NCBI RefSeq assembly: GCF_018350175.1
Contig: NC_058368.1
Coordinates: 59,708,001-59,772,000 of the forward strand
Direction: 5' to 3'
Origin: Felis catus
Lineage: Eukaryota
DNA length: 64,000 bases
Made by a program: the position numbers and the translations under genes. Under the pieces are notes generated by a model. That model did not search any database. It saw nothing but the letters and a program-made list of their open reading frames with translations, and had not been told where the DNA came from. Below, piece after piece: positions 1 through 64,000 of the stretch. The stretch's first letter is position 1; each line of letters starts with the position of its first letter.

Positions 1-137
1 AAACCAATAAAAATATAAAGTTTTTAGAATTTTTAATGGGTTAAATTTGACTTGCAAAATCAAATTTTAATCATGAATCTTAAATATATATTTCCTAAGC
101 TGCGTCACTGAGAAAACCTAGAAAAAAATGATTCAGA

Positions 138-330
138 GGGACGTCTGGGTGGCTCCATCAGTTGAGTATCTGCTCTTGATTTTGGCCTAAATCGGATCCC
201 CATGTCAGGCTCTGTGCCGAGCGTGGGACATGCTTAAGATTTTCTCTCTCTCTCCCTCTGCCCCATCCCCCGCTTGTGCGTGGGCTCTCTCTCTCTCTCT
301 CCCAAAACAAACAAACAAACAAACAAACAA
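138..330 (+). mobile_element. CAN-SINE (older, diverged)
   Basis: GGGACGTCTGGGTGGCTC head, (CT)n tract and (AAAC)n tail. Confidence 0.85.
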
Positions 331-699
331 GACCCAGAAACAATGAGCCATATTTCACCTAGATTTTCATGTGAATAAAAGATCAGAGACTTCGAAGATT
401 TGGGAAAGAACTCTGATTTTAGGACATCTTGTTCCAGAGGTCAAGGAAGTACATGATAAATAATCGTTTTTTTTTAATCTGACACCAAAACCAGTTTAAG
501 GACAGGCATCCCACTACCTGAATTTTGAAGAATATGTGCACAGAACGAAAAATTGATTGTCCACTGGAATATTCAAGAGAGAAAAATATTTCCACCATTG
601 TAGATATTATGATGTCCACTTCTTATAAGAAACAAGTCATAGGTGAAAAAGATACTTGATTCAACACTTTAAAGAAAAACTGTTGTTCATTCACATTTA

Positions 700-1210
700 A
701 TGGCATTTCTAGTATGATTTTGTCAATTACTGAATAAAAACTATAGTACTAAAAATCACCATTTTGGTATCTTTAACGAAATAATAGATCAGGGCAAAAT
801 CATCAATAAATGTTAGCATTTGTTGAAAGCTAATGCTTTATTAATCCATATATTACTTTGTAATTGAAAAAGGGACCTGTTTTTCCAGTGGAGAAAGCTG
901 ACAGTCATCAGTTTAACTAAATGATTAAAATTAACCTCACTAAAAGTTAGACTACCTATAATGGGTGCTGCCTAATGGAATGTAACATTAAGTTAGACTC
1001 TGAAGGATTCTTGCCAAAAGTATTTAACCTGACTCTAGTTACAATTTAGAGTTATCTTCCTCTTTGGACACAAAATTAAATGATACCACAAGGAAATAGA
1101 TAAATCCAGAATGTTTAACTTCTATGGAAACTTGCCAGATTGTGTTAAAAAAATACAAGTCATTGAAACAAAAAAAGAAAGAAAAGAGAAAAGAAAAGAA
1201 AAGAAAAGAA

Positions 1211-1254
<44 letters not shown>

Positions 1255-1430
1255 AAAGAGTGATGGGTGCCATTTTAGTTTGAAAGAATTGTAGAATCCT
1301 AACAAGAATGTACAATGGAAGAATCTGGATCCTGGATCCTGACTTGATAAAAAAAGAGCCATTGTAAAAGCCAAATCCAGAAACTCTGTGTTAATAAATG
1401 GTATTAGGAAAGTTCATTTCTGTTGGTATG
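700..1430 (+). mobile_element. Ancient L1 (L1MC/L1ME-like) 3'UTR fragment
   Basis: Recalled-consensus-like motifs GGAGAAAGCTGACAGTCATCAGTTTAAC, AAAAGTATTTAACCTGACTCTA and CTGGATCCTGGATCCTG. Boundaries approximate. Confidence 0.5.
1170..1258. repeat. (GAAAA)n/(GAAA)n microsatellite
   Basis: Read directly. Confidence 0.95.
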
Positions 1431-1683
1431 GAAATGATATAGAGTTGTTGATGTAGAACAAGGTTCAGCAAACTACTGTGGCCCTGAGCAAAGAGCAGGT
1501 ATGTTTGCTACCCATTATAAAAATCTGATTTCCTAAATTCAAAGTTCAGTAATGCAACCCATTGCATGTTCATCTGCGCACATCTGCATTGCTCCCATGT
1601 AGCATTGAGAGTAGAACCTGATTAGAATAGTTCCATCATTTAATGGAAAGTAAGAAATGAAGGCAAGCTATATTGAATTATTT

Positions 1684-1700
1684 ATTCATTTTGAGAGAGT

Positions 1701-1755
<55 letters not shown>

Positions 1756-1930
1756 AGAAAGAAAGAGAGTGCAGGGGAGGGGCAGAGAGAGAGGAAGAGA
1801 AAACCCCAAGCAGGCCCCTTGCTATCAGCACAGAATCAGATGTGGGGCTTGAATTCATGAACCATGAGGTCATGACCTGTGCTGAAATCAAGAGCTGAAC
1901 ACTTAACCGACTGAACCACCCGGGTGCCCC
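1684..1930 (-). mobile_element. CAN-SINE with expanded (GA)n
   Basis: Reverse head GGGGCACCCGGGTGGTTCAGTCGGTTAAG, long (GA)n at ~1704-1752, flanking repeat TGAATTATTT (1674-1683, 1935-1944). Confidence 0.9.
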
Positions 1931-4119
1931 TGTATGAATTATTTGAGGCGTATGAGCAGTACAGAAAACAAAATGGTTTTTTTCTTGTTTTTTTTTTTGT
2001 TGTTGTTGTTGTTTTGTTTTGTTTTACTTAAAAGAACAATTCCTTAGTAAAATATTATCACAGACTTCCTGGCAATGGTGTGATTCCTTCAATATATTTC
2101 AAGAGTAATATACTTTGGCCTATTATATTTTATTTCAGAAATTCCACAATGGTCTTCTTTACAGAGACTGTATTATAAATTTTTATACCAATAGATAAGT
2201 GATTAAAAAGAAGGCAGTTATTTTGATGAATTAATATCATTAAACAAAAACAAATAAAACTTCCCTTTTTTTTTTATGTATCTCAAAAGTGCATCTCAAA
2301 TTGTCTTCTCATCAAAGGAATTCAAGAGATACCCTGTTGTTCAAGAACAAGAAAATATGCCCACTTTTAATATTGCTTCATATTCTTTTGGAACTGTACC
2401 TAATGTAGTATATAAATACTAAAAGGGAGACTATTTCACCACTATTTTTTTTCTTTTGTTTCACCATTTTTTCTATATATTACTACTATTTGCTGATGAA
2501 CAATACACAAAAATAAGAACATAAGAACAATATACAAAAATAACATTGGAACAAATATTGTATTATTGGTGCAAAGCTTATGTAGAGCGATGTAGCAATA
2601 GCTATCAAAACTTTAAATACATATTACTTTTACCTCAACAGTTCCAATTTTAGGATAAACATATCTATATCTAGATACCTAGCTATCTATATCTATAGAT
2701 ATATCCAAATCTTGCAGATGTAAATATATATCTGTATTGTTTGGGTAGGAAGTTACTTAAATAATCTGAATATAAAATAATGAAAACCATAACATACAAT
2801 GAATATAAAGAATTTAATGCACTTATGAAATATTTTGGAGTCGGAATAAAAAATACTTCTTGTCTGCTTTAATGTGAATAACAAGTAGAAAATGTAACCT
2901 TAGATTTCTTCCAGGCTTTTTCTTATGGTCACTGGTAATGGGTAATGCTAACGGTAGAATATACAATATATACAATAGGACCTATTTGTCAAAGATTGTC
3001 ATAAGTTTAGATTTGGACTAGTTGACTGTTTGAAACCCAGGACACATCCAGGTTAAAAATATCCAGGGCACAATCAAGGAAAAAATATTATAAAACAAAT
3101 AAGTAAATTATTTAAAAATGTTCCAAGTTAGAGGTCAGGGTGAAGATTTATGCTAAGGATATAGATTTGGCATCAACATCATATAAATGGTTGTTTAAGC
3201 CATGACTGTAAATGAGGACACCAATCTGCATAGCTTTGCCTTTTTTTGCAGTAACGTTGAGAAGCAAATGTGTAGGAGTAGAGAAATCAAATATTTATAC
3301 GTGTGATTTATGGCTTCAGCTTGACTTAATATAGCATGTAAATCCTAAAAGCACAGTCTTTTTTTATACATTAAACATGTATTTCACCAAACTTGGTTGA
3401 TGACTTTTCAGTGCATTAGTATATATCCTGCCTAAATTAAAATACATGCACGCGCACACACACGTGCACACACACACGCACACAGCATGTAGAATATAGG
3501 ACATGCTATTCTCATTTCCTCCATAGAATATAATGATCTTGGAAATGACTCTAGCATTTTATTATTTCTAAAGCAATGTCACTTTTAACATTATAAATCT
3601 CCCCAATTTAAGTATAAAAATTATTTTTGGTTAAAATTATTAAAATCTATTCTTCTATTGACAAAGCAAAATAGTGGGCTCTTATAGTCCACCAGATGTT
3701 TATGGAGTCTGACATGTCATTAAATGTTCCATTCAGACCATTTGGTTCATTCTATACTTGGATATTAGAAATATTCCACTTTCTAACACTCATATTAACA
3801 TTTAGAAGCATGAGTTGAATTTGTATATTACTCAGTAGATAAAATTTTATGGCCCTCGGTGGTTTACAGTTATACCCAATATATCAGAAGCAGAGAAAAC
3901 TATGTAAATATTATGAAGAATCCTTTAAACCAGGGATAATTCAAATGTCTGAGGCTAGATTGGTAATTGAAATATAAGAAGTGGCAAGTGAATACGATTG
4001 TGACCTTTGGTCACTGTTACCAGAAAAAATAGAATCCCACCTCTGCGGCGTCAAAATTTCTTTTATTTACAGGGAGCCATGGACAGATGGGGGGGCATGT
4101 CTTACTAAAGAAGGGTCTC

Positions 4120-4500
4120 ATGAGTGTAAAATACCATGGGAACCAGTGCTGTGTAGAAAAACCTGAATTGTAATTGATAAATATTTGGAGCCATATTGTG
4201 AATAAGTCTAATAGTTAAAACCTTAGAACCCAGTCATGGGGTTGGGAGGGGACACAGTTTTGTGATCTTACCTCTAGGAGCTTAACCATCTTCAGTAGTA
4301 AATATTAGAGAAAACTCCCCTCATGTTTCCAGCACGGGGAGGAGAAAAGGATTTATCTTGAAATTGTCCAGGCAGTCTGTTCTTAACAAGGCCTGCCCTC
4401 AGGAGAAACTAGTTAACCAGAGCCTTACCTGTTGGGGTTCTTTCAGAGAAAAACTGACCCAAATCCAGCCCACTCTAGCCACTGTCTTCCACCGAAGTGG
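4120..4500 (+). mobile_element. Old L1M 5'-region fragment
   Basis: AACAAGGCCTGCCCTCAGGAGAAACTAGTTAACCAGAGCC resembles recalled L1M 5'-end consensus. Confidence 0.45.
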
Positions 4501-4534
4501 GAGGGAAGAAAAAAAAAGACTTGGCTCCACCTAT

Positions 4535-5285
4535 TTATTCCTCCCTCTATTGCAACCTCTGGCAACCAGTGATCTTTTTACTGTATCCTCAGTTTTGCCT
4601 TTTCCAAAATGCCATAGAGCTGGAATCATACAATATGTTGCCTTTTCAGATTTGATTTTTTTCACCTAGCAATATGCATTTATGGTTCCTCTGTGTCTTT
4701 TCATGGCTTTTAATAGCTTGCTTCTTTATAGCACTGAATAATATTCCACTGTCTGGATGTGTCAGAGAGTGTTTATCCATTCAACTCCTGAAGAATATCT
4801 TGGTTACTTCTGAGTTTTGGCAATTATGAATAAAACTGCTGCTATACACTTCTGTGTGCAAGAATTTGTGTGGAAGTAAGTTTGTAGCGTCTGTGTGTAA
4901 ATTTCAAAAAGTGAGATTGTTGGGTCATATGGTAACAGCGTGTTTAGGCAGCATGTGAGGCAGGATGGGGGGTGGGGAGAACCTGTCAAACTTTTGTCCA
5001 AAGTAGCTCTGCATTTTACCTTCCATCAGCAGGTATATGAGTGAGAATATCTGGTATCCACATCCTCTCCAGCACTCAGTGTCATCAGTGTTCGGGATTT
5101 GGGCAATTCTCTTAAGTATATAGTGGCATCTATTGTTTTAATTTGCATTTCCCTGGTGAAATATGATGTGGAGCACCTTTTCATATGCTTATTTGCCATC
5201 TGTATATCTTCTTTGTTCAGGTGTCTGTTAAGGTCTTTGGCCCATTTTTTTAGTCAGATTGTTTATTTTATTTCATTGAGTTGTT
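4535..5285 (-). mobile_element. Old L1 (L1MB/L1MC-like) 3' fragment
   Basis: Reverse ORF2-end peptide LPYDPTISLFEIY, similar to [13 protein letters not shown] in the intact L1. Typical antisense text GATGTGGAGCACCTTTTCATATGCTTATTTGCCATCTGTATATCTTCTTT. Confidence 0.85.
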
Positions 5286-5688
5286 TTTTGTTTGTTTGTT
5301 TGTTTGTTTGTTTGGTTAGAATTGGCTGAGATCCCAAGCAGGATCTGGCACGATCTCAGAAATGTTGTTTCCCGAGGTGAGGGCAGGTTTTGATGGTTTG
5401 TGCTGAAGAAGGCAGACCCCCCATCTTCTGCATTGTGGTGAATGTCTTGGTTGGGTATAAGAATAGGAATAGAAATAGGTTCTTAGAAAGTTTGTTTCAA
5501 AACAAAAACCTGTAAAGAAGGGCAATAAGCCAGGATAAACTGAGATACATATAGTGGACTGATTCCTGAAATTATGCTATTATATTTATGCTTATGTAAT
5601 TTTGGCTTCAGTGTATACTGGTATATAATATTTTTATTACATAGACGGCAGCTGTTATAGTTGTTGTTACTTTAAAACAGGAATGTCT

Positions 5689-5908
5689 GGGGCGCCTAGG
5701 TGGCTCAGTCGGTTAAGCGGCCGACTTCGGCTCAGGTCATGATCTTGCGGTCCGTGAGTTCGAGCCCCGCGTCGGGCTCTGTGCTGACAGCTCAGAGCCT
5801 GGAGCTTGTTTCAGATTCTGTGTCTCACTCTCTCTGACCCTCCCGCGTTCATGCTCTGTCTCTCTCTGTCTTAAAAATAAATAAACATTAAAAAAAATAA
5901 AAAAAAAT
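5689..5908 (+). mobile_element. CAN-SINE, SINEC_Fc-type
   Basis: GGGGCGCCTAGGTGGCTCAGTCGGTTAAG head, B box GTTCGAGCCC, A tail, TSD AAAACAGGAA(T/C)GTCT at 5674-5688 and 5909-5923. Confidence 0.95.
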
Positions 5909-6958
5909 AAAACAGGAACGTCTTTCAGACTTTAATTCACAATATATAGTATCAACAACCGTGATATACTGGTTTTATTTAATTTTTTTTTCCTAATTTG
6001 GCTCATATTCATTTTGAACAAACTTAGGGCATTCATTATTCCGTCATTTCTCTTAAAGATAAGCCTCTCAGCATTACCTAAATCACCCTTATTGCATCCA
6101 TTATTATTTTTACTTTTTTCATGTGTTTGCCTTCCGTGAACACTTTTCTTAGTTTTATTGGTATCAGATTTAATGTTTTCAGGTTCGCTATCTGCCATCC
6201 TATCTGATTTATCATTCAGCTTGCTCCTGTATTATCAGAGAACACATTATTAATTTTATTGTTCTGTTTCTCCTGGCTGACATATTTAACAGGATTATAT
6301 AAATTTTTCTTTTCTTTCATTTAAAATGAAGACTCACTATGTTTTTTGCTAGTAATGACTACCTTGCTATATCATTTCATTATTATGATTGTGTTCAGTA
6401 TTCTGGGCAGTGGCAATTTGACTGATTACCAACCAGAGTTTTGGTTGTGATCTACTGTGCCTCGATGACTGAAATCCATGAGTTCTTCCCAGATAATTCA
6501 ATACTAATTTAATATATACCTTAACACATTATCAAGTGCACATTCGGTGTAAGTTGTGGCTTTGTTTAGATTGTTTATAAGCTGTTGTCACAAGGTTACT
6601 CTTATGTTTATAATTGACTCAATAATTTACCTTATTGTGGAGAGAACAATATTGTAGTTCACTTATTTCTTTTACTACATTTATTATATATATACACACA
6701 TGGAAAAGTCATAGTTGAAGATGTTAAAATCATACAGATTTATTAATTTATTAATGAATTGAAGATGAAACAGAAACATGATCAAAGTCAGAGTAGACTA
6801 TGGTTCAATGTTGCCCAACAAAAAGAAAGAGAAGTTGGCCCAGGGGGCCTTCAGAAAGATTCTGGGCTCAGAGTCAGAAGGCAGGAGAGAGTTGTAATGA
6901 AATTCATACTAAAACTAAAGGAATAAACTCAAGAGTCTGTATTAGAAAGCCTGCTTCA

Positions 6959-7169
6959 GGGGCACCTGGGTGGCTCAGTCAATTGAGCATCCGGCTTCGG
7001 CTCACGTCATGATCTTGCAGTTCATGGGTTTGAGCCCCTGTACTGATATCTTGGAGCCTGGAGCCTTCTTCAGATTCTGTGTCTCGCTCTTTCTCTGCCT
7101 CTCCCCCGCTCATGTGCTCTATCTCTCTCTCTCAGAAATAAATTTTAAAAAATTTAAAAAAAGAAAAAG
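6959..7169 (+). mobile_element. CAN-SINE, SINEC_Fc-type
   Basis: GGGGCACCTGGGTGGCTCAGTC head, CT tract, AATAAA and A tail, degenerate TSD AGAAAGC. Confidence 0.92.
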
Positions 7170-7989
7170 AGAAAGCTAGCTCCAATCCATGGTGCTATAC
7201 CCTCCACTGGGAACAGAAAGAGAATCGGGAGCCTGCACTGTCTCCAGACAATCTAATGCTGATGTGAATGCCTGCAGATAAGGCCCTCATACTTTATCTT
7301 TGGTAGTGTCATTAGGGACTGTCCATAACCCAAAAGCATTCCCATCTCCTCATCTTAAAGTGAGTTCTACCAATTGCTTTCCAAAGGTGATCTCTGGAAA
7401 GCTTACAGCACCCCCATTTAGGAATGGTCTATCCTGTAACAGATCTACTTACCTATCAGCAAAGAAGAAAATAAATACCTCAACCGAGAGAAACAGAGAT
7501 TGTTTAGAAAAATGACAGTTTTAAAATAAACTAAGCTTAAATTTAATCAATTAAAATACATTCCTTAAAAATAAGATGCCATAGAAAAATAAAAATTAGA
7601 AAAAAGAAACCTCAAAAACTAAAAACATAATTTATACTTTAAAAATAAAAGAGCTCTATGTTATGTCTTCAAAAACATTCCCCCAAAATATAGAGAAAAT
7701 TTTTCAAAGAAAGCCTAAGAAGGAAAAGATGGACACAAATTTCAGGAAATGTACAAACTTAAGTGTCAATTTGGATTATTCCAATCACATATGAGGAAAT
7801 ATCACTTAAATTATATTAAGAATGTATTTGCTCCTGTCTCTGAAATGTCCAGAGATGAGTTAAGTAACGGAAGTTCTGTGGAAAAAACTCAACATTTTTT
7901 TCTGCGATTGTCTTGGTTTCTGCTCCTCTCATGACCTTCATCCCCTGGCTACCTTCTCTGGCTGCAACAGCGGTTTCTCATGTCACATC

Positions 7990-8735
7990 TGTCCACTACT
8001 AACCAGATAAGGAGGGCCTTTCCAAGTAGATTCAGCAGAACACGAAAAAAGCTGCTTTTCCAGAAGGCCTAGCCAAAGCCAATGTTTCAGAGAAAGGCAC
8101 AGGCTTCAGGAGCAATGTTTCAGAGAAAGGCACAGTGACAGCTTTTGTGGAGTTAGCCTGGTACCCCATGGTGCATTGGAGCTGGTGACTCAGCAAAGGT
8201 GAGCCTTTGCCTACCTCTCCTGTAGGTACTGAGAAGGCCCTGGAGTAGGCTTTGCAAAAACGATGAGGACACTTGCCTGCTATTGGCTGAGACCACAGAG
8301 AGTGCAAAGGGGAGGCTGGACTTTGCAAAACCATGAGGATACCTACCTGCTATTGGCTGAGACCGGGGAGATTGCAAAAAGGAGGTTGATTTCTTTATCC
8401 CAGGAAGGGAACTGCCCATAGTCTGCAGTCTGGCAGGAGGCAGGACAGGCAACTGGTGTGCTACACAGGAGTAGAGTCTTTCTGTAAGTCAGTAGGGTAC
8501 CTGTCAGAGTCTGTACTCACCCGACAGGTATCCTGAGTTTCCAATGATAGAGGAAGCATGACATTAAATAGCAAATAAAAACACAGGACAAATCAAGAGA
8601 GAAAGAAAGACAGAAAAGAACAAGTGTTATATTGTGGTACCTTTCATGGCACTTCTCCCCCTTGCTTTTTGAAGAAGAGACCCTATGTTTCATTCTGCCA
8701 TCGCCATGCAAATTAATTATCTAGCTATGGCCTCA
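7990..8735 (+). mobile_element. MER45-family hAT-Tip100 non-autonomous DNA transposon fragment (tentative)
   Basis: The 3' end TTTTGAAGAAGAGACCCTATGTTTCATTCTGCCATCGCCATGCAAATTA..ATCTAGC resembles the recalled MER45 terminus (ttttgaacaaggggccccgcattttcattttgcactgggccccgcaaattatgtagcc). GC-richer than flanks. Left boundary uncertain. Confidence 0.5.
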
Positions 8736-8959
8736 GTGTATATGCTTTCTTAGTATACATTGGCCTAAATTGTGCCATACTTCCAACCCTGAATTAAATA
8801 GATGGCAAGGAAAATCACATGTAAATTTGAAAAAAAATAAGATGGGGGTAGGATTAACTACCCTGAACTTCATGTTTATATGGTAGAGTTGTAATAATCT
8901 CAATAAAACCAAAGTTCAATTTACAAGAGGGGATTCAGTGCTGAGCAAATGTCCACAAC

Positions 8960-9420
8960 AATCTATGCAGTAAAATACCTATTAAAAGAAGAGAAAAAAC
9001 AAATGGATGAGATTCAGCTATCAAATAAAGAAAGAAATTTCCTGGAGATTTAAGTGACACAAAAGAGTTCATTTTAAAGTGAATAAATGAAAAAAGTACT
9101 CATATCCATACACATATGTAGAGAATTTCAAAACACGAAACACATAGAAAAAATCCTTAAGACAGAAGAGAGAGAAAAATATATAATTATTTCCCAATAA
9201 TGAGAATAGAAAAAGCGTCAGAGAATATTTGACATCACAGATACTGGAGTCTTGCTGTCAAATTTCTGAGGGAAAAGACACTTTGGGATCATTATCTAAA
9301 ATTCTATTCTCAGTCAAATTAATAGTCAACAGTGAAGCCATAATGATTTTTTCATACATAAAAGACAATGAAAATTTGCTTCTGATGACTTTTTTATGCT
9401 ATCTCCAGTCAAATCTCAGT
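8960..9420 (+). mobile_element. Ancient L1/HAL1 ORF1 remnant
   Basis: Translation KILFSVKLIVNSEAIMIFSYIK resembles the ORF1p CTD ([22 protein letters not shown] in the intact L1). Heavily degenerate. Confidence 0.5.
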
Positions 9421-10944
9421 GACATGCGTGGCTGAAAGGTGGCAATATGGAAGGTAGAGCCCAGGAATGATGACTCCATATATAAAGCGTTGGATAATTA
9501 ACTTGCAATAGTCTTGTGAGTGTCTTCTCAAAAGCATACAGAGGCATTTAGTAGGAATATTTCTACGAAATAAGGGATCAGGAAAAAAACATTAAGTATG
9601 ATTGAAAACAGAGAAAAAGTTGGTGGTGATAAAGGCACAAAAATGAAAAATCAAGAAGAGTAATCAGAAGCTCCAGTAAAAAATATTTATATATAAAAGT
9701 TACAGTCCAAAGAGGAAATAAAATAAAAGATGTAGTGGAGAGGTAAAAAAAATTAAAGTATACAGTAAAATCAAAATATTTGTTTTTGAAGCTAAGGATA
9801 GTCATATTTGAGTGCCTATGGAGTGATAAGAACAGCCATATATAAATGAAAATAGAATATTTAAATTATTGACACATAATTAACCATAATTTTCTAGCGA
9901 CAATAATGCAAAAATTATATTGCATCATAATTTTATCAATCTAGGGATATATAATTAAAACTTGGTTTTGAAGGCAAAACATAAAATAATTCTAAAAGTC
10001 TTGAAAATGCTAAGTTAAAAATATTATTGCTAGACACTGGGAAGATTCGGAGGAAAAATTACTCTCAGTCCAGGCCTGAGATTCTGTTAGCAGTTGATCG
10101 AAACAGGTATAAAATTTTATATTGTTTTTAAATTGAGACCATAATCAGTGATTAAATGATCCAAAGGAATCAATGATATAAATACATATTACTTAGGAGG
10201 GAAGAAAAGAGAATAGAATAAGCATTGTACTTTTTATGTTTTACAAGAAGGAGCCAGTGCAAATTTTCTTACAATGATAAATGGAGAAATGGATGGAGCA
10301 TCTTAAAAAAAATAAGAATTTGCCTTTGAGAAGTCGAACTTGGATAGATAAAGCAGGTTTTGTAGAGATCAATGGTATTTGTCCTTGAAACTTGCTCATT
10401 TTTACCCTGTGCATGCAAAAGTGAATTGTCAAATCTTCATGCCTCCATTTGGTACCATGCAAGTAGTTCAGGCCAGTGGGAAGGGAATAGAAATAGGCCA
10501 TGAACAGCTCCTCAGCTACCTTTTTTTTCCATTCTCTCCTGTCTATACCAAGAACCACTTAAAGTAGTGCTGCCTACCACAGAAGCCCTTATAGGAATGT
10601 CCACATCAGTTTGAAAGAACAATAAACGTTTCATGTGTTAAGCTGCAGAAATTTGGGATTTGTATTTTATACCAGCTAGATATAATTGCACTAAATAGTT
10701 TAGACAAGAAAACTGCTTTGTGATAAACTCTTCTGAGTGCAAATATATGCTATCGTGTGTGTATCACTCTGATGAAAATTGGTTTTAAAATGTCAAAGAA
10801 AACAAAATAAGCCTTTGCTCTTGTTTTACTGAGGGTTAAAATTGTGGGTTCAAAATATCATTGTATCTATCATGCTAGCTTTCAGAATTACGCTGTATTG
10901 AAAGCTTGGGATTTCAATGTGTTTGAAAATTATAAAATCCATAT

Positions 10945-11605
10945 TTTTTCTGAAGGAAATGAAAACACTAACTTGAAAAGATATATGTGCCCCATGTTTC
11001 CTACAGTATTATTTACAATAGTCAAGACATGGAATCAACCTCAGTGTCCACCAATGGAAGCATGGATAAAGAAAATGTGGTATATATACAGAAAGGAATA
11101 GTATTCAGCCATAAAAAAGAAGGAAATCTTGTCATTTATGACAACATGGATGGATTTTGTGGACATTATGCTAAGTGAAATAAGTCAGATGGACAAAGAC
11201 AAAATACCATATTATCTCACTTATACAAGGAATCTTAAAAACAGAGCTCATAGATACAGAGAGCAGATTGATGATCATCAAAGGCAGAAGTAAGAGGGTA
11301 GGTGAAGTGGGTGGTGGTAGTCAAAGATACAAACTTCTAGATACAAAATAAATGAGACCTGGAGATGTAATATATAGTATGATGACTATAGCTAATAATA
11401 ATGTATTGTGTATCTGAAAGTGCTAAGTGTGTAGATATTAAAAGTTCTCATCACAAGAAAAAATATTAGTAATTATGTATGGTCATGGATGTTAACTAGA
11501 ATTACTGTGGTGATCATTTCACAATATATGCAAATATTGAATCATTATCCTGTACAACTGAAACTAATGTTGTATGTCAATAAAAATAAAACAAATAAAA
11601 ATAAA
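10945..11605 (+). mobile_element. Old L1 (L1MA-like) 3' end
   Basis: ORF2 C-terminal peptide MCPMFPTVLFTIVKTWNQPQCPPMEAWIKKMWYIY, then ATGCTAAGTGAAATAAGTCAG, a 3'UTR and an A-rich tail. Confidence 0.9.
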
Positions 11606-12114
11606 TGATGGTGTATATGTGTGTATATTTACATTTACTAAAATGTTATAAAATAACTAAATAGTATGTGTACTCACAAGTGAGTGTCTTCACAAGAAAT
11701 AAGATAAAGCCATTTATTTGGTAAAAAATACATTTAGTGTAAGGAACCAAAAAATCAGCATAGAGCTCAAACAGCCTTCAAAAAATGAAGAACACAGTAT
11801 GGGTGCTCATTGAAGAACTTACAAAAAAAATGCATGTGATAATTTAAACCTAATGTACTATAAGAATGCTACAAAACTGTTTTATTAATGCAGGAGAGTG
11901 AGAAAGAAAATGTTGTTGAGTACATATTTACAAAACCGTAAAATGATTACTGATTATTCTGCAGTGCACTCTGGCCTATTAGTAAGCCTACTTTGATATT
12001 CATGCAATTTTAGCCTTATACCACCCCATCATAATTTAACCTTTATGAAAAGAAGTTCTACCCCAGAATATTTTGTTTACAAAGTGTAAACGCATCAAGA
12101 GTTCATGAGCCAGG

Positions 12115-12480
12115 ATTTCCTGCATGGTAAACTATTACAAATTTAGTGGCTTAAATTAAAATCATTTTATCCAGCCCGTCATTCTGTGGCTCAGCTGTGT
12201 GATTCCTCTGAGGCTGCTCAGCTGATCTATGCTGGGTTCTCCCTTGCATCTATTGCTAGCTGATGAGTCACCTCGCTGCTAAATGCTCTAGGATGGCCTT
12301 ATTCATGTGTTCGGCAATTGACGGCCTGATGGAATAGGGAGGCATGCTGGGACAACACATTTCTGCTCCTTGTGGTTCCTTGTCACCCAATAGGCTAGCC
12401 TGGGCTTCTTCCTATGGTATTTCATGGTAGTTTCAGAATTTCAAAGGGCAGCAAAAAAGTATGTGTTAATGTGAAGACAC
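12115..12480 (-). mobile_element. MaLR (MLT1-type) LTR fragment
   Basis: AAACTATTACAAATTTAGTGGCTTAAA and GGCTAGCCTGGGCTTCTTCCTATGG motifs typical of antisense MLT1. Confidence 0.6.
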
Positions 12481-13544
12481 TTTTACAATCTAATGGAAAT
12501 GGCAACTTTCAAAAAACTACATGTCAGAGTTTAAATACACTTCATACAGGTGTATGCATTTCTATGTGTATATTTGTACAAATAGTATATACATGCACTG
12601 TTATATATACACAACACATATATGCATAAACATACACTTCAGGCTTTTTTTTAAGCATAAGTTGATTATGGAGTCTTCTCTTTTAGGTTGCCTTCATGGA
12701 CTGTCACCCAATCCCCAGAAATCATACCACTCTGGGATTGAGCCTTTTCAGGGCTTGGAGAAACCATATTATTCTCTATCCAGGGACAGTTTTTTACTTA
12801 GTCTATGAATATCTACTGAGCACCTGTAAAGTATTAGCAATATTCTATATACTAGATATTTAGCAACGATAGAAACACGCAAAGTCTGTGAAACTATGAA
12901 ACTAAATTTTTAACGCAAGGGAAAGAAAAGTTAAAAACAAATAAATTGAGAAAGTGTTTTTCAGACTTTGCTGTGCAGATTCTGGCTTAGTGGAACCACA
13001 AAAGATCTAGGATGCCAATTTATTCTAGGATAATAAATAAGTAGGCATTCCTTTGCTGATATTTGATTACAAGTACTTTCCATGGCACCATATTTTCCTT
13101 TTTGCAACTACTTCTTTCATAAAGAGATGATTTGAATTTTCTGCAGTTCAAGACTTCAGTACTTGTGTGCTGAGACGTTATTAGAGTGAAATGTATTAAA
13201 TAATTTAGAATTCTGCAGTAGCGGCAAGAATCTCTTTCTTCCTATAATAATACTATGACACACATGTCTTGTAATAGTGATATACCCTTATATAGTAAAA
13301 AAAATACTCTTGTCCTCGTAAATATTTCAGCATAGTTATATTTAAATGTCTTAGTCTCTCTGTCTAGATCAGATAGTTCAAATTTACAGTTACTATACCA
13401 ATTGTTAGCTTACATAATTATAGTACTTTTACTGGTATATTCCTGAAGATCTTATTTTTTTATTTAAATAAAAAAGATACTTGGTTTAAAGTACTTATGA
13501 AAGGCAAAAACAATCATTAAGGTAAATATATTTAATTTTTGGTA

Positions 13545-14105
13545 AGCACAACACATCACCTTTATTCAAAATATCTAAAACTCATAAGCAACCAATGTCT
13601 TTCAGCAGGTGAATTGCTCAACAAACTTAGTGCATCCACACAATAGGAATATTATTCAGTGAAAAAAGAAATGAGCTACCAAACCACTAAAATGCATGGA
13701 GGAAATTTAATACACGTTAAATACTCTGTAAAGTAGCTTTCTAAACAAGCTAAATACTATTTGATTCGAACCATATGATATTGTAGAAAAGACAAAAGAC
13801 GATGAAAAAACATCAGTGGTTTCCAGTGGCTTGGGGACAAGGCAAGAGGGCTGGTAGGCAGAGAACAGGGCACTTTTAGGGCAGTGACACTGTTCTGTAT
13901 GATACTGTAATGGTGGATGTATGTCTTTATGCATTTATCAAAACCTATGGAACATACAACACAGTGACTCTAGTAGAACTTGCACTTTAGTTACTAATAT
14001 TATATTAACATTAGTTCATAAAGTATAACAAATTACCTCACTGATGCAAATGTTAATAAGGGAAACTGCCTCTGTGTGTGTGTGTGTGTGTGCACGCGCG
14101 CACGC

Positions 14106-14142
<37 letters not shown>

Positions 14143-14236
14143 AGTTGGGGGAAAGGGACATATTATAACTCTCTGTACTCTGCTCATTTTTTTTTGTAAA
14201 TTTGTAAGTATTCTACAAAATAGAGTCTATTAATTT
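13545..14236 (+). mobile_element. Old L1 (L1MC-like) 3' end
   Basis: AGCAACCAATGTCTTTCAGCAGGTGAAT, CAGTGGTTTCCAGTGGCTTGGGG and GATACTGTAATGGTGGAT motifs. Confidence 0.82.
14073..14139. repeat. (TG)n-(CG/CA)-(TG)n alternating purine-pyrimidine tract
   Basis: TGTG..TGCACGCGCGCACGCGCGTGTG..TG read directly. Confidence 0.95.
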
Positions 14237-14255
14237 AAAAATGACCAACATTTCT

Positions 14256-14457
14256 GAGGTGCCTGGGTGGCTCAGTTGGTTAAACGCCAGTTTTGGCTCA
14301 GGTCATGATCACATGGTTCATGGGTTTGAGCCCTACGTCCAGCTCTGTGCTGACAGCTGAGAGCCTGGATCCTGCCTAGAATTCTGTGTCTCCCTCTCTC
14401 TCTGCTCCTTCCCCACTCATGCTCTGTCTCTGTCTCTCAAAAACAAATAAACATTAA
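14256..14457 (+). mobile_element. CAN-SINE, SINEC_Fc-type
   Basis: GAGGTGCCTGGGTGGCTCAG head. TSD AAAAATGACCAACATTTCT at 14237-14255 and 14458-14476. Confidence 0.95.
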
Positions 14458-14764
14458 AAAAATGACCAACATTTCTATAACGTAGGCCACTGGGTAAGCC
14501 AAATAACACACAAAGAAACAAACAACATTATAGTCAAGGGAAAGAGAGTCTTGTGTTATGAAGGAAATATAATGGCTCCTATTTTTCTTCAGAGTATACA
14601 GAGTCATTTATTTGGACCTCAATTACAAAAGCATAATTCCTGCTAAAAGGATTAGGTCATAAAACTCTCTTCACCTCAGTGCACAAGATACTGCATCACA
14701 GAGATGAAGACAGGGAGTTTGATCAAAACTATTACCAGAGCTTTGCTAACAGTTCTACTGGCAC

Positions 14765-14765
<1 letters not shown>

Positions 14766-14799
<34 letters not shown>

Positions 14800-14815
14800 T
14801 TGATGATGACGATGA
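14766..14815. repeat. (GAT)n microsatellite
   Basis: Read directly. Confidence 0.95.
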
Positions 14816-14873
14816 AGATTATATCAACATTAATTTAGCTTTTGGTATATGAAAGGTACTTTATGAACCTATT

Positions 14874-15069
14874 TTCTTTTTTTAATGTTTATTTTTTATC
14901 TTTGAGAGAGAGACCATGAGTGGTAGAAGAGAGGGGGACAGAGGACCCAAAAAAGAATCAGGCTCTGCTGATAGAAGCCAGCCCCATGCAGGGCTCCACC
15001 TCATGAACTGTGAGATCATGACCTGAGCTGAAATCAGTTGCTCAACCAACTGAGCCACCTACTCGTCCC
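14874..15069 (-). mobile_element. CAN-SINE (diverged)
   Basis: T-rich tail with TTTATT, GAGAGA tract, GAGATCATGACCTGAGCTGAA and CTGAGCCACC on the + strand. Confidence 0.85.
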
Positions 15070-16195
15070 TGAGCCTATGTTCATAACTAGTCTCATTTTA
15101 TCCTAACAACTCTGTGATGAAAATCCCTAGATTACAAGGGAATAAAAGAAAAAACAGAACCTGAAAACAAATACTGTTTTTAGAGCCAGAAATTGTAATA
15201 GATATGGTAGTGATCCAGTGTTTTCATTAAACGTAGAGGAAACTATCAGCAGAGTTTGGCAAGAAAATAATAAAAGTATATTTAAAACCTGAATGTTTCT
15301 TAGCCATACTAGAGTAAGAATTTTAATATATACTCTGTAAGAAAAGAATTTTTAATTGATACTGTATTACTACAAACCATAGTATGCTACTTATAATATT
15401 GACTAATAATTTCCTTGTTTCAAAAGGAGCATTTAATATGTATCTATATTTTACTGTGTCCTTTATTTAAATATAGATGAATACTGATAAATATTTCATA
15501 TGGTAATAGTATGCATTGCATATATGCATATTCATTCATCTATAGATGGAAGTACATATATATATATGCACATGCATACCTACATGCATATTTACAAATG
15601 CACAATATTCTGAAATGCTCTAATTCTTATCATGTAATGTTTTAAAGTATTCTCGGTAAATAGCTGCATGATTTAATTATTCTCACTCTAGTTAAGATTC
15701 AGGATCCCAAATTAGGAATATAGTTAAATAATAATCATTATAAATATCGCTTTAGCTTAATTTTCTTAATTCTCTTTGGAATGCTAAGCAGTGCATGAGC
15801 AGAGCAAACCATTTTAACAAACAAAAAATATGATATATATCAAAAACCCATGAGCTAAACCTCAGCTGATTTTTTTTTTCTGATTTTTTTTTTTCTGACT
15901 GTAATAGAAATACTGACTCTCACTTTACGGTGATTTCTAATATATTTAATTATGTATTTTCAAGGTGTAATTGGTGAGAATGGAGGTGAATGTCCTTGAG
16001 TTTTTACTGTCTCTGCACTCATTCCCTAAATAGGTTTGATGGTTGCTTATTATTTTAAATAACATAAGAAAATAAACACTTGTTATAATAATGTTTAGTG
16101 ATCATTGCTTTTACCTAAAATAAAATTCTACCATGTGTGTTTTTGTGTATGTGTGAATGTAGTATACTTATTTGGCAAACTGTATTTGCTTAAGA

Positions 16196-16211
16196 AATAA
16201 TAGTAATAATG

Positions 16212-16242
<31 letters not shown>
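16196..16242. repeat. (AAT)n microsatellite
   Basis: Read directly. Confidence 0.95.
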
Positions 16243-16243
<1 letters not shown>

Positions 16244-19059
16244 CTTACCTATGCACCGATTTCCAGTTTGCTACCAATTACTAACAGCATGTGGTGTACA
16301 TGTTTCTGTTTTAAGTATAATTGTTTAAAATCTCTTTTTAAAATAATAATGGATGCCAAACATTTCAATTAATAATGCAAAATATGATTTTCATCTTCAA
16401 AAAGTAGTTTTTTTAATAGTATAACACTTGCAGCCATCCTTCTTGAATTATAATATATTTTTAATCTCTAGAAAATAACAAAGAAAGTGTTAGCTCTTAG
16501 GGGAACTATATATGCTGATAAATTAGCATCTTCAAACTTTTCAAACAATTGTATATTCCTAAATTATGTCTGCTTCAGAATTATAGCTGCATGTAATAAA
16601 TGTAAAGACAAAATATTAGAACATTTCTAGTTCTAAGATATATCACTTAAATGGGATTTCTGTTCTGTAAATTGAATCAAACCATTTACAGAGTAGTGCT
16701 TTCATACTTTTCCTGATGGATGTGAATGAATTCTTTATCATTGTTGCTATCATACCATTGTAGAGAAATCTAAACAGATAGATACAATTTTCACTAAGAA
16801 CAAGATCAATTTCACTTTTTGGCAGTTTCTAAATTGTGTTTGTCAATTGTTAGTGAAATTATGGAGATAGATGATCACTGGTCCTGACCTTTCATTACTC
16901 CAAGGCCACGGTGTAAAGGAGCAGGTTGCTGCCGTAAAGTTTTCTTGCTTTGTTTCAATTTACAGGATCTCAGGGTTATTTCTCAAAGCACAGAATGAGA
17001 AAACTGTCTGGGAAAGCTTGTGGAATTTCCAGTATTACATTTTAGATATCAAATCTAATTTCTAGATTTTTACAAATCTGTTCCTCCTATTGTACCTGCT
17101 TATAGGTCAGTTTGTTTAATTATGCATCTATATATTCAGATTTTTAAAGTATAACTTTACCTGTCCTTTTAACTTATTACACTTCTTTATTGAATTTACT
17201 TCATTATGTATGAAATTTCCTTCCTGTGCAATATCTAGTTCTGCCCTTTTTTCTTGTAAAGTGTTTCAAGCCTAAATTTGGGGGAAGAAAAGTACTTCCA
17301 GATAAATCAGATCCCCAAATTATTAACTTTCTCTTATGCAGATTTACTTTAAAATCAGGAATTAATGCAAAAAGTAATCGAATGGTGACCCTGAAACAAC
17401 TCTAGACTCTTCTATAAACATCCTTGATTTTGAGTACAGTACAGCTGTAAAACATAACATGTAATGTGATCTCTATTGCTGAAATAAATCCAATATGTAT
17501 GCACTGGTATCATCCAGTTATCTATAGGGTGAAAAAATAAATAAGCTGCTACTTATTTAAAGATTTCGTACATGTGGGCTTACTTCTTAATTTTGAGAGC
17601 AACACATAATCACCATTACCTCTGCCTATCCACAGCACTCCACCTCCCAAACACACACACTCCAAGGAAGCTTGTTTTGAAGAAAATTGTTTATACCTTT
17701 CAATGAATAGTTTATACTCATGAATCACTTACTAGGAGAATTGACGTATCTGCAATGCCAGAATTCTCCATCTACATTGGAAAGGCAGACAAGCTGACTA
17801 TAATTTGAGGTTTGAGGGTTATTGTAAAAGGACACTACTTCTTCCAAAGTATTTTCTCTTTTATGTTGAAATCATCAGTTATTATTTGGACTAAGGTAAT
17901 TCTTATCCCAAGAACTTTCTATTAAATTCAAATAACCCTAGGTAGTATTTATTTGTTTCCATTTATTTTCATCATTGAGACAGATTTAGTATCAGATATT
18001 TTAATATTCACCAGGAATCAAAAGTTCAGTGTTCTAAAGAATGTAACATAGGACCATACTTGAGTGTAATATATACACACAATATTGTATAGATGGCCAT
18101 TTCAATCAAATTCTTTGGGGGCAATGATCCTATTATTATTATTACTAATAATAAATTATTTTAAATACATCATGTGTTTTGTGTTTTGACCTGTTTTGCC
18201 TTGTAAGCTGTAGACTTTTGGAAACCAGATATATCTGCTTTGTTATCATTTCCGTATTTTTTGTTTAATCAGAAATATTAATTTCACTGTTTATCACTTA
18301 ATAAAAATGCATATGTCAAATGATTGGGAAGACTTTTGAAAATTTTCAGTCGATGTTTGTCTTTTATAGATCTGTAGCTATATAGATGCAAAGATTGTTT
18401 TCTGTTTAATTGTCACAATTATTCTTTGATGTTTCCACAACCAAAGAAACCAGAGTATTTTATTCCTCACTCAAAAAATAAAAATAAAAAGCTGAATAAA
18501 GAAAACTATGTTAATGCAATTTGCTTCTCATTGTATTTTAAAAATCTACCATGTGTTTAAAAGAAACAATTGTGTTTTACTCTTTTCAATTTATGCTTCT
18601 AGTTTTTGCTTACATGTAAGTTTTTCTTTCTATTTAGATTTTGTATTCTTATTTTTCCCATCTATCGGTAATGGGAAGCAAAACATATTGTGTGATTTTC
18701 ATAATTTTGTTATGGCTCCTTTACACTATCTTTTAAAAAATGGAGACAAAATTATTTTAAAATGTGGCAAAGGGAAATGGGGACAATATGACAACAGATA
18801 AAGTGAAAGCTGGATGCTTTGTTTGGAAGGACTTTACATATATCACAACACTTGAAGACTATAGTTCATGGCCATTACCAAACCTGAACCTAATATGTAA
18901 TGACATTATGCTATGTTTTCTTTTTGTATCTAGCCTCTTTTGCTCAACATTATATTTAGAAGTTCATTCATATTGTTGCATGTAGTAATAGTGCATTCTG
19001 TTTATTTTATTTTCTTAACATTTCATTTTGAAAGAATTATAAATTCAAAAGAAATTTTA

Positions 19060-19100
19060 TTTTATTTATTTATTTATTTATTTTTTTATATATGAAATTA
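19060..19100 (-). mobile_element. Extremely 5'-truncated L1 insertion (last ~12 nt of the 3'UTR plus A-rich tail)
   Basis: Minus strand reads TAATTTCATATATAAAAAAATAAATAAATAAATAAATAAAA, matching the terminus of the full-length L1 here (AATTTCATATA + A tail). 13-bp TSD AAAAGAAATTTTA at 19047-19059 and 19101-19113. Confidence 0.7.
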
Positions 19101-19156
19101 AAAAGAAATTTTAAAAAGAGTATGATATTGTCTCTTTTAACTCGGTTAAGATTTTT

Positions 19157-19369
19157 TAAAAAAATTTTTTAACGTTTATTTATTTTTGAGACAGAGAGAC
19201 AGAGCATGAACGAGGGAGGGTCAGAAAGAGGGAGACACAGAATCTGAAACAGGCTCCAGGCTCTGAGCTGTCAGCACAGAGCCCGACGCGGGGCTCGAAC
19301 GCACGGACTGCGAGATCATGACCTGAGCCGCAGTCGGCTGCTTAACCGACTGAGCCACCTAGGCGCCCC
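19157..19369 (-). mobile_element. CAN-SINE, SINEC_Fc-type
   Basis: Complete reverse SINE ending CTGAGCCACCTAGGCGCCCC. Imperfect TSD ACTC(G/A)GT(T/G)AAGATTTTT. Confidence 0.95.
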
Positions 19370-19606
19370 ACTCAGTGAAGATTTTTACATTATATGATAT
19401 TGAGGTCCAAATCAATCAGTCATTATATTATATTTATTCATAGACTTATGTGAAACATAAAATCTAAGATTGTGTCAATATTAAAAATCCTCTCAATATA
19501 ACTCAACACAATTCCAAATTCCAAAATTAATGGAAAATAACCATACAATTGTACAGTAAGTTCAGGGAAAAAACATTTATAATGTTATATTAGTTACAAT
19601 TTAGTT

Positions 19607-19832
19607 GTTTTTTTTTTAATTTTTTTTTTCAACGTTTATTTATTTTTGGGACAGAGAGAGACAGAGCATGAACAGGTGAGGGGCAGAGAGAGAGGGAGAC
19701 ACAGAATCGGAAACAGGCTCCAGGCTCTGAGCCATCAGCCCAGAGCCCGACGCGGGGCTCGAACTCACGGACCGCGAGATCGTGACCTGGCTGAAGTCGG
19801 ACGCTTAACCGACTGCGCCACCCAGGCGCCCC
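19607..19832 (-). mobile_element. CAN-SINE, young SINEC_Fc-type
   Basis: Many CpGs retained; ends GACTGCGCCACCCAGGCGCCCC. Perfect TSD AGTTACAATTTAGTT at 19592-19606 and 19833-19847. Confidence 0.96.
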
Positions 19833-21409
19833 AGTTACAATTTAGTTTTTAAGTAAACTTGAAGTAAATGGGAACTTACATTTCAAATACATTTTATTAG
19901 TTAAAATCTCTGGTTAATAAATAATAATCATGAGAAACTTCTTGGATTATCATTAAAGTGGTAGATTTTTACTGTCACTATTACTATATTTTATTCTACT
20001 GTAGTTTTGATTATCTCAATAAATATGGAAATATCTCTTAAAAAATGTTACCTGCTCATGACCAGGGAACTTTGTAAAATAGGAATAAAAGGAAACTTTA
20101 TTTTCTTAGCAAGGCAATAAACACAAGAGATCCAGAACTCTTACATGAAAATATTACTAATTATGACTATAAAAAAAATGAGAATAATTTCAGCAAAAAT
20201 ACCTTAAACTAAAAACAAAGGGACTAACAGGACTAATTTCTATGCTTAACACTTGTTCTGATGTTTTGATTTCTTCAGAGGTTTTTACACATCAATGAGC
20301 AACATTGTTTTAAAATTATGCATCAAGAATTTTACATAAATAAATTTAAGTTACCATCCCATATATTACACAATATTAAATTTGGTAATAATAAATATAA
20401 ATTAAAATAACAATGAGATGTAATTTTAAAAATTTCAAGAGAGCAAAACCAGATAATTTATAATACACGTTGCCTGAGAGATTATGAAGAAGCCTGAATT
20501 CTCATATGCTCTTTGTTGATATTCTGAATTGACACTATAGTTTTTTAATACTTGGGAGTGGGGAGAGTGGCCAATCTTGGCCATTTTTAAAATATGCATT
20601 TGCTATATTTCACCAACAACATCTCTAGGAATTTACCTTATACATATATTGACATGCGAGGGCAAATAATAAATAGTCATGTGCTATTTTTAAAAAAGCA
20701 GTATCTGTTTTTGCAAATATATTTATACTATCAAATGTCTACAAACAACAGTTTGTTCACATTAAAAATGTTGTGTATCATCATGATCCAGTGTATTATA
20801 AACATAGTAAAGCCAGTGAGGAGAAATAAGGATAATTATATGTAATTCACTTATTTTTTAGCAATGTCTAATGATCCCATCAAATTCTCCCCCTTGCTAA
20901 TCCATTAGTTTACTTGTAATCATCTAGTAGTAGACTAATAAATGTTTATAACTAATCAATGCTTTGTTAGAGAGAAGCTAAACTTAATTATCACCTCTAA
21001 GGGTAAAAAGACAATGCTGAAAATCCTTAGGCCTTAAAACCCTCAGTTATATTCAATAGAATATATCTATGTAAATTGGTTTTCTCATGTTTACCACAGT
21101 TATATGATTATATCAATGTCAGTGATCCCAAACTACAGAATCTGCCTAGACAAACATAGGATAAGCTCTGTCAAATGAATAAGCTGAAAATTAGTATCAT
21201 TTCACTTAATGTACCTAGATAAATCCATTTAGATGATTTACTTTGCAAACACACTGCCTTGTTTATTTTTGTGAAATCTGCAAACTATAAGTCATTTGGC
21301 TTGTTAATATGGCTTAACAGCATGGAAACTGCACCATTTTTACTGAAATGTGTATCAATAACATATTGAGCTTTTTTTAAAAAAAGTTTTAATTGAAGGG
21401 TAAAAACAC

Positions 21410-22331
21410 GAAGATGGCGGCTTAGGAGGACGCTGGGCTCACCGCGCGTCCTGCTGATCACTTAGATTCCACCTACACCTGCCTAAATAACCCAGAAAAC
21501 CGCCAGAGGATTAGCAGAACGGAGTCGCCGGAGCCAAACGCAGACGGGAGGCCCACGGAAGAGGGTAGGAAGGGCTGCGAGGCGGTGCGCGCTCCACGGA
21601 CTGGCGGGAGGGAGCCGGGGCGGAGGGGCGGCTCGCCGGCCAAGCAGAGCCCCCGAGTGTGGCTGGCAAAAGCTGAGGGGCCTGACGGACTGTGTTCCGA
21701 CAACAAGCGCGACTTAGCTTCTGGGAAGTCATAAGTTAACAGCTCTGCTCGGAAAGCGGGAAGGCTGGAGGACAAAGGGAGGGAGAGCTGCTGAGCCCCC
21801 TGACGACAGAGCTCAGCTTGGTGGGGAACAAAGGCGCTCGCCAGCGCCATCTCCCCCGCCCATCCCCCAGCCAAAATCCCAAAGAGAACCAGTTCCTGCC
21901 AGGGAACTTGCTCGCTCCTTGCAAACACACAACTCTGGGCTTCTGCGGAGCCACCTCCGGCAGGGCAGCGGATCTGACTCCCTCCCGCTGCCACAGGGCC
22001 CCTCCTGAAGAGGATCACCTAAGGAGAAGCGATCTAAACCTGCCCCTCCTGCCCCCGTGCACCTTGCCTACCCACCCCAGCTAATACGCCAGATCCCCAG
22101 CATCACAAGCCTGGCAGTGTGCAAGTAGCCCAGATGGGCCACACCACCCCACAGTGAATCCCGCCCCTAGGAGAGGGGAAGAGAAGGCACACACCAGTCT
22201 GACTGTGGCCCCAGCGGTGGGCTGGGGGCAGACATCAGGTCTGATTGCGGCCCCACCCACCAACTCCAGTTATACACCACAACACAGGGGAAGTGCCCTG
22301 CAGGTCCTCACCACGCCAGGGACTATCCAAA
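21410..22331 (+). promoter_or_regulatory. L1 5'UTR / internal Pol II promoter, CpG island with YY1 site
   Basis: AAGATGGCGG (YY1 consensus) at 21411-21420. Abrupt switch from very AT-rich flank to GC/CpG-rich sequence exactly at the TSD. Confidence 0.88.
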
Positions 22332-23225
22332 ATGACCAAGCGGAAGAATTCCCCTCAGAAGAATCTCCAGGAAATAACAACAGCTAATGAGCTGATCAAA
22401 AAGGATTTAAATAATATAACAGAAAGTGAATTTAGAATAATACTCATAAAATTAATTGCTGGGCTTGAAAACAGTATACAGGACAGCAGAGAATCTCTTG
22501 CTACAGAGATCAAGGGACTAAGGAACAGTCACGAGGAGCTGAAAAACGCTTTAAACAAAATGCATAACAAAATGGAAACCACCACAGCTCGGCTTGAAGA
22601 GGCAGAGGAGAGAATAGGTGAACTAGAGGATAAAGTTATGGAAAAAGAGGAAGCTGAGAAAAAGAGAGATAAAAAAATCCAGGAGTATGAGGGGAAAATT
22701 AGAGAACTAAGTGATACACTAAAAAGAAATAATATACGCATAATTGGTATCCCCGAGGAGGAAGAGAGAGGGAAAGGTGCTGAAGGGGTACTTGAAGAAA
22801 TAATAGCTGAGAACTTCCCTGAACTGGGGAAGGAAAAAGGCATTGAAATCCAAGAGGCACAGAGAACTCCCTTCAGACGTAACTTGAATCGATCTTCTGC
22901 ACGACATATCATAGTGAAACTGGCAAAATACAAGGATAAAGAGAAAATTCTGAAAGCAGCAAGGGGTAAACGTGCCCTCACATATAAAGGGAGACCTATA
23001 AGACTCGTGACTGATCTCTCTTTTGAAACTTGGCAGGCCAGAAAGAATTGGCACGAGATTTTCAGGGTGCTAGACAGAAAAAATATGCAGCCGAGAATCC
23101 TTTACCCAGCAAGTCTGTCATTTAGAATAGAAGGAGAGATAAAGGTCTTCCCAAACAAGCAAAAACTGAAGGAATTTGTCACCACTAAGCCAGCCCTACA
23201 AGAGATCCTAAGGGGGACCCTGTGA
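22332..23225 (+). CDS. L1 ORF1p (RNA-binding nucleic-acid chaperone: coiled coil, RRM, CTD), 297 aa from ATG MTKRKN
   Basis: Uninterrupted frame. E/K-rich coiled coil, [16 protein letters not shown] RRM start ([15 protein letters not shown]), and C-terminal ARK and YPASLS motifs matching human ARR and YPAKLS. The ORF track starts 29 codons upstream at a non-ATG codon; the first ATG is at 22332. Confidence 0.96.
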
Positions 23226-23275
23226 GACAAAGTCCCAGAGACATCATTACAAGCATAAAACATACAGACATCACA

Positions 23276-26200
23276 ATGACTCTCAACCCGTATCTTTCTA
23301 TAATAACACTGAATGTAAATGGATTAAATGCACCAACCAAAAGACATAGGGTATCAGAATGGATAAAAAAACAAGACCCATCTATTTGCTGTCTACAAGA
23401 GACTCATTTTAGACCTGAGGACACCTTTAGATTGAGAGTGAGGGGATGGAGAACTATTTATCATGCGACTGGAAGCCAAAAGAAAGCTGGAGTAGCCATA
23501 CTTATATCAGACAAACTAGACTTTAAATTAAAGGCTGTAACAAGAGATGAAGAAGGACATTATATAATAGTTACAGGGTCTATCCATCAGGAAGAGCTAA
23601 CAATTATAAATGTCTATGCGCCGAATACCGGAGCCCCCAAATATATAAAACAATTACTCATAAACATAAGCAACCTTATTGATAAGAATGTGGTAATTGC
23701 AGGGGACTTTAACACCCCACTTACAGAAATGGACAGATCATCTAGACACACGGTCAATAAAGAAACAAGGGCCCTGAATGAGACATTGGATCAGATGGAC
23801 TTGACAGATATATTTAGAACGCTGCATCCCAAAGCAACAGAATATACTTTCTTCTCGAGTGCACATGGAACATTCTCCAAGATAGATCATATACTGGGTC
23901 ACAAAACAGCCCTTCATAAGTTTACAAGAATTGAAATTATACCATGCATACTTTCAGACCACAATGCTATGAAGCTTGAAATCAACCACAGAAAAAAGTC
24001 TGGAAAACCTCCGAAGGCATGGAGGTTAAAGAACACCCTACTAACGAATGAGTGGGTCAACCAGGCAATTAGAGAAGAAATTAAAAAATATATGGAAACA
24101 AACGAAAATGAAAATACAACAATCCAAACGCTTTGGGACGCAGCGAAGGCAGTCCTGAGAGGAAAATACATTGCAATCCAGGCCTATCTCAAGAAACAAG
24201 AAAAATCCCAAATACAAAATCTAACAGCACACCTAAAGGAACTAGAAGCAGAACAGCAAAGGCAGCCTAAACCCAGCAGAAGAAGAGAAATACTAAAGAT
24301 CAGAGCAGAAATAAACAATATAGAATCTAAAAAAAGTGTAGAGCAGATCAACGAAACCAAGAGTTGGTTTTTTGAAAAAATAAACAAAATTGACAAACCT
24401 CTAGCCAGGCTTCTCAAAAAGAAAAGGGAAATGACCCAAATAGATAAAATCATGAATGAAAATGGAATGATTACAACCAATCCCTCAGAGATACAAACAA
24501 TTATCAGGGAATACTATGAAAAATTATATGCCAACAATTTGGACAACCTGGAAGAAATGGACAAATTCCTGAACACCCACACTCTTCCAAAACTCAATCA
24601 GGAAGAAATAGAAAGCTTGAACAGACCCATAACCAGCGAAGAAATTGAATCGGTTATCAAAAATCTCCCAACAAATAAGAGTCCAGGACCAGATGGCTTC
24701 CCAGGGGAGTTCTACCAGACGTTTAAAGCAGAGATAATACGTATCCTTCTCAAGCTATTCCAAGAAATAGAAAGGGAAGGAAAACTTCCAGACTCATTCT
24801 ATGAAGCCAGTATTACTTTGATTCCTAAACCAGACAGAGACCCAGTAAAAAAAGAGAACTACAGGCCAATATCCCTGATGAATATTGATGCAAAAATTCT
24901 CAATAAGATACTAGCAAATCGAATTCAACGGCATATAAAAAGAATCATTCACCATGATCAAGTGGGATTCATTCCTGGGATGCAGGGCTGGTTCAACATT
25001 CGCAAATCAATCAATGTGATACATCACATTAACAAAAAAAAAGAGAAGAACCATATGATCCTGTCAATCGATGCAGAAAAGGCCTTTGACAAAATCCAGC
25101 ACCCTTTCTTAATAAAAACCCTTGAGAAAGTCGGGATAGAAGGAACATACTTAAAGATCATAAAAGCCATTTATGAAAAGCCCACAGCTAACATCATCCT
25201 CAACGGGGAAAAACTGAGAGCTTTTTCCCTGAGATCAGGAACACGACAAGGATGCCCACTCTCACCGCTGCTGTTTAACATAGTGCTGGAAGTTCTAGCA
25301 TCAGCAATCAGACAACAAAAGGAAATCAAAGGCATCAAAATTGGCAAAGACGAAGTCAAGCTTTCGCTTTTTGCAGATGACATGATATTATACATGGAAA
25401 ATCCGATAGACTCCACCAAAAGTCTACTAGAACTGATACATGAATTCAGCAAAGTTGCAGGATACAAAATCAATGTACAGAAATCAGTTGCATTCTTATA
25501 CACTAACAATGAAGCAACAGAAAGACAAATAAAGAAACTGATCCCATTCACAATTGCACCAAGAAGCATAAAATACCTAGGAATAAATCTAACCAAAGAT
25601 GTAAAGGATCTGTATGCTGAAAACTATAGAAAGCTTATGAAGGAAATTGAAGAAGATTTAAAGAAATGGAAAGACATTCCCTGCTCATGGATTGGAAGAA
25701 TAAATATTGTCAAAATGTCAATACTACCCAAAGCTATCTACAAATTCAATGCAATCCCAATCAAAATTGCACCAGCATTCTTCTCGAAACTAGAACAAGC
25801 AATCCTAAAATTCATATGGAACCACAAAAGGCCCCGAATAGCCAAAGGAATTTTGAAGAAGACCAAAGCAGGAGGCATCACAATCCCAGACTTTAGCCTC
25901 TACTACAAAGCTGTCATCATCAAGACAGCATGGTATTGGCACAGAAACAGACACATAGACCAATGGAATAGAATAGAAAGCCCAGAACTAGACCCACAAA
26001 CGTATGGCCAACTCATCTTTGACAAAGCAGGAAAGAACATCCAATGGAAAAAAGACAGCCTCTTTAACAAATGGTGCTGGGAGAACTGGACAGCAACATG
26101 CAGAAGGTTGAAACTAGACCACTTTCTCACACCATTCACAAAAATAAACTCCAAATGGATAAAGGACCTAAATGGGAGACAGGAAACCATCAAAACCTTA

Positions 26201-27097
26201 GAGGAGAAAGCAGGAAAAGACCTCTCTGACCTCAGCCGTAGCAATCTCTTACTCGACACATCCCCAAAGGCAAGGGAATTAAAAGCAAAAGTGAATTACT
26301 GGGACCTTATGAAGATAAAAAGCTTCTGCACAGCAAAGGAAACAACCAACAAAACTAAAAGGCAACCAACGGAATGGGAAAAGATATTCGCAAATGACAT
26401 ATCGGACAAAGGGCTAGTATCCAAAATCTATAAAGAGCTCACCAAACTCCACACCCGAAAAACAAATAACCCAGTGAAAAAATGGGCAGAAAACATGAAT
26501 AGACACTTCTCTAAAGAAGACATCCGGATGGCCAACAGGCACATGAAAAGATGTTCAGCGTCACTCCTTATCAGGGAAATACAAATCAAAACCACACTCA
26601 GGTATCACCTCACGCCAGTCAGAGTGGCCAAAATGAACAAATCAGGAGACTCTAGATGCTGGAGAGGATGTGGAGAAACGGGAACCCTCTTGCACTGTTG
26701 GTGGGAATGCAAATTGGTGCAGCTGCTCTGGAAAGCAGTGTGGAGGTTCCTCAGAAAATTAAAAATAGACCTACCCTATGACCCAGCAATAGCACTGCTA
26801 GGAATTTATCCAAGGGATACAGGAGTACTGATGCATAGGGCCACTTGTACCCCAATGTTCATAGCAGCACTCTCAACAATAGCCAAATTATGGAAAGAGC
26901 CTAAATGTCCATCAACTGGTGAATGGATAAAGAAATTGTGGTTTATATACACAATGGAATATTACGTGGCAATGAGAAAAAATGAAATATGGCCTTTTGT
27001 AGCAACGTGGATGGAACTGGAGAGTGTGATGCTAAGTGAAATAAGCCATACAGAGAAAGACAGATACCATATGGTTTCACTCTTATGTGGACCCTGA
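23276..27097 (+). CDS. L1 ORF2p (APE-type endonuclease, reverse transcriptase, C-terminal CCHC), 1273 aa from ATG MTLNPY
   Basis: Uninterrupted frame. EN motifs [26 protein letters not shown] and SDHN. PIP-box-like [10 protein letters not shown] motifs [25 protein letters not shown] and KYLGI. Zinc knuckle [18 protein letters not shown] (CX3CX7HX4C). Confidence 0.98.
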
Positions 27098-27302
27098 GAA
27101 ATTAACAGGAACCCATGGGGGAGGGGAAGGAAAAAAAAAAAACAGGTTAGAGTGGGAGAGAGCCAAAGCATAAGAGACTCTTAAAAACTGAGAACAAACT
27201 GAGGGTTGATGGGGGGTGGGAGGGAGGAGAGGGTGGGTGATGGGTATTGAGGAGGGCACCTTTTGGGATGAGCACTGGGTGTTGTATGGAAACTAATTTG
27301 TC

Positions 27303-27308
27303 AATAAA
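27303..27308 (+). terminator. L1 polyadenylation signal AATAAA
   Basis: AATAAA ends 8 nt before the A tail, which is followed by the right TSD. Confidence 0.85.
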
Positions 27309-30169
27309 TTTCATATAAAAAAAAAAAGAAGGGTAAAAACACTATAAGGCTTATCTATTTAGAATGAATCTAAATATTAACCAAAGATCTTTTTCTTTAC
27401 AATGCTTTTAATCACCTTCAGCCAAGACTTTTACGGAAATATGTGTTCTTTTAAAATTATTGTTTCATACTTGAAAATATCCATTTTAAAGATTTTAAGG
27501 AAGTTATTTATTTAAATCTCTAATATTTCAAAAATATCTATTGGTATATCATTTCATTCTATTTTTCAACCATTGAAAGACTCTTTAATGACCATCAAAT
27601 ATTTCCATGGGTATTTATCTTTTATTTATAGGAATGTTTAAAGCATCTTTTATCAAAGCAGGGGACACACATGTGGTTCAGTGCATTTTTTAATTGCTCT
27701 ATTTCTTTAAGAGAGGTTTTTGGCATTTACAATAATTATCTTCCTTTCCTCTGTGGGGTTTCTATTATTCTCTGAGTCCTGGCACTGTCCAACTGCCTTG
27801 ATAATTATTGCTGCTAAATACTGTGATTATGTTTCTTGATTTAAGAGAGGATTTTTTATCACAACAAAATATCTAAATTAAAACTGAAAGGAAATTACCA
27901 TCTCATTGTCTCCACTTATACTCTAAGTATCTATCTATCTATGTAATATCTAGGTATAGATAATTTCATATTTTGGAAGTAACTTAAAAAATAAAATGTT
28001 TCATTATCCAAGAGTATTTGATCTTATTTCTAGGCATAGTGGACTCTGCATTAAAACAGTTTTAAAGTAATTATATACTTTGGTCAATTTGGTGTCAGTT
28101 TGATTAAATCAACTAAGAATTGAAGAGTGAATACATAATGGTAGAGTGAGTAGCTCTTTACTTATGAAATTTATAGAAAAGAAATTCTGACCTAAGTACT
28201 GGATCAGAAAATGTTAATAGGATACTATTCCTTCATCTAGGATATAATTGTAGGAGTTCATGTTTTCTAATTATATTGGTTAGAAGAAATGCTCATGTTG
28301 ATCACTTTCTAATTTAACCATCTCAGTAGAAAACATTAGTATTTCCAAACTCATAAGAATCTGATGGCTTGAATTTCTGTCTTGTTCACATTATAATTTT
28401 ATTATTTGCACTATGACATTCAATAGTCCAATGTTTACTAACCTGACTAGAATCTCAGAGTTAGATGCAGGCTCCTGACTCCTCAATAGTCTGTTTTCCA
28501 GAAGTCTACATTCAAACATATTTTTTAATTAGATGATTAAATAATATTAATAGAGAATACATATGTATGACACAATGCCAAGAAATGAGAAGGATGTGAT
28601 GCAAAAAATAAGTTTTCTTCACAGCCCTGTCACTATGATGTAATTACTTGCTGTTGAAACATCCAGTTATGAGTTTTTTCTCCCCTTTTTGCAGAGATAC
28701 TCTACATAAATAGCTAGATAGAAATTCTCTCTTTCTCCATATATATGTTAGCATACATGCAGGTATATATTTAATAAATAAATGTGCATGCATTTTACAC
28801 AGAAGATACCCTATATATATTCTCTTCCACACTTCCTTAAATTAAAAATCTGTCATGAAATTACTGTTGTATTAGTACCTGTAGCACTAAGGCTGTATTT
28901 AGAAATCAATGGGTTCCACCGACCTTAACCTAGATGTTTGCTAAATGATTACATGCCCTATTTGTATACTTTACACTCTGTTCAGATGATCAATGGATCC
29001 CTTTCCAGTGTAGGTATTCTACATATAATGATAGAAATCACAATTGCATCTATTATCAGAATTATAAATTCAGCATTCCTGAATCTCTTTATAAGTTTGT
29101 AACTTGGAGAACTGACACAAATTATCTTAAGCTTGCTCTTTGATTTTTGCAATGAATAATGTAAGACACAATAGCAATAACTGAATAGATTATAAATAAC
29201 TTATTCCTTGTCTTCTGTAGCCCTTTAGAAACCTGACCTACATGACAACAAAGATTTTCAGAAATGCTTTTGCTTCTTTGTGTGTAATCACAATCTAAAA
29301 ATCTACTTTAGATTTTTGGCACACTGTTTTCCTACTAGAAACTGAATATGATGCATGTTTATCTCCCTCGTATTATAACGTAACATCTATACATCTGAAT
29401 CCTGATCTTGGTGTATCTTTTATTGAGTAAACTATTGCAATACACCACTCCTGTCAGGCATTGAATAATGGTCTGGAAAACCTGGCTTGGTTAAATACTC
29501 ATATCCTACATTTCCATTATATCGAACTTTTAAAAAAACAAACAATATTTTATAACCTACATTTCTGTCATTTTTCAATGTAAAATATCAGTTGCTATAA
29601 ACGCACTGTTTTTCTTATAATTTCAGTTGTTTCAGGAAGAGAGAAAGTGAATCGAGTTGCGTTTTGGCAGATTCTACTTAAAGCTTGAACAAAATCAAGG
29701 CATGTATGGGATAAATGTAACATATGATCTTCAATTATATAAACTTTTTCAAAAAGTTACTGCCTCTAACCTCTTCTTTTGACTGAAATATAGTCATCAG
29801 GCAAACAAAAATCCCTTTGTAGCTTCTTGAATGAAATTTGCTCACCTGTTCTTCTATATATTTTGCAAGATCTGTTGGAGACTGGTGTGAACTTTTTTTT
29901 AGGACATTCTGGTGGCCTCGGGTAAAACACCCAACTGCATTAAATCCCAGTACCTTGATATACCATTCACTACAGTCCTCTTCCTAATAGGTCCCTCTGT
30001 TATATCTGTCTGGGCATTTGACACCTAAATCACAGCTGGGTTTGCATTCCAAACATCTAGTAATAGGATACTCAAGTAACCCTCCAGAACTGGCTCATCA
30101 ACTTGCTTATTATCAGTAATTTCCACTTATACTTTACTTCAGTAATTCAATGGTAGGTCCATTCTGAAT

Positions 30170-30270
30170 TGGCGGTCTTTGAATCTCGCCACCACTATCT
30201 GCCCTCTGTGCAAATTACTTAAGCACAATGTAAATCAGTTCCCTTACCTTTAATGCTGAGGATGATCAAA
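30170..30270 (+). mobile_element. MIR fragment
   Basis: TTTGAATCTCGCCACCACTA..GCAAATTACTTAA..TCAGTTCCCTTACCTTTAA (degenerate MIR core). Confidence 0.5.
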
Positions 30271-33200
30271 TTATAATAGCACTGAGTTCATGTTCATGCA
30301 GTCAACTTCTATCCAATCATTTCATGGAAATAATTCCCAAGATTTTATTCTTTGTTCTTTTGCCGACTGAGTCTGTTTAAATTAAATGGCTTCACATTTC
30401 AAAGAATAAGATATGAAGTTGTTGATTTGGGAATATGAAACAATTCTTAGTCGGCCTTCTGCTTTCCTTTATGAATTCTTACTAGACCACACTCCTGTGT
30501 TCACCTTACATTACAGCCACACTAAGCATTTTTCAAAGCTTTTCCACATCTCTAGTCAGTGTGCCCTAGAATGCTCACTTTCTTTCTGAAAATCCTCAAA
30601 TCATTCTTCATATACCAGCTGAAGCATATTATGAGCAAAACTTCTACAGATTCACTTCAGTAAATTTGAGAATTTCCCCACTATTCATCCACATTTATTG
30701 TTTCTGTTTTTAATATTTAAAATATTTTCCATTAAACCTGTTATTCACATACAACATAATAAAGAAAACTAGAGAATTTATAAGTGTGCAGACTGTTGAA
30801 TCATCATACTTATGTAACGACCAAACAGGCCAAGAAGTAGACAAATACCAAGGCATATTAAATATCCATTTCCCTGCTATAACCTCAAGTCTGTGAGTAT
30901 AACAGCTTATCTGAAGTGAAACAGTTTATCCCTTTAAAACTATATAGTTTAGTTTCTTCATACTTCTAAAATTTGAAGCTAAGTTACGATTCCTACCCAT
31001 TCATTTTTCAAATTGCTGTTACCTCTACCAGGAACTTCCCTGAATATTTCTCCCAAATTCTTTTTCATGTTTTAGAAGGATACATTACAAGTAATCCAGA
31101 AAAAAATTATATTGTTGTACTTGGCTTAGTCAACTTGATTTGTATATGTAATATTACCTATAATTAACTTTAAGACACTTTTGGCGTAGCAGGAGTACTT
31201 TGTTGGGTTTCGAAAGACTGAGGGATTTTTTCCCTTGGAAATGACAGCCTAGATACTGACAAAACACATCCCAACTACAAATATGAAAGAAAATGTTGTT
31301 GTGTAATTAAACTAGAAGGCGAATTGAATACCATTACTGTATTTATTTAAAGTCTTATTAGAGTGGCTAAAAGGCCAGAGAGCTGATGGCTTCTTCAAGC
31401 TTACCAATTGGTTCTATAACTATTTTCTTTATTGGTTGCTAATAAATGTTTGCAGGTGTGACAGAATTCAGTCTGAAATTCACTTTCCTTATATCATACT
31501 GTCTGATAGCATGCTTGCAGGAAGTAGCCTTATAATAAGATTTTTACAATATCCATTGAAAGTGAACAACCCTTACTTAGGTCAATTCACAGCAGCACAT
31601 GAAACCAATCTTTGTTTTATAATATATATTGGACAGATGTATCCCTCCTCTCCCCTCCTGCCCTGATTTGTCCTTACTAGTAGGAAGTTTATTTTTCTTA
31701 AAGACCTCTAATTGACCAAAATTCCAGGGCTTTTTTTATATCCAACTAAGGTCCCAAGTATTAGGCAGAAAACGTGGGGTTTCACCAGTCTGTCACAGCT
31801 CCTGCTTCTCAGTGACTTGAGTTGGCTGCTGGTAAACCAGACCTGCCTCTTGTAATGGACATTCGTTCCCTGCTAATGTGATCTTCTGCTTGTTTCAAAT
31901 CACTGGGCACTGGGGGCAATGTGAGCACAGCAGCCCTTACACATTTAACCAATCATCCTTATATTTCCCCCAAACACTATAGTCATCCTTAGCCATATGC
32001 TCAGGAATTTCAGTCTTTAGTATTGATCACAAGTCAATCACCATGAAGCTGGTATCTTTCATGGGGTGCGCCTCTTAGCTGTGTCTTTTCCTCCAAACCT
32101 TCCAGCCCATCAGAGGGTCCCGCAGATTTGAACAATGGAGTGGAAGGAGTGAGTGTCTAGCCTTCGGCTCCCAGAAGGCTACTTGCTCTGCAGTGGACTT
32201 TCCACTCCTACCCTTGTGATAGCTCTGCAGCCAGAAAACTTTGTAAGGAGCTCCCTTTGTGAGGACACAATAGGTCCTTCTACACCCTCACCCTGTCTAA
32301 ATGTGCCTTCTGGCATAACATTTGCATGGATAAAAAAGGAAAATCATATATCTTCTAGCAGAACAAAGAAGATGATATGCCCCAAGGTGACTTTCTGTCT
32401 CTAGATATAAAGGACAAAGGAGAGCCTGGCATAAAGTTTAATCTCCTGAAAGCAATAGGGCAGAATAGTTTGTGCCTATTCTTTTCCCACTTAAAATCAT
32501 CTTGCATGTTGAGTGATTTATTTTCCCTCAAATTAACTCTTTAAATACATAGATATAAATACTAAAATATGTTTTTTGAAATTATCTTTTTATCATAGAG
32601 ATTATCTAAATGATAATATTATTTATACTTTTAAGGTGAATTATATACATATCAAATTATATACATATATCAAAAATCAAGATTTTGAAGGAAAGAAAAT
32701 GACTCTACTAGGTAACACTTAAAAGAATATTGATTATATATTTTAGGTTTAAAATAGTTACAGGTATTCAGCTCTTCCGTTTGTGTCCCCATGCATGCAG
32801 ACACCCAAATATATCTTCATAAACAGATTATCTTAAACACTTATCATTTATACCGCCATTTGAACAGTTTAAACAGATTATAGAGAAGATGTGCCTGTGC
32901 ATTATTAATTTATCCACTTACATTGAAATGCCATATTCAGCAGTTTTTGTTATTGTGTTAATACTTGTGGAGGAAAAAAATTAGAGAGCCATGGCCTTAC
33001 ATATTTCAAAACTCTGAATATGCTTTTTGAGGTCTTCAAGCCTTGGTTTTGTTCTATAGATCAGTATTTTCATTCCTGAGTAATCTCTGCATTTTCCCTT
33101 ATCTAGTTCTATAGGCAGAGCCTGATCAATTCCAGGATTGTTTCTGGATATGCCTCTCAGTTTTCCAGCTGCAGCTTAGTTTTCAGCTATGTCCTAACTC

Positions 33201-33927
33201 CAGTTAACAATTGTTTCAAAAGATTATCTTTCCTGGAGGTAATGCCACTTTCCATCTTACCTCATAGACAGCAAGCTGCGTGGGTGCGCATTGTCCACAG
33301 AAAAATAGATATCTTGTTTCTGATTTTCTCATGGTTACAGAGTCTTCTCTATTGCCAATAACCAGATTCTTACAATGTGTCATTGCTGAATGCAGCAACA
33401 ACTGAAGTCAGAGTTTGCCCACAATTTCCTTAGTTTATCTTGCTATCCCAGGGTTCTTTCTGGTTCAGAATTCATGTCAAAATTTTCTCTCTACTGTTGT
33501 GAAACATTATTCAAGGGTATATTAACATATCAGGGTGGGCTTGCATTGTATTTCCAGTTTCTGCTGTGGTGCACGATGCATAACTGCAGAGTAGAGTTCT
33601 TATTTTAACACACGGCCAAACCTCAAAAAAAATACCATCAAGGAACCCTTTCTTCTTTTCCTGGATATATGCACACTCCCCATAACTAAAAACTCCCTTT
33701 CAGGGTCTGCAATCACTGATAACATGCAATGTTCTTAGACAGAAGTAGTTCCAAGCAGCTGATACCATCCAGCATGATAGTAGTATTGAACATGGTGGTC
33801 CTGAGGGTCACGTGTTGAACTGGCTAGAAACCAAGCTTCCAGTCTATGAGGTTGGGAAGAAACGTAGAAACTTAGAGGTAAGATGTAGGTACAATGTAAG
33901 GGTAAGTAAAATGTCTTTCTCCATTTC

Positions 33928-34453
33928 CAAGGAGCAAAAAGGTAGTTTTCCCTGACCAAGACTTACTTCATGTTCCCCTCAATCTGATCCAACTTTACAG
34001 ATAGGTTTCTTCCTAAATCTAGGCCCCTTACCTCATTTGTCTCTGAGCATTTACTTTAGGAAACTCACAATGTAATTCTTTCTCTACCCACTGAGATGCA
34101 AATCCCCTCCAGCCTCTGGCAAGTTTTATAACCCGGGACTGTCTTTCTCAAGGAACTGGAGTCATCCCTTTGAAATGTAATTTTAAGAAAGATAGAGCTC
34201 CTATCTCTCAGGCTCTCTGGGAGGGAGGAGCCTAACTTTGATAAATACAAATTAACAAGCATACTTGGTCTAATCCCATTGACCTACATCTCCAAAGTGT
34301 CATCCACTACTTTTTCACTAGCTGGACCCAGCACTTACAAGCTCTCCCACATTTTCTTTCAGCAAAGCTGAGTTCAACCCTTCCTTCTTATTACAGTAGT
34401 CTAGAGTAAAGTCTCCCTTTGTTAACTCAATCAGGTACAGTTTTTCTTTGGCA
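33928..34453 (+). mobile_element. ERV1-class solo LTR (MER34/MER39-like)
   Basis: GAGCATTTACTTTAG, CTTTGAAATGTAA and GGGAGGGAGGAGCCTAACTTTGATAA motifs; ends TTTTTCTTTGGCA. Confidence 0.65.
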
Positions 34454-34812
34454 TTCCCTTCCACTTTTTTTAAAAATGTTTCCTTGGAAACATATGAAAC
34501 TGAGTCCTTACTCTGACCAGTGGAATAGAGATCTCTCTGAGGACTGAGTTGTTTTCCAGGTTTTACAGTATAGGGATATCTCCCAAGTTTGCCAAACAAA
34601 TGACCTCTAGATATATAAAACTGCACCACTCAAATTAGGTCAGTGGTCTCTCAGGACATGTAAAGAAAATTGTTAGGAAGCATAGGTTTGGGTCTCTCAA
34701 GAAGATCAGAGAATTTATTTTTTCTTCTGCTGTGCTGTATGGCGTTTCTGAGATTTTATTCTAATTCTGTATCCCTTTTTGAGCTCCCTACACGCATGTT
34801 ATTAATTTTTAC

Positions 34813-35253
34813 GTAGGTACAAAGAATAATGGCTTCAAAAAGATGTCCCAGTCCTAATCCCCAAAACCAGTGAATGTGTTAAATAGTAATAGGGATTTTA
34901 CATATGTGAATAAATTAAGGATTTGAGATAGGATTACCCAGATGTGCCCATGCAATCACAAGAATCTTTGTAAGGGGAAGAAATGCAGAAGAGGCAGAGG
35001 CAGAAAAGGAGATACCTTGACAGCTGCAGAGGGTGGGGTAATGAAAGTCTAGGAGTCAAGGCATATGGACAGCCTCTAGAGCTGGAAAAAACAAAGAAAC
35101 AGCTTTTCCACTAGAGTCCACAAATTATGCAGCCGTGCAGACATCCTGATTTTAGGATTGCTGACATGCAGAACTATATGAGAATGCCTTTATATGGTTT
35201 AATCCACTAAGTATATAGTATCCTGTCACAGCAAAATAAGAAATGAATGTACA
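34813..35253 (+). mobile_element. MaLR LTR (MLT1C/D-like)
   Basis: GAATAATGGC..AAAGATGTCC..GTCCTAATCCC start, CAGCCTCTAGAGCTGGAAA, CAGAACT..GAGAAT and ACAGCAAAATAAGAAATGAATGTACA end. Confidence 0.8.
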
Positions 35254-35401
35254 CACTCAATAATAAATTGTGTTCTTTCTCTCTTCTTCATTGGTACAAA
35301 ATCTTTAGGTTGTCAGGGTTGTTTTATTTTCCTGACAGTATGGAAATAGAGGATGTATAATTGTATGATAAATGTAAAGAATCATCTGCAAGCTCCAGTG
35401 A

Positions 35402-35759
35402 TAGTTGTACTGAATGTTTGTCTACTCCAAATTCATATGTTGCAATTCTGACTCCCGAGATTATGACGTTAGTGGGTTAGAACTATGAGAGGTGATTAGT
35501 TCATGAGGATGGAATACTCATGAGCGGGATTACGGCCTTTATAAAAGATCCAGAGAACTCTCTCGTTCTTTTTAATGCCAGGTGAGAACACAGTGAGAAG
35601 AGCTTCTGTGAATCAGGAAGTGAGCCCTCACCAGACATTGAATCTGCTGGCACCTCGGCCTTGGAGTTGACAGCCCACAGGGCTATTAGGAATATATTTT
35701 TTTGTTTAAGCCACCCAATATATGATGCTTTGTTACAGGAGCCCAAACTGACTAAGACT
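35402..35759 (+). mobile_element. MaLR LTR (MLT1A-like)
   Basis: ACTGAATGTTTGT..CCAAATTCATATGTTG start, GAGCCCTCACCAGACATTGAATCTGCTGGCACCT, and GCCCAAACTGACTAAGAC end. Confidence 0.85.
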
Positions 35760-36194
35760 GGTGTTTCATCATTTCTTCCATAGTGCAACTCTAGAGTTAC
35801 TTGTCTTTAGTTGGTTAATTATACAATTTTAAATTTCTGTAGTAAGCTCATTGGGTAACAGTGAGTTAATAAAAGATAGTGCATTTTAAATGAAATATAT
35901 GTACCACATTTTCTTTTAAGACAGCTCATGATGAACAAAATATTTGTTGACATTAGCAATTGACCATGACAGAAAGAGGTAGTGGGTATATCACTGAAGT
36001 CATGAGACCAGACAACTCAAATCTGCTGCATAAACATCACCATCCACTTCATCAATGAGTACTATTGTAAAATGTGGTGAAAATATTGCATGTTCAACTG
36101 CAGAAGTAACATTTTCATATCACTCTGAAGATTCACTTTTTATTTAGGTCAAATGATTCTTTTTCTGAATTGATGTTGTTCATTTTTTAAACAG

Positions 36195-36239
36195 TTTTTT
36201 TTAAGTTTATTTAATTTGAGAGAAAGAATGTGAGGGAGG

Positions 36240-36277
<38 letters not shown>

Positions 36278-36402
36278 CCAAGCAGGCTCAGTGCTGTCAG
36301 CGCAGAGCTGGACATGGGGTTCAAACCCATGAACCAGGAGATCATGACTGAACCAAAATCATGAGTAAGTGGCTTAACTGACTGAGCCCCCTACGCACCC
36401 CC
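36195..36402 (-). mobile_element. CAN-SINE
   Basis: T tail, (GA)n, GAGATCATGAC and CTTAACTGACTGAGCC motifs. Confidence 0.88.
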
Positions 36403-37290
36403 TATCATTTTAATCAAAGATTTCTTATGTACTTAGAAAATTGAATTGGTACTTGTGAATTTATTAATATAAGAAAATATTTGCAAATACGTAAAGGTAG
36501 ATAGTTTTATAACAATCTCATCTAATTCATCAGATAGAAAATTGGGTAGCTGCAAAAATGGCTCAAATACATTCATCCAATTTATGAAATAAAAGTAAAG
36601 CTTTTGAAAGTACATTTCATTAAAGATGGGTTTATGGCATTGTAAAGTATGTTATAAAGTTAGTTAAAAGTTACCTCAATAATAAAATTATTTTTGCAAT
36701 GACAAAATGCATTCTAAATTTGGTGAGGCAAATGTCATTGTGTGAACAACTTTTTTTTTAATTTTAGTCAGTTTTTTATTATAGTCAGAAAACTGTGGAT
36801 CCGAAATGACTTTGCAATAGATTGTGGTAAATATACACCTCTTGGTTCTATCCAAACAAGATGTAATGGTCTACCAATTGATGAGAAGCTTAAGTTATTA
36901 AAAGTTACACACACATACACACACATGTATACATGCACATGCAAACACCACAACTCTTTCTTTCTTATTTTAATATAAGGAGCCTGATGCTGATGCTGAA
37001 TACATAAAAATGCTCCAGCATGATAATGTTCATTTTCTCTTTTTGCTGCTCATTGTTAATTAGAACTTAAAACTTGGAAAAAATTAGTGACACGCAGTGG
37101 TATTCAATGCTTTTTTTAAATTTATTTTTTATTTTTACTTTTTACCAAATTCATATTAAAATTGCCAAATGAAGCCCCAAAATATTAAACTCCTGAATTT
37201 TGTAGAGAATTAAAATTAATGAAAAGAGTTATCAAAATTCATTCCACATACAAGACAAATATAAGTGAACTAAATAATGAAATATTTAAT

Positions 37291-37479
37291 TTTTTTATTT
37301 AAAATTTTTTTAAATGCTTTTTATTTATTTTGATACAGAGACAGAGCTTGAGCGGGGGAGGGGCAAAGAGAGGGAGACACAGAATCCGAAGCAGGCTCGC
37401 AGGGCTCGAACTCACGGACTATGCAATCATGACCTGAGCCGAAGTCGGACACTTAACCTACTGACCCACCCAGGCGCCC
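37291..37479 (-). mobile_element. CAN-SINE with ~31-bp internal deletion
   Basis: Reverse SINE ending CCACCCAGGCGCCC. Lacks the CAGGCTCTGAGCTGTCAGCACAGAGCCCGAC segment seen in neighbouring copies. Confidence 0.9.
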
Positions 37480-37560
37480 TGAAATAACGTTTAATTTTAA
37501 AATTATTTGATTAAACTTTGGAATATCTGAACATGTGGAAAGAATCGTTTGATGGGTTCA

Positions 37561-37773
37561 TTTTTTTTAAATGTTTATTTATTTTTTGAGAGAAAGAATC
37601 AGAGCATGAGTGGGGGAGGGGACAGAGAGAGAGGGAGTCACAGATTCCAAAGCAGGGTCCAGGCTCTGAGCTGTCAACACAGAACTTGACGCATGGCTAG
37701 AACTCAGGAACTGGTGAGTTCATGACCTGAGCGGAAGTCAGATGCTTAACTGACTGAGCCACCCAGGTGCCCC
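37561..37773 (-). mobile_element. CAN-SINE, SINEC_Fc-type
   Basis: T tail through CTGAGCCACCCAGGTGCCCC. Confidence 0.92.
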
Positions 37774-38112
37774 AACAGGTTCATAGTTTTAATTGGATAC
37801 ATTTATAATATTTACCTTAAATGGAATGAAAATTAGAAAATCTACAATTTTGTAGCATATAAATTTTGCAATACATTCAAATATTTATAAATAGTGACAA
37901 TTTAATTGATAAATATTATCTTCTTAAAATATTTGCCCAAAATAGGCAGAATGGAGGCAAAACACAAACAAAAACAAAGTATACTTGTAAAAATACTTGG
38001 CCTGCAATTTTTACAGATTTCAATTAAAAATGGAATTTTAAGAAGTCCTGCATTTAACTGAATTTGTTCTCAGCTGACTAGAACCTTCAGCATATTTAAG
38101 AAGAATATTCTT

Positions 38113-38319
38113 TATCTTTTTAAATGTTTATTTATTTTTGAGAAAGAGAGAGACAGAGCATGAGTGGGGAGGGACAAAGAGAAGACACAGAACCTGAAGC
38201 AGGCTCCAGGCTCTGAGCTGTCCCTACAGAGCCCCTTCTGGGGCTCGAACTCACAGACCACGAGATCATGACCTGAGCCGAAGTTGGTTGCTTACCCAAC
38301 TGAGCCACCCAGGAACCCC
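38113..38319 (-). mobile_element. CAN-SINE, SINEC_Fc-type
   Basis: T tail through CTGAGCCACCCAGGAACCCC. Imperfect TSD AAG(A/G)AGAATATT. Confidence 0.92.
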
Positions 38320-39071
38320 AAGGAGAATATTATTAAAAAAAAAAAACAACAACTATATTCAAAAGAGAAGAGTTAATAGATACTGCCAACCCTTCCAAAA
38401 TTTTTAATCACGAAGATACAATGATACAAAGCTCTAGGCAATTATTTAAAAATTAAAAATAATCAGATCACATTGAAAAATCAATTTGTTTTTAAGGAAA
38501 ATACCCTGACATTAGTAATAGCTAATAAGCTCAGAAACTCATTAGAGTACTGGAATATGTAGCAACAAATTACACTTTTTATGTTATCTTTTAATATCAA
38601 CAGCATATTTCTGTATTTTGCTTTTATATCTATATCTATACTATTTTCATTGTATAAACAAACTTATTTTTGAGCATGGATCTTGAGCAGAATTATTCCA
38701 CTGGTCCTTTGACATGATAAAATGATTTTATCAGAAAAATTGTATTCATTTTATTGCATCATTTCACTCTAAAACAATTTCTGGTTTTGAAATTAGATAC
38801 ATGATCGCATCAATCACACCTTTGTCTTATCTACATGGAGTAAGAGAGAGACAGAGATCCTATCCTATATGCACAAAATAGGAGATGATTCTGCAGAGAA
38901 CCAACATTCATCATGTAAAGCCACATCCTTCTCTGGTCCTTAGAAGCTACCTATTTTATTTTTCCCTGGTTCCCCAATACCTTCCCATGAACTCACTCTG
39001 GTGAACCAGCATACATGCATTTACTTTTATATCCCAGCTGTGTGCAATATGCCCAACTTCCCGATTTATAC

Positions 39072-39143
39072 GTTGTTGTTGTTGTTGTTGTGTGTGTGTG
39101 AGAGAGAGAGAGACAGAGAGAGACAAAAAGAGACAGAGAGAGA
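39072..39143. repeat. Compound (GTT)n(GT)n(GA)n microsatellite
   Basis: Read directly. Confidence 0.9.
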
Positions 39144-39277
39144 GGAGGATTCCTTTGGTAGGGTAGAGGTAGGGATTACGGCATGATTTACGATTAAAAT
39201 CAGCATTGAATGGGTAAAATTGTACTGAAATCACAGATTGGTGGAAAATCTACCTGAGTTTAAATGAGTTTTTCCTT

Positions 39278-39483
39278 GGAGCATCTGGGTTGCTCAGTCA
39301 GTTAAGCATCTGACTCATGATTTGGGCTCAGGTTATAGTCACTATTCATGAGCTTGAGCCCCACGTGGGTCTCTGTGCTTGACAGTATGGGACTTGCTTG
39401 GGATTCTCTCTCTCTTCCTCTCTCTCTGACCTTCCCCCACTCTTCTCTCTCTCTCAGAATAAATAAGTAAAAACTTAAAAAAA
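39278..39483 (+). mobile_element. CAN-SINE (older)
   Basis: GGAGCATCTGGGTTGCTCAGTCAGTTAAG head, CT tract. TSD TAAATGAGTT(T/C)TTCCTT at 39261-39277 and 39484-39500. Confidence 0.9.
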
Positions 39484-42400
39484 TAAATGAGTTCTTCCTT
39501 TTTATGCTTTCCTCGGGCCTGTCTACAAGGATATATCTTATTTGCCACACTTCTAGAGTTTTTGGTTCCTCCAGTCATTCCTATGTCCTCTGTAACTCTT
39601 CAGATATCTCTTAATGTGGTATTATTAAAGGTATACTAAGAATAAACAATATGCAGAATAAAGGAGAATATTCATTAATTATAAGTATTTAATGTTTAGT
39701 CATCATATGTGTAAATAAACCTGGTTAAATTTAAATATATCAAATGCAGTTCCAAAAGGAAGTGGTCAGTCATCATGGTGTAAAGAACACAGTTTCAAAA
39801 TTTCAGAGTTTATTGAAAAGATTTTTAGAGTACATGGTATAATTTTAAAACAGAGGAAAGTTTAATGTTACCTTAACACATGAAATGTTGCAAGGGATGG
39901 TCATGATATTTGACTTATTAGCTATTATAATTATTAAAAGATTATAATTATCACTATTTATAACTATTTTCCAAACAATGTTATGAATCATTTCTCTGTG
40001 ATGGCTTTTGATTTCAGAAACTTAGGAAAACTATTTTAGAATGGAAAACACAAACTGAAATTACACAAGAAAAGATACAATACCCACATACTCACCCAGA
40101 AACATAGACCCCCAAAAAAATTCAAACAAAATAATGACTAACACTTAAAAATTCATTCTACTGTCAATAAGGTACATAAGACTTATTTGATTTGCTTTGG
40201 AAGTTTGCCAAATGATGTAGGTAAAAGTGTACTTTCACAAATGATTTCTTATAAGGTTTCTTTCATTACAGTTGTGATAAATTCATGCTGATGTGGAATT
40301 ACAAGGGAGAGAAATGTCCAAAAAAAATTCAAAGGAACATAGAGCCAATTTTCCTCTTCTTCTGCTCCATGATTTCTGTTTAACACAATAACGGTTTTAG
40401 ATAATCTGAGTTAAATGCTATCACTATTTATAGAGAGAAAAAAATCCCGTTTCCCACATATAAGATTATGAGTTCGTTATGCAGTAGGGAAAGAAATAAG
40501 CAGTACATCAAATGTATAGGGCCACAAAAATTAAATCACAGTCATGCAAGGGGGAAAAAAGAAGAATCAAGAGAGTGTTGCAACATAGTATCCTTTTGTC
40601 TTTCAAATCTCTGTGGTTTCTCTCTGGCTTTCAGGCTGTGAGATCATTCTTCATTCCTTCCTTCAGCTGGACAATTACTCACTCCAGGGAGTAAGTCCAC
40701 ATGGGGTCAAACCCTGCTGTGTGCAGAAAGAGAATCCCTGCAGATTTTTTTTCAAAAAAATTTTATTCTACTTTTTGACTAGGGAAAAAAACTGACAGTT
40801 ATCCTGAGAGTATTTTTTAAAAGGAAAATATTTGGCTGGAAAGAAAAAAAAATTAAAGAGATATTTCCCCAGTCTCTCTATAAGAAAAGATTTCACATAT
40901 TTATTGATTGTTACAATCAACTTTGAGGATGAGTGTAAATTTATCCCATGGATTAAATTCCTAAGCAACAGATCCTAACTTCAAAATGTTAACTTTGGAC
41001 AACAACAACAAAAAATACCTATATATCTAAGGCATTCAGAAATGTGGTGTCAAAAATTAATAAATCTTTTATAAAAGCATCTCTATGATTGCATGCTGCA
41101 ATCAATAATTTTTTAAATATTGTGGTGATAGAAATTCATACAGGCTCATTAGAAATATACACAAGTAATGTTAATATGTGTTTGCTTGTTGACTTTTTTT
41201 CAGTATTGTACTCTTATATAGGAAGCAGGAGCCTATAAAGTTGGTATCTATAATTAAATGTTTTAAATACCACATTTGTATGATGTCAATGGAAAGTCAG
41301 AATGATTTGAAATTTATTAGAGGAAAAAAACTTGGGATTACTGGTTCTGGTTTGTTTGGATACTAGTAAAATTATCCACTAAAATCACTTAGATATACTA
41401 AATAAAAGAGGAATACATTGAGTAAACTATACCATGCACATAGATGGAAAGATATAATGCTGTTATAGTGGCGTTCCCCCAAAACCATTCTGTAAAATAT
41501 ATGGGACTCCAAAATCCAAGTAAGTTTGGTAACAAGTCCTCACATAATCAAATATATTTAACTGTTTAAAAAAGAGTGACTCTTCAGTAAGATATTTGGA
41601 TTTATTTTCAAATTGTAATAATTAACATCATACGTCGTTGGTGCTAGAATATTACAGAAACATGCCCACATATGATTAGAAATTTGGCATATCATGTTAG
41701 GCATGCACCAAATAATTTAAAATCACAATATCAGTGTTATTACAGTAATTACATTATATTTATGAAAACTCAAAACTTTATTCAATAGATGTCTTCTCCC
41801 TCACACTTTCAGGGTTGCTCCTCATTGAAAGCCTACGTGAAAATAAAAGGATATTAATAAGCCAGGTGCTTCCCTCTCTTCTAATTACACAGTGCCCTTG
41901 CCCTTCTAACCTTGGTTTAATACCATCCAGGATTGGGTAAGAATTGATTAGAGGGAAGGAGAAAGTGGAGAAAGGAGGAAGAAGGTGGCTAGAGTTGTAA
42001 TCCCTCACTGGATCCTTTTTAGATATAGAGACTGACATCAGTCCTAGTCAGATACTATTTTAAATATATCTACTTACTCTTCTTTTGTATCATTGCTTCC
42101 CTTCCTGAAGTTTGCTAATCATACACTCATCCATTTTGCTGACTTCTTGTTTAGGAACACATTTTGTGGTTTGAGAATTTTTAGATGACACGGGTAGTCT
42201 GAAATTGGAACACAAATGCACTTGAGGTACAGTTTGTGGTTACCTATTCCTGGTTGAAAATTTGTTTCCTCCAGCCAGTACCAGTTTTCGAATAGGGAGA
42301 TTCTCTTTGTGGATCATTCCATAGGATGAAATTACATTTATTTCATCATTACTTAAGGTATGGAACTTTTTGGTCCATATTCATGCGAAAGCTTTTATTT

Positions 42401-43399
42401 GACCATGAAGTTAAGATAGTTTCCAGATTTTACCTCTTTTCTCTCAAATCCATGTGACCCTCAAATAGAAATTTAAGTTCACTAGGGTTCAGCAGATGTG
42501 TCAAATGGAAAATCAAGGTTAGACACACATCCCCACTCAGCATTCACAGTCCTATTTGGTTTTGGCTTCTGATAATATTTACTTTTTTTTTTTTGGAGCA
42601 GATTTCTTTTTACTCTGTCTCCATATCCATCTCTCATTTTCATTGGATTTAGTGATTGTATTTGTGATAAAATTAAGTGTGCCATTCTGCAAGGACAGAA
42701 GTTTTTTGTTCTGTTGTTAATATACTTTGCGGTAATCAGTCCAGATTCTAACAGTAGTGTCAATAATTCATCTTTTAATTTATTATTATAAATATTCTAG
42801 AGGACACACATGGTAGGATGAAATAAGTGCTAGCCAGCCACATGCTATTTTAAATATATCTCTTTTTTTTTTTACTTCTGTATCATTTCCTCCATTACTG
42901 AGGGTAGATAATCACATACTCATTTTTATTTCTATGTAAGTTGAATGAAACTTTATGAATGCAATTTTAAATGTGTACCTGCTTATTGTTTTTGAGAAAT
43001 GCTATGTTTAGCTTTGACAATTCTAGGGAAGGGTGATCCTGAAAATCACAGCACTCTTATGAACTTGGGTAGAATATAAATGGAAGGCTAGATCTATCCT
43101 CCTACTAAGTTATATTTTAAATCTTCTTTGTTCATGGCCCTAAAGACATTAATGTAATTAGTGCCAAAATTTTTAAGCAAAGTGCCTTGCTATTAAATAC
43201 CCAAAGGTCAGTAATTCGTATTAGTCAATGGTTAAAAGTAACAATTGCTATATTTAGCAACACTGATATCAAGCTAAACATCCCTAAATTGTAGTAATGT
43301 AACAGATTTAAAAGTCTACCTAGAACCTAATGTTTACACTAATACTAAAGTTCTTGGAAAATGAATATTTTCTTTGGAAAACATTAGAATATCCAACAT

Positions 43400-43900
43400 A
43401 TGGAAACAATGCAAGGATCCATGGATGGATGACTGGATAAAGAAGATGTGTTGTGTATATATATATACAATGGAATACTACTCAACCATAGAGGAGAATG
43501 AATCTTGCCATGTGCAACAACATGGATGGACATGGAGGGTGTTATGCTGAGTGAAGTAAGTCAGAGAAATGCTACATGATTTTGCTTATATGTGGAATCT
43601 AAGACAAACAAACAAACAACAACAACAACAACAAAAACCCAGGTCCATACAGAGAAGGGAGGAAAATGGGTGAAGGAGGTTAAGAAGTACAGAGTTCCAG
43701 TTTTAAGATAAGTAATGGGACTGTAATATACAGTAATAACATTGTTTTAGTTTTATAAAGTGACAGATGTTACCGAGAGTTATTGTGGTGACCATTTCAA
43801 AATGTATACCAATATATAAAAATGTGGAATCATTGTGTTGTATACCTGAAACCAGTATAATATCTTGATTATACCTTAATAAGAAAAAAAAAAACAAAAA
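43400..43900 (+). mobile_element. Old L1 (L1MA/carnivore) 3' end
   Basis: GATGACTGGATAAAGAAGATGTG, ACAATGGAATACTACTCA and ATGCTGAGTGAAGTAAGTCAG motifs, 3'UTR and A tail. Confidence 0.88.
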
Positions 43901-44292
43901 ACAACACATCGAATGAAAAAAGTAAAAAACAAAAACAAAAACAAAAATTATACATCTTGTTTTCTTCAGGACCATATGAGCTGCATCAGAAGACATGATT
44001 TACGTGATCTAAAACAACAAAATTTGCTTGTAGCATTTCTAGAATACACACATTTGGTTCTATCCTTGGTTCTGCGTCAGATTTTATAATACATTTCATT
44101 ATTTGTTTGATTCCGCTGCATATATTCCTGGTCTGCTGCCAGGATAAACTACACTTTGTTCATTGGTACCCCAATGCTTTTCAAACATCCAATTAATAGT
44201 ATATAAACAACTAAATGTTATTACATCTCATCTCTATTCTCATAGAGCAATTAAGAATGCATATTAATAATATGAAAAGATAACATTGTTCT

Positions 44293-44416
44293 TTTTTTGT
44301 TTTGTTTTGTTTTGTTTCTTAAGTTTATTTTATTTTGAGAGAGAGAGAGGCAGAGAAAGACAGAATCCCAAGCAGGCTCCACACTGTCAACACAGAGTCC
44401 AATGCAGGACTTGAAC
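44293..44416 (-). mobile_element. 5'-truncated CAN-SINE
   Basis: Only the 3' half, from B-box GTTCAAG onward. Perfect 16-bp TSD AAGATAACATTGTTCT at 44277-44292 and 44417-44432. Confidence 0.88.
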
Positions 44417-45964
44417 AAGATAACATTGTTCTAGCTGTTCTGATGTGTATTCTTATTCTTATACTATTGTGATGGAAAGTAGGGAATGGCTAGATTTGGA
44501 GATGAAAGAAAATCTCATCATCAAAACAGTTTTGACTGATGCCCCTGTACCTGGTACTTCCCTCACTGTTCAAAGCTTGTTTCCGGTGGTTCATCATCTG
44601 ATTGCTATTAACATGACCTCACCAGACTTCTGTTGTTCAGATTATATTGTATCAGCTTTGCTTTTATTTGGACCATTTAACCAACCTTCTGTATATTCTG
44701 AGTAGCAACTATAACCACATTATTTCTAACAAAATGCCCTTACGTGAACATTTGTATTTTTATTGATTGGATACTTCCATACCTGTCCTTGTCTATCCCA
44801 GTACACAGCTGTTCTCATCTATTCTGGGATCCATACCATGCCTTTTAAAAATTACTTTCCTCCTATCTCCATGAATATGAAATTCTTTCTTATTTCCCAA
44901 GCTTGTCTAGGATAAAAGTATTGCAAATGAGTAATTAGTACTTGATGTTTATTTTTCCAGTGAATGAATTTTCAAGCAGTTATTTTATTTTCAAACGGTA
45001 AAGGCAATAGCAAAAAAAGAATGAACAGCATTGAATGAGTTGCAGGCATGCACCTATTGTCTGTGGTATGTGCAGCAATTTTCCCTTTTATGTACATTTT
45101 CCTTGAAATATGAGACTTTTATGTTGGGGAAAATATAGTTACATTTTTATCACATGATGTTAAAAATGAATTTGTTAAACATTTCAAGTGGTTTCTCTCT
45201 TTAAATGTCAGCAACATGTTCATTGAAATCATATCTAATAACCATTAGTTGGTATTTTCAGGTATTATTTTCTTTCATAGAGATTTATTCTACTTAAATG
45301 TAAAAGCATACAAGAATTTCCATTTTTAGTCCACAATATAATGTGGAGAACTGAACACAAGGTGCCTTTCATCCAGAATAGGTAGAGGTAAATTTTATAA
45401 ACAGAGATCACATTTAATTATGAGAAAGAGAAGGATGAGTTTTTCAAGGAGGCAACTTTTTTCCAATTCGAATAACTCCCAACACCTTCAAAAAGTTGAG
45501 AGCAAACACAAACACATAGACATACACACATAAAGACAAAAATACAGAATTCTAAATTACTCTACTCAGAAAGGAATAAGCCTTAAAGTAAGCATCTGAT
45601 TTGCAATTTCTTTGATAATAATGTTTGCATAAAGGGAATAGGTTATTTTTAGCAGTGGTTGCTCTAGATGACATGAAAATAAAATTCAAAATGTAATTTT
45701 CTGAAATATAGTATGGTTTTTCCTTTATTTAAATGTGCTTACACACTCAACTAACTTTTATATAATGTTTTATCAACCCAATATTTTATAATAAAACTAC
45801 AATGTGAAATCGCTTGTCTTTTAATATTAATGCAGGTAAACCTATTTTATTATTGTTTTGATTATTGAATATGAGAATTATTATAAACTGCATTAAAATA
45901 ATACACTATAAAATATATGTTCAGTGTATTCTCTACATGTGAAATAAATGAAGTTTATTTAGTT

Positions 45965-46770
45965 ATTTTTAATTTTATTTAAATCCAAGTTACCTAACAT
46001 AGAGTGTAATAATGGTTTTAGAAGTAGAATTTAGTGATTCCTCACTTACATATAACATCCAGTGCTCATCCCAAGAAGTGCCCTCCTTAATGCTCATCAC
46101 CCATTTATTTGTTCTATTTGTGAGTCTCTTATGGTTTGCCTCGCTCTCTGTTTTCATCTTATTTTTCCTTCCCTTCCCTGATGTTCATATGTTTTGTTTC
46201 TTGAATTCCACGTATGAGTGAAATCATAATATTTATCTTTATGTGGCTGACTTATTTCACTTAGCATAATATAGTCTTGTTCCATCCACGTTGTTGCAAA
46301 TGGCAAGATTTCATTCTTTTTGATAACCGAGTAATATTCCATTGTATGTATAAACCACTTCTTTATCCATTCCTCAGTCGATGAACATTGGGATCTTTCC
46401 ATAATTTGGCTATTATTGATAGGGCTGCTATAAACATTGGGGTGTGTGTGGCCCTTTGAATCAGCATTTTGTAATCCCCCTTTGAATCAGCAATGTATCA
46501 GCAATTGTTGGGTCATAGGGTAACTCTTTTTAATTTTTTTGAGGAATCTCTATACTGCTTTCCTAAGTGGCTGCACTAGTTTGCCTTCCCACCAACAGTG
46601 CAAAAGGATTCCCCTTTCTCTGCATCGTCACCATCTGTTGTTTTCTTTTAGCCATTCTGACAGGTGTGAGGTGGTATCTCATTGTGGTTTTAGTTTGTAT
46701 TTCCCCGATGATGAGTGATGTTGAGCATCTTTTCATGCGTCAGCCATCTGGATGTCTTATTTGGAAATTT
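45965..46770 (-). mobile_element. Carnivore L1 3' end
   Basis: Reverse peptide QCSSTEEWIKKWFIHTMEYYSVIKKNEILPFATTWME..IMLSEISQ matches the ORF2 C-terminus. Confidence 0.92.
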
Positions 46771-46819
46771 GTTCCAGATAAACAAATTTCAGTTGTATTT
46801 TTCTGGATGTTCATGCCTC

Positions 46820-46972
46820 TCTAACTGTTGGGATGACAGTTTACCTTTGACCCCGCATCCCTGATGAACCAAAAGAAGTTAATTGACTTTCAATTTGACT
46901 ATTTTTTTCCTTTGTAAGGACAGGATATATGTCTTTCAAGTTCTTTACATATCAGAGGTGAAATTGGAAGAT
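46820..46972 (-). mobile_element. Ancient L1M 5'-end fragment
   Basis: AAGAAGTTAATTGACTTTTCA..TTTCAAGTTCTTTACATATCAGAG is similar to 55387-55480 in this window and to recalled L1M 5' ends. Confidence 0.5.
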
Positions 46973-47672
46973 TGTTTTACTTTTTATTAGTGCCATACAA
47001 AATAAAAAGTACAAGCAGAGGGTTTGAATATTTGAATTTTTGCTTAAATAAAAACATATATATGTGCTCCTGTATCTGTTTCTGCTTGATATTACATTTT
47101 CTTTATCAAGAAAGTTAGCATAAATTTTACTGCTAAATATATAGATGTAAATATGAAAGGAAAAATCTGAGTGGATCCGTACTGCAGCAACCTAAATGTA
47201 TTGTTTATTATTAAATAATGCACGCTATTTTAATGTTGAATAACCAATTTCTGTTACATTTGATACCCCAGCATAGCACTGTTTATCAACTATTGCAGCT
47301 GACTGACTCATTGGGGATTTACTATACTTACATATTATTTCTGGGGAAACCAGATTCCCAGGAGGTAAAGAGAAAGATTCCCAGAAAATAAACCTACAAT
47401 TGATGCGTATCATTTAACTATTTACGTAAACTTTTGGGTTGGTGTAAGAATGTTAAAAAGTATGCCCTGCAGTATAAGAATTATTTTAGAAAGATAGAAG
47501 AAAAGTGGATAAATAATAAATTTCAGAAATGATAAAAAAATGAAAAAATAGTACTAAGATGAATTTTAGATTATTGCTATGAAAAATACAACAGCCCTTA
47601 TTTTTCAAATATGTATTAGGTAACTAATTATGTTTTGCAAATATTATTGTTTTCATACAAGCTGAATACTTT

Positions 47673-47892
47673 TTTTTTAATGTATTAATTTTTGAGAGAG
47701 AGAGAGAGAGAGAATGAGTGGGGAAGGGGCAGAGAGAGAGGGAGATACAGAATCCGAAGCAGGCTCCAGGCTCTGAGCTGTCAGCACAGATCCTAGGGGT
47801 TGGGGGGGTGGGGGTTGGGTGGTGCTCCAACCCACAAGCCCTGAGATCATGACCTGAGCCGAAGTCGGAGGCCCAACTGACTGAGCCCCTAG
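47673..47892 (-). mobile_element. CAN-SINE with internal G-rich expansion
   Basis: Reverse SINE body. TSD AAG(C/G)TGAATACTTT at 47659-47672 and 47893-47906. G-run insert at 47796-47822. Confidence 0.88.
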
Positions 47893-47921
47893 AAGGTGAA
47901 TACTTTAAAAACTCTTCTCTT

Positions 47922-48140
47922 GGGGCGCCTGGGTGGCGCAGTTGGTTAAGCGTCCGACTTCAGCCAGGTCACGATCTCGCAGTCTGTGAGTTCGAGCCCC
48001 GCGTCAGGCTCTGGGCTGATGGCTCAGAGCCTGGAGCCTGCTTCCGATTCTGTGTCTCCCTCTCTCTCTGCCCCTCCCCCGTTCATGCTCTCTCTCTCTC
48101 TCTCTGTCCCAAAAATAAATAAAAGTTGAAAAAAAAAAAA
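47922..48140 (+). mobile_element. CAN-SINE, young SINEC_Fc-type
   Basis: GGGGCGCCTGGGTGGCGCAG head, B box, CT tract, A tail. TSD core CTCTTCTCTT on both sides. Confidence 0.95.
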
Positions 48141-48260
48141 AAACCCTCTTCTCTTTATCATCATACAAACTATATATATATACTCATGTCTAAATTGACT
48201 GAATCTATTAATGGTAATATTTATAAACAAAATTCACAATTTCTAAATTGACAAACAAGA

Positions 48261-48830
48261 TGTTACCAGGTTGCTCCATTCTAGTCCCAGATGCACCAAA
48301 GAATTGGAGACCCGAGACCAGAATAGAGTTTATTGAGTAGATAAGTAAGGATACTTGGAAGAGTGAAAGCAGGCCACTGCCCAAGCATGAGTGGCAATGG
48401 CACTGAGAAGCTTTATCTTTATCTTTCTAAGCCTGTTTTGGGTATGTGTACATTTGGCTTTGATTGACAATTTTGATCGACAGCTGGTGGTTGTATAATA
48501 TTTTGGCTTCTGCACATGTGTCTACCCAGGATGCAGTCTGTTTTAATTGAATGTACTTATGCTTTAATGTATTTATCAGTGTCTAGTGAGCTTTTGTTGT
48601 AAACTTAAAGGTACTTAAGGGCAAGTTGCACCTTTTGTCTGTATGCTCAGCTCTTAGAAGTCCCCTTTTGGCTTTTGAGCCACCTCTGTGGCTAGGCCTT
48701 TCCAGTGCTATTAGCCCTCAGGGGAGGCTCTGAAGGTGTGGCTGTTAAACCTGGGGGCAGGTAGGGCCAGAGGTTGTGGCCAGAACCTTCTTTATAACCT
48801 CCTTGCTCATGCCTAGCTAATTGCCCAACA
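48261..48830 (-). mobile_element. ERV solo LTR (~570 bp)
   Basis: Starts TGTT and ends AACA (TG...CA inverted termini). GC-richer than flanks. AATAAA on the minus strand (~48328-48333) followed by a short U5-like end. Confidence 0.7.
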
Positions 48831-49537
48831 CAAATGGAACAACTTTTTAAAATTTAATTCTTTTTATGTGCTGTTGTTTGTGCTTTAAATACATTTTGTC
48901 TCTCTTTTTCCCAGGAGCTTAGCCTTTATATATTGTTATCTAAATATTTTCTCCCAATTACCCACATGTAAAACTTGACCTGGATTAGCCCAATCACACC
49001 ATCTTCATCTCCTAGTGACATGTTAACATGAAATTAAATATGTCCATTCAGAGAAAACCATAGAACTTTTGCTTGGAATTATGTTTCAAATATACTTTTC
49101 AAGCTGGCAAGGTATGTGGCTGGATATTTGATGGGTGTTCAAATTTATCTTGAAAACTTTAAAGCCAGGAAAAATCAAATTGCTGAAAACAGATTAAATA
49201 AATTGGAAAAATTTGGGACTAGAGTGACATCACTGATCACTTGATCTTCTGGGTACACAGATACATTGATCAAAATATCTTATGTGTTTTATTATGCATG
49301 TTAAGTCAGTCTGAATCAAATTTCTTGTTACCATACATATTTAAATGTATATTTCCATAAAGATAAAATCATGACTTTCTTACAGATGTAAAATGAACAT
49401 ATCTTAAAAGTTTTCTTTAGTTAATTATTAATGAAGAAATGAGACAAGTGTTTACATAAAATTTAAAGAATGTAAAGAGCAGACACATTTATATGGATGA
49501 AGCATATTAAACTAAACATGCTAATGTCTGCCCAACT

Positions 49538-49573
49538 TTTGTTTGTTTGTTTGTTTGTTTGTTTGTTTGTTTG
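49538..49573. repeat. (TTTG)n microsatellite
   Basis: Read directly. Confidence 0.92.
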
Positions 49574-51061
49574 GGAGGGAGTGTGAATTGCTTCACAGGA
49601 CAGAATTATTTGCATTGGCATTGCCACTAATTCTCTGTAAAATACCTAGTTTAGTATAATTCAAAGTCAAGGATAGTCTACAAGCAGGTAAACCAGATCA
49701 TTATAAACAGTGATTGATTGTCCACTGCAGACATTGCAGGGGTAAATGAAAATTATTTCACCTTTTACAAATGTATAGAACATGATCTTTTTCTCCATTC
49801 TCTTGAAGTGTTTCTTTGTAGACATAGTGAATCTAACTCTAACAGTATATGGGGATAAATCTCACTAAAGGTTAACCCCAGTCTCCAGTTTTTACAATGT
49901 ATATTTATCTCCAAGTTTTCAGGCCAGATAACTGCTAGATATGTTAAAATGTTGCACCAGAATTAGCTGGAGTCTCTGAGGAGATGTGCAGGAGACTGTT
50001 CGGAGGGCTTTGTCTCTTGAGTTTACTTTGTTCTTTCTTCTGCTTTACTGTTTAAATTTCTGTGATAGTCTATCTGCTTTATATAAATGCAAATATGAAT
50101 ATTTACTCAGCAATTAAGTGCTTCTCTGTCTCTCTTCCAGTTGGTACAGAAGTGTTTTTTCTTTTTTTTTTTTTTTGAGGAGAAATGTTTTATTTCTACA
50201 ATACCCAGAAATAATTTTTGCTTATTCCATATTTACTTACATATCTTAGTTGATACATATGCTTTAGGGATTATAATTTTTATATGTCTTAAAAAAATAG
50301 AGGTGACTGTAAATCAATTTTGGTCAAATTTTTCAGTTTGATGTAATTCTTTAAAAATTAATTTACTCTTTTGTTATTCATTAATTATGATGTTCTTATT
50401 TTCATTTAATTTTATTGTAATGTACCTTAGAAAGCAATCTTTTTATTTGAGATACTTATATATAATCATCTGGAATATATATTTACTAAAATATTATATG
50501 GTCTATTCCCATTCTAGTCTAAAATTTTGCCTTTTAAAGAAAAAATAAATACTAATTTAATTAAACTTCCAGAAGATTATATGTATTATTCATACTTGAA
50601 ATAAACCACACTTATTGGTAAAATTGCAGTTATAATATAGGATAATTAATCAAAAGAAACAAAAACTATGTATATATGTATGTACATATCTATAGCTTTT
50701 TTTGTTGCAAATTTCACTAAATATCACTTTATTCTTCCTCAGTCATTTGAAAAAGAAATACCTTGTTTTAAATTCTACTTCTATCTACTGAAAAAAAATG
50801 ATTCTTTGATGTTCATTTGTTGAGTTTTCAGAGTTGAGATTGAAAATTTGTTTCATTCCATCCTTTATACATGTTTATTATATTTTATTTTCCATCTGTC
50901 CTAAATTTTAGAGCTAAATTTTTATAGTCTTTATGGATTTATTCTTGCTATAGTCTCTGTCAAGAATATTTACTCGTACATATTTATTAAATAAGATTTA
51001 CATAAAATATTCAGCCATTTGTTTTAGAATTAATTCACTGCTCTTTGCATGTCACACTTTA

Positions 51062-51299
51062 TTTTTTTTTATTTAAAAAAAAAATTTTTTTTTTCAACGT
51101 TTTATTTATTTTTTGGGACAGAGAGAGACAGAGCATGAATGGGGGAGTGGCAGAGAGAGAGGGAGACACACAATCGGAAACAGGCTCTAGGCTCTGAGCC
51201 ATCAGCACAGAGCCCGACGTGGGGCTTGAACTCACGGACCGCAAGATCGTGACCTGGTTGAAGTCGGACGCTTAACCGACTGCGCCACCCAGGCGCCCC
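51062..51299 (-). mobile_element. CAN-SINE, young SINEC_Fc-type
   Basis: Perfect TSD TGCATGTCACACTTTA at 51046-51061 and 51300-51315. Confidence 0.96.
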
Positions 51300-51343
51300 T
51301 GCATGTCACACTTTAGATTCTAAGACTTTGCTCTTAAGTTCTT

Positions 51344-52158
51344 TTTTGTTTTGTTTCGTTTTTTGTTTGTTTGTTTTCAATTTGTGATCTATTTATTACT
51401 CTTAGAAAATCTCATTTTTGGCTGGACTCAGACTCAGAGGTTGAAGCTCTCAGGCCACTCCATCTCTTGGCGATCTATTCCTGGCATTTTTCTTTGGTCT
51501 TCTTCATTCTCGGACAAAAGTTTGGCATATTCTTATTTTTCTTAGCAAGCTAAGAGCAACACACTGATGTTTTCACTGGAGGACACATGGAGTAACAAGA
51601 CACTGAATCTTGGGTGCTTTGGTTCTAGGTTTCTTACCTTCTTTGTTTAGGGACTTCTGGTAGGCATCATTCTTTAGAGAGATTGAAGAGTGTGTGAATT
51701 CTGCTAGCTCTTTGGGATCCCAGGCGATGAGGCACAGTAATATCAGTAAGTCCATGAATATCCTTCTCTCTCTCCTCTCTCTCTCTCTCTCTTTTTTAAT
51801 GACTAAGTTGAGAACACTTATATTGGCATCCACAATGCAACCCTGAGCAGATTTGCACTTTCTTTGTCCAGTCCTCGTTGGTCAATAGCAGGAATGCCCC
51901 TTACTCAGCAGCAGGTGGACATGGCCATGGGTCTCGATACCTTGCTTCATGAGGAAGCCTTGCTTGTCATTGTCATCACTAATTCAGACCTTGTAACCCT
52001 CACATTCTTCACTCAGAACATCAGCAGCAACTTCTGTGGCCATACACTTCCCGTTTACATTTATCATCTACTTCAATGAGTCTCTGGCAGCGAGGAGCTG
52101 AGAATGCTCAGCTTCATTCTAGAGCATCTTACTGCCTCTCAGGCACCACAAAAAAGAG
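51344..52158 (-). pseudogene. RPS6: RPS6 (40S ribosomal protein S6/eS6) processed pseudogene, full length, disabled
   Basis: The minus strand gives RPS6 peptides in order: [78 protein letters not shown] and LRASTSESESSQK*. ATG at 52117-52115, stop at 51414-51412. No introns; frameshifts and stops present. The 5' end is TOP-like (CTCTTTTTTGTGG), with AATAAA and a decayed A tail at ~51344-51377. TSD CTTAA(G/A)TTCTT at 51333-51343 and 52159-52169. Confidence 0.95.
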
Positions 52159-53499
52159 CTTAAATTCTTAATTTTACTTCATCGCACTGGAAAATTGAAT
52201 TAAAAATTACATTACTTCAAGAGTTAAAAATCTATCAGATATGTTTCCTTTTCATTGATTTTTTTTGCCTGCAATATAATGGATCCTATGAATGAATCTA
52301 CATTAATTATGTCTTTTCAATACAGAAAATATTTAGTTTCATTTGAGTAATAATATAAAAACTTGTATGTATAGTAATAAAACGCAACCAGAAAGCTTCA
52401 TAAGGAAACATAGCCGGCATTCTTTGTGCTCTTCAAGTTTTGCTCTGCAGATGAAACAGAGTTTGATTCTTTTTATGTTCCACATGAATTTTGTTTCTGT
52501 ATTTTCAATATTGTGCCTAGGTGGCTATTCCTTGTGTTTTGAATTTTCAACAATGAAAAATAACTAGTACCTTTCATAAACCACTCAGTATTATTTCCCA
52601 CATATTTATAACTTCCTTATATTTAATGAACATTTTCATATACCAATCACCAATTTATCACCAAAATACCGTAGTGTCTTTAGTGTAATTAAAATAATTT
52701 ATAAACTTCATGATTTCTTAAAAATATTTATCCTGCACTTCTCCATTCTTTTGTTTTATTCAAGAATTTTATAGTAAGTATGAATACGGTTTCCAAATCT
52801 AAAGCAAGCCTAAACACCTGGAGTACTCCCTATCCTCACCAGGGAGGGCAAAAACCAGGCTTGAGCTTTCATTCTTAACCGAGATAAATTTTAAGAATGA
52901 AAATTCCTTCTATCTCAATAAAATTCAAAGAAGAAGTTATTTGTCTTGTGATGAAAACAAGCAAGCATGTAGACATCCTCAACGACATCCAGTCTGATAT
53001 TAAAATAATAAAGCAGGAATGAGTGGTTATAAAGAACACAGTGGACATACAGAATATAGACAATATAAGAGAAGGTATAAAGAACTCAATGGTTGGATTG
53101 AGAAGCAGAATAATTGCCTAAGAAACAGTTAATGACCTAGAAGATCAGCTGGAGGAACTTGCCCATATAACATCAGTAATCAAAAGAGATGGCAGATCTA
53201 AAATGAAAAAAAAGGCATTATGAAGGAATATATATCACAAAAATAGGCATAATTCAAGCCAAGTGAATTCCAAAATGTTCTGCCTATTAAATATCATTCG
53301 TCTAAATACATCTAACTTGACCAAGTCCTAATGGATAGAAGGTATCAAAAGATGTCTCCATATTAGTCACAGCTATCGATTCTATCTGTTGGATTGATGC
53401 CCTGGGAGCCCTTCAGGTTTGTTGCATAGGATTGGGGAAGAATTATTGTGAACAGTCAGTAAGATTTGCACTCATATTGAAATAATGACCAGCAACATT

Positions 53500-54998
53500 C
53501 AACACAAAGTGAAACATATCCAATATGTTGCCTTTTACATTTTAAGAATTCCTATTAGAATCTCACCTGATTTGTTTGTATAAATTGTCATTCAACTCTA
53601 TAAATTCATAAGGAACTGTAAGAGACCAATATAAAATAGTCTTGGAAAAGTAGAACTAAGTGGGATAACTCAGAATTCCCAAATTCAAAGCTTACTACAA
53701 AGAAAGATTTATCAATAAAGTTGTGTATTGACACAAAGAAATTCATATACACTAATGAAGTAGAATTAATATTACAGATATAAATCATATTCTTCTGATC
53801 TTCTAATTTTTGACAAGGTTGCCAATTTAATTCAATGTGAAAAGAATAGTTTTATCAAGAAATGATTCTGGAAAGCTCAAACAGTTCATGTGAAAAATGA
53901 ATTTGACCCTTATCTCAAACCATATATAATAATTAACTCAAAATGGGTCAAAAACTGTAAAACTCTCAGAAGAATACATAGGGTTAAACATTTATGATCT
54001 TGGATTTGGCAAAGGATTCTTACATATGACACAGAAAAGTACAAGCAAGAAAAGACAAAATAGAGTACTTCTTTAAAAATCAAACTTATTTTTCAAAGGA
54101 CACCATCAAGAAAGTTAAAAAAATACAACTTGTAGAATGGGAGAAATTACATATCTGATAAAAAGCTTATATATCTAGAATTTATAATGAATCCTTACAA
54201 CTTAATATAAAAAGACAAATAACCAAATTAAAAATGGACAAAGGATCCGAACAGTCATATTCAAGAAGATATATAAATAACCAATATGTACATTATTACT
54301 CGTTTAAAAACGCACATCAAAACCACGAGATAAAACGTATCCATAAGAAAAGCTAGAAAAAAAACGTCAGATAACAAGAGTTGGCAAGGATGTAGAAAAA
54401 TTAGAACCCTTGTACATTGTTGGTAGGAATAAAAAAAAAAATTGTCCTAATGCATTGGAAAAGTCTGGCAGTTCCCCATATGATTAAATATAGATTTACC
54501 GGGGCGCCTGGGTGGCTCAGTCGGTTAAGCAGCCGACTTCGACTCAGGTCATGATCTCGGGGTCTGTGAGTTCTAGCCCTACGTGGGGCTCTGTGCTGAC
54601 AGCTCAGAGCTTGGAGCCTGTTTCGGATTCTGTGTCTCCCTCTCTCTGACCCTCCCCTGTTCATGCTCTGTCTCTCCCTGTCTCAAAAATAAATAAAACA
54701 TTAAAAAAAATTTTTTAAATATAGATTTACCTTATGGCCCAGCAATTCCACTCCTACATATATACCCAAAAGAAGTTGAACTCCTAAACCAAGAGTAATT
54801 AAAATATGTGTTCACACAGAAACTATCAGTATTTATAGCAGCATTGTTCATAATAGCCAAAAGTGGAAAATAAAATGGCTATTAATGGATGAATAGATCA
54901 ACAAAATATGAGATATGCATGCAATGAAGTATTATTCAACTGTAAAAGGGAATAAAGTACTGAAACATTCTATATCATGGATGAACCTTGAAAAAAAA
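53500..54998 (+). mobile_element. Old L1 (L1MB-like) ORF2 3' portion, interrupted by a SINE
   Basis: Degenerate but colinear with ORF2 of the intact L1 (AAAGCTTACTACAAAG, TTTTGACAAGGTTGCCAA, CCCAGCAATTCCACTCCTA, ATGGATGAACCTTGAAAA). Confidence 0.85.
54501..54716 (+). mobile_element. CAN-SINE nested in an old L1
   Basis: GGGGCGCCTGGGTGGCTCAGTCGG head. TSD AAATATAGATTTACC at 54486-54500 and 54717-54731; old L1 ORF2 sequence continues on both sides. Confidence 0.95.
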
Positions 54999-55029
54999 AT
55001 CACCTCATGGCTCTGACACTAGAGTAGAA

Positions 55030-55485
55030 AAGTAAACTACTGTCAGAGCCATGAGGGTATTTTCTTTTTCTTTTTCTTTTTCTTTTTCTTTTTCTTTTTC
55101 TTTTTCTTTTTCTTCTTTTTCTTTTTCTGTCTTTTTTTTTTCCTTGACTCTTTCTCACAAAAAGCTAATGGAATTCCTGGAGGTAAAACCCACGAAGGCA
55201 TGAGTATGTGAAGGGTGCTATGGTTGTACTCCCATTGAGTTTTTCATTCCCATGCTAGCGACACTCTGCCTCCAACAATTCATAGAGAATTGCCACTGAA
55301 GTGTTCTTAATAATTTATGGCTCCAGAGGCTTCTCTGTTCCAGGTAAGCAGGTCTCAGCTCTAATCCTCAATCTGCTGATAGTTCCAAGAAAAATGTTGA
55401 TTTTTTAAAATTTTCTCAGTTTTTTTTTCATGTAATAATGGGAGTGACAGATTCTAAGCTCTTAACATGTCAGAGCTGAATCAAT
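55030..55485 (-). mobile_element. Ancient L1M 5'-end fragment
   Basis: TTCCTGGAGGTAAAACCCACGAA, GCCTCCAACAATTCAT and TCCAGGTAAGCAG resemble recalled antisense L1M 5' consensus. Confidence 0.55.
55060..55141. repeat. (CTTTTT)n polypyrimidine tract
   Basis: Read directly. Confidence 0.92.
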
Positions 55486-55494
55486 AAGTATTTA

Positions 55495-56140
55495 TCTGTT
55501 GCCTGAACTTCAACAACAGCCCATTAAGTGGTCTATCTGATTTTACTCTTCCTATCTACCCTAATTTTACCACACAGAACCTAGGATTGGCTTTCAGAAT
55601 CAAAAATTTCCAATAGATTCCCATCGCGTCTATAATAAATACAAAATATTTTCTGCAGTCCTCAAGTCCTCCATGACCAGGTGTCCTCAAATTCATTCCC
55701 TATTTGTTTTGCCATTCGCCACAACACTGCCTTTTTTGTTAAATGAGCCAAACTTGTTCCAAATGCGGGACTGTTATTGTACTTTATGTTTCCTCCACCT
55801 TCAATTCTGTCATTATAGCTCAGTCCTTCATTTCATTTAGGTTTCTCAAAAATTGTCTTCATCACCATAGTCATTGCTATCAGTTCTATCTAAAATCAAC
55901 ACTCAAGTAAACCCACTGCATTAATTACTCCTTTATTTTTCTTCATCATATTAACACTATCAGAAATTAAATGATATAATGAAGTATCTATGTATTTTAT
56001 ATGGCCTCTAAAATATAAGCTCCATGAGGATAGTGTTTGTTCACTTGTTCACGACTTGTTCAGTTGTTCACTACTGCAAATGTGGTATGTGTGACAGAGG
56101 GTAGGCAATCAATAGCATTGATGATATGAATGAGTAAATC
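55495..56140 (+). mobile_element. L2 (LINE-2) 3' fragment
   Basis: TAAGCTCCATGAGGATAG, TTGTTCACTACTG and GTAGGCAATCAATAGCATTGATGATATGAATGAGTAAAT, the typical L2 terminus. Confidence 0.7.
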
Positions 56141-56496
56141 TCTGATATCCAGAGTAGTGTGCTTTAAAATGCTGAATGGTCAATGAAATTGATGAGAACA
56201 TAAGATCAGTAAAAGGCCTTTTTATGTGTAATATTCTGAATTTTCTATGATGAACGGGTTTTTAAATTATCCATCCCTCCCTTAGTGTCTCTATTTCTTA
56301 TTATAGGATTTGGACCTTTATAGTAATATCACAGGTCTTAACTAAAATGGGATTGTAAAAATACAGAGCAACACACATGTGAATTAAATGCAAAGTATCC
56401 TACTACTCCTTTGAGGCAGGTTTTTCAGTTATTTTTCTATCAGCTTCTATACATTATTGAATTAGTAAAGGATTCTGAGATTATGCAACTTAAATT

Positions 56497-56705
56497 TTTT
56501 TAATGCTTATTTATTTTTAACAGAGAGAGAGAGAAAGAGTGCAAGTGGGGGAGGGGCAGAGAGAGAGGGGGACACAGAATCTGAAGCAGGCTCTAGGCTC
56601 TGAGCTGTCAGCACAGAGCCCAACTCGGGGCTCAAAACCATGAACTGTTAGATCATGTCCTGAGCCCAAGTCGGACGCTTAACCGACTGAGCCACCCAGG
56701 TGCCC
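56497..56705 (-). mobile_element. CAN-SINE, SINEC_Fc-type
   Basis: TSD TGAGATTAT(G/A)CAACTTAAATT at 56476-56496 and 56706-56726. Confidence 0.95.
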
Positions 56706-58289
56706 TGAGATTATACAACTTAAATTGGCCTTGTCTTTCTGTTAGCCTATCAACATTAGGAAAAATATTTTAAAATTCCACCATCACATTCAATGAAGAA
56801 AGTATGATTGGTCACATTTTAAAATTATATAATGAACTTTATTTTATAGATATGTCTCATATAATTAGAACCCTGAAAGGAGAATTTCAAATGTTGAAAT
56901 ATTGGATGTGGAAATTTTTTTGCAATTGTTGGAATTATTATTTCTTCCCACCCAGGAAAGTCACAGTATGCCAGTGATTTTGATTATTTTAATTCCTTAG
57001 AATATATTGTTCTGCCTTTAGACACCAATATTACTTCATTTATGCCTATCCCATTAAAATTTATGGTTGATTCATCAGTTTTACTTAAATTATAATAATA
57101 TGTCATATGTCATACCCTTAGAATATTCCATTTTCTGATACAGTAAAGAAACAGTATTATTCACGCCTTCTTTTCTCCACCTCATTCTTGAATGGCCCAC
57201 AGAACTCTCATACAAATTGACAGACCTATCAAAATGAAATTAATGTCAGGGGGAAATTTAGGGAATATTAGGAAGTGGATGGGTGACATTTGTGTCATAA
57301 CTGGAACTCCAAGAAGATGGAAGAGTCCCATAGATAGAACCCATAGAGAGGGTGGGAAGCTTTGTTTTAGATAATCCTTTTCATTCCTTCTGGTAGCCAC
57401 TGGGGGTCATTCAGACATCAGCCAGCTGAACACCTGGCAGATTTAGCCGATTGGCCTCTGATGTCTTTTTCAGCCTTAGTAGTGTGCTAATGGTTGACAA
57501 CATGAACATGAAGACTGGCTATCCTCTTAATACTCTCTTTGACCTACCAACTTACATATTCCAAGAATTAGAAATATATAATACAACATTTCTATGATAT
57601 TTTTAATGTGTGTAAGATCAATCCAAATATTAGTTGAGAAATTTGAGCTACTCTTTTAAAGTTGTCTATTAATTTATAAAGTTACGAAAATGAATCTCCC
57701 AACCATTGGGGGAATATGTTAATTTCTCTTTTATTCGTTTAGAGATAGGTAAGAGCTTTGCTGGAGGGCAGCAGCTAAGAGTGAATTAGAATTGCATAAT
57801 GACTATTCCATTAAGTTTCCTTTGATGCTTTGATTTTAATTCTTCAATATTAAGATTGTTTTTTGATGTTAAAAAAGGAACTAAATTTTGCTTGGAAAAT
57901 CCTGCCAGAATATCTGTCTTTGCATGTAGTCCAGCATGGCAAATTGGATAACTAATTGATCAGTGTGAAATAAATGTAACAGGATGTTTGGACAATGACT
58001 ACATTCATTAGTTACATTAATAAAAATAGCCACAAGAATTTACATATGTCCTTTTCTATATCCATTCATCAGAAAATTGATACCTCACACCATCCAATTC
58101 AATAATTCTCATTTTTAAAATTTTGTATAGGCGAGCTACAAATATGAGTTTGCCTCTTCTCATTTCCACCAAATACAATGTCACAATCCTGGCATTAGTT
58201 TTGAATAGCTGAGAGAGACATAAGAAAAATTGAGATATGATTTCCTGAGTTTAGATTGTGATATGTCCCCAATTTTAAGCAGGTCATAC

Positions 58290-58500
58290 TTATTTCAATT
58301 CTGGCTTTGACATACTTATTGGTGGTTTGATGTTGAACAGTTTATTTAACCTACCTTAACCTCAGTTACAAATTTCATTTGTAAAACACATAATGTGAGC
58401 CTAGTATTCAGAGTTTTTGGCAGGCTCCAGTGAGATTAGTATGGCAAAATAAGCACAAAATCAGGCACTTAGAACTCAAATCACTGTGTAATGATTGTTA
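58290..58500 (+). mobile_element. MIR fragment
   Basis: TTCAATTCTGGCTTTGAC..ACTTA, TTATTTAACCT..AACCTCAGTT..CATTTGTAAAA (MIR core). Confidence 0.6.
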
Positions 58501-59954
58501 AATGGGTTTATTTTATGAAAATTAAAAATGAGAATTAAACTAATTAGCAAATTATTGAGCAAAAAAAGTGGTTTTTACATGTCAATAACTAGGCATTAAA
58601 GTTAGATTGTATATAACTACATAATCATATGTGTGTATAGAGAGTACACAATCCTGGAAAAGTAAAACAAGTCACTGTCAAAACTACAAATGGAAAATTA
58701 TTGTATTTAAGTTTTATCTAATCAACACATGTAAACCTGAAACAATGCCTATTACACATTTTGACATGCTACATATTGTGATTTTTATGACTTTTTATTA
58801 GAAGCACAATTAATTTCACAAATCTTTCATTTGTCTCTATATTTCTTGGCTAGTCAAAGTGTATATCTTTTCTAATATACTTGCGAGCATGCATGATTAC
58901 TTCACATTAAATAAATATTTTACTACAGATATTGGCACTTTTTTGTCCCACTCTCAAAATTTGTTTAGACTATTGAAATTTCTAAGTAGATTTTCCTTTC
59001 CTGACAATCTATCAATATCAAATGGAAATACTGATTTATGCTTTTTGTGAAATGGTCAGGACATATTGGTTAGAAATATAAGTATGTCTTCATTTATGTA
59101 AATTTAAACTTTACATGACCTTAACTTGTGCCAATAATATGCCATATATTTCATGAAGAAATCCATTTATTGATTATACAGACTTATTTATATGATATTA
59201 GATGACACTTAATTTTAAAATAAAGTATAAGGCCTGAAAAATTTCACCTGTGCTGTATGAAGACATGAAAGTAGGATCATTTTTCCATATCTGGATTTTT
59301 ACTAGTCTCAGCATGTAGGTTTGCCTTTGATGCTTAGTTCCTTATCTCATTCTGTGTGCTGATTATTTTTAGAAAGTAGATATTACTTAATGACCTGGAA
59401 ACAATGTGATTTATTTTTATCCCAACAGTAGTATTTTACCAAAATATGAGCAAACATTAGGGTCCATCAAAATGAAATGAGTTTGTGGGTGGTGAAAGGT
59501 GATATTTTGACCGGCAAATAATTTTTCCCATGTGTTGATGGAATGTATAAAAATTCAATTCTTTTCTGTTTAGCTATTGATTATACTCCAGTCTTTTAGG
59601 GCCGTGATAATAATTAGTCTTTTATCTATTGGTAATTAACAAGGCAAAATTTGTAATTAAAAGCTGCTAGTATGTAGGGAAAAACATACTATGTTTCTAT
59701 TCTAATTGACTTATATTCATTTATCTTATTGATTCAACTATCTTTTACTGAGTGACCATATATTCAACTATATTTTATTGTATTTTTACTGAGTGATCAC
59801 TCTGAGGCAGGCAATGTGACAAGTATCTACTGTTTGTAGATGACAAACAATCATACTTTGGCAAAGCACCTCTTACCAAAATGGAATTCAAGAACGAATG
59901 GGAAGTTAGCAAACCATTGAATGTAATAAACTCCACAATAGAGATATATACAAA

Positions 59955-60292
59955 TGTCTTATTTTGCTCACGTTGCTGTAAGAAAATACCATAAGACCAG
60001 GTGGCATAAAAAATAGGAATTTATTTTCTCACAGGTCTGGAGGTTGAGAGGTCCAAGACCAAGATGTCAGCTGATTCTGTTGCTGGTTTGCAAGTAGCCA
60101 TCTTCTTGCTGTGCCCTCATATGGCAGAGAGAAAAAGAGCTCTGGTCTCATCATGAAGGTCCGACCTTCATGACCTTATGTAAAACCTAATTACCTGAAA
60201 AAGCCTCACTTCTTAAAGCCATCACACTGAGGGTTAGGGCTTCAGTGTATGAATTCTAGGGGGTGGGGGCGTGGTTCATTCAGTCCATAACA
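59955..60292 (-). mobile_element. MaLR LTR (MLT1A/B-like)
   Basis: TGCTGTAAGAAAATACCATA, ATTTATTTTCTCACAGGTCTGGAGG, GTCCAAGACCAAGATGTCAGC and CATTCAGTCCATAACA. Confidence 0.85.
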
Positions 60293-60430
60293 AGTTACCA
60301 GTGGGATCCCAGAAAAAAAGAACACTTCACACAGGTTTTAATATATCAGCCAGATGTTTTGGAAATAGAAGGGGGTTTATGGGCACACCCAGAATGGCCT
60401 GATAATCCACATAGAAAAAATAATTGAACA

Positions 60431-60597
60431 GGGGCACCTGGGTAGCGCAGTAGGTTAAGTGTCCAACTTTGGCTCAAGTGATGATCTCACGGGTTTGTAA
60501 GTTGGAGCCCTGCATGGGGCTTGCTGCCGTCAGCTAGGAGCCTGGAGCCTGCTTCAGATTCTGTGTCTCCCTCTCTCACTGCCCCTCCCTGGCTCAT

Positions 60598-60649
<52 letters not shown>

Positions 60650-60681
60650 GAAAATAAATAAACATTAAAAAAATTTTAAGT
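60431..60681 (+). mobile_element. CAN-SINE with long (CT)n
   Basis: GGGGCACCTGGGTAGCGCAG head. TSD AAAAAATAATTGAACA at 60415-60430 and 60682-60697. Confidence 0.95.
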
Positions 60682-61111
60682 AAAAAATAATTGAACAAAT
60701 GGAACAGACATGATACTGTGTGGACTGTTCAAGGAATAAAGATGATTTGGTATGTCAGGAGCTATTTATGCATGGGTGAGAGTAGTGGCAAGTTTTTTGA
60801 AAGGGAGCCCTCACTGTGATATTATATGGATAATACCTTTGTGTATTAGTCTATTTTCAAATTTCTTTAGTTATCTATTAATGAAATTCTGGGTTTTCTT
60901 TGAAGGAATTTGAGTAAGAAGAAGATCTTTCAACTGTTTTTCAAAAATGAAAATCAAACAACTTATTTTTGTTATCAATTTCCATGTGCAATTGGGTTAT
61001 AATATAGATTTGCTCTACCCCATTAATGGACAGTGGGGGAATGCTTCAGCCATGCTTAATTACATGGCAATAAGTTAGACCTCTTTAGGTTTCCAAAACA
61101 CTTACCTCTTA

Positions 61112-61724
61112 TGTTAGGCAGAATTATTAGATGGCCCTTCAAGATCCCCTTTCTCTGGTGTACATGAACTCTCTCCAAGTTACTAAATCAAACTGGATTA
61201 GGTGCTGGTACGAAGAGATTTTGAGGATATCTTTAAAGTCACAAATCAGTTAATGATAAAATGGAATATTATCCTCAATGGGTCTAACCTAATTAGAGGA
61301 GCCCTTAAAAGAGACTTAGGTCCTCCTAATGAGAGAGATGCAAAACATGAGAAGGAATTAATAAGAGCCAGAGTCTCTATTTCTGGTTTTTAATGTGAAG
61401 GGCTTATATGGCAAGGCAGTCTCACAAATGCCTTTTTGTGAAACTAAATTTTGACAACTTGAATGAGCTTGCAGTGATTCTTCTCATTGCCTTAAACAAA
61501 ACAAAACAAAACAAAACAAAACAAACAAAACAAAACAAATCAAAAAAAAAAAAAAAAAAGGTCTGGTCTGTGCTCTGATTTCAGCCTGTGAGTCTTTGAG
61601 CATAGAACCTAGTTATTCTGTGACCAGATTCTTGACCTGCAGAAACTATGAGATAATAAGTGGGTGTTGTTTAAACCTCTAAAGTAATACTTTCTTGTCA
61701 TGCAGCAATAAAATCCTAACATAC
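61112..61724 (+). mobile_element. MaLR LTR (MLT1E/F-like)
   Basis: TGTTAGGCAGAATT..AGATGGCCC..AAGATCCC start, CAGAAACTATGAGATAATAAGTGGGTGTTGTTTAA and ATGCAGCAATA end. Confidence 0.8.
61494..61559. repeat. (AAAAC)n plus poly(A) tract inside the MLT1 LTR
   Basis: Read directly. Confidence 0.9.
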
Positions 61725-64000
61725 TTGTCTGCATTACTTGCAATGTTTATGTTAGGAATGATCTTTTTTTTTTTTAGAAATGCCTGGAAAATTGAATTTT
61801 TGCTTGTATAGAACTTATTGGTAACAAGTTCATTACTAACTAAGTTTAAGCTAAAAATATTAGAGATATACTAGGATCATTTCATAACGAATGGAATTTT
61901 GACTTCATGCGTTATGCTATTTATTTCCTTTTATCCTAATGACCAACATAATTAATTAGTTACTTGCTACTTAGGAACCTCATTACTATTTAGAATGCTC
62001 ATCACTATTTATGTATTAAAAACTACATTATCACTAATTACTGTCAATCCCTACTGATAGTAACCCCTTGGCAATTAACTGACAAAGTAAAAATCAATAC
62101 TACAAAATCAGTTAGTATTTAATTGCCAAAAATACCAAATATCAAAATATCACTTCAAAATACATAATGGATGAAACTACCTTGACTTCAAAAAGGAACT
62201 TAGCTACTATTTTGCAGGAGACATAGGGAAATGGTTGTAATCTGTAGCTAAATATACTCCCTTTATCTCTTTCCACTCATATGCAGTTGTGTTGACAGTC
62301 TCCCCAACGGAAGATGTTCTTATTTAGTGCTTATTGTGTATTCACCACTAAGAAGAATTAGCTTTGTTTCAGAACTTAGAAACTAATCAGGATACTACAG
62401 TGAGCGAGGGGAGGATTGGGGGACATGGGAATTGGTCCCACAGTAAACTTTCAAGTCCACATTTCTATTTGTCCTGCTTAGACAATGAAATAAACTGTGC
62501 CTTTTACTTACCGGCTTGGACTATATATTGCAATCTTGTTTAAATAGATTTCTACCTCTTCTCTATGTAAATTCATGCACTGTGTGCATGTCTGGTACTC
62601 TGATTCTCCAGAAAATGGTTTCACTTCTGCTCTACTCATATCTTCCTCGATTTCTTCTATTATTAGTAAGATTTTTAGAGGTAGTCTGCTTGCAGATTTA
62701 AATACAGTTTCAAATGTTATTATTTATGGGCTCAGCTACTGCTGAAACACAAATTATGTAGCATTAATTTTCAGTGCAAAATCTCCTTTGTTATCTATCT
62801 AGATATTTGTACCCTGAATTATAAACTGGGTGAAAAACAACTTGAGTGAGTGTCCCTTGAATCTTGCTCCATTCACTGGTAATTAATATGCCTGCCTATT
62901 TCTGCTCTAGTCATTGGCTTCAAATAAATCTTTTCTCTGACCTCTAAGTAGTAGAAGGAAATATCTGTCTTTTCTTTCCCAACCACCCTGGTCAAAATAA
63001 AGGATTCCAAGAAAAAAAAAGTTATAATGATATATTTTTTTTTGATATGGTCTTTGAACTTACTACTTTTTCAAAAAATTCTAATTACCCATTTCAAGCA
63101 ATAAGATAAAGGGGCAATGCAATTGTATTTACCGGGTTGAAACAGAAACACACATTTTCATTTTAGTTAAATGAGAAGAAAAGTTAATCTTCACACCTCT
63201 AAATCCTCTGTGATATGCTGAGAGTTATACTTACACAATGCAAACACAAACAAAGGAAGTTGAAAATTTTGGTCATAAAGGTTGTCAATCTTCATGATGA
63301 TTTCAAAAATTGTTTTTGAAAAATAAATATAAAGGTAATCAAATACGCTCTCCAAAGCTATTTGTAGTTTTATATTCTGATAGTCTAGTAGAACTGTTTA
63401 AATAAAATTAATTCTTGGAAAATTAAACTCAGTCTAGTACCAGATAACCAACTGTAGTTACTTTATTTCAATTACTTCAACATAAACTTATAAATTCATT
63501 CTAAATCAAAAGAGGTTATGAAATGTTGGGTTAATGTTTAACTAAAATGTTTAATAATACATGATATTTTATTTGCAGTTATAATTGTTTAGAGTTCATA
63601 TTTGGTCTCTTTCATACATATACTTCAAATTATACCTAAATATCTTTCACATTATATATAAAATATATAATATTTGGATTTTTATATATATAATTTTTGA
63701 ATGTCTTTTGACATTTTTGAAATGTTAAACACTTAAATAATGGTTTGTTTTGTTTACCAGTCCTGTACATCTTGTATATAAGACATATTGCCTTATAACA
63801 GACATGATCTTTTATTTCAAAAAATATTCATGTATCTGTTAATATATTTTTAAAATGTTTGTATATTCATAATTCAAATTGGCAATCAGTTTGACTCAGA
63901 ATATTTATAAAAATAGAGCAATATAGTTATTAGTTTTTTATTTACTCTCCAAATCATTAATATGTTTCTCACAAAACTTAAAATATTCTCAGTATTGCAC

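Follow-up and report, generated by a model that had tools for sequence, protein, structure and literature searches.

Whether a cat L1 in which both reading frames are open still serves as a source of new insertions is the question raised by this locus, which the initial annotation described as a full-length, intact and candidate active source element. Within the window (the whole 64-kb stretch of DNA that we analysed) the element occupies positions 21410-27327 and measures 5918 nt. Our results give weak support, if any, to the proposed activity, as two open ORFs predict activity poorly and ORF2p departs from its relatives at near-invariant residues. Such changes at highly conserved positions make an active source less likely than an ageing, nearly full-length copy that, judging from its sequence, is probably weak or dead.

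Table. Features of the cat L1 and its flanks (positions in the window)
Feature	Position	Strand	Remarks
5' target-site duplication, 15 bp	21395..21409	+	exact match, only 2 occurrences
5'UTR / internal promoter, 922 nt, 47 CpG	21410..22331	+	starts with G, then YY1 core
YY1 core motif AAGATGGC	21411..21418	+	extreme 5' edge of element
Antisense ATG ORF in 5'UTR, 125 codons	21473..21850	-	no Pfam match
ORF1, 297 aa: coiled coil, RRM, CTD	22332..23225	+	translation, Pfam
ORF2, 1273 aa: EN, RT, C-terminal zinc finger	23276..27097	+	translation, Pfam, motifs
ORF2 codon 489 = Arg, relatives Pro	24740..24742	+	RT fingers helix, aligns to human 490
One-codon in-frame shortening of Lys run, ORF2 ~860-862	25853..25864	+	thumb-wrist junction
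ORF2 codon 967 = Gly (Val>Gly)	26174..26176	+	alignment
C2HC zinc finger, intact	26657..26710	+	C1128/C1132/H1140/C1145, from alignment
ORF2 codon 1150 = Leu, relatives Pro	26723..26725	+	5 residues past last zinc ligand
3'UTR with AATAAA at 27303-27308	27098..27316	+	
A11 tail, pure	27317..27327	+	directly before 3' TSD
3' target-site duplication, 15 bp	27328..27342	+	exact match to 5' copy

That this is a recent felid L1, as first suggested, inserted by target-primed reverse transcription, is borne out by the duplication, the tail, and the closeness of ORF1 to the cat-cluster protein P0249. The duplication, GAAGGGTAAAAACAC, had been called perfect and is in fact so: it is exactly 15 bp long, cannot be extended in either direction, and occurs nowhere else in the 64 kb, and the tail is the pure run of A that had been described. 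The L1 endonuclease consensus site is TTTT/AA, and the bottom-strand nick context at the 5' duplication reads 5'-CTTC/AA-3', a pyrimidine-run variant of this site. Duplication, polyadenylation signal, tail and T-rich nick site are all hallmarks of this process, and it would have been the canonical, endonuclease-dependent form of it that placed the element, apparently into AT-rich, gene-poor DNA. Outside the L1, 315 stop-to-stop frames are 50 aa or longer, and our search for host genes compared 243 of them with Pfam (the 72 omitted mostly overlap SINEs, simple repeats or fragments of old L1s); only two of the 243 matched, one being an RPS6 pseudogene and the other a below-cutoff match to Jiraiya, in a scan where short exons may have been overlooked.

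The 5'UTR agrees with its earlier description as a CpG-rich region with a YY1 site, having a GC content of 62.5% and a CpG observed/expected ratio of 0.52, with the YY1 core motif defined as in mouse (PMC10620060). To call the element full-length is slightly generous: it does exceed 5 kb with both ORFs open, but the one related 5' end available for comparison (L001, n=1, whose start is not anchored by a known duplication) carries approximately 15 extra bases upstream of the YY1 core, and the cat copy seems to be without that portion of the family 5' end. Over the first 470 nt, 22 differences separate the two sequences and none of them is a CpG transition on the side of the cat copy, a pattern consistent with a copy that is younger or unmethylated. 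No repeat, and hence no monomer array, was reported in the cat 5'UTR by a tandem repeat scan. The antisense ORF in this region has G at both -3 and +4 around its ATG and, under an ORF0-like reading, would be the counterpart of the primate-specific ORF0; that a young cat L1 family independently evolved such a gene, with this locus as one carrier, is very improbable. A length of 125 aa is reached in 254 of 2000 shuffles, and L001 shares the ATG but meets a stop after 33 codons. The antisense ORF of about 1 kb reported over ORF1 in tiger and dog L1s (PMC5203782) is absent here, where the longest minus-strand frame is 190 codons.

Translation confirmed that both ORFs are stop-free and of the lengths previously given. 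ORF1 matches the L1 ORF1 RRM and CTD domains of Pfam and ORF2 matches Exo_endo_phos and RVT_1, so that the element has the arrangement of a mammalian LINE-1, with RRM and CTD in ORF1, followed by an APE-type endonuclease, a reverse transcriptase and a C-terminal CCHC in ORF2. The endonuclease motifs, FADD and CCHC that had been claimed also stand, as every residue tested is present: N13, E42, Y114, D144/N146, D204 and H229 in the endonuclease, FADD at 699-702, and a zinc finger spaced C1128-x3-C1132-x7-H1140-x4-C1145. By protein identity, the element belongs to a young felid L1 family. Its ORF1 is 99.3% identical to P0249, with two differences (positions 38 and 76), and 97.6% identical to the equally long P0121, whose UniRef Felis catus ORF1 cluster has 234 members, and such identity to cat-cluster proteins points to a young family; Leu38 is also seen in the cat protein P0248, and position 76 is Lys where 17 of 17 close relatives have Glu. 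ORF2 is 96-97% identical to the Panthera leo fragments P0043 and P0269-P0271. Searching metagenomes for Felis L1 DNA and ORF2 returned three loci, with L001 alone being felid-like; prokaryote genomes returned ten loci, none with a near-identical long match to the L1, plasmids none, and viral contigs no match for ORF1 and one at 42% for ORF2. When proteins were clustered at 50%, the best 150 representatives had identities of at most 89%, with no close Felis ORF2 among them.

Both ORFs are thus open, as stated, but intact they are not in the sense of unmutated, given that ORF2p lacks one residue near position 860 and is changed at conserved columns. At twelve of the 943 comparable columns, felids and dog agree and this copy departs from all the felid comparators that extend over the column; six of the twelve fall within the span of P0289 (571 columns), which at 97.4% identity is the ORF2 fragment nearest to it. 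Among the fetched proteins that matched each short sequence context, which are not independent of one another, 131 of 133 other proteins had Pro at 489 and 80 of 80 had it at 1150, the loop at 860 was full length in 134 of 137 (the other three being one residue short), and Gly was never seen at 967 (0/162); changes were also noted at positions 537 and 1056. Arg489 sits in a predicted helix (block pLDDT ~76) of an AlphaFold model of residues 430-1273, whose mean pLDDT is 54.2 and which we used solely for local helix context. Gly967 adjoins an Asn whose human counterpart, with an offset of +2, is Asn968 in the PUB loop that binds PCNA, a residue for which contact with PCNA is predicted (PMC7617806). 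Human residues 851-871, to which the deletion maps, are not resolved in the crystal of the ORF2p core (PMC10830420), and the predicted model around the deletion is of low confidence; because of this, the deletion may be tolerated. By the strictest measure, two changes alone (489 and 1150) affect columns conserved at 90% or above, and lion ORF2 fragments carry one to two such changes each by the same measure. In a dog control of six full-length ORF2p compared over 1265 columns, five have only 1-5 unique residues each and the sixth has 22. The cat protein differs from the active family at conserved sites (489, 860, 967 and 1150) by a comparison made mostly with lion, as comparators past residue 853 are lion rather than Felis and residues 1-272 have no close one. 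Our searches yielded no confirmed Felis ORF2 comparator, so that some of the seemingly private changes may be subfamily traits, and our estimate of age leans toward the upper side.

The ORF2p departures correspond to a divergence of 0.39-0.46% (~0.4%) and, at a rate of 0.86e-8 per 3.8 yr (PMC9290555), to an age of 1.7-2.0 Myr (0.7-3.6), which together with the short tail agrees with the earlier suggestion that the insertion is not brand new. At such an age, the probability of having acquired no stop is 0.44-0.50 and that of no frameshift, with an assumed indel rate, is 0.27-0.34, so that both frames would be open by chance in about one of seven copies. In 19 of 24 listed sequencing runs, from six studies, all of the 157 sampled flank and 5'-junction words were present, with about three of the 157 expected to span the 5' junction. 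Because the listed runs were ranked in favour of carriers, these data show that carriers are widespread and do not give their frequency; three organism-B runs held 0.00 of the sampled words, which is uninformative either way.

Taken together, we consider it fairly likely that a member of a young family inserted by target-primed reverse transcription, drifted neutrally, and became a common copy with a weak or non-functional ORF2p rather than a hot source. This member of the youngest cat-lineage L1 family would have been transcribed from about the YY1 site, with the first G of the element possibly being an untemplated cap G, and over approximately 1-3 Myr of presumed neutral drift the tail would have shortened to 11 A while some 0.4% of the bases changed, with neither stop nor frameshift, several changes striking near-invariant ORF2p residues. 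Such a copy is probably still transcribable and able to make ORF1p, while its ORF2p, to judge by the residues affected, is probably weak or non-functional; most likely the insertion is common in the species and does not act as a hot source. In the human CHM1 genome, 29 of 142 two-ORF-intact L1s are reported to be active, 113 had no measurable activity in that report, and 84 were old and dead (PMC10883270). Near-wild-type activity was kept in just 16% of trialanine mutants (10.1101/721357), trialanine swaps being a harsher guide to ORF2p effects than single changes.

It is unlikely, in our opinion, that the ORF2p changes are instead tolerated diagnostics of a Felis sub-lineage, and the insertion very young, polymorphic and retrotransposition-competent. 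The comparator gap past residue 853 is compatible with this possibility, as are the sharing of ORF1 Leu38 with P0248 and of ORF2 Arg552 with one felid fragment, the near identity of ORF1 to P0249, the perfect duplication, and the lack of CpG transitions relative to L001. However, P0289 keeps the conserved residue at all six strict positions that it spans, the exact ORF1 and ORF2 sequences have no match among ~15 billion proteins while P0249 is found on 13 contigs, and the tail is short and carriers occur in six studies. We also see little chance that an older, common insertion has tolerated its private changes and retains low-level activity or mobilises SINEs in trans, even though its catalytic residues are intact, its deletion falls in a flexible segment, six fixed human L1s are still active, and alleles of one human L1 locus vary in activity (PMC10883270). 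Four independent non-conservative changes (489, 860, 967 and 1150) would have to be tolerated, including one in a predicted helix and one beside a predicted PCNA-binding residue. Errors in long reads are mostly indels, and no frameshift was found in approximately 4.7 kb of coding sequence. That the departures stem, wholly or in part, from errors in the assembly, the true allele being near the active family sequence, is very improbable in spite of the deletion lying within an AAG run and of repeats being prone to errors in assemblies (PMC5203782), as repeat collapse would shift the sequence towards the family and not away from it, ORF1 76 and ORF2 1150 fit CpG decay by codon context and inferred ancestral codons, and public runs hold all the sampled words exactly.

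If active, the preferred reading notwithstanding, the element would give cats an identifiable origin for new insertions of L1s, SINEs and retrocopies, and would be a useful yet unsurprising reagent, given that our literature search on cat L1s, in which most matches were judged by their listing, found no paper reporting an assayed one. As an ageing copy, it is probably an ordinary addition to the known felid family and one of hundreds of felid copies with two open ORFs. The phrase "both ORFs open" overstates competence, and by residue-level screening copies nearer the family sequence are better candidates than this one, which is flagged as poor.

With respect to known systems, the cat copy falls under the operational definition of the FLI-L1 class of L1Base 2, namely more than 5 kb with both ORFs open (PMC5210629), and is no different in kind from the "both ORFs" L1s of Ivancevic et al. 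(PMC5203782); as described there, both catalogues list ORF intactness without activity tests, and give both-ORF-intact counts of one for cat (old assemblies), 423 for tiger, and 264 or 424 for dog (PMC5210629; PMC5203782 Table S6). From the young felid family it differs by the 12 copy-specific ORF2p columns, one-codon deletion included, and by its apparently shorter 5' end. Its ORF2p is colinear over residues 4-1272 (E=0) with human ORF2p structures (PDB 8UW3, 8SXT, 8C8J, 9HDO; PMC10830420, PMC7617806), from which it differs in lacking one residue where thumb and wrist join. Among mouse donor and daughter L1s, 12 of 20 are reported to end within the YY1 motif or no more than 21 bp away (PMC10620060), and the cat L1 resembles these in ending at a YY1 core that is kept, unlike them in having no monomer array. 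A parallel in state, although in a different species, would be the intact but inactive L1s of human CHM1, in which missense changes have built up while both ORFs stay open (PMC10883270).

The element is a canonical L1 insertion and a member of the LINE-1 and FLI-L1 classes, with a body of 5918 nt between two exact copies of a 15-bp direct repeat that is not extendable and has no third copy in the window. In Pfam and PDB searches ORF1 was recognised as a member of the L1 RRM/CTD family; ORF2 contains EN and RT, and its alignment with human ORF2p is colinear. The consensus for the L1 endonuclease nick is TTTT/AA, of which the bottom-strand context found here, CTTC/AA, is a tolerable variant. In short, a young felid L1 was inserted here by TPRT, and both its ORFs are open and its catalytic residues intact. 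The initial annotation had described it accurately, as the exact TSD, the CpG-rich 5’UTR, both ORFs, the endonuclease, RT (FADD) and zinc-finger residues and the A tail were all seen again.

Features of the L1 and of its surroundings
Feature	Position	Strand	Details
TSD copies	21395-21409, 27328-27342		15 bp
5’UTR			922 nt, GC-rich; 47 CpGs
ORF1	22332-23225	+	297 aa, then spacer of 50 nt
ORF2	23276-27097	+	1273 aa
3’UTR	AATAAA at 27303		then 11 A
Antisense ORF in L1 5’UTR	21473-21850	-	125 codons from ATG, G at -3 and +4
Antisense stop-free frame over ORF1	22532-23101	-	190 codons (127 aa from ATG)
Decayed old L1 3’ fragments	4714-5253, 10973-11233, 43384-43612, 46046-46765, 53548-54861		~70% DNA identity to young copy where aligned
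RPS6 processed pseudogene, degraded	51390-52170, ends approximate	-	Pfam Ribosomal_S6e, E 4.9e-6; stops and frameshifts

A UniRef cluster named Felis catus, with 234 members (40 read, 15 listed), has a representative with which ORF1 shares 97.6% identity; the figure is 99.3% for P0249, a protein of that cluster found on 13 contigs. For ORF2 the identities are 96-97% with four lion fragments and with P0289, an unnamed fragment, and 74% with dingo. Neither exact protein was found in the searched collection of about 15 billion proteins. These identities bear out the young felid L1 proposed initially and point to a young, large cat-lineage family; the element is a further copy of an already known L1 family. 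According to a published survey (PMC5203782 Table S6), tiger has 423 two-ORF L1s and dog 424, against a single one in an early assembly of the cat genome; in L1Base 2, whose counts are tied to assembly maturity, the dog figure is 264 and the cat figure 1 (PMC5210629); the low cat count is most likely an assembly effect.

The description “full-length” holds over the 5918 nt with both ORFs, but perhaps ~15 nt are tentatively missing at the 5’ end relative to L001, a felid-like L1 locus of an older subfamily and the sole related 5’UTR obtained (n=1). In L001 the YY1 core is preceded by ~15 further bases, rich in G; the cat copy has one G, possibly untemplated, and then the core, kept at its 5’ edge. 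Such an end would fit a transcript that begins at the YY1 site, a start described for mouse L1s (PMC10620060). The first 470 nt contain 22 differences from L001, and not one of them is a CpG transition on the cat copy’s side, a pattern that suggests the copy is younger or unmethylated. Four of the 22 (at 21422, 21576, 21674 and 21719) are CG in L001 and CT here, and may reflect subfamily change, mutation bias or error, none singled out. Segment divergence from this one comparator over 21411-23120 was uneven (4.7, 18.8, 4.2, 2.8 and 17.3%), a patchiness that suggests a mosaic felid L1 subfamily history in the mid-5’UTR and the C-terminal part of ORF1.

Both ORFs are open and yet, by comparison with relatives, not clean, as ORF2p deviates at conserved positions. 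Across 943 columns with felid cover, 22 residues of this copy are absent from every covering felid comparator; 10 are ambiguous, being shared with dog or resembling changes of a lineage or of a comparator, and 12 are strict, felids and dog agreeing against this copy (positions 340, 354, 421, 489, 537, 823, 890, 967, 1056, 1150 and 1215, and a one-codon deletion at ~860). For four of these positions, retrieved proteins that match the short sequence context were counted; these are relatives, so the counts are not independent. Position 489 is Pro in 131 of 133 and never Arg, the residue found here; position 1150 is Pro in 80 of 80 (Leu here); Gly, present here at 967, occurs in 0 of 162; and the loop at ~860 is one codon longer than here in 134 of 137. 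In a low-confidence structural model, position 489 lies inside an RT helix, and 1150 close to where the helix following the zinc finger begins. Position 967 adjoins the counterpart of human Asn968, a residue predicted to enter the PCNA pocket (PMC7617806). ORF1 position 76 is Lys, with Glu in 17 of 17 close relatives. In a control of six full-length dog ORF2 proteins (1265 columns), five had 1-5 unique residues and one had 22.

We consider it probable that the copy drifted for 1-3 Myr after insertion and has weak or absent activity: a young felid L1 inserted by TPRT, its transcript starting perhaps at the YY1 site, its frames would have stayed open during later drift, and the ORF2p departures at conserved positions would have left activity weak or absent. 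The open ORFs and intact catalytic residues speak for the candidate active source of the initial annotation; against it stand the 12 departures in 943 columns and a human base rate, in one genome, of 29 measurably active among 142 cloned two-ORF-intact L1s (PMC10883270). In a set of 538 trialanine mutants, near-wild-type activity survived in only 16% (10.1101/721357). The copy is at most a putative source element, and on one point, closeness to the active family without changes at conserved sites, its ORF2p falls short.

A young, competent sub-lineage member is an unlikely alternative. Several results count against weak or absent activity, namely the zero CpG transitions in the first 470 nt, the equally short ~860 loop in 3 of 137 other proteins, and lion-only cover past residue 853 (residues 1-272 have no close comparator). 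The ~860 deletion corresponds to human 851-871, a stretch that the core crystal structure does not resolve (PMC10830420). In a 23-protein panel, no more than two of the changes fall on columns at least 90% conserved, and the lion fragments have 1-2 each at such columns. No Felis ORF2 comparator was found in viral contigs, prokaryote genomes or the best 150 representatives at 50% clustering, and 12 more departures from conserved columns, in the ORF2p ends outside felid cover, may be private or felid-wide.

Treating strict changes as neutral and private, divergence is 0.46% (12 in 1240 codons; 0.24-0.81%), or 0.39% from the span of P0289 plus ORF1 alone (7 in 868). At 0.86e-8 mutations per 3.8-year generation (PMC9290555), these give 2.0 and 1.7 Myr (range 0.7-3.6), an estimate more likely too old than too young, since part of the changes may already have been present in the source element. 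The chances of no stop (0.44-0.50) and of no frameshift (0.27-0.34, indel rate assumed) at this divergence imply that ~12-17% of neutrally decaying copies are still open in both ORFs, so that open frames can be explained without selection and without great youth. The short A tail agrees with this age, and with the earlier remark that the copy is not brand new. An old copy that is nonetheless measurably active is just as unlikely as a young competent one. Among the same 142 human L1s, six fixed ones were active and 84 were old and dead (PMC10883270).

Assembly error behind the departures is the least probable explanation. At this locus, 157 words were sampled from the 5’ flank, the TSD and the opening 31 nt of the L1, and 19 of 24 listed runs (6 studies, one organism) matched every one (share 1.00); 14 of the 19 are flagged as possible source, leaving 5 runs from 2 studies. 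About 3 sampled words are expected across the junction (chance of none ~0.05), and one miss would print 0.99. Carriers of the insertion are probably widespread, in a run list that is ranked by share and so gives no frequency.

The L1 lies in AT-rich DNA, and besides the old L1 3’ fragments the window contains ~20 related SINE copies; one SINE (~51051-51324) lies just past the 3’ end of the RPS6 pseudogene. No convincing host exon was seen in 243 of 315 frames scanned in the window outside the L1. A Pfam Jiraiya match at 8520-8720 (-), below cutoff in a low-complexity hydrophobic frame, is probably fortuitous. Close to it, at 8250-8385, is a 70-bp tandem duplication. Mammalian-type L1 ORF2 fragments, mostly short, were also met on 10 contigs of prokaryote genome assemblies (L005-L014), and are probably host contamination.

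The antisense ORF in the 5’UTR is reminiscent of primate ORF0. An ORF as long arises, however, in 254 of 2000 shuffles; L001 has the same antisense ATG, with a stop after 33 codons through a CpG-type change, and among the papers listed by a literature search there was no report of a non-primate ORF0. Tiger and dog L1s are reported to carry ~1-kb antisense ORFs over ORF1 (PMC5203782), compared with which the frame of the cat copy is shorter.
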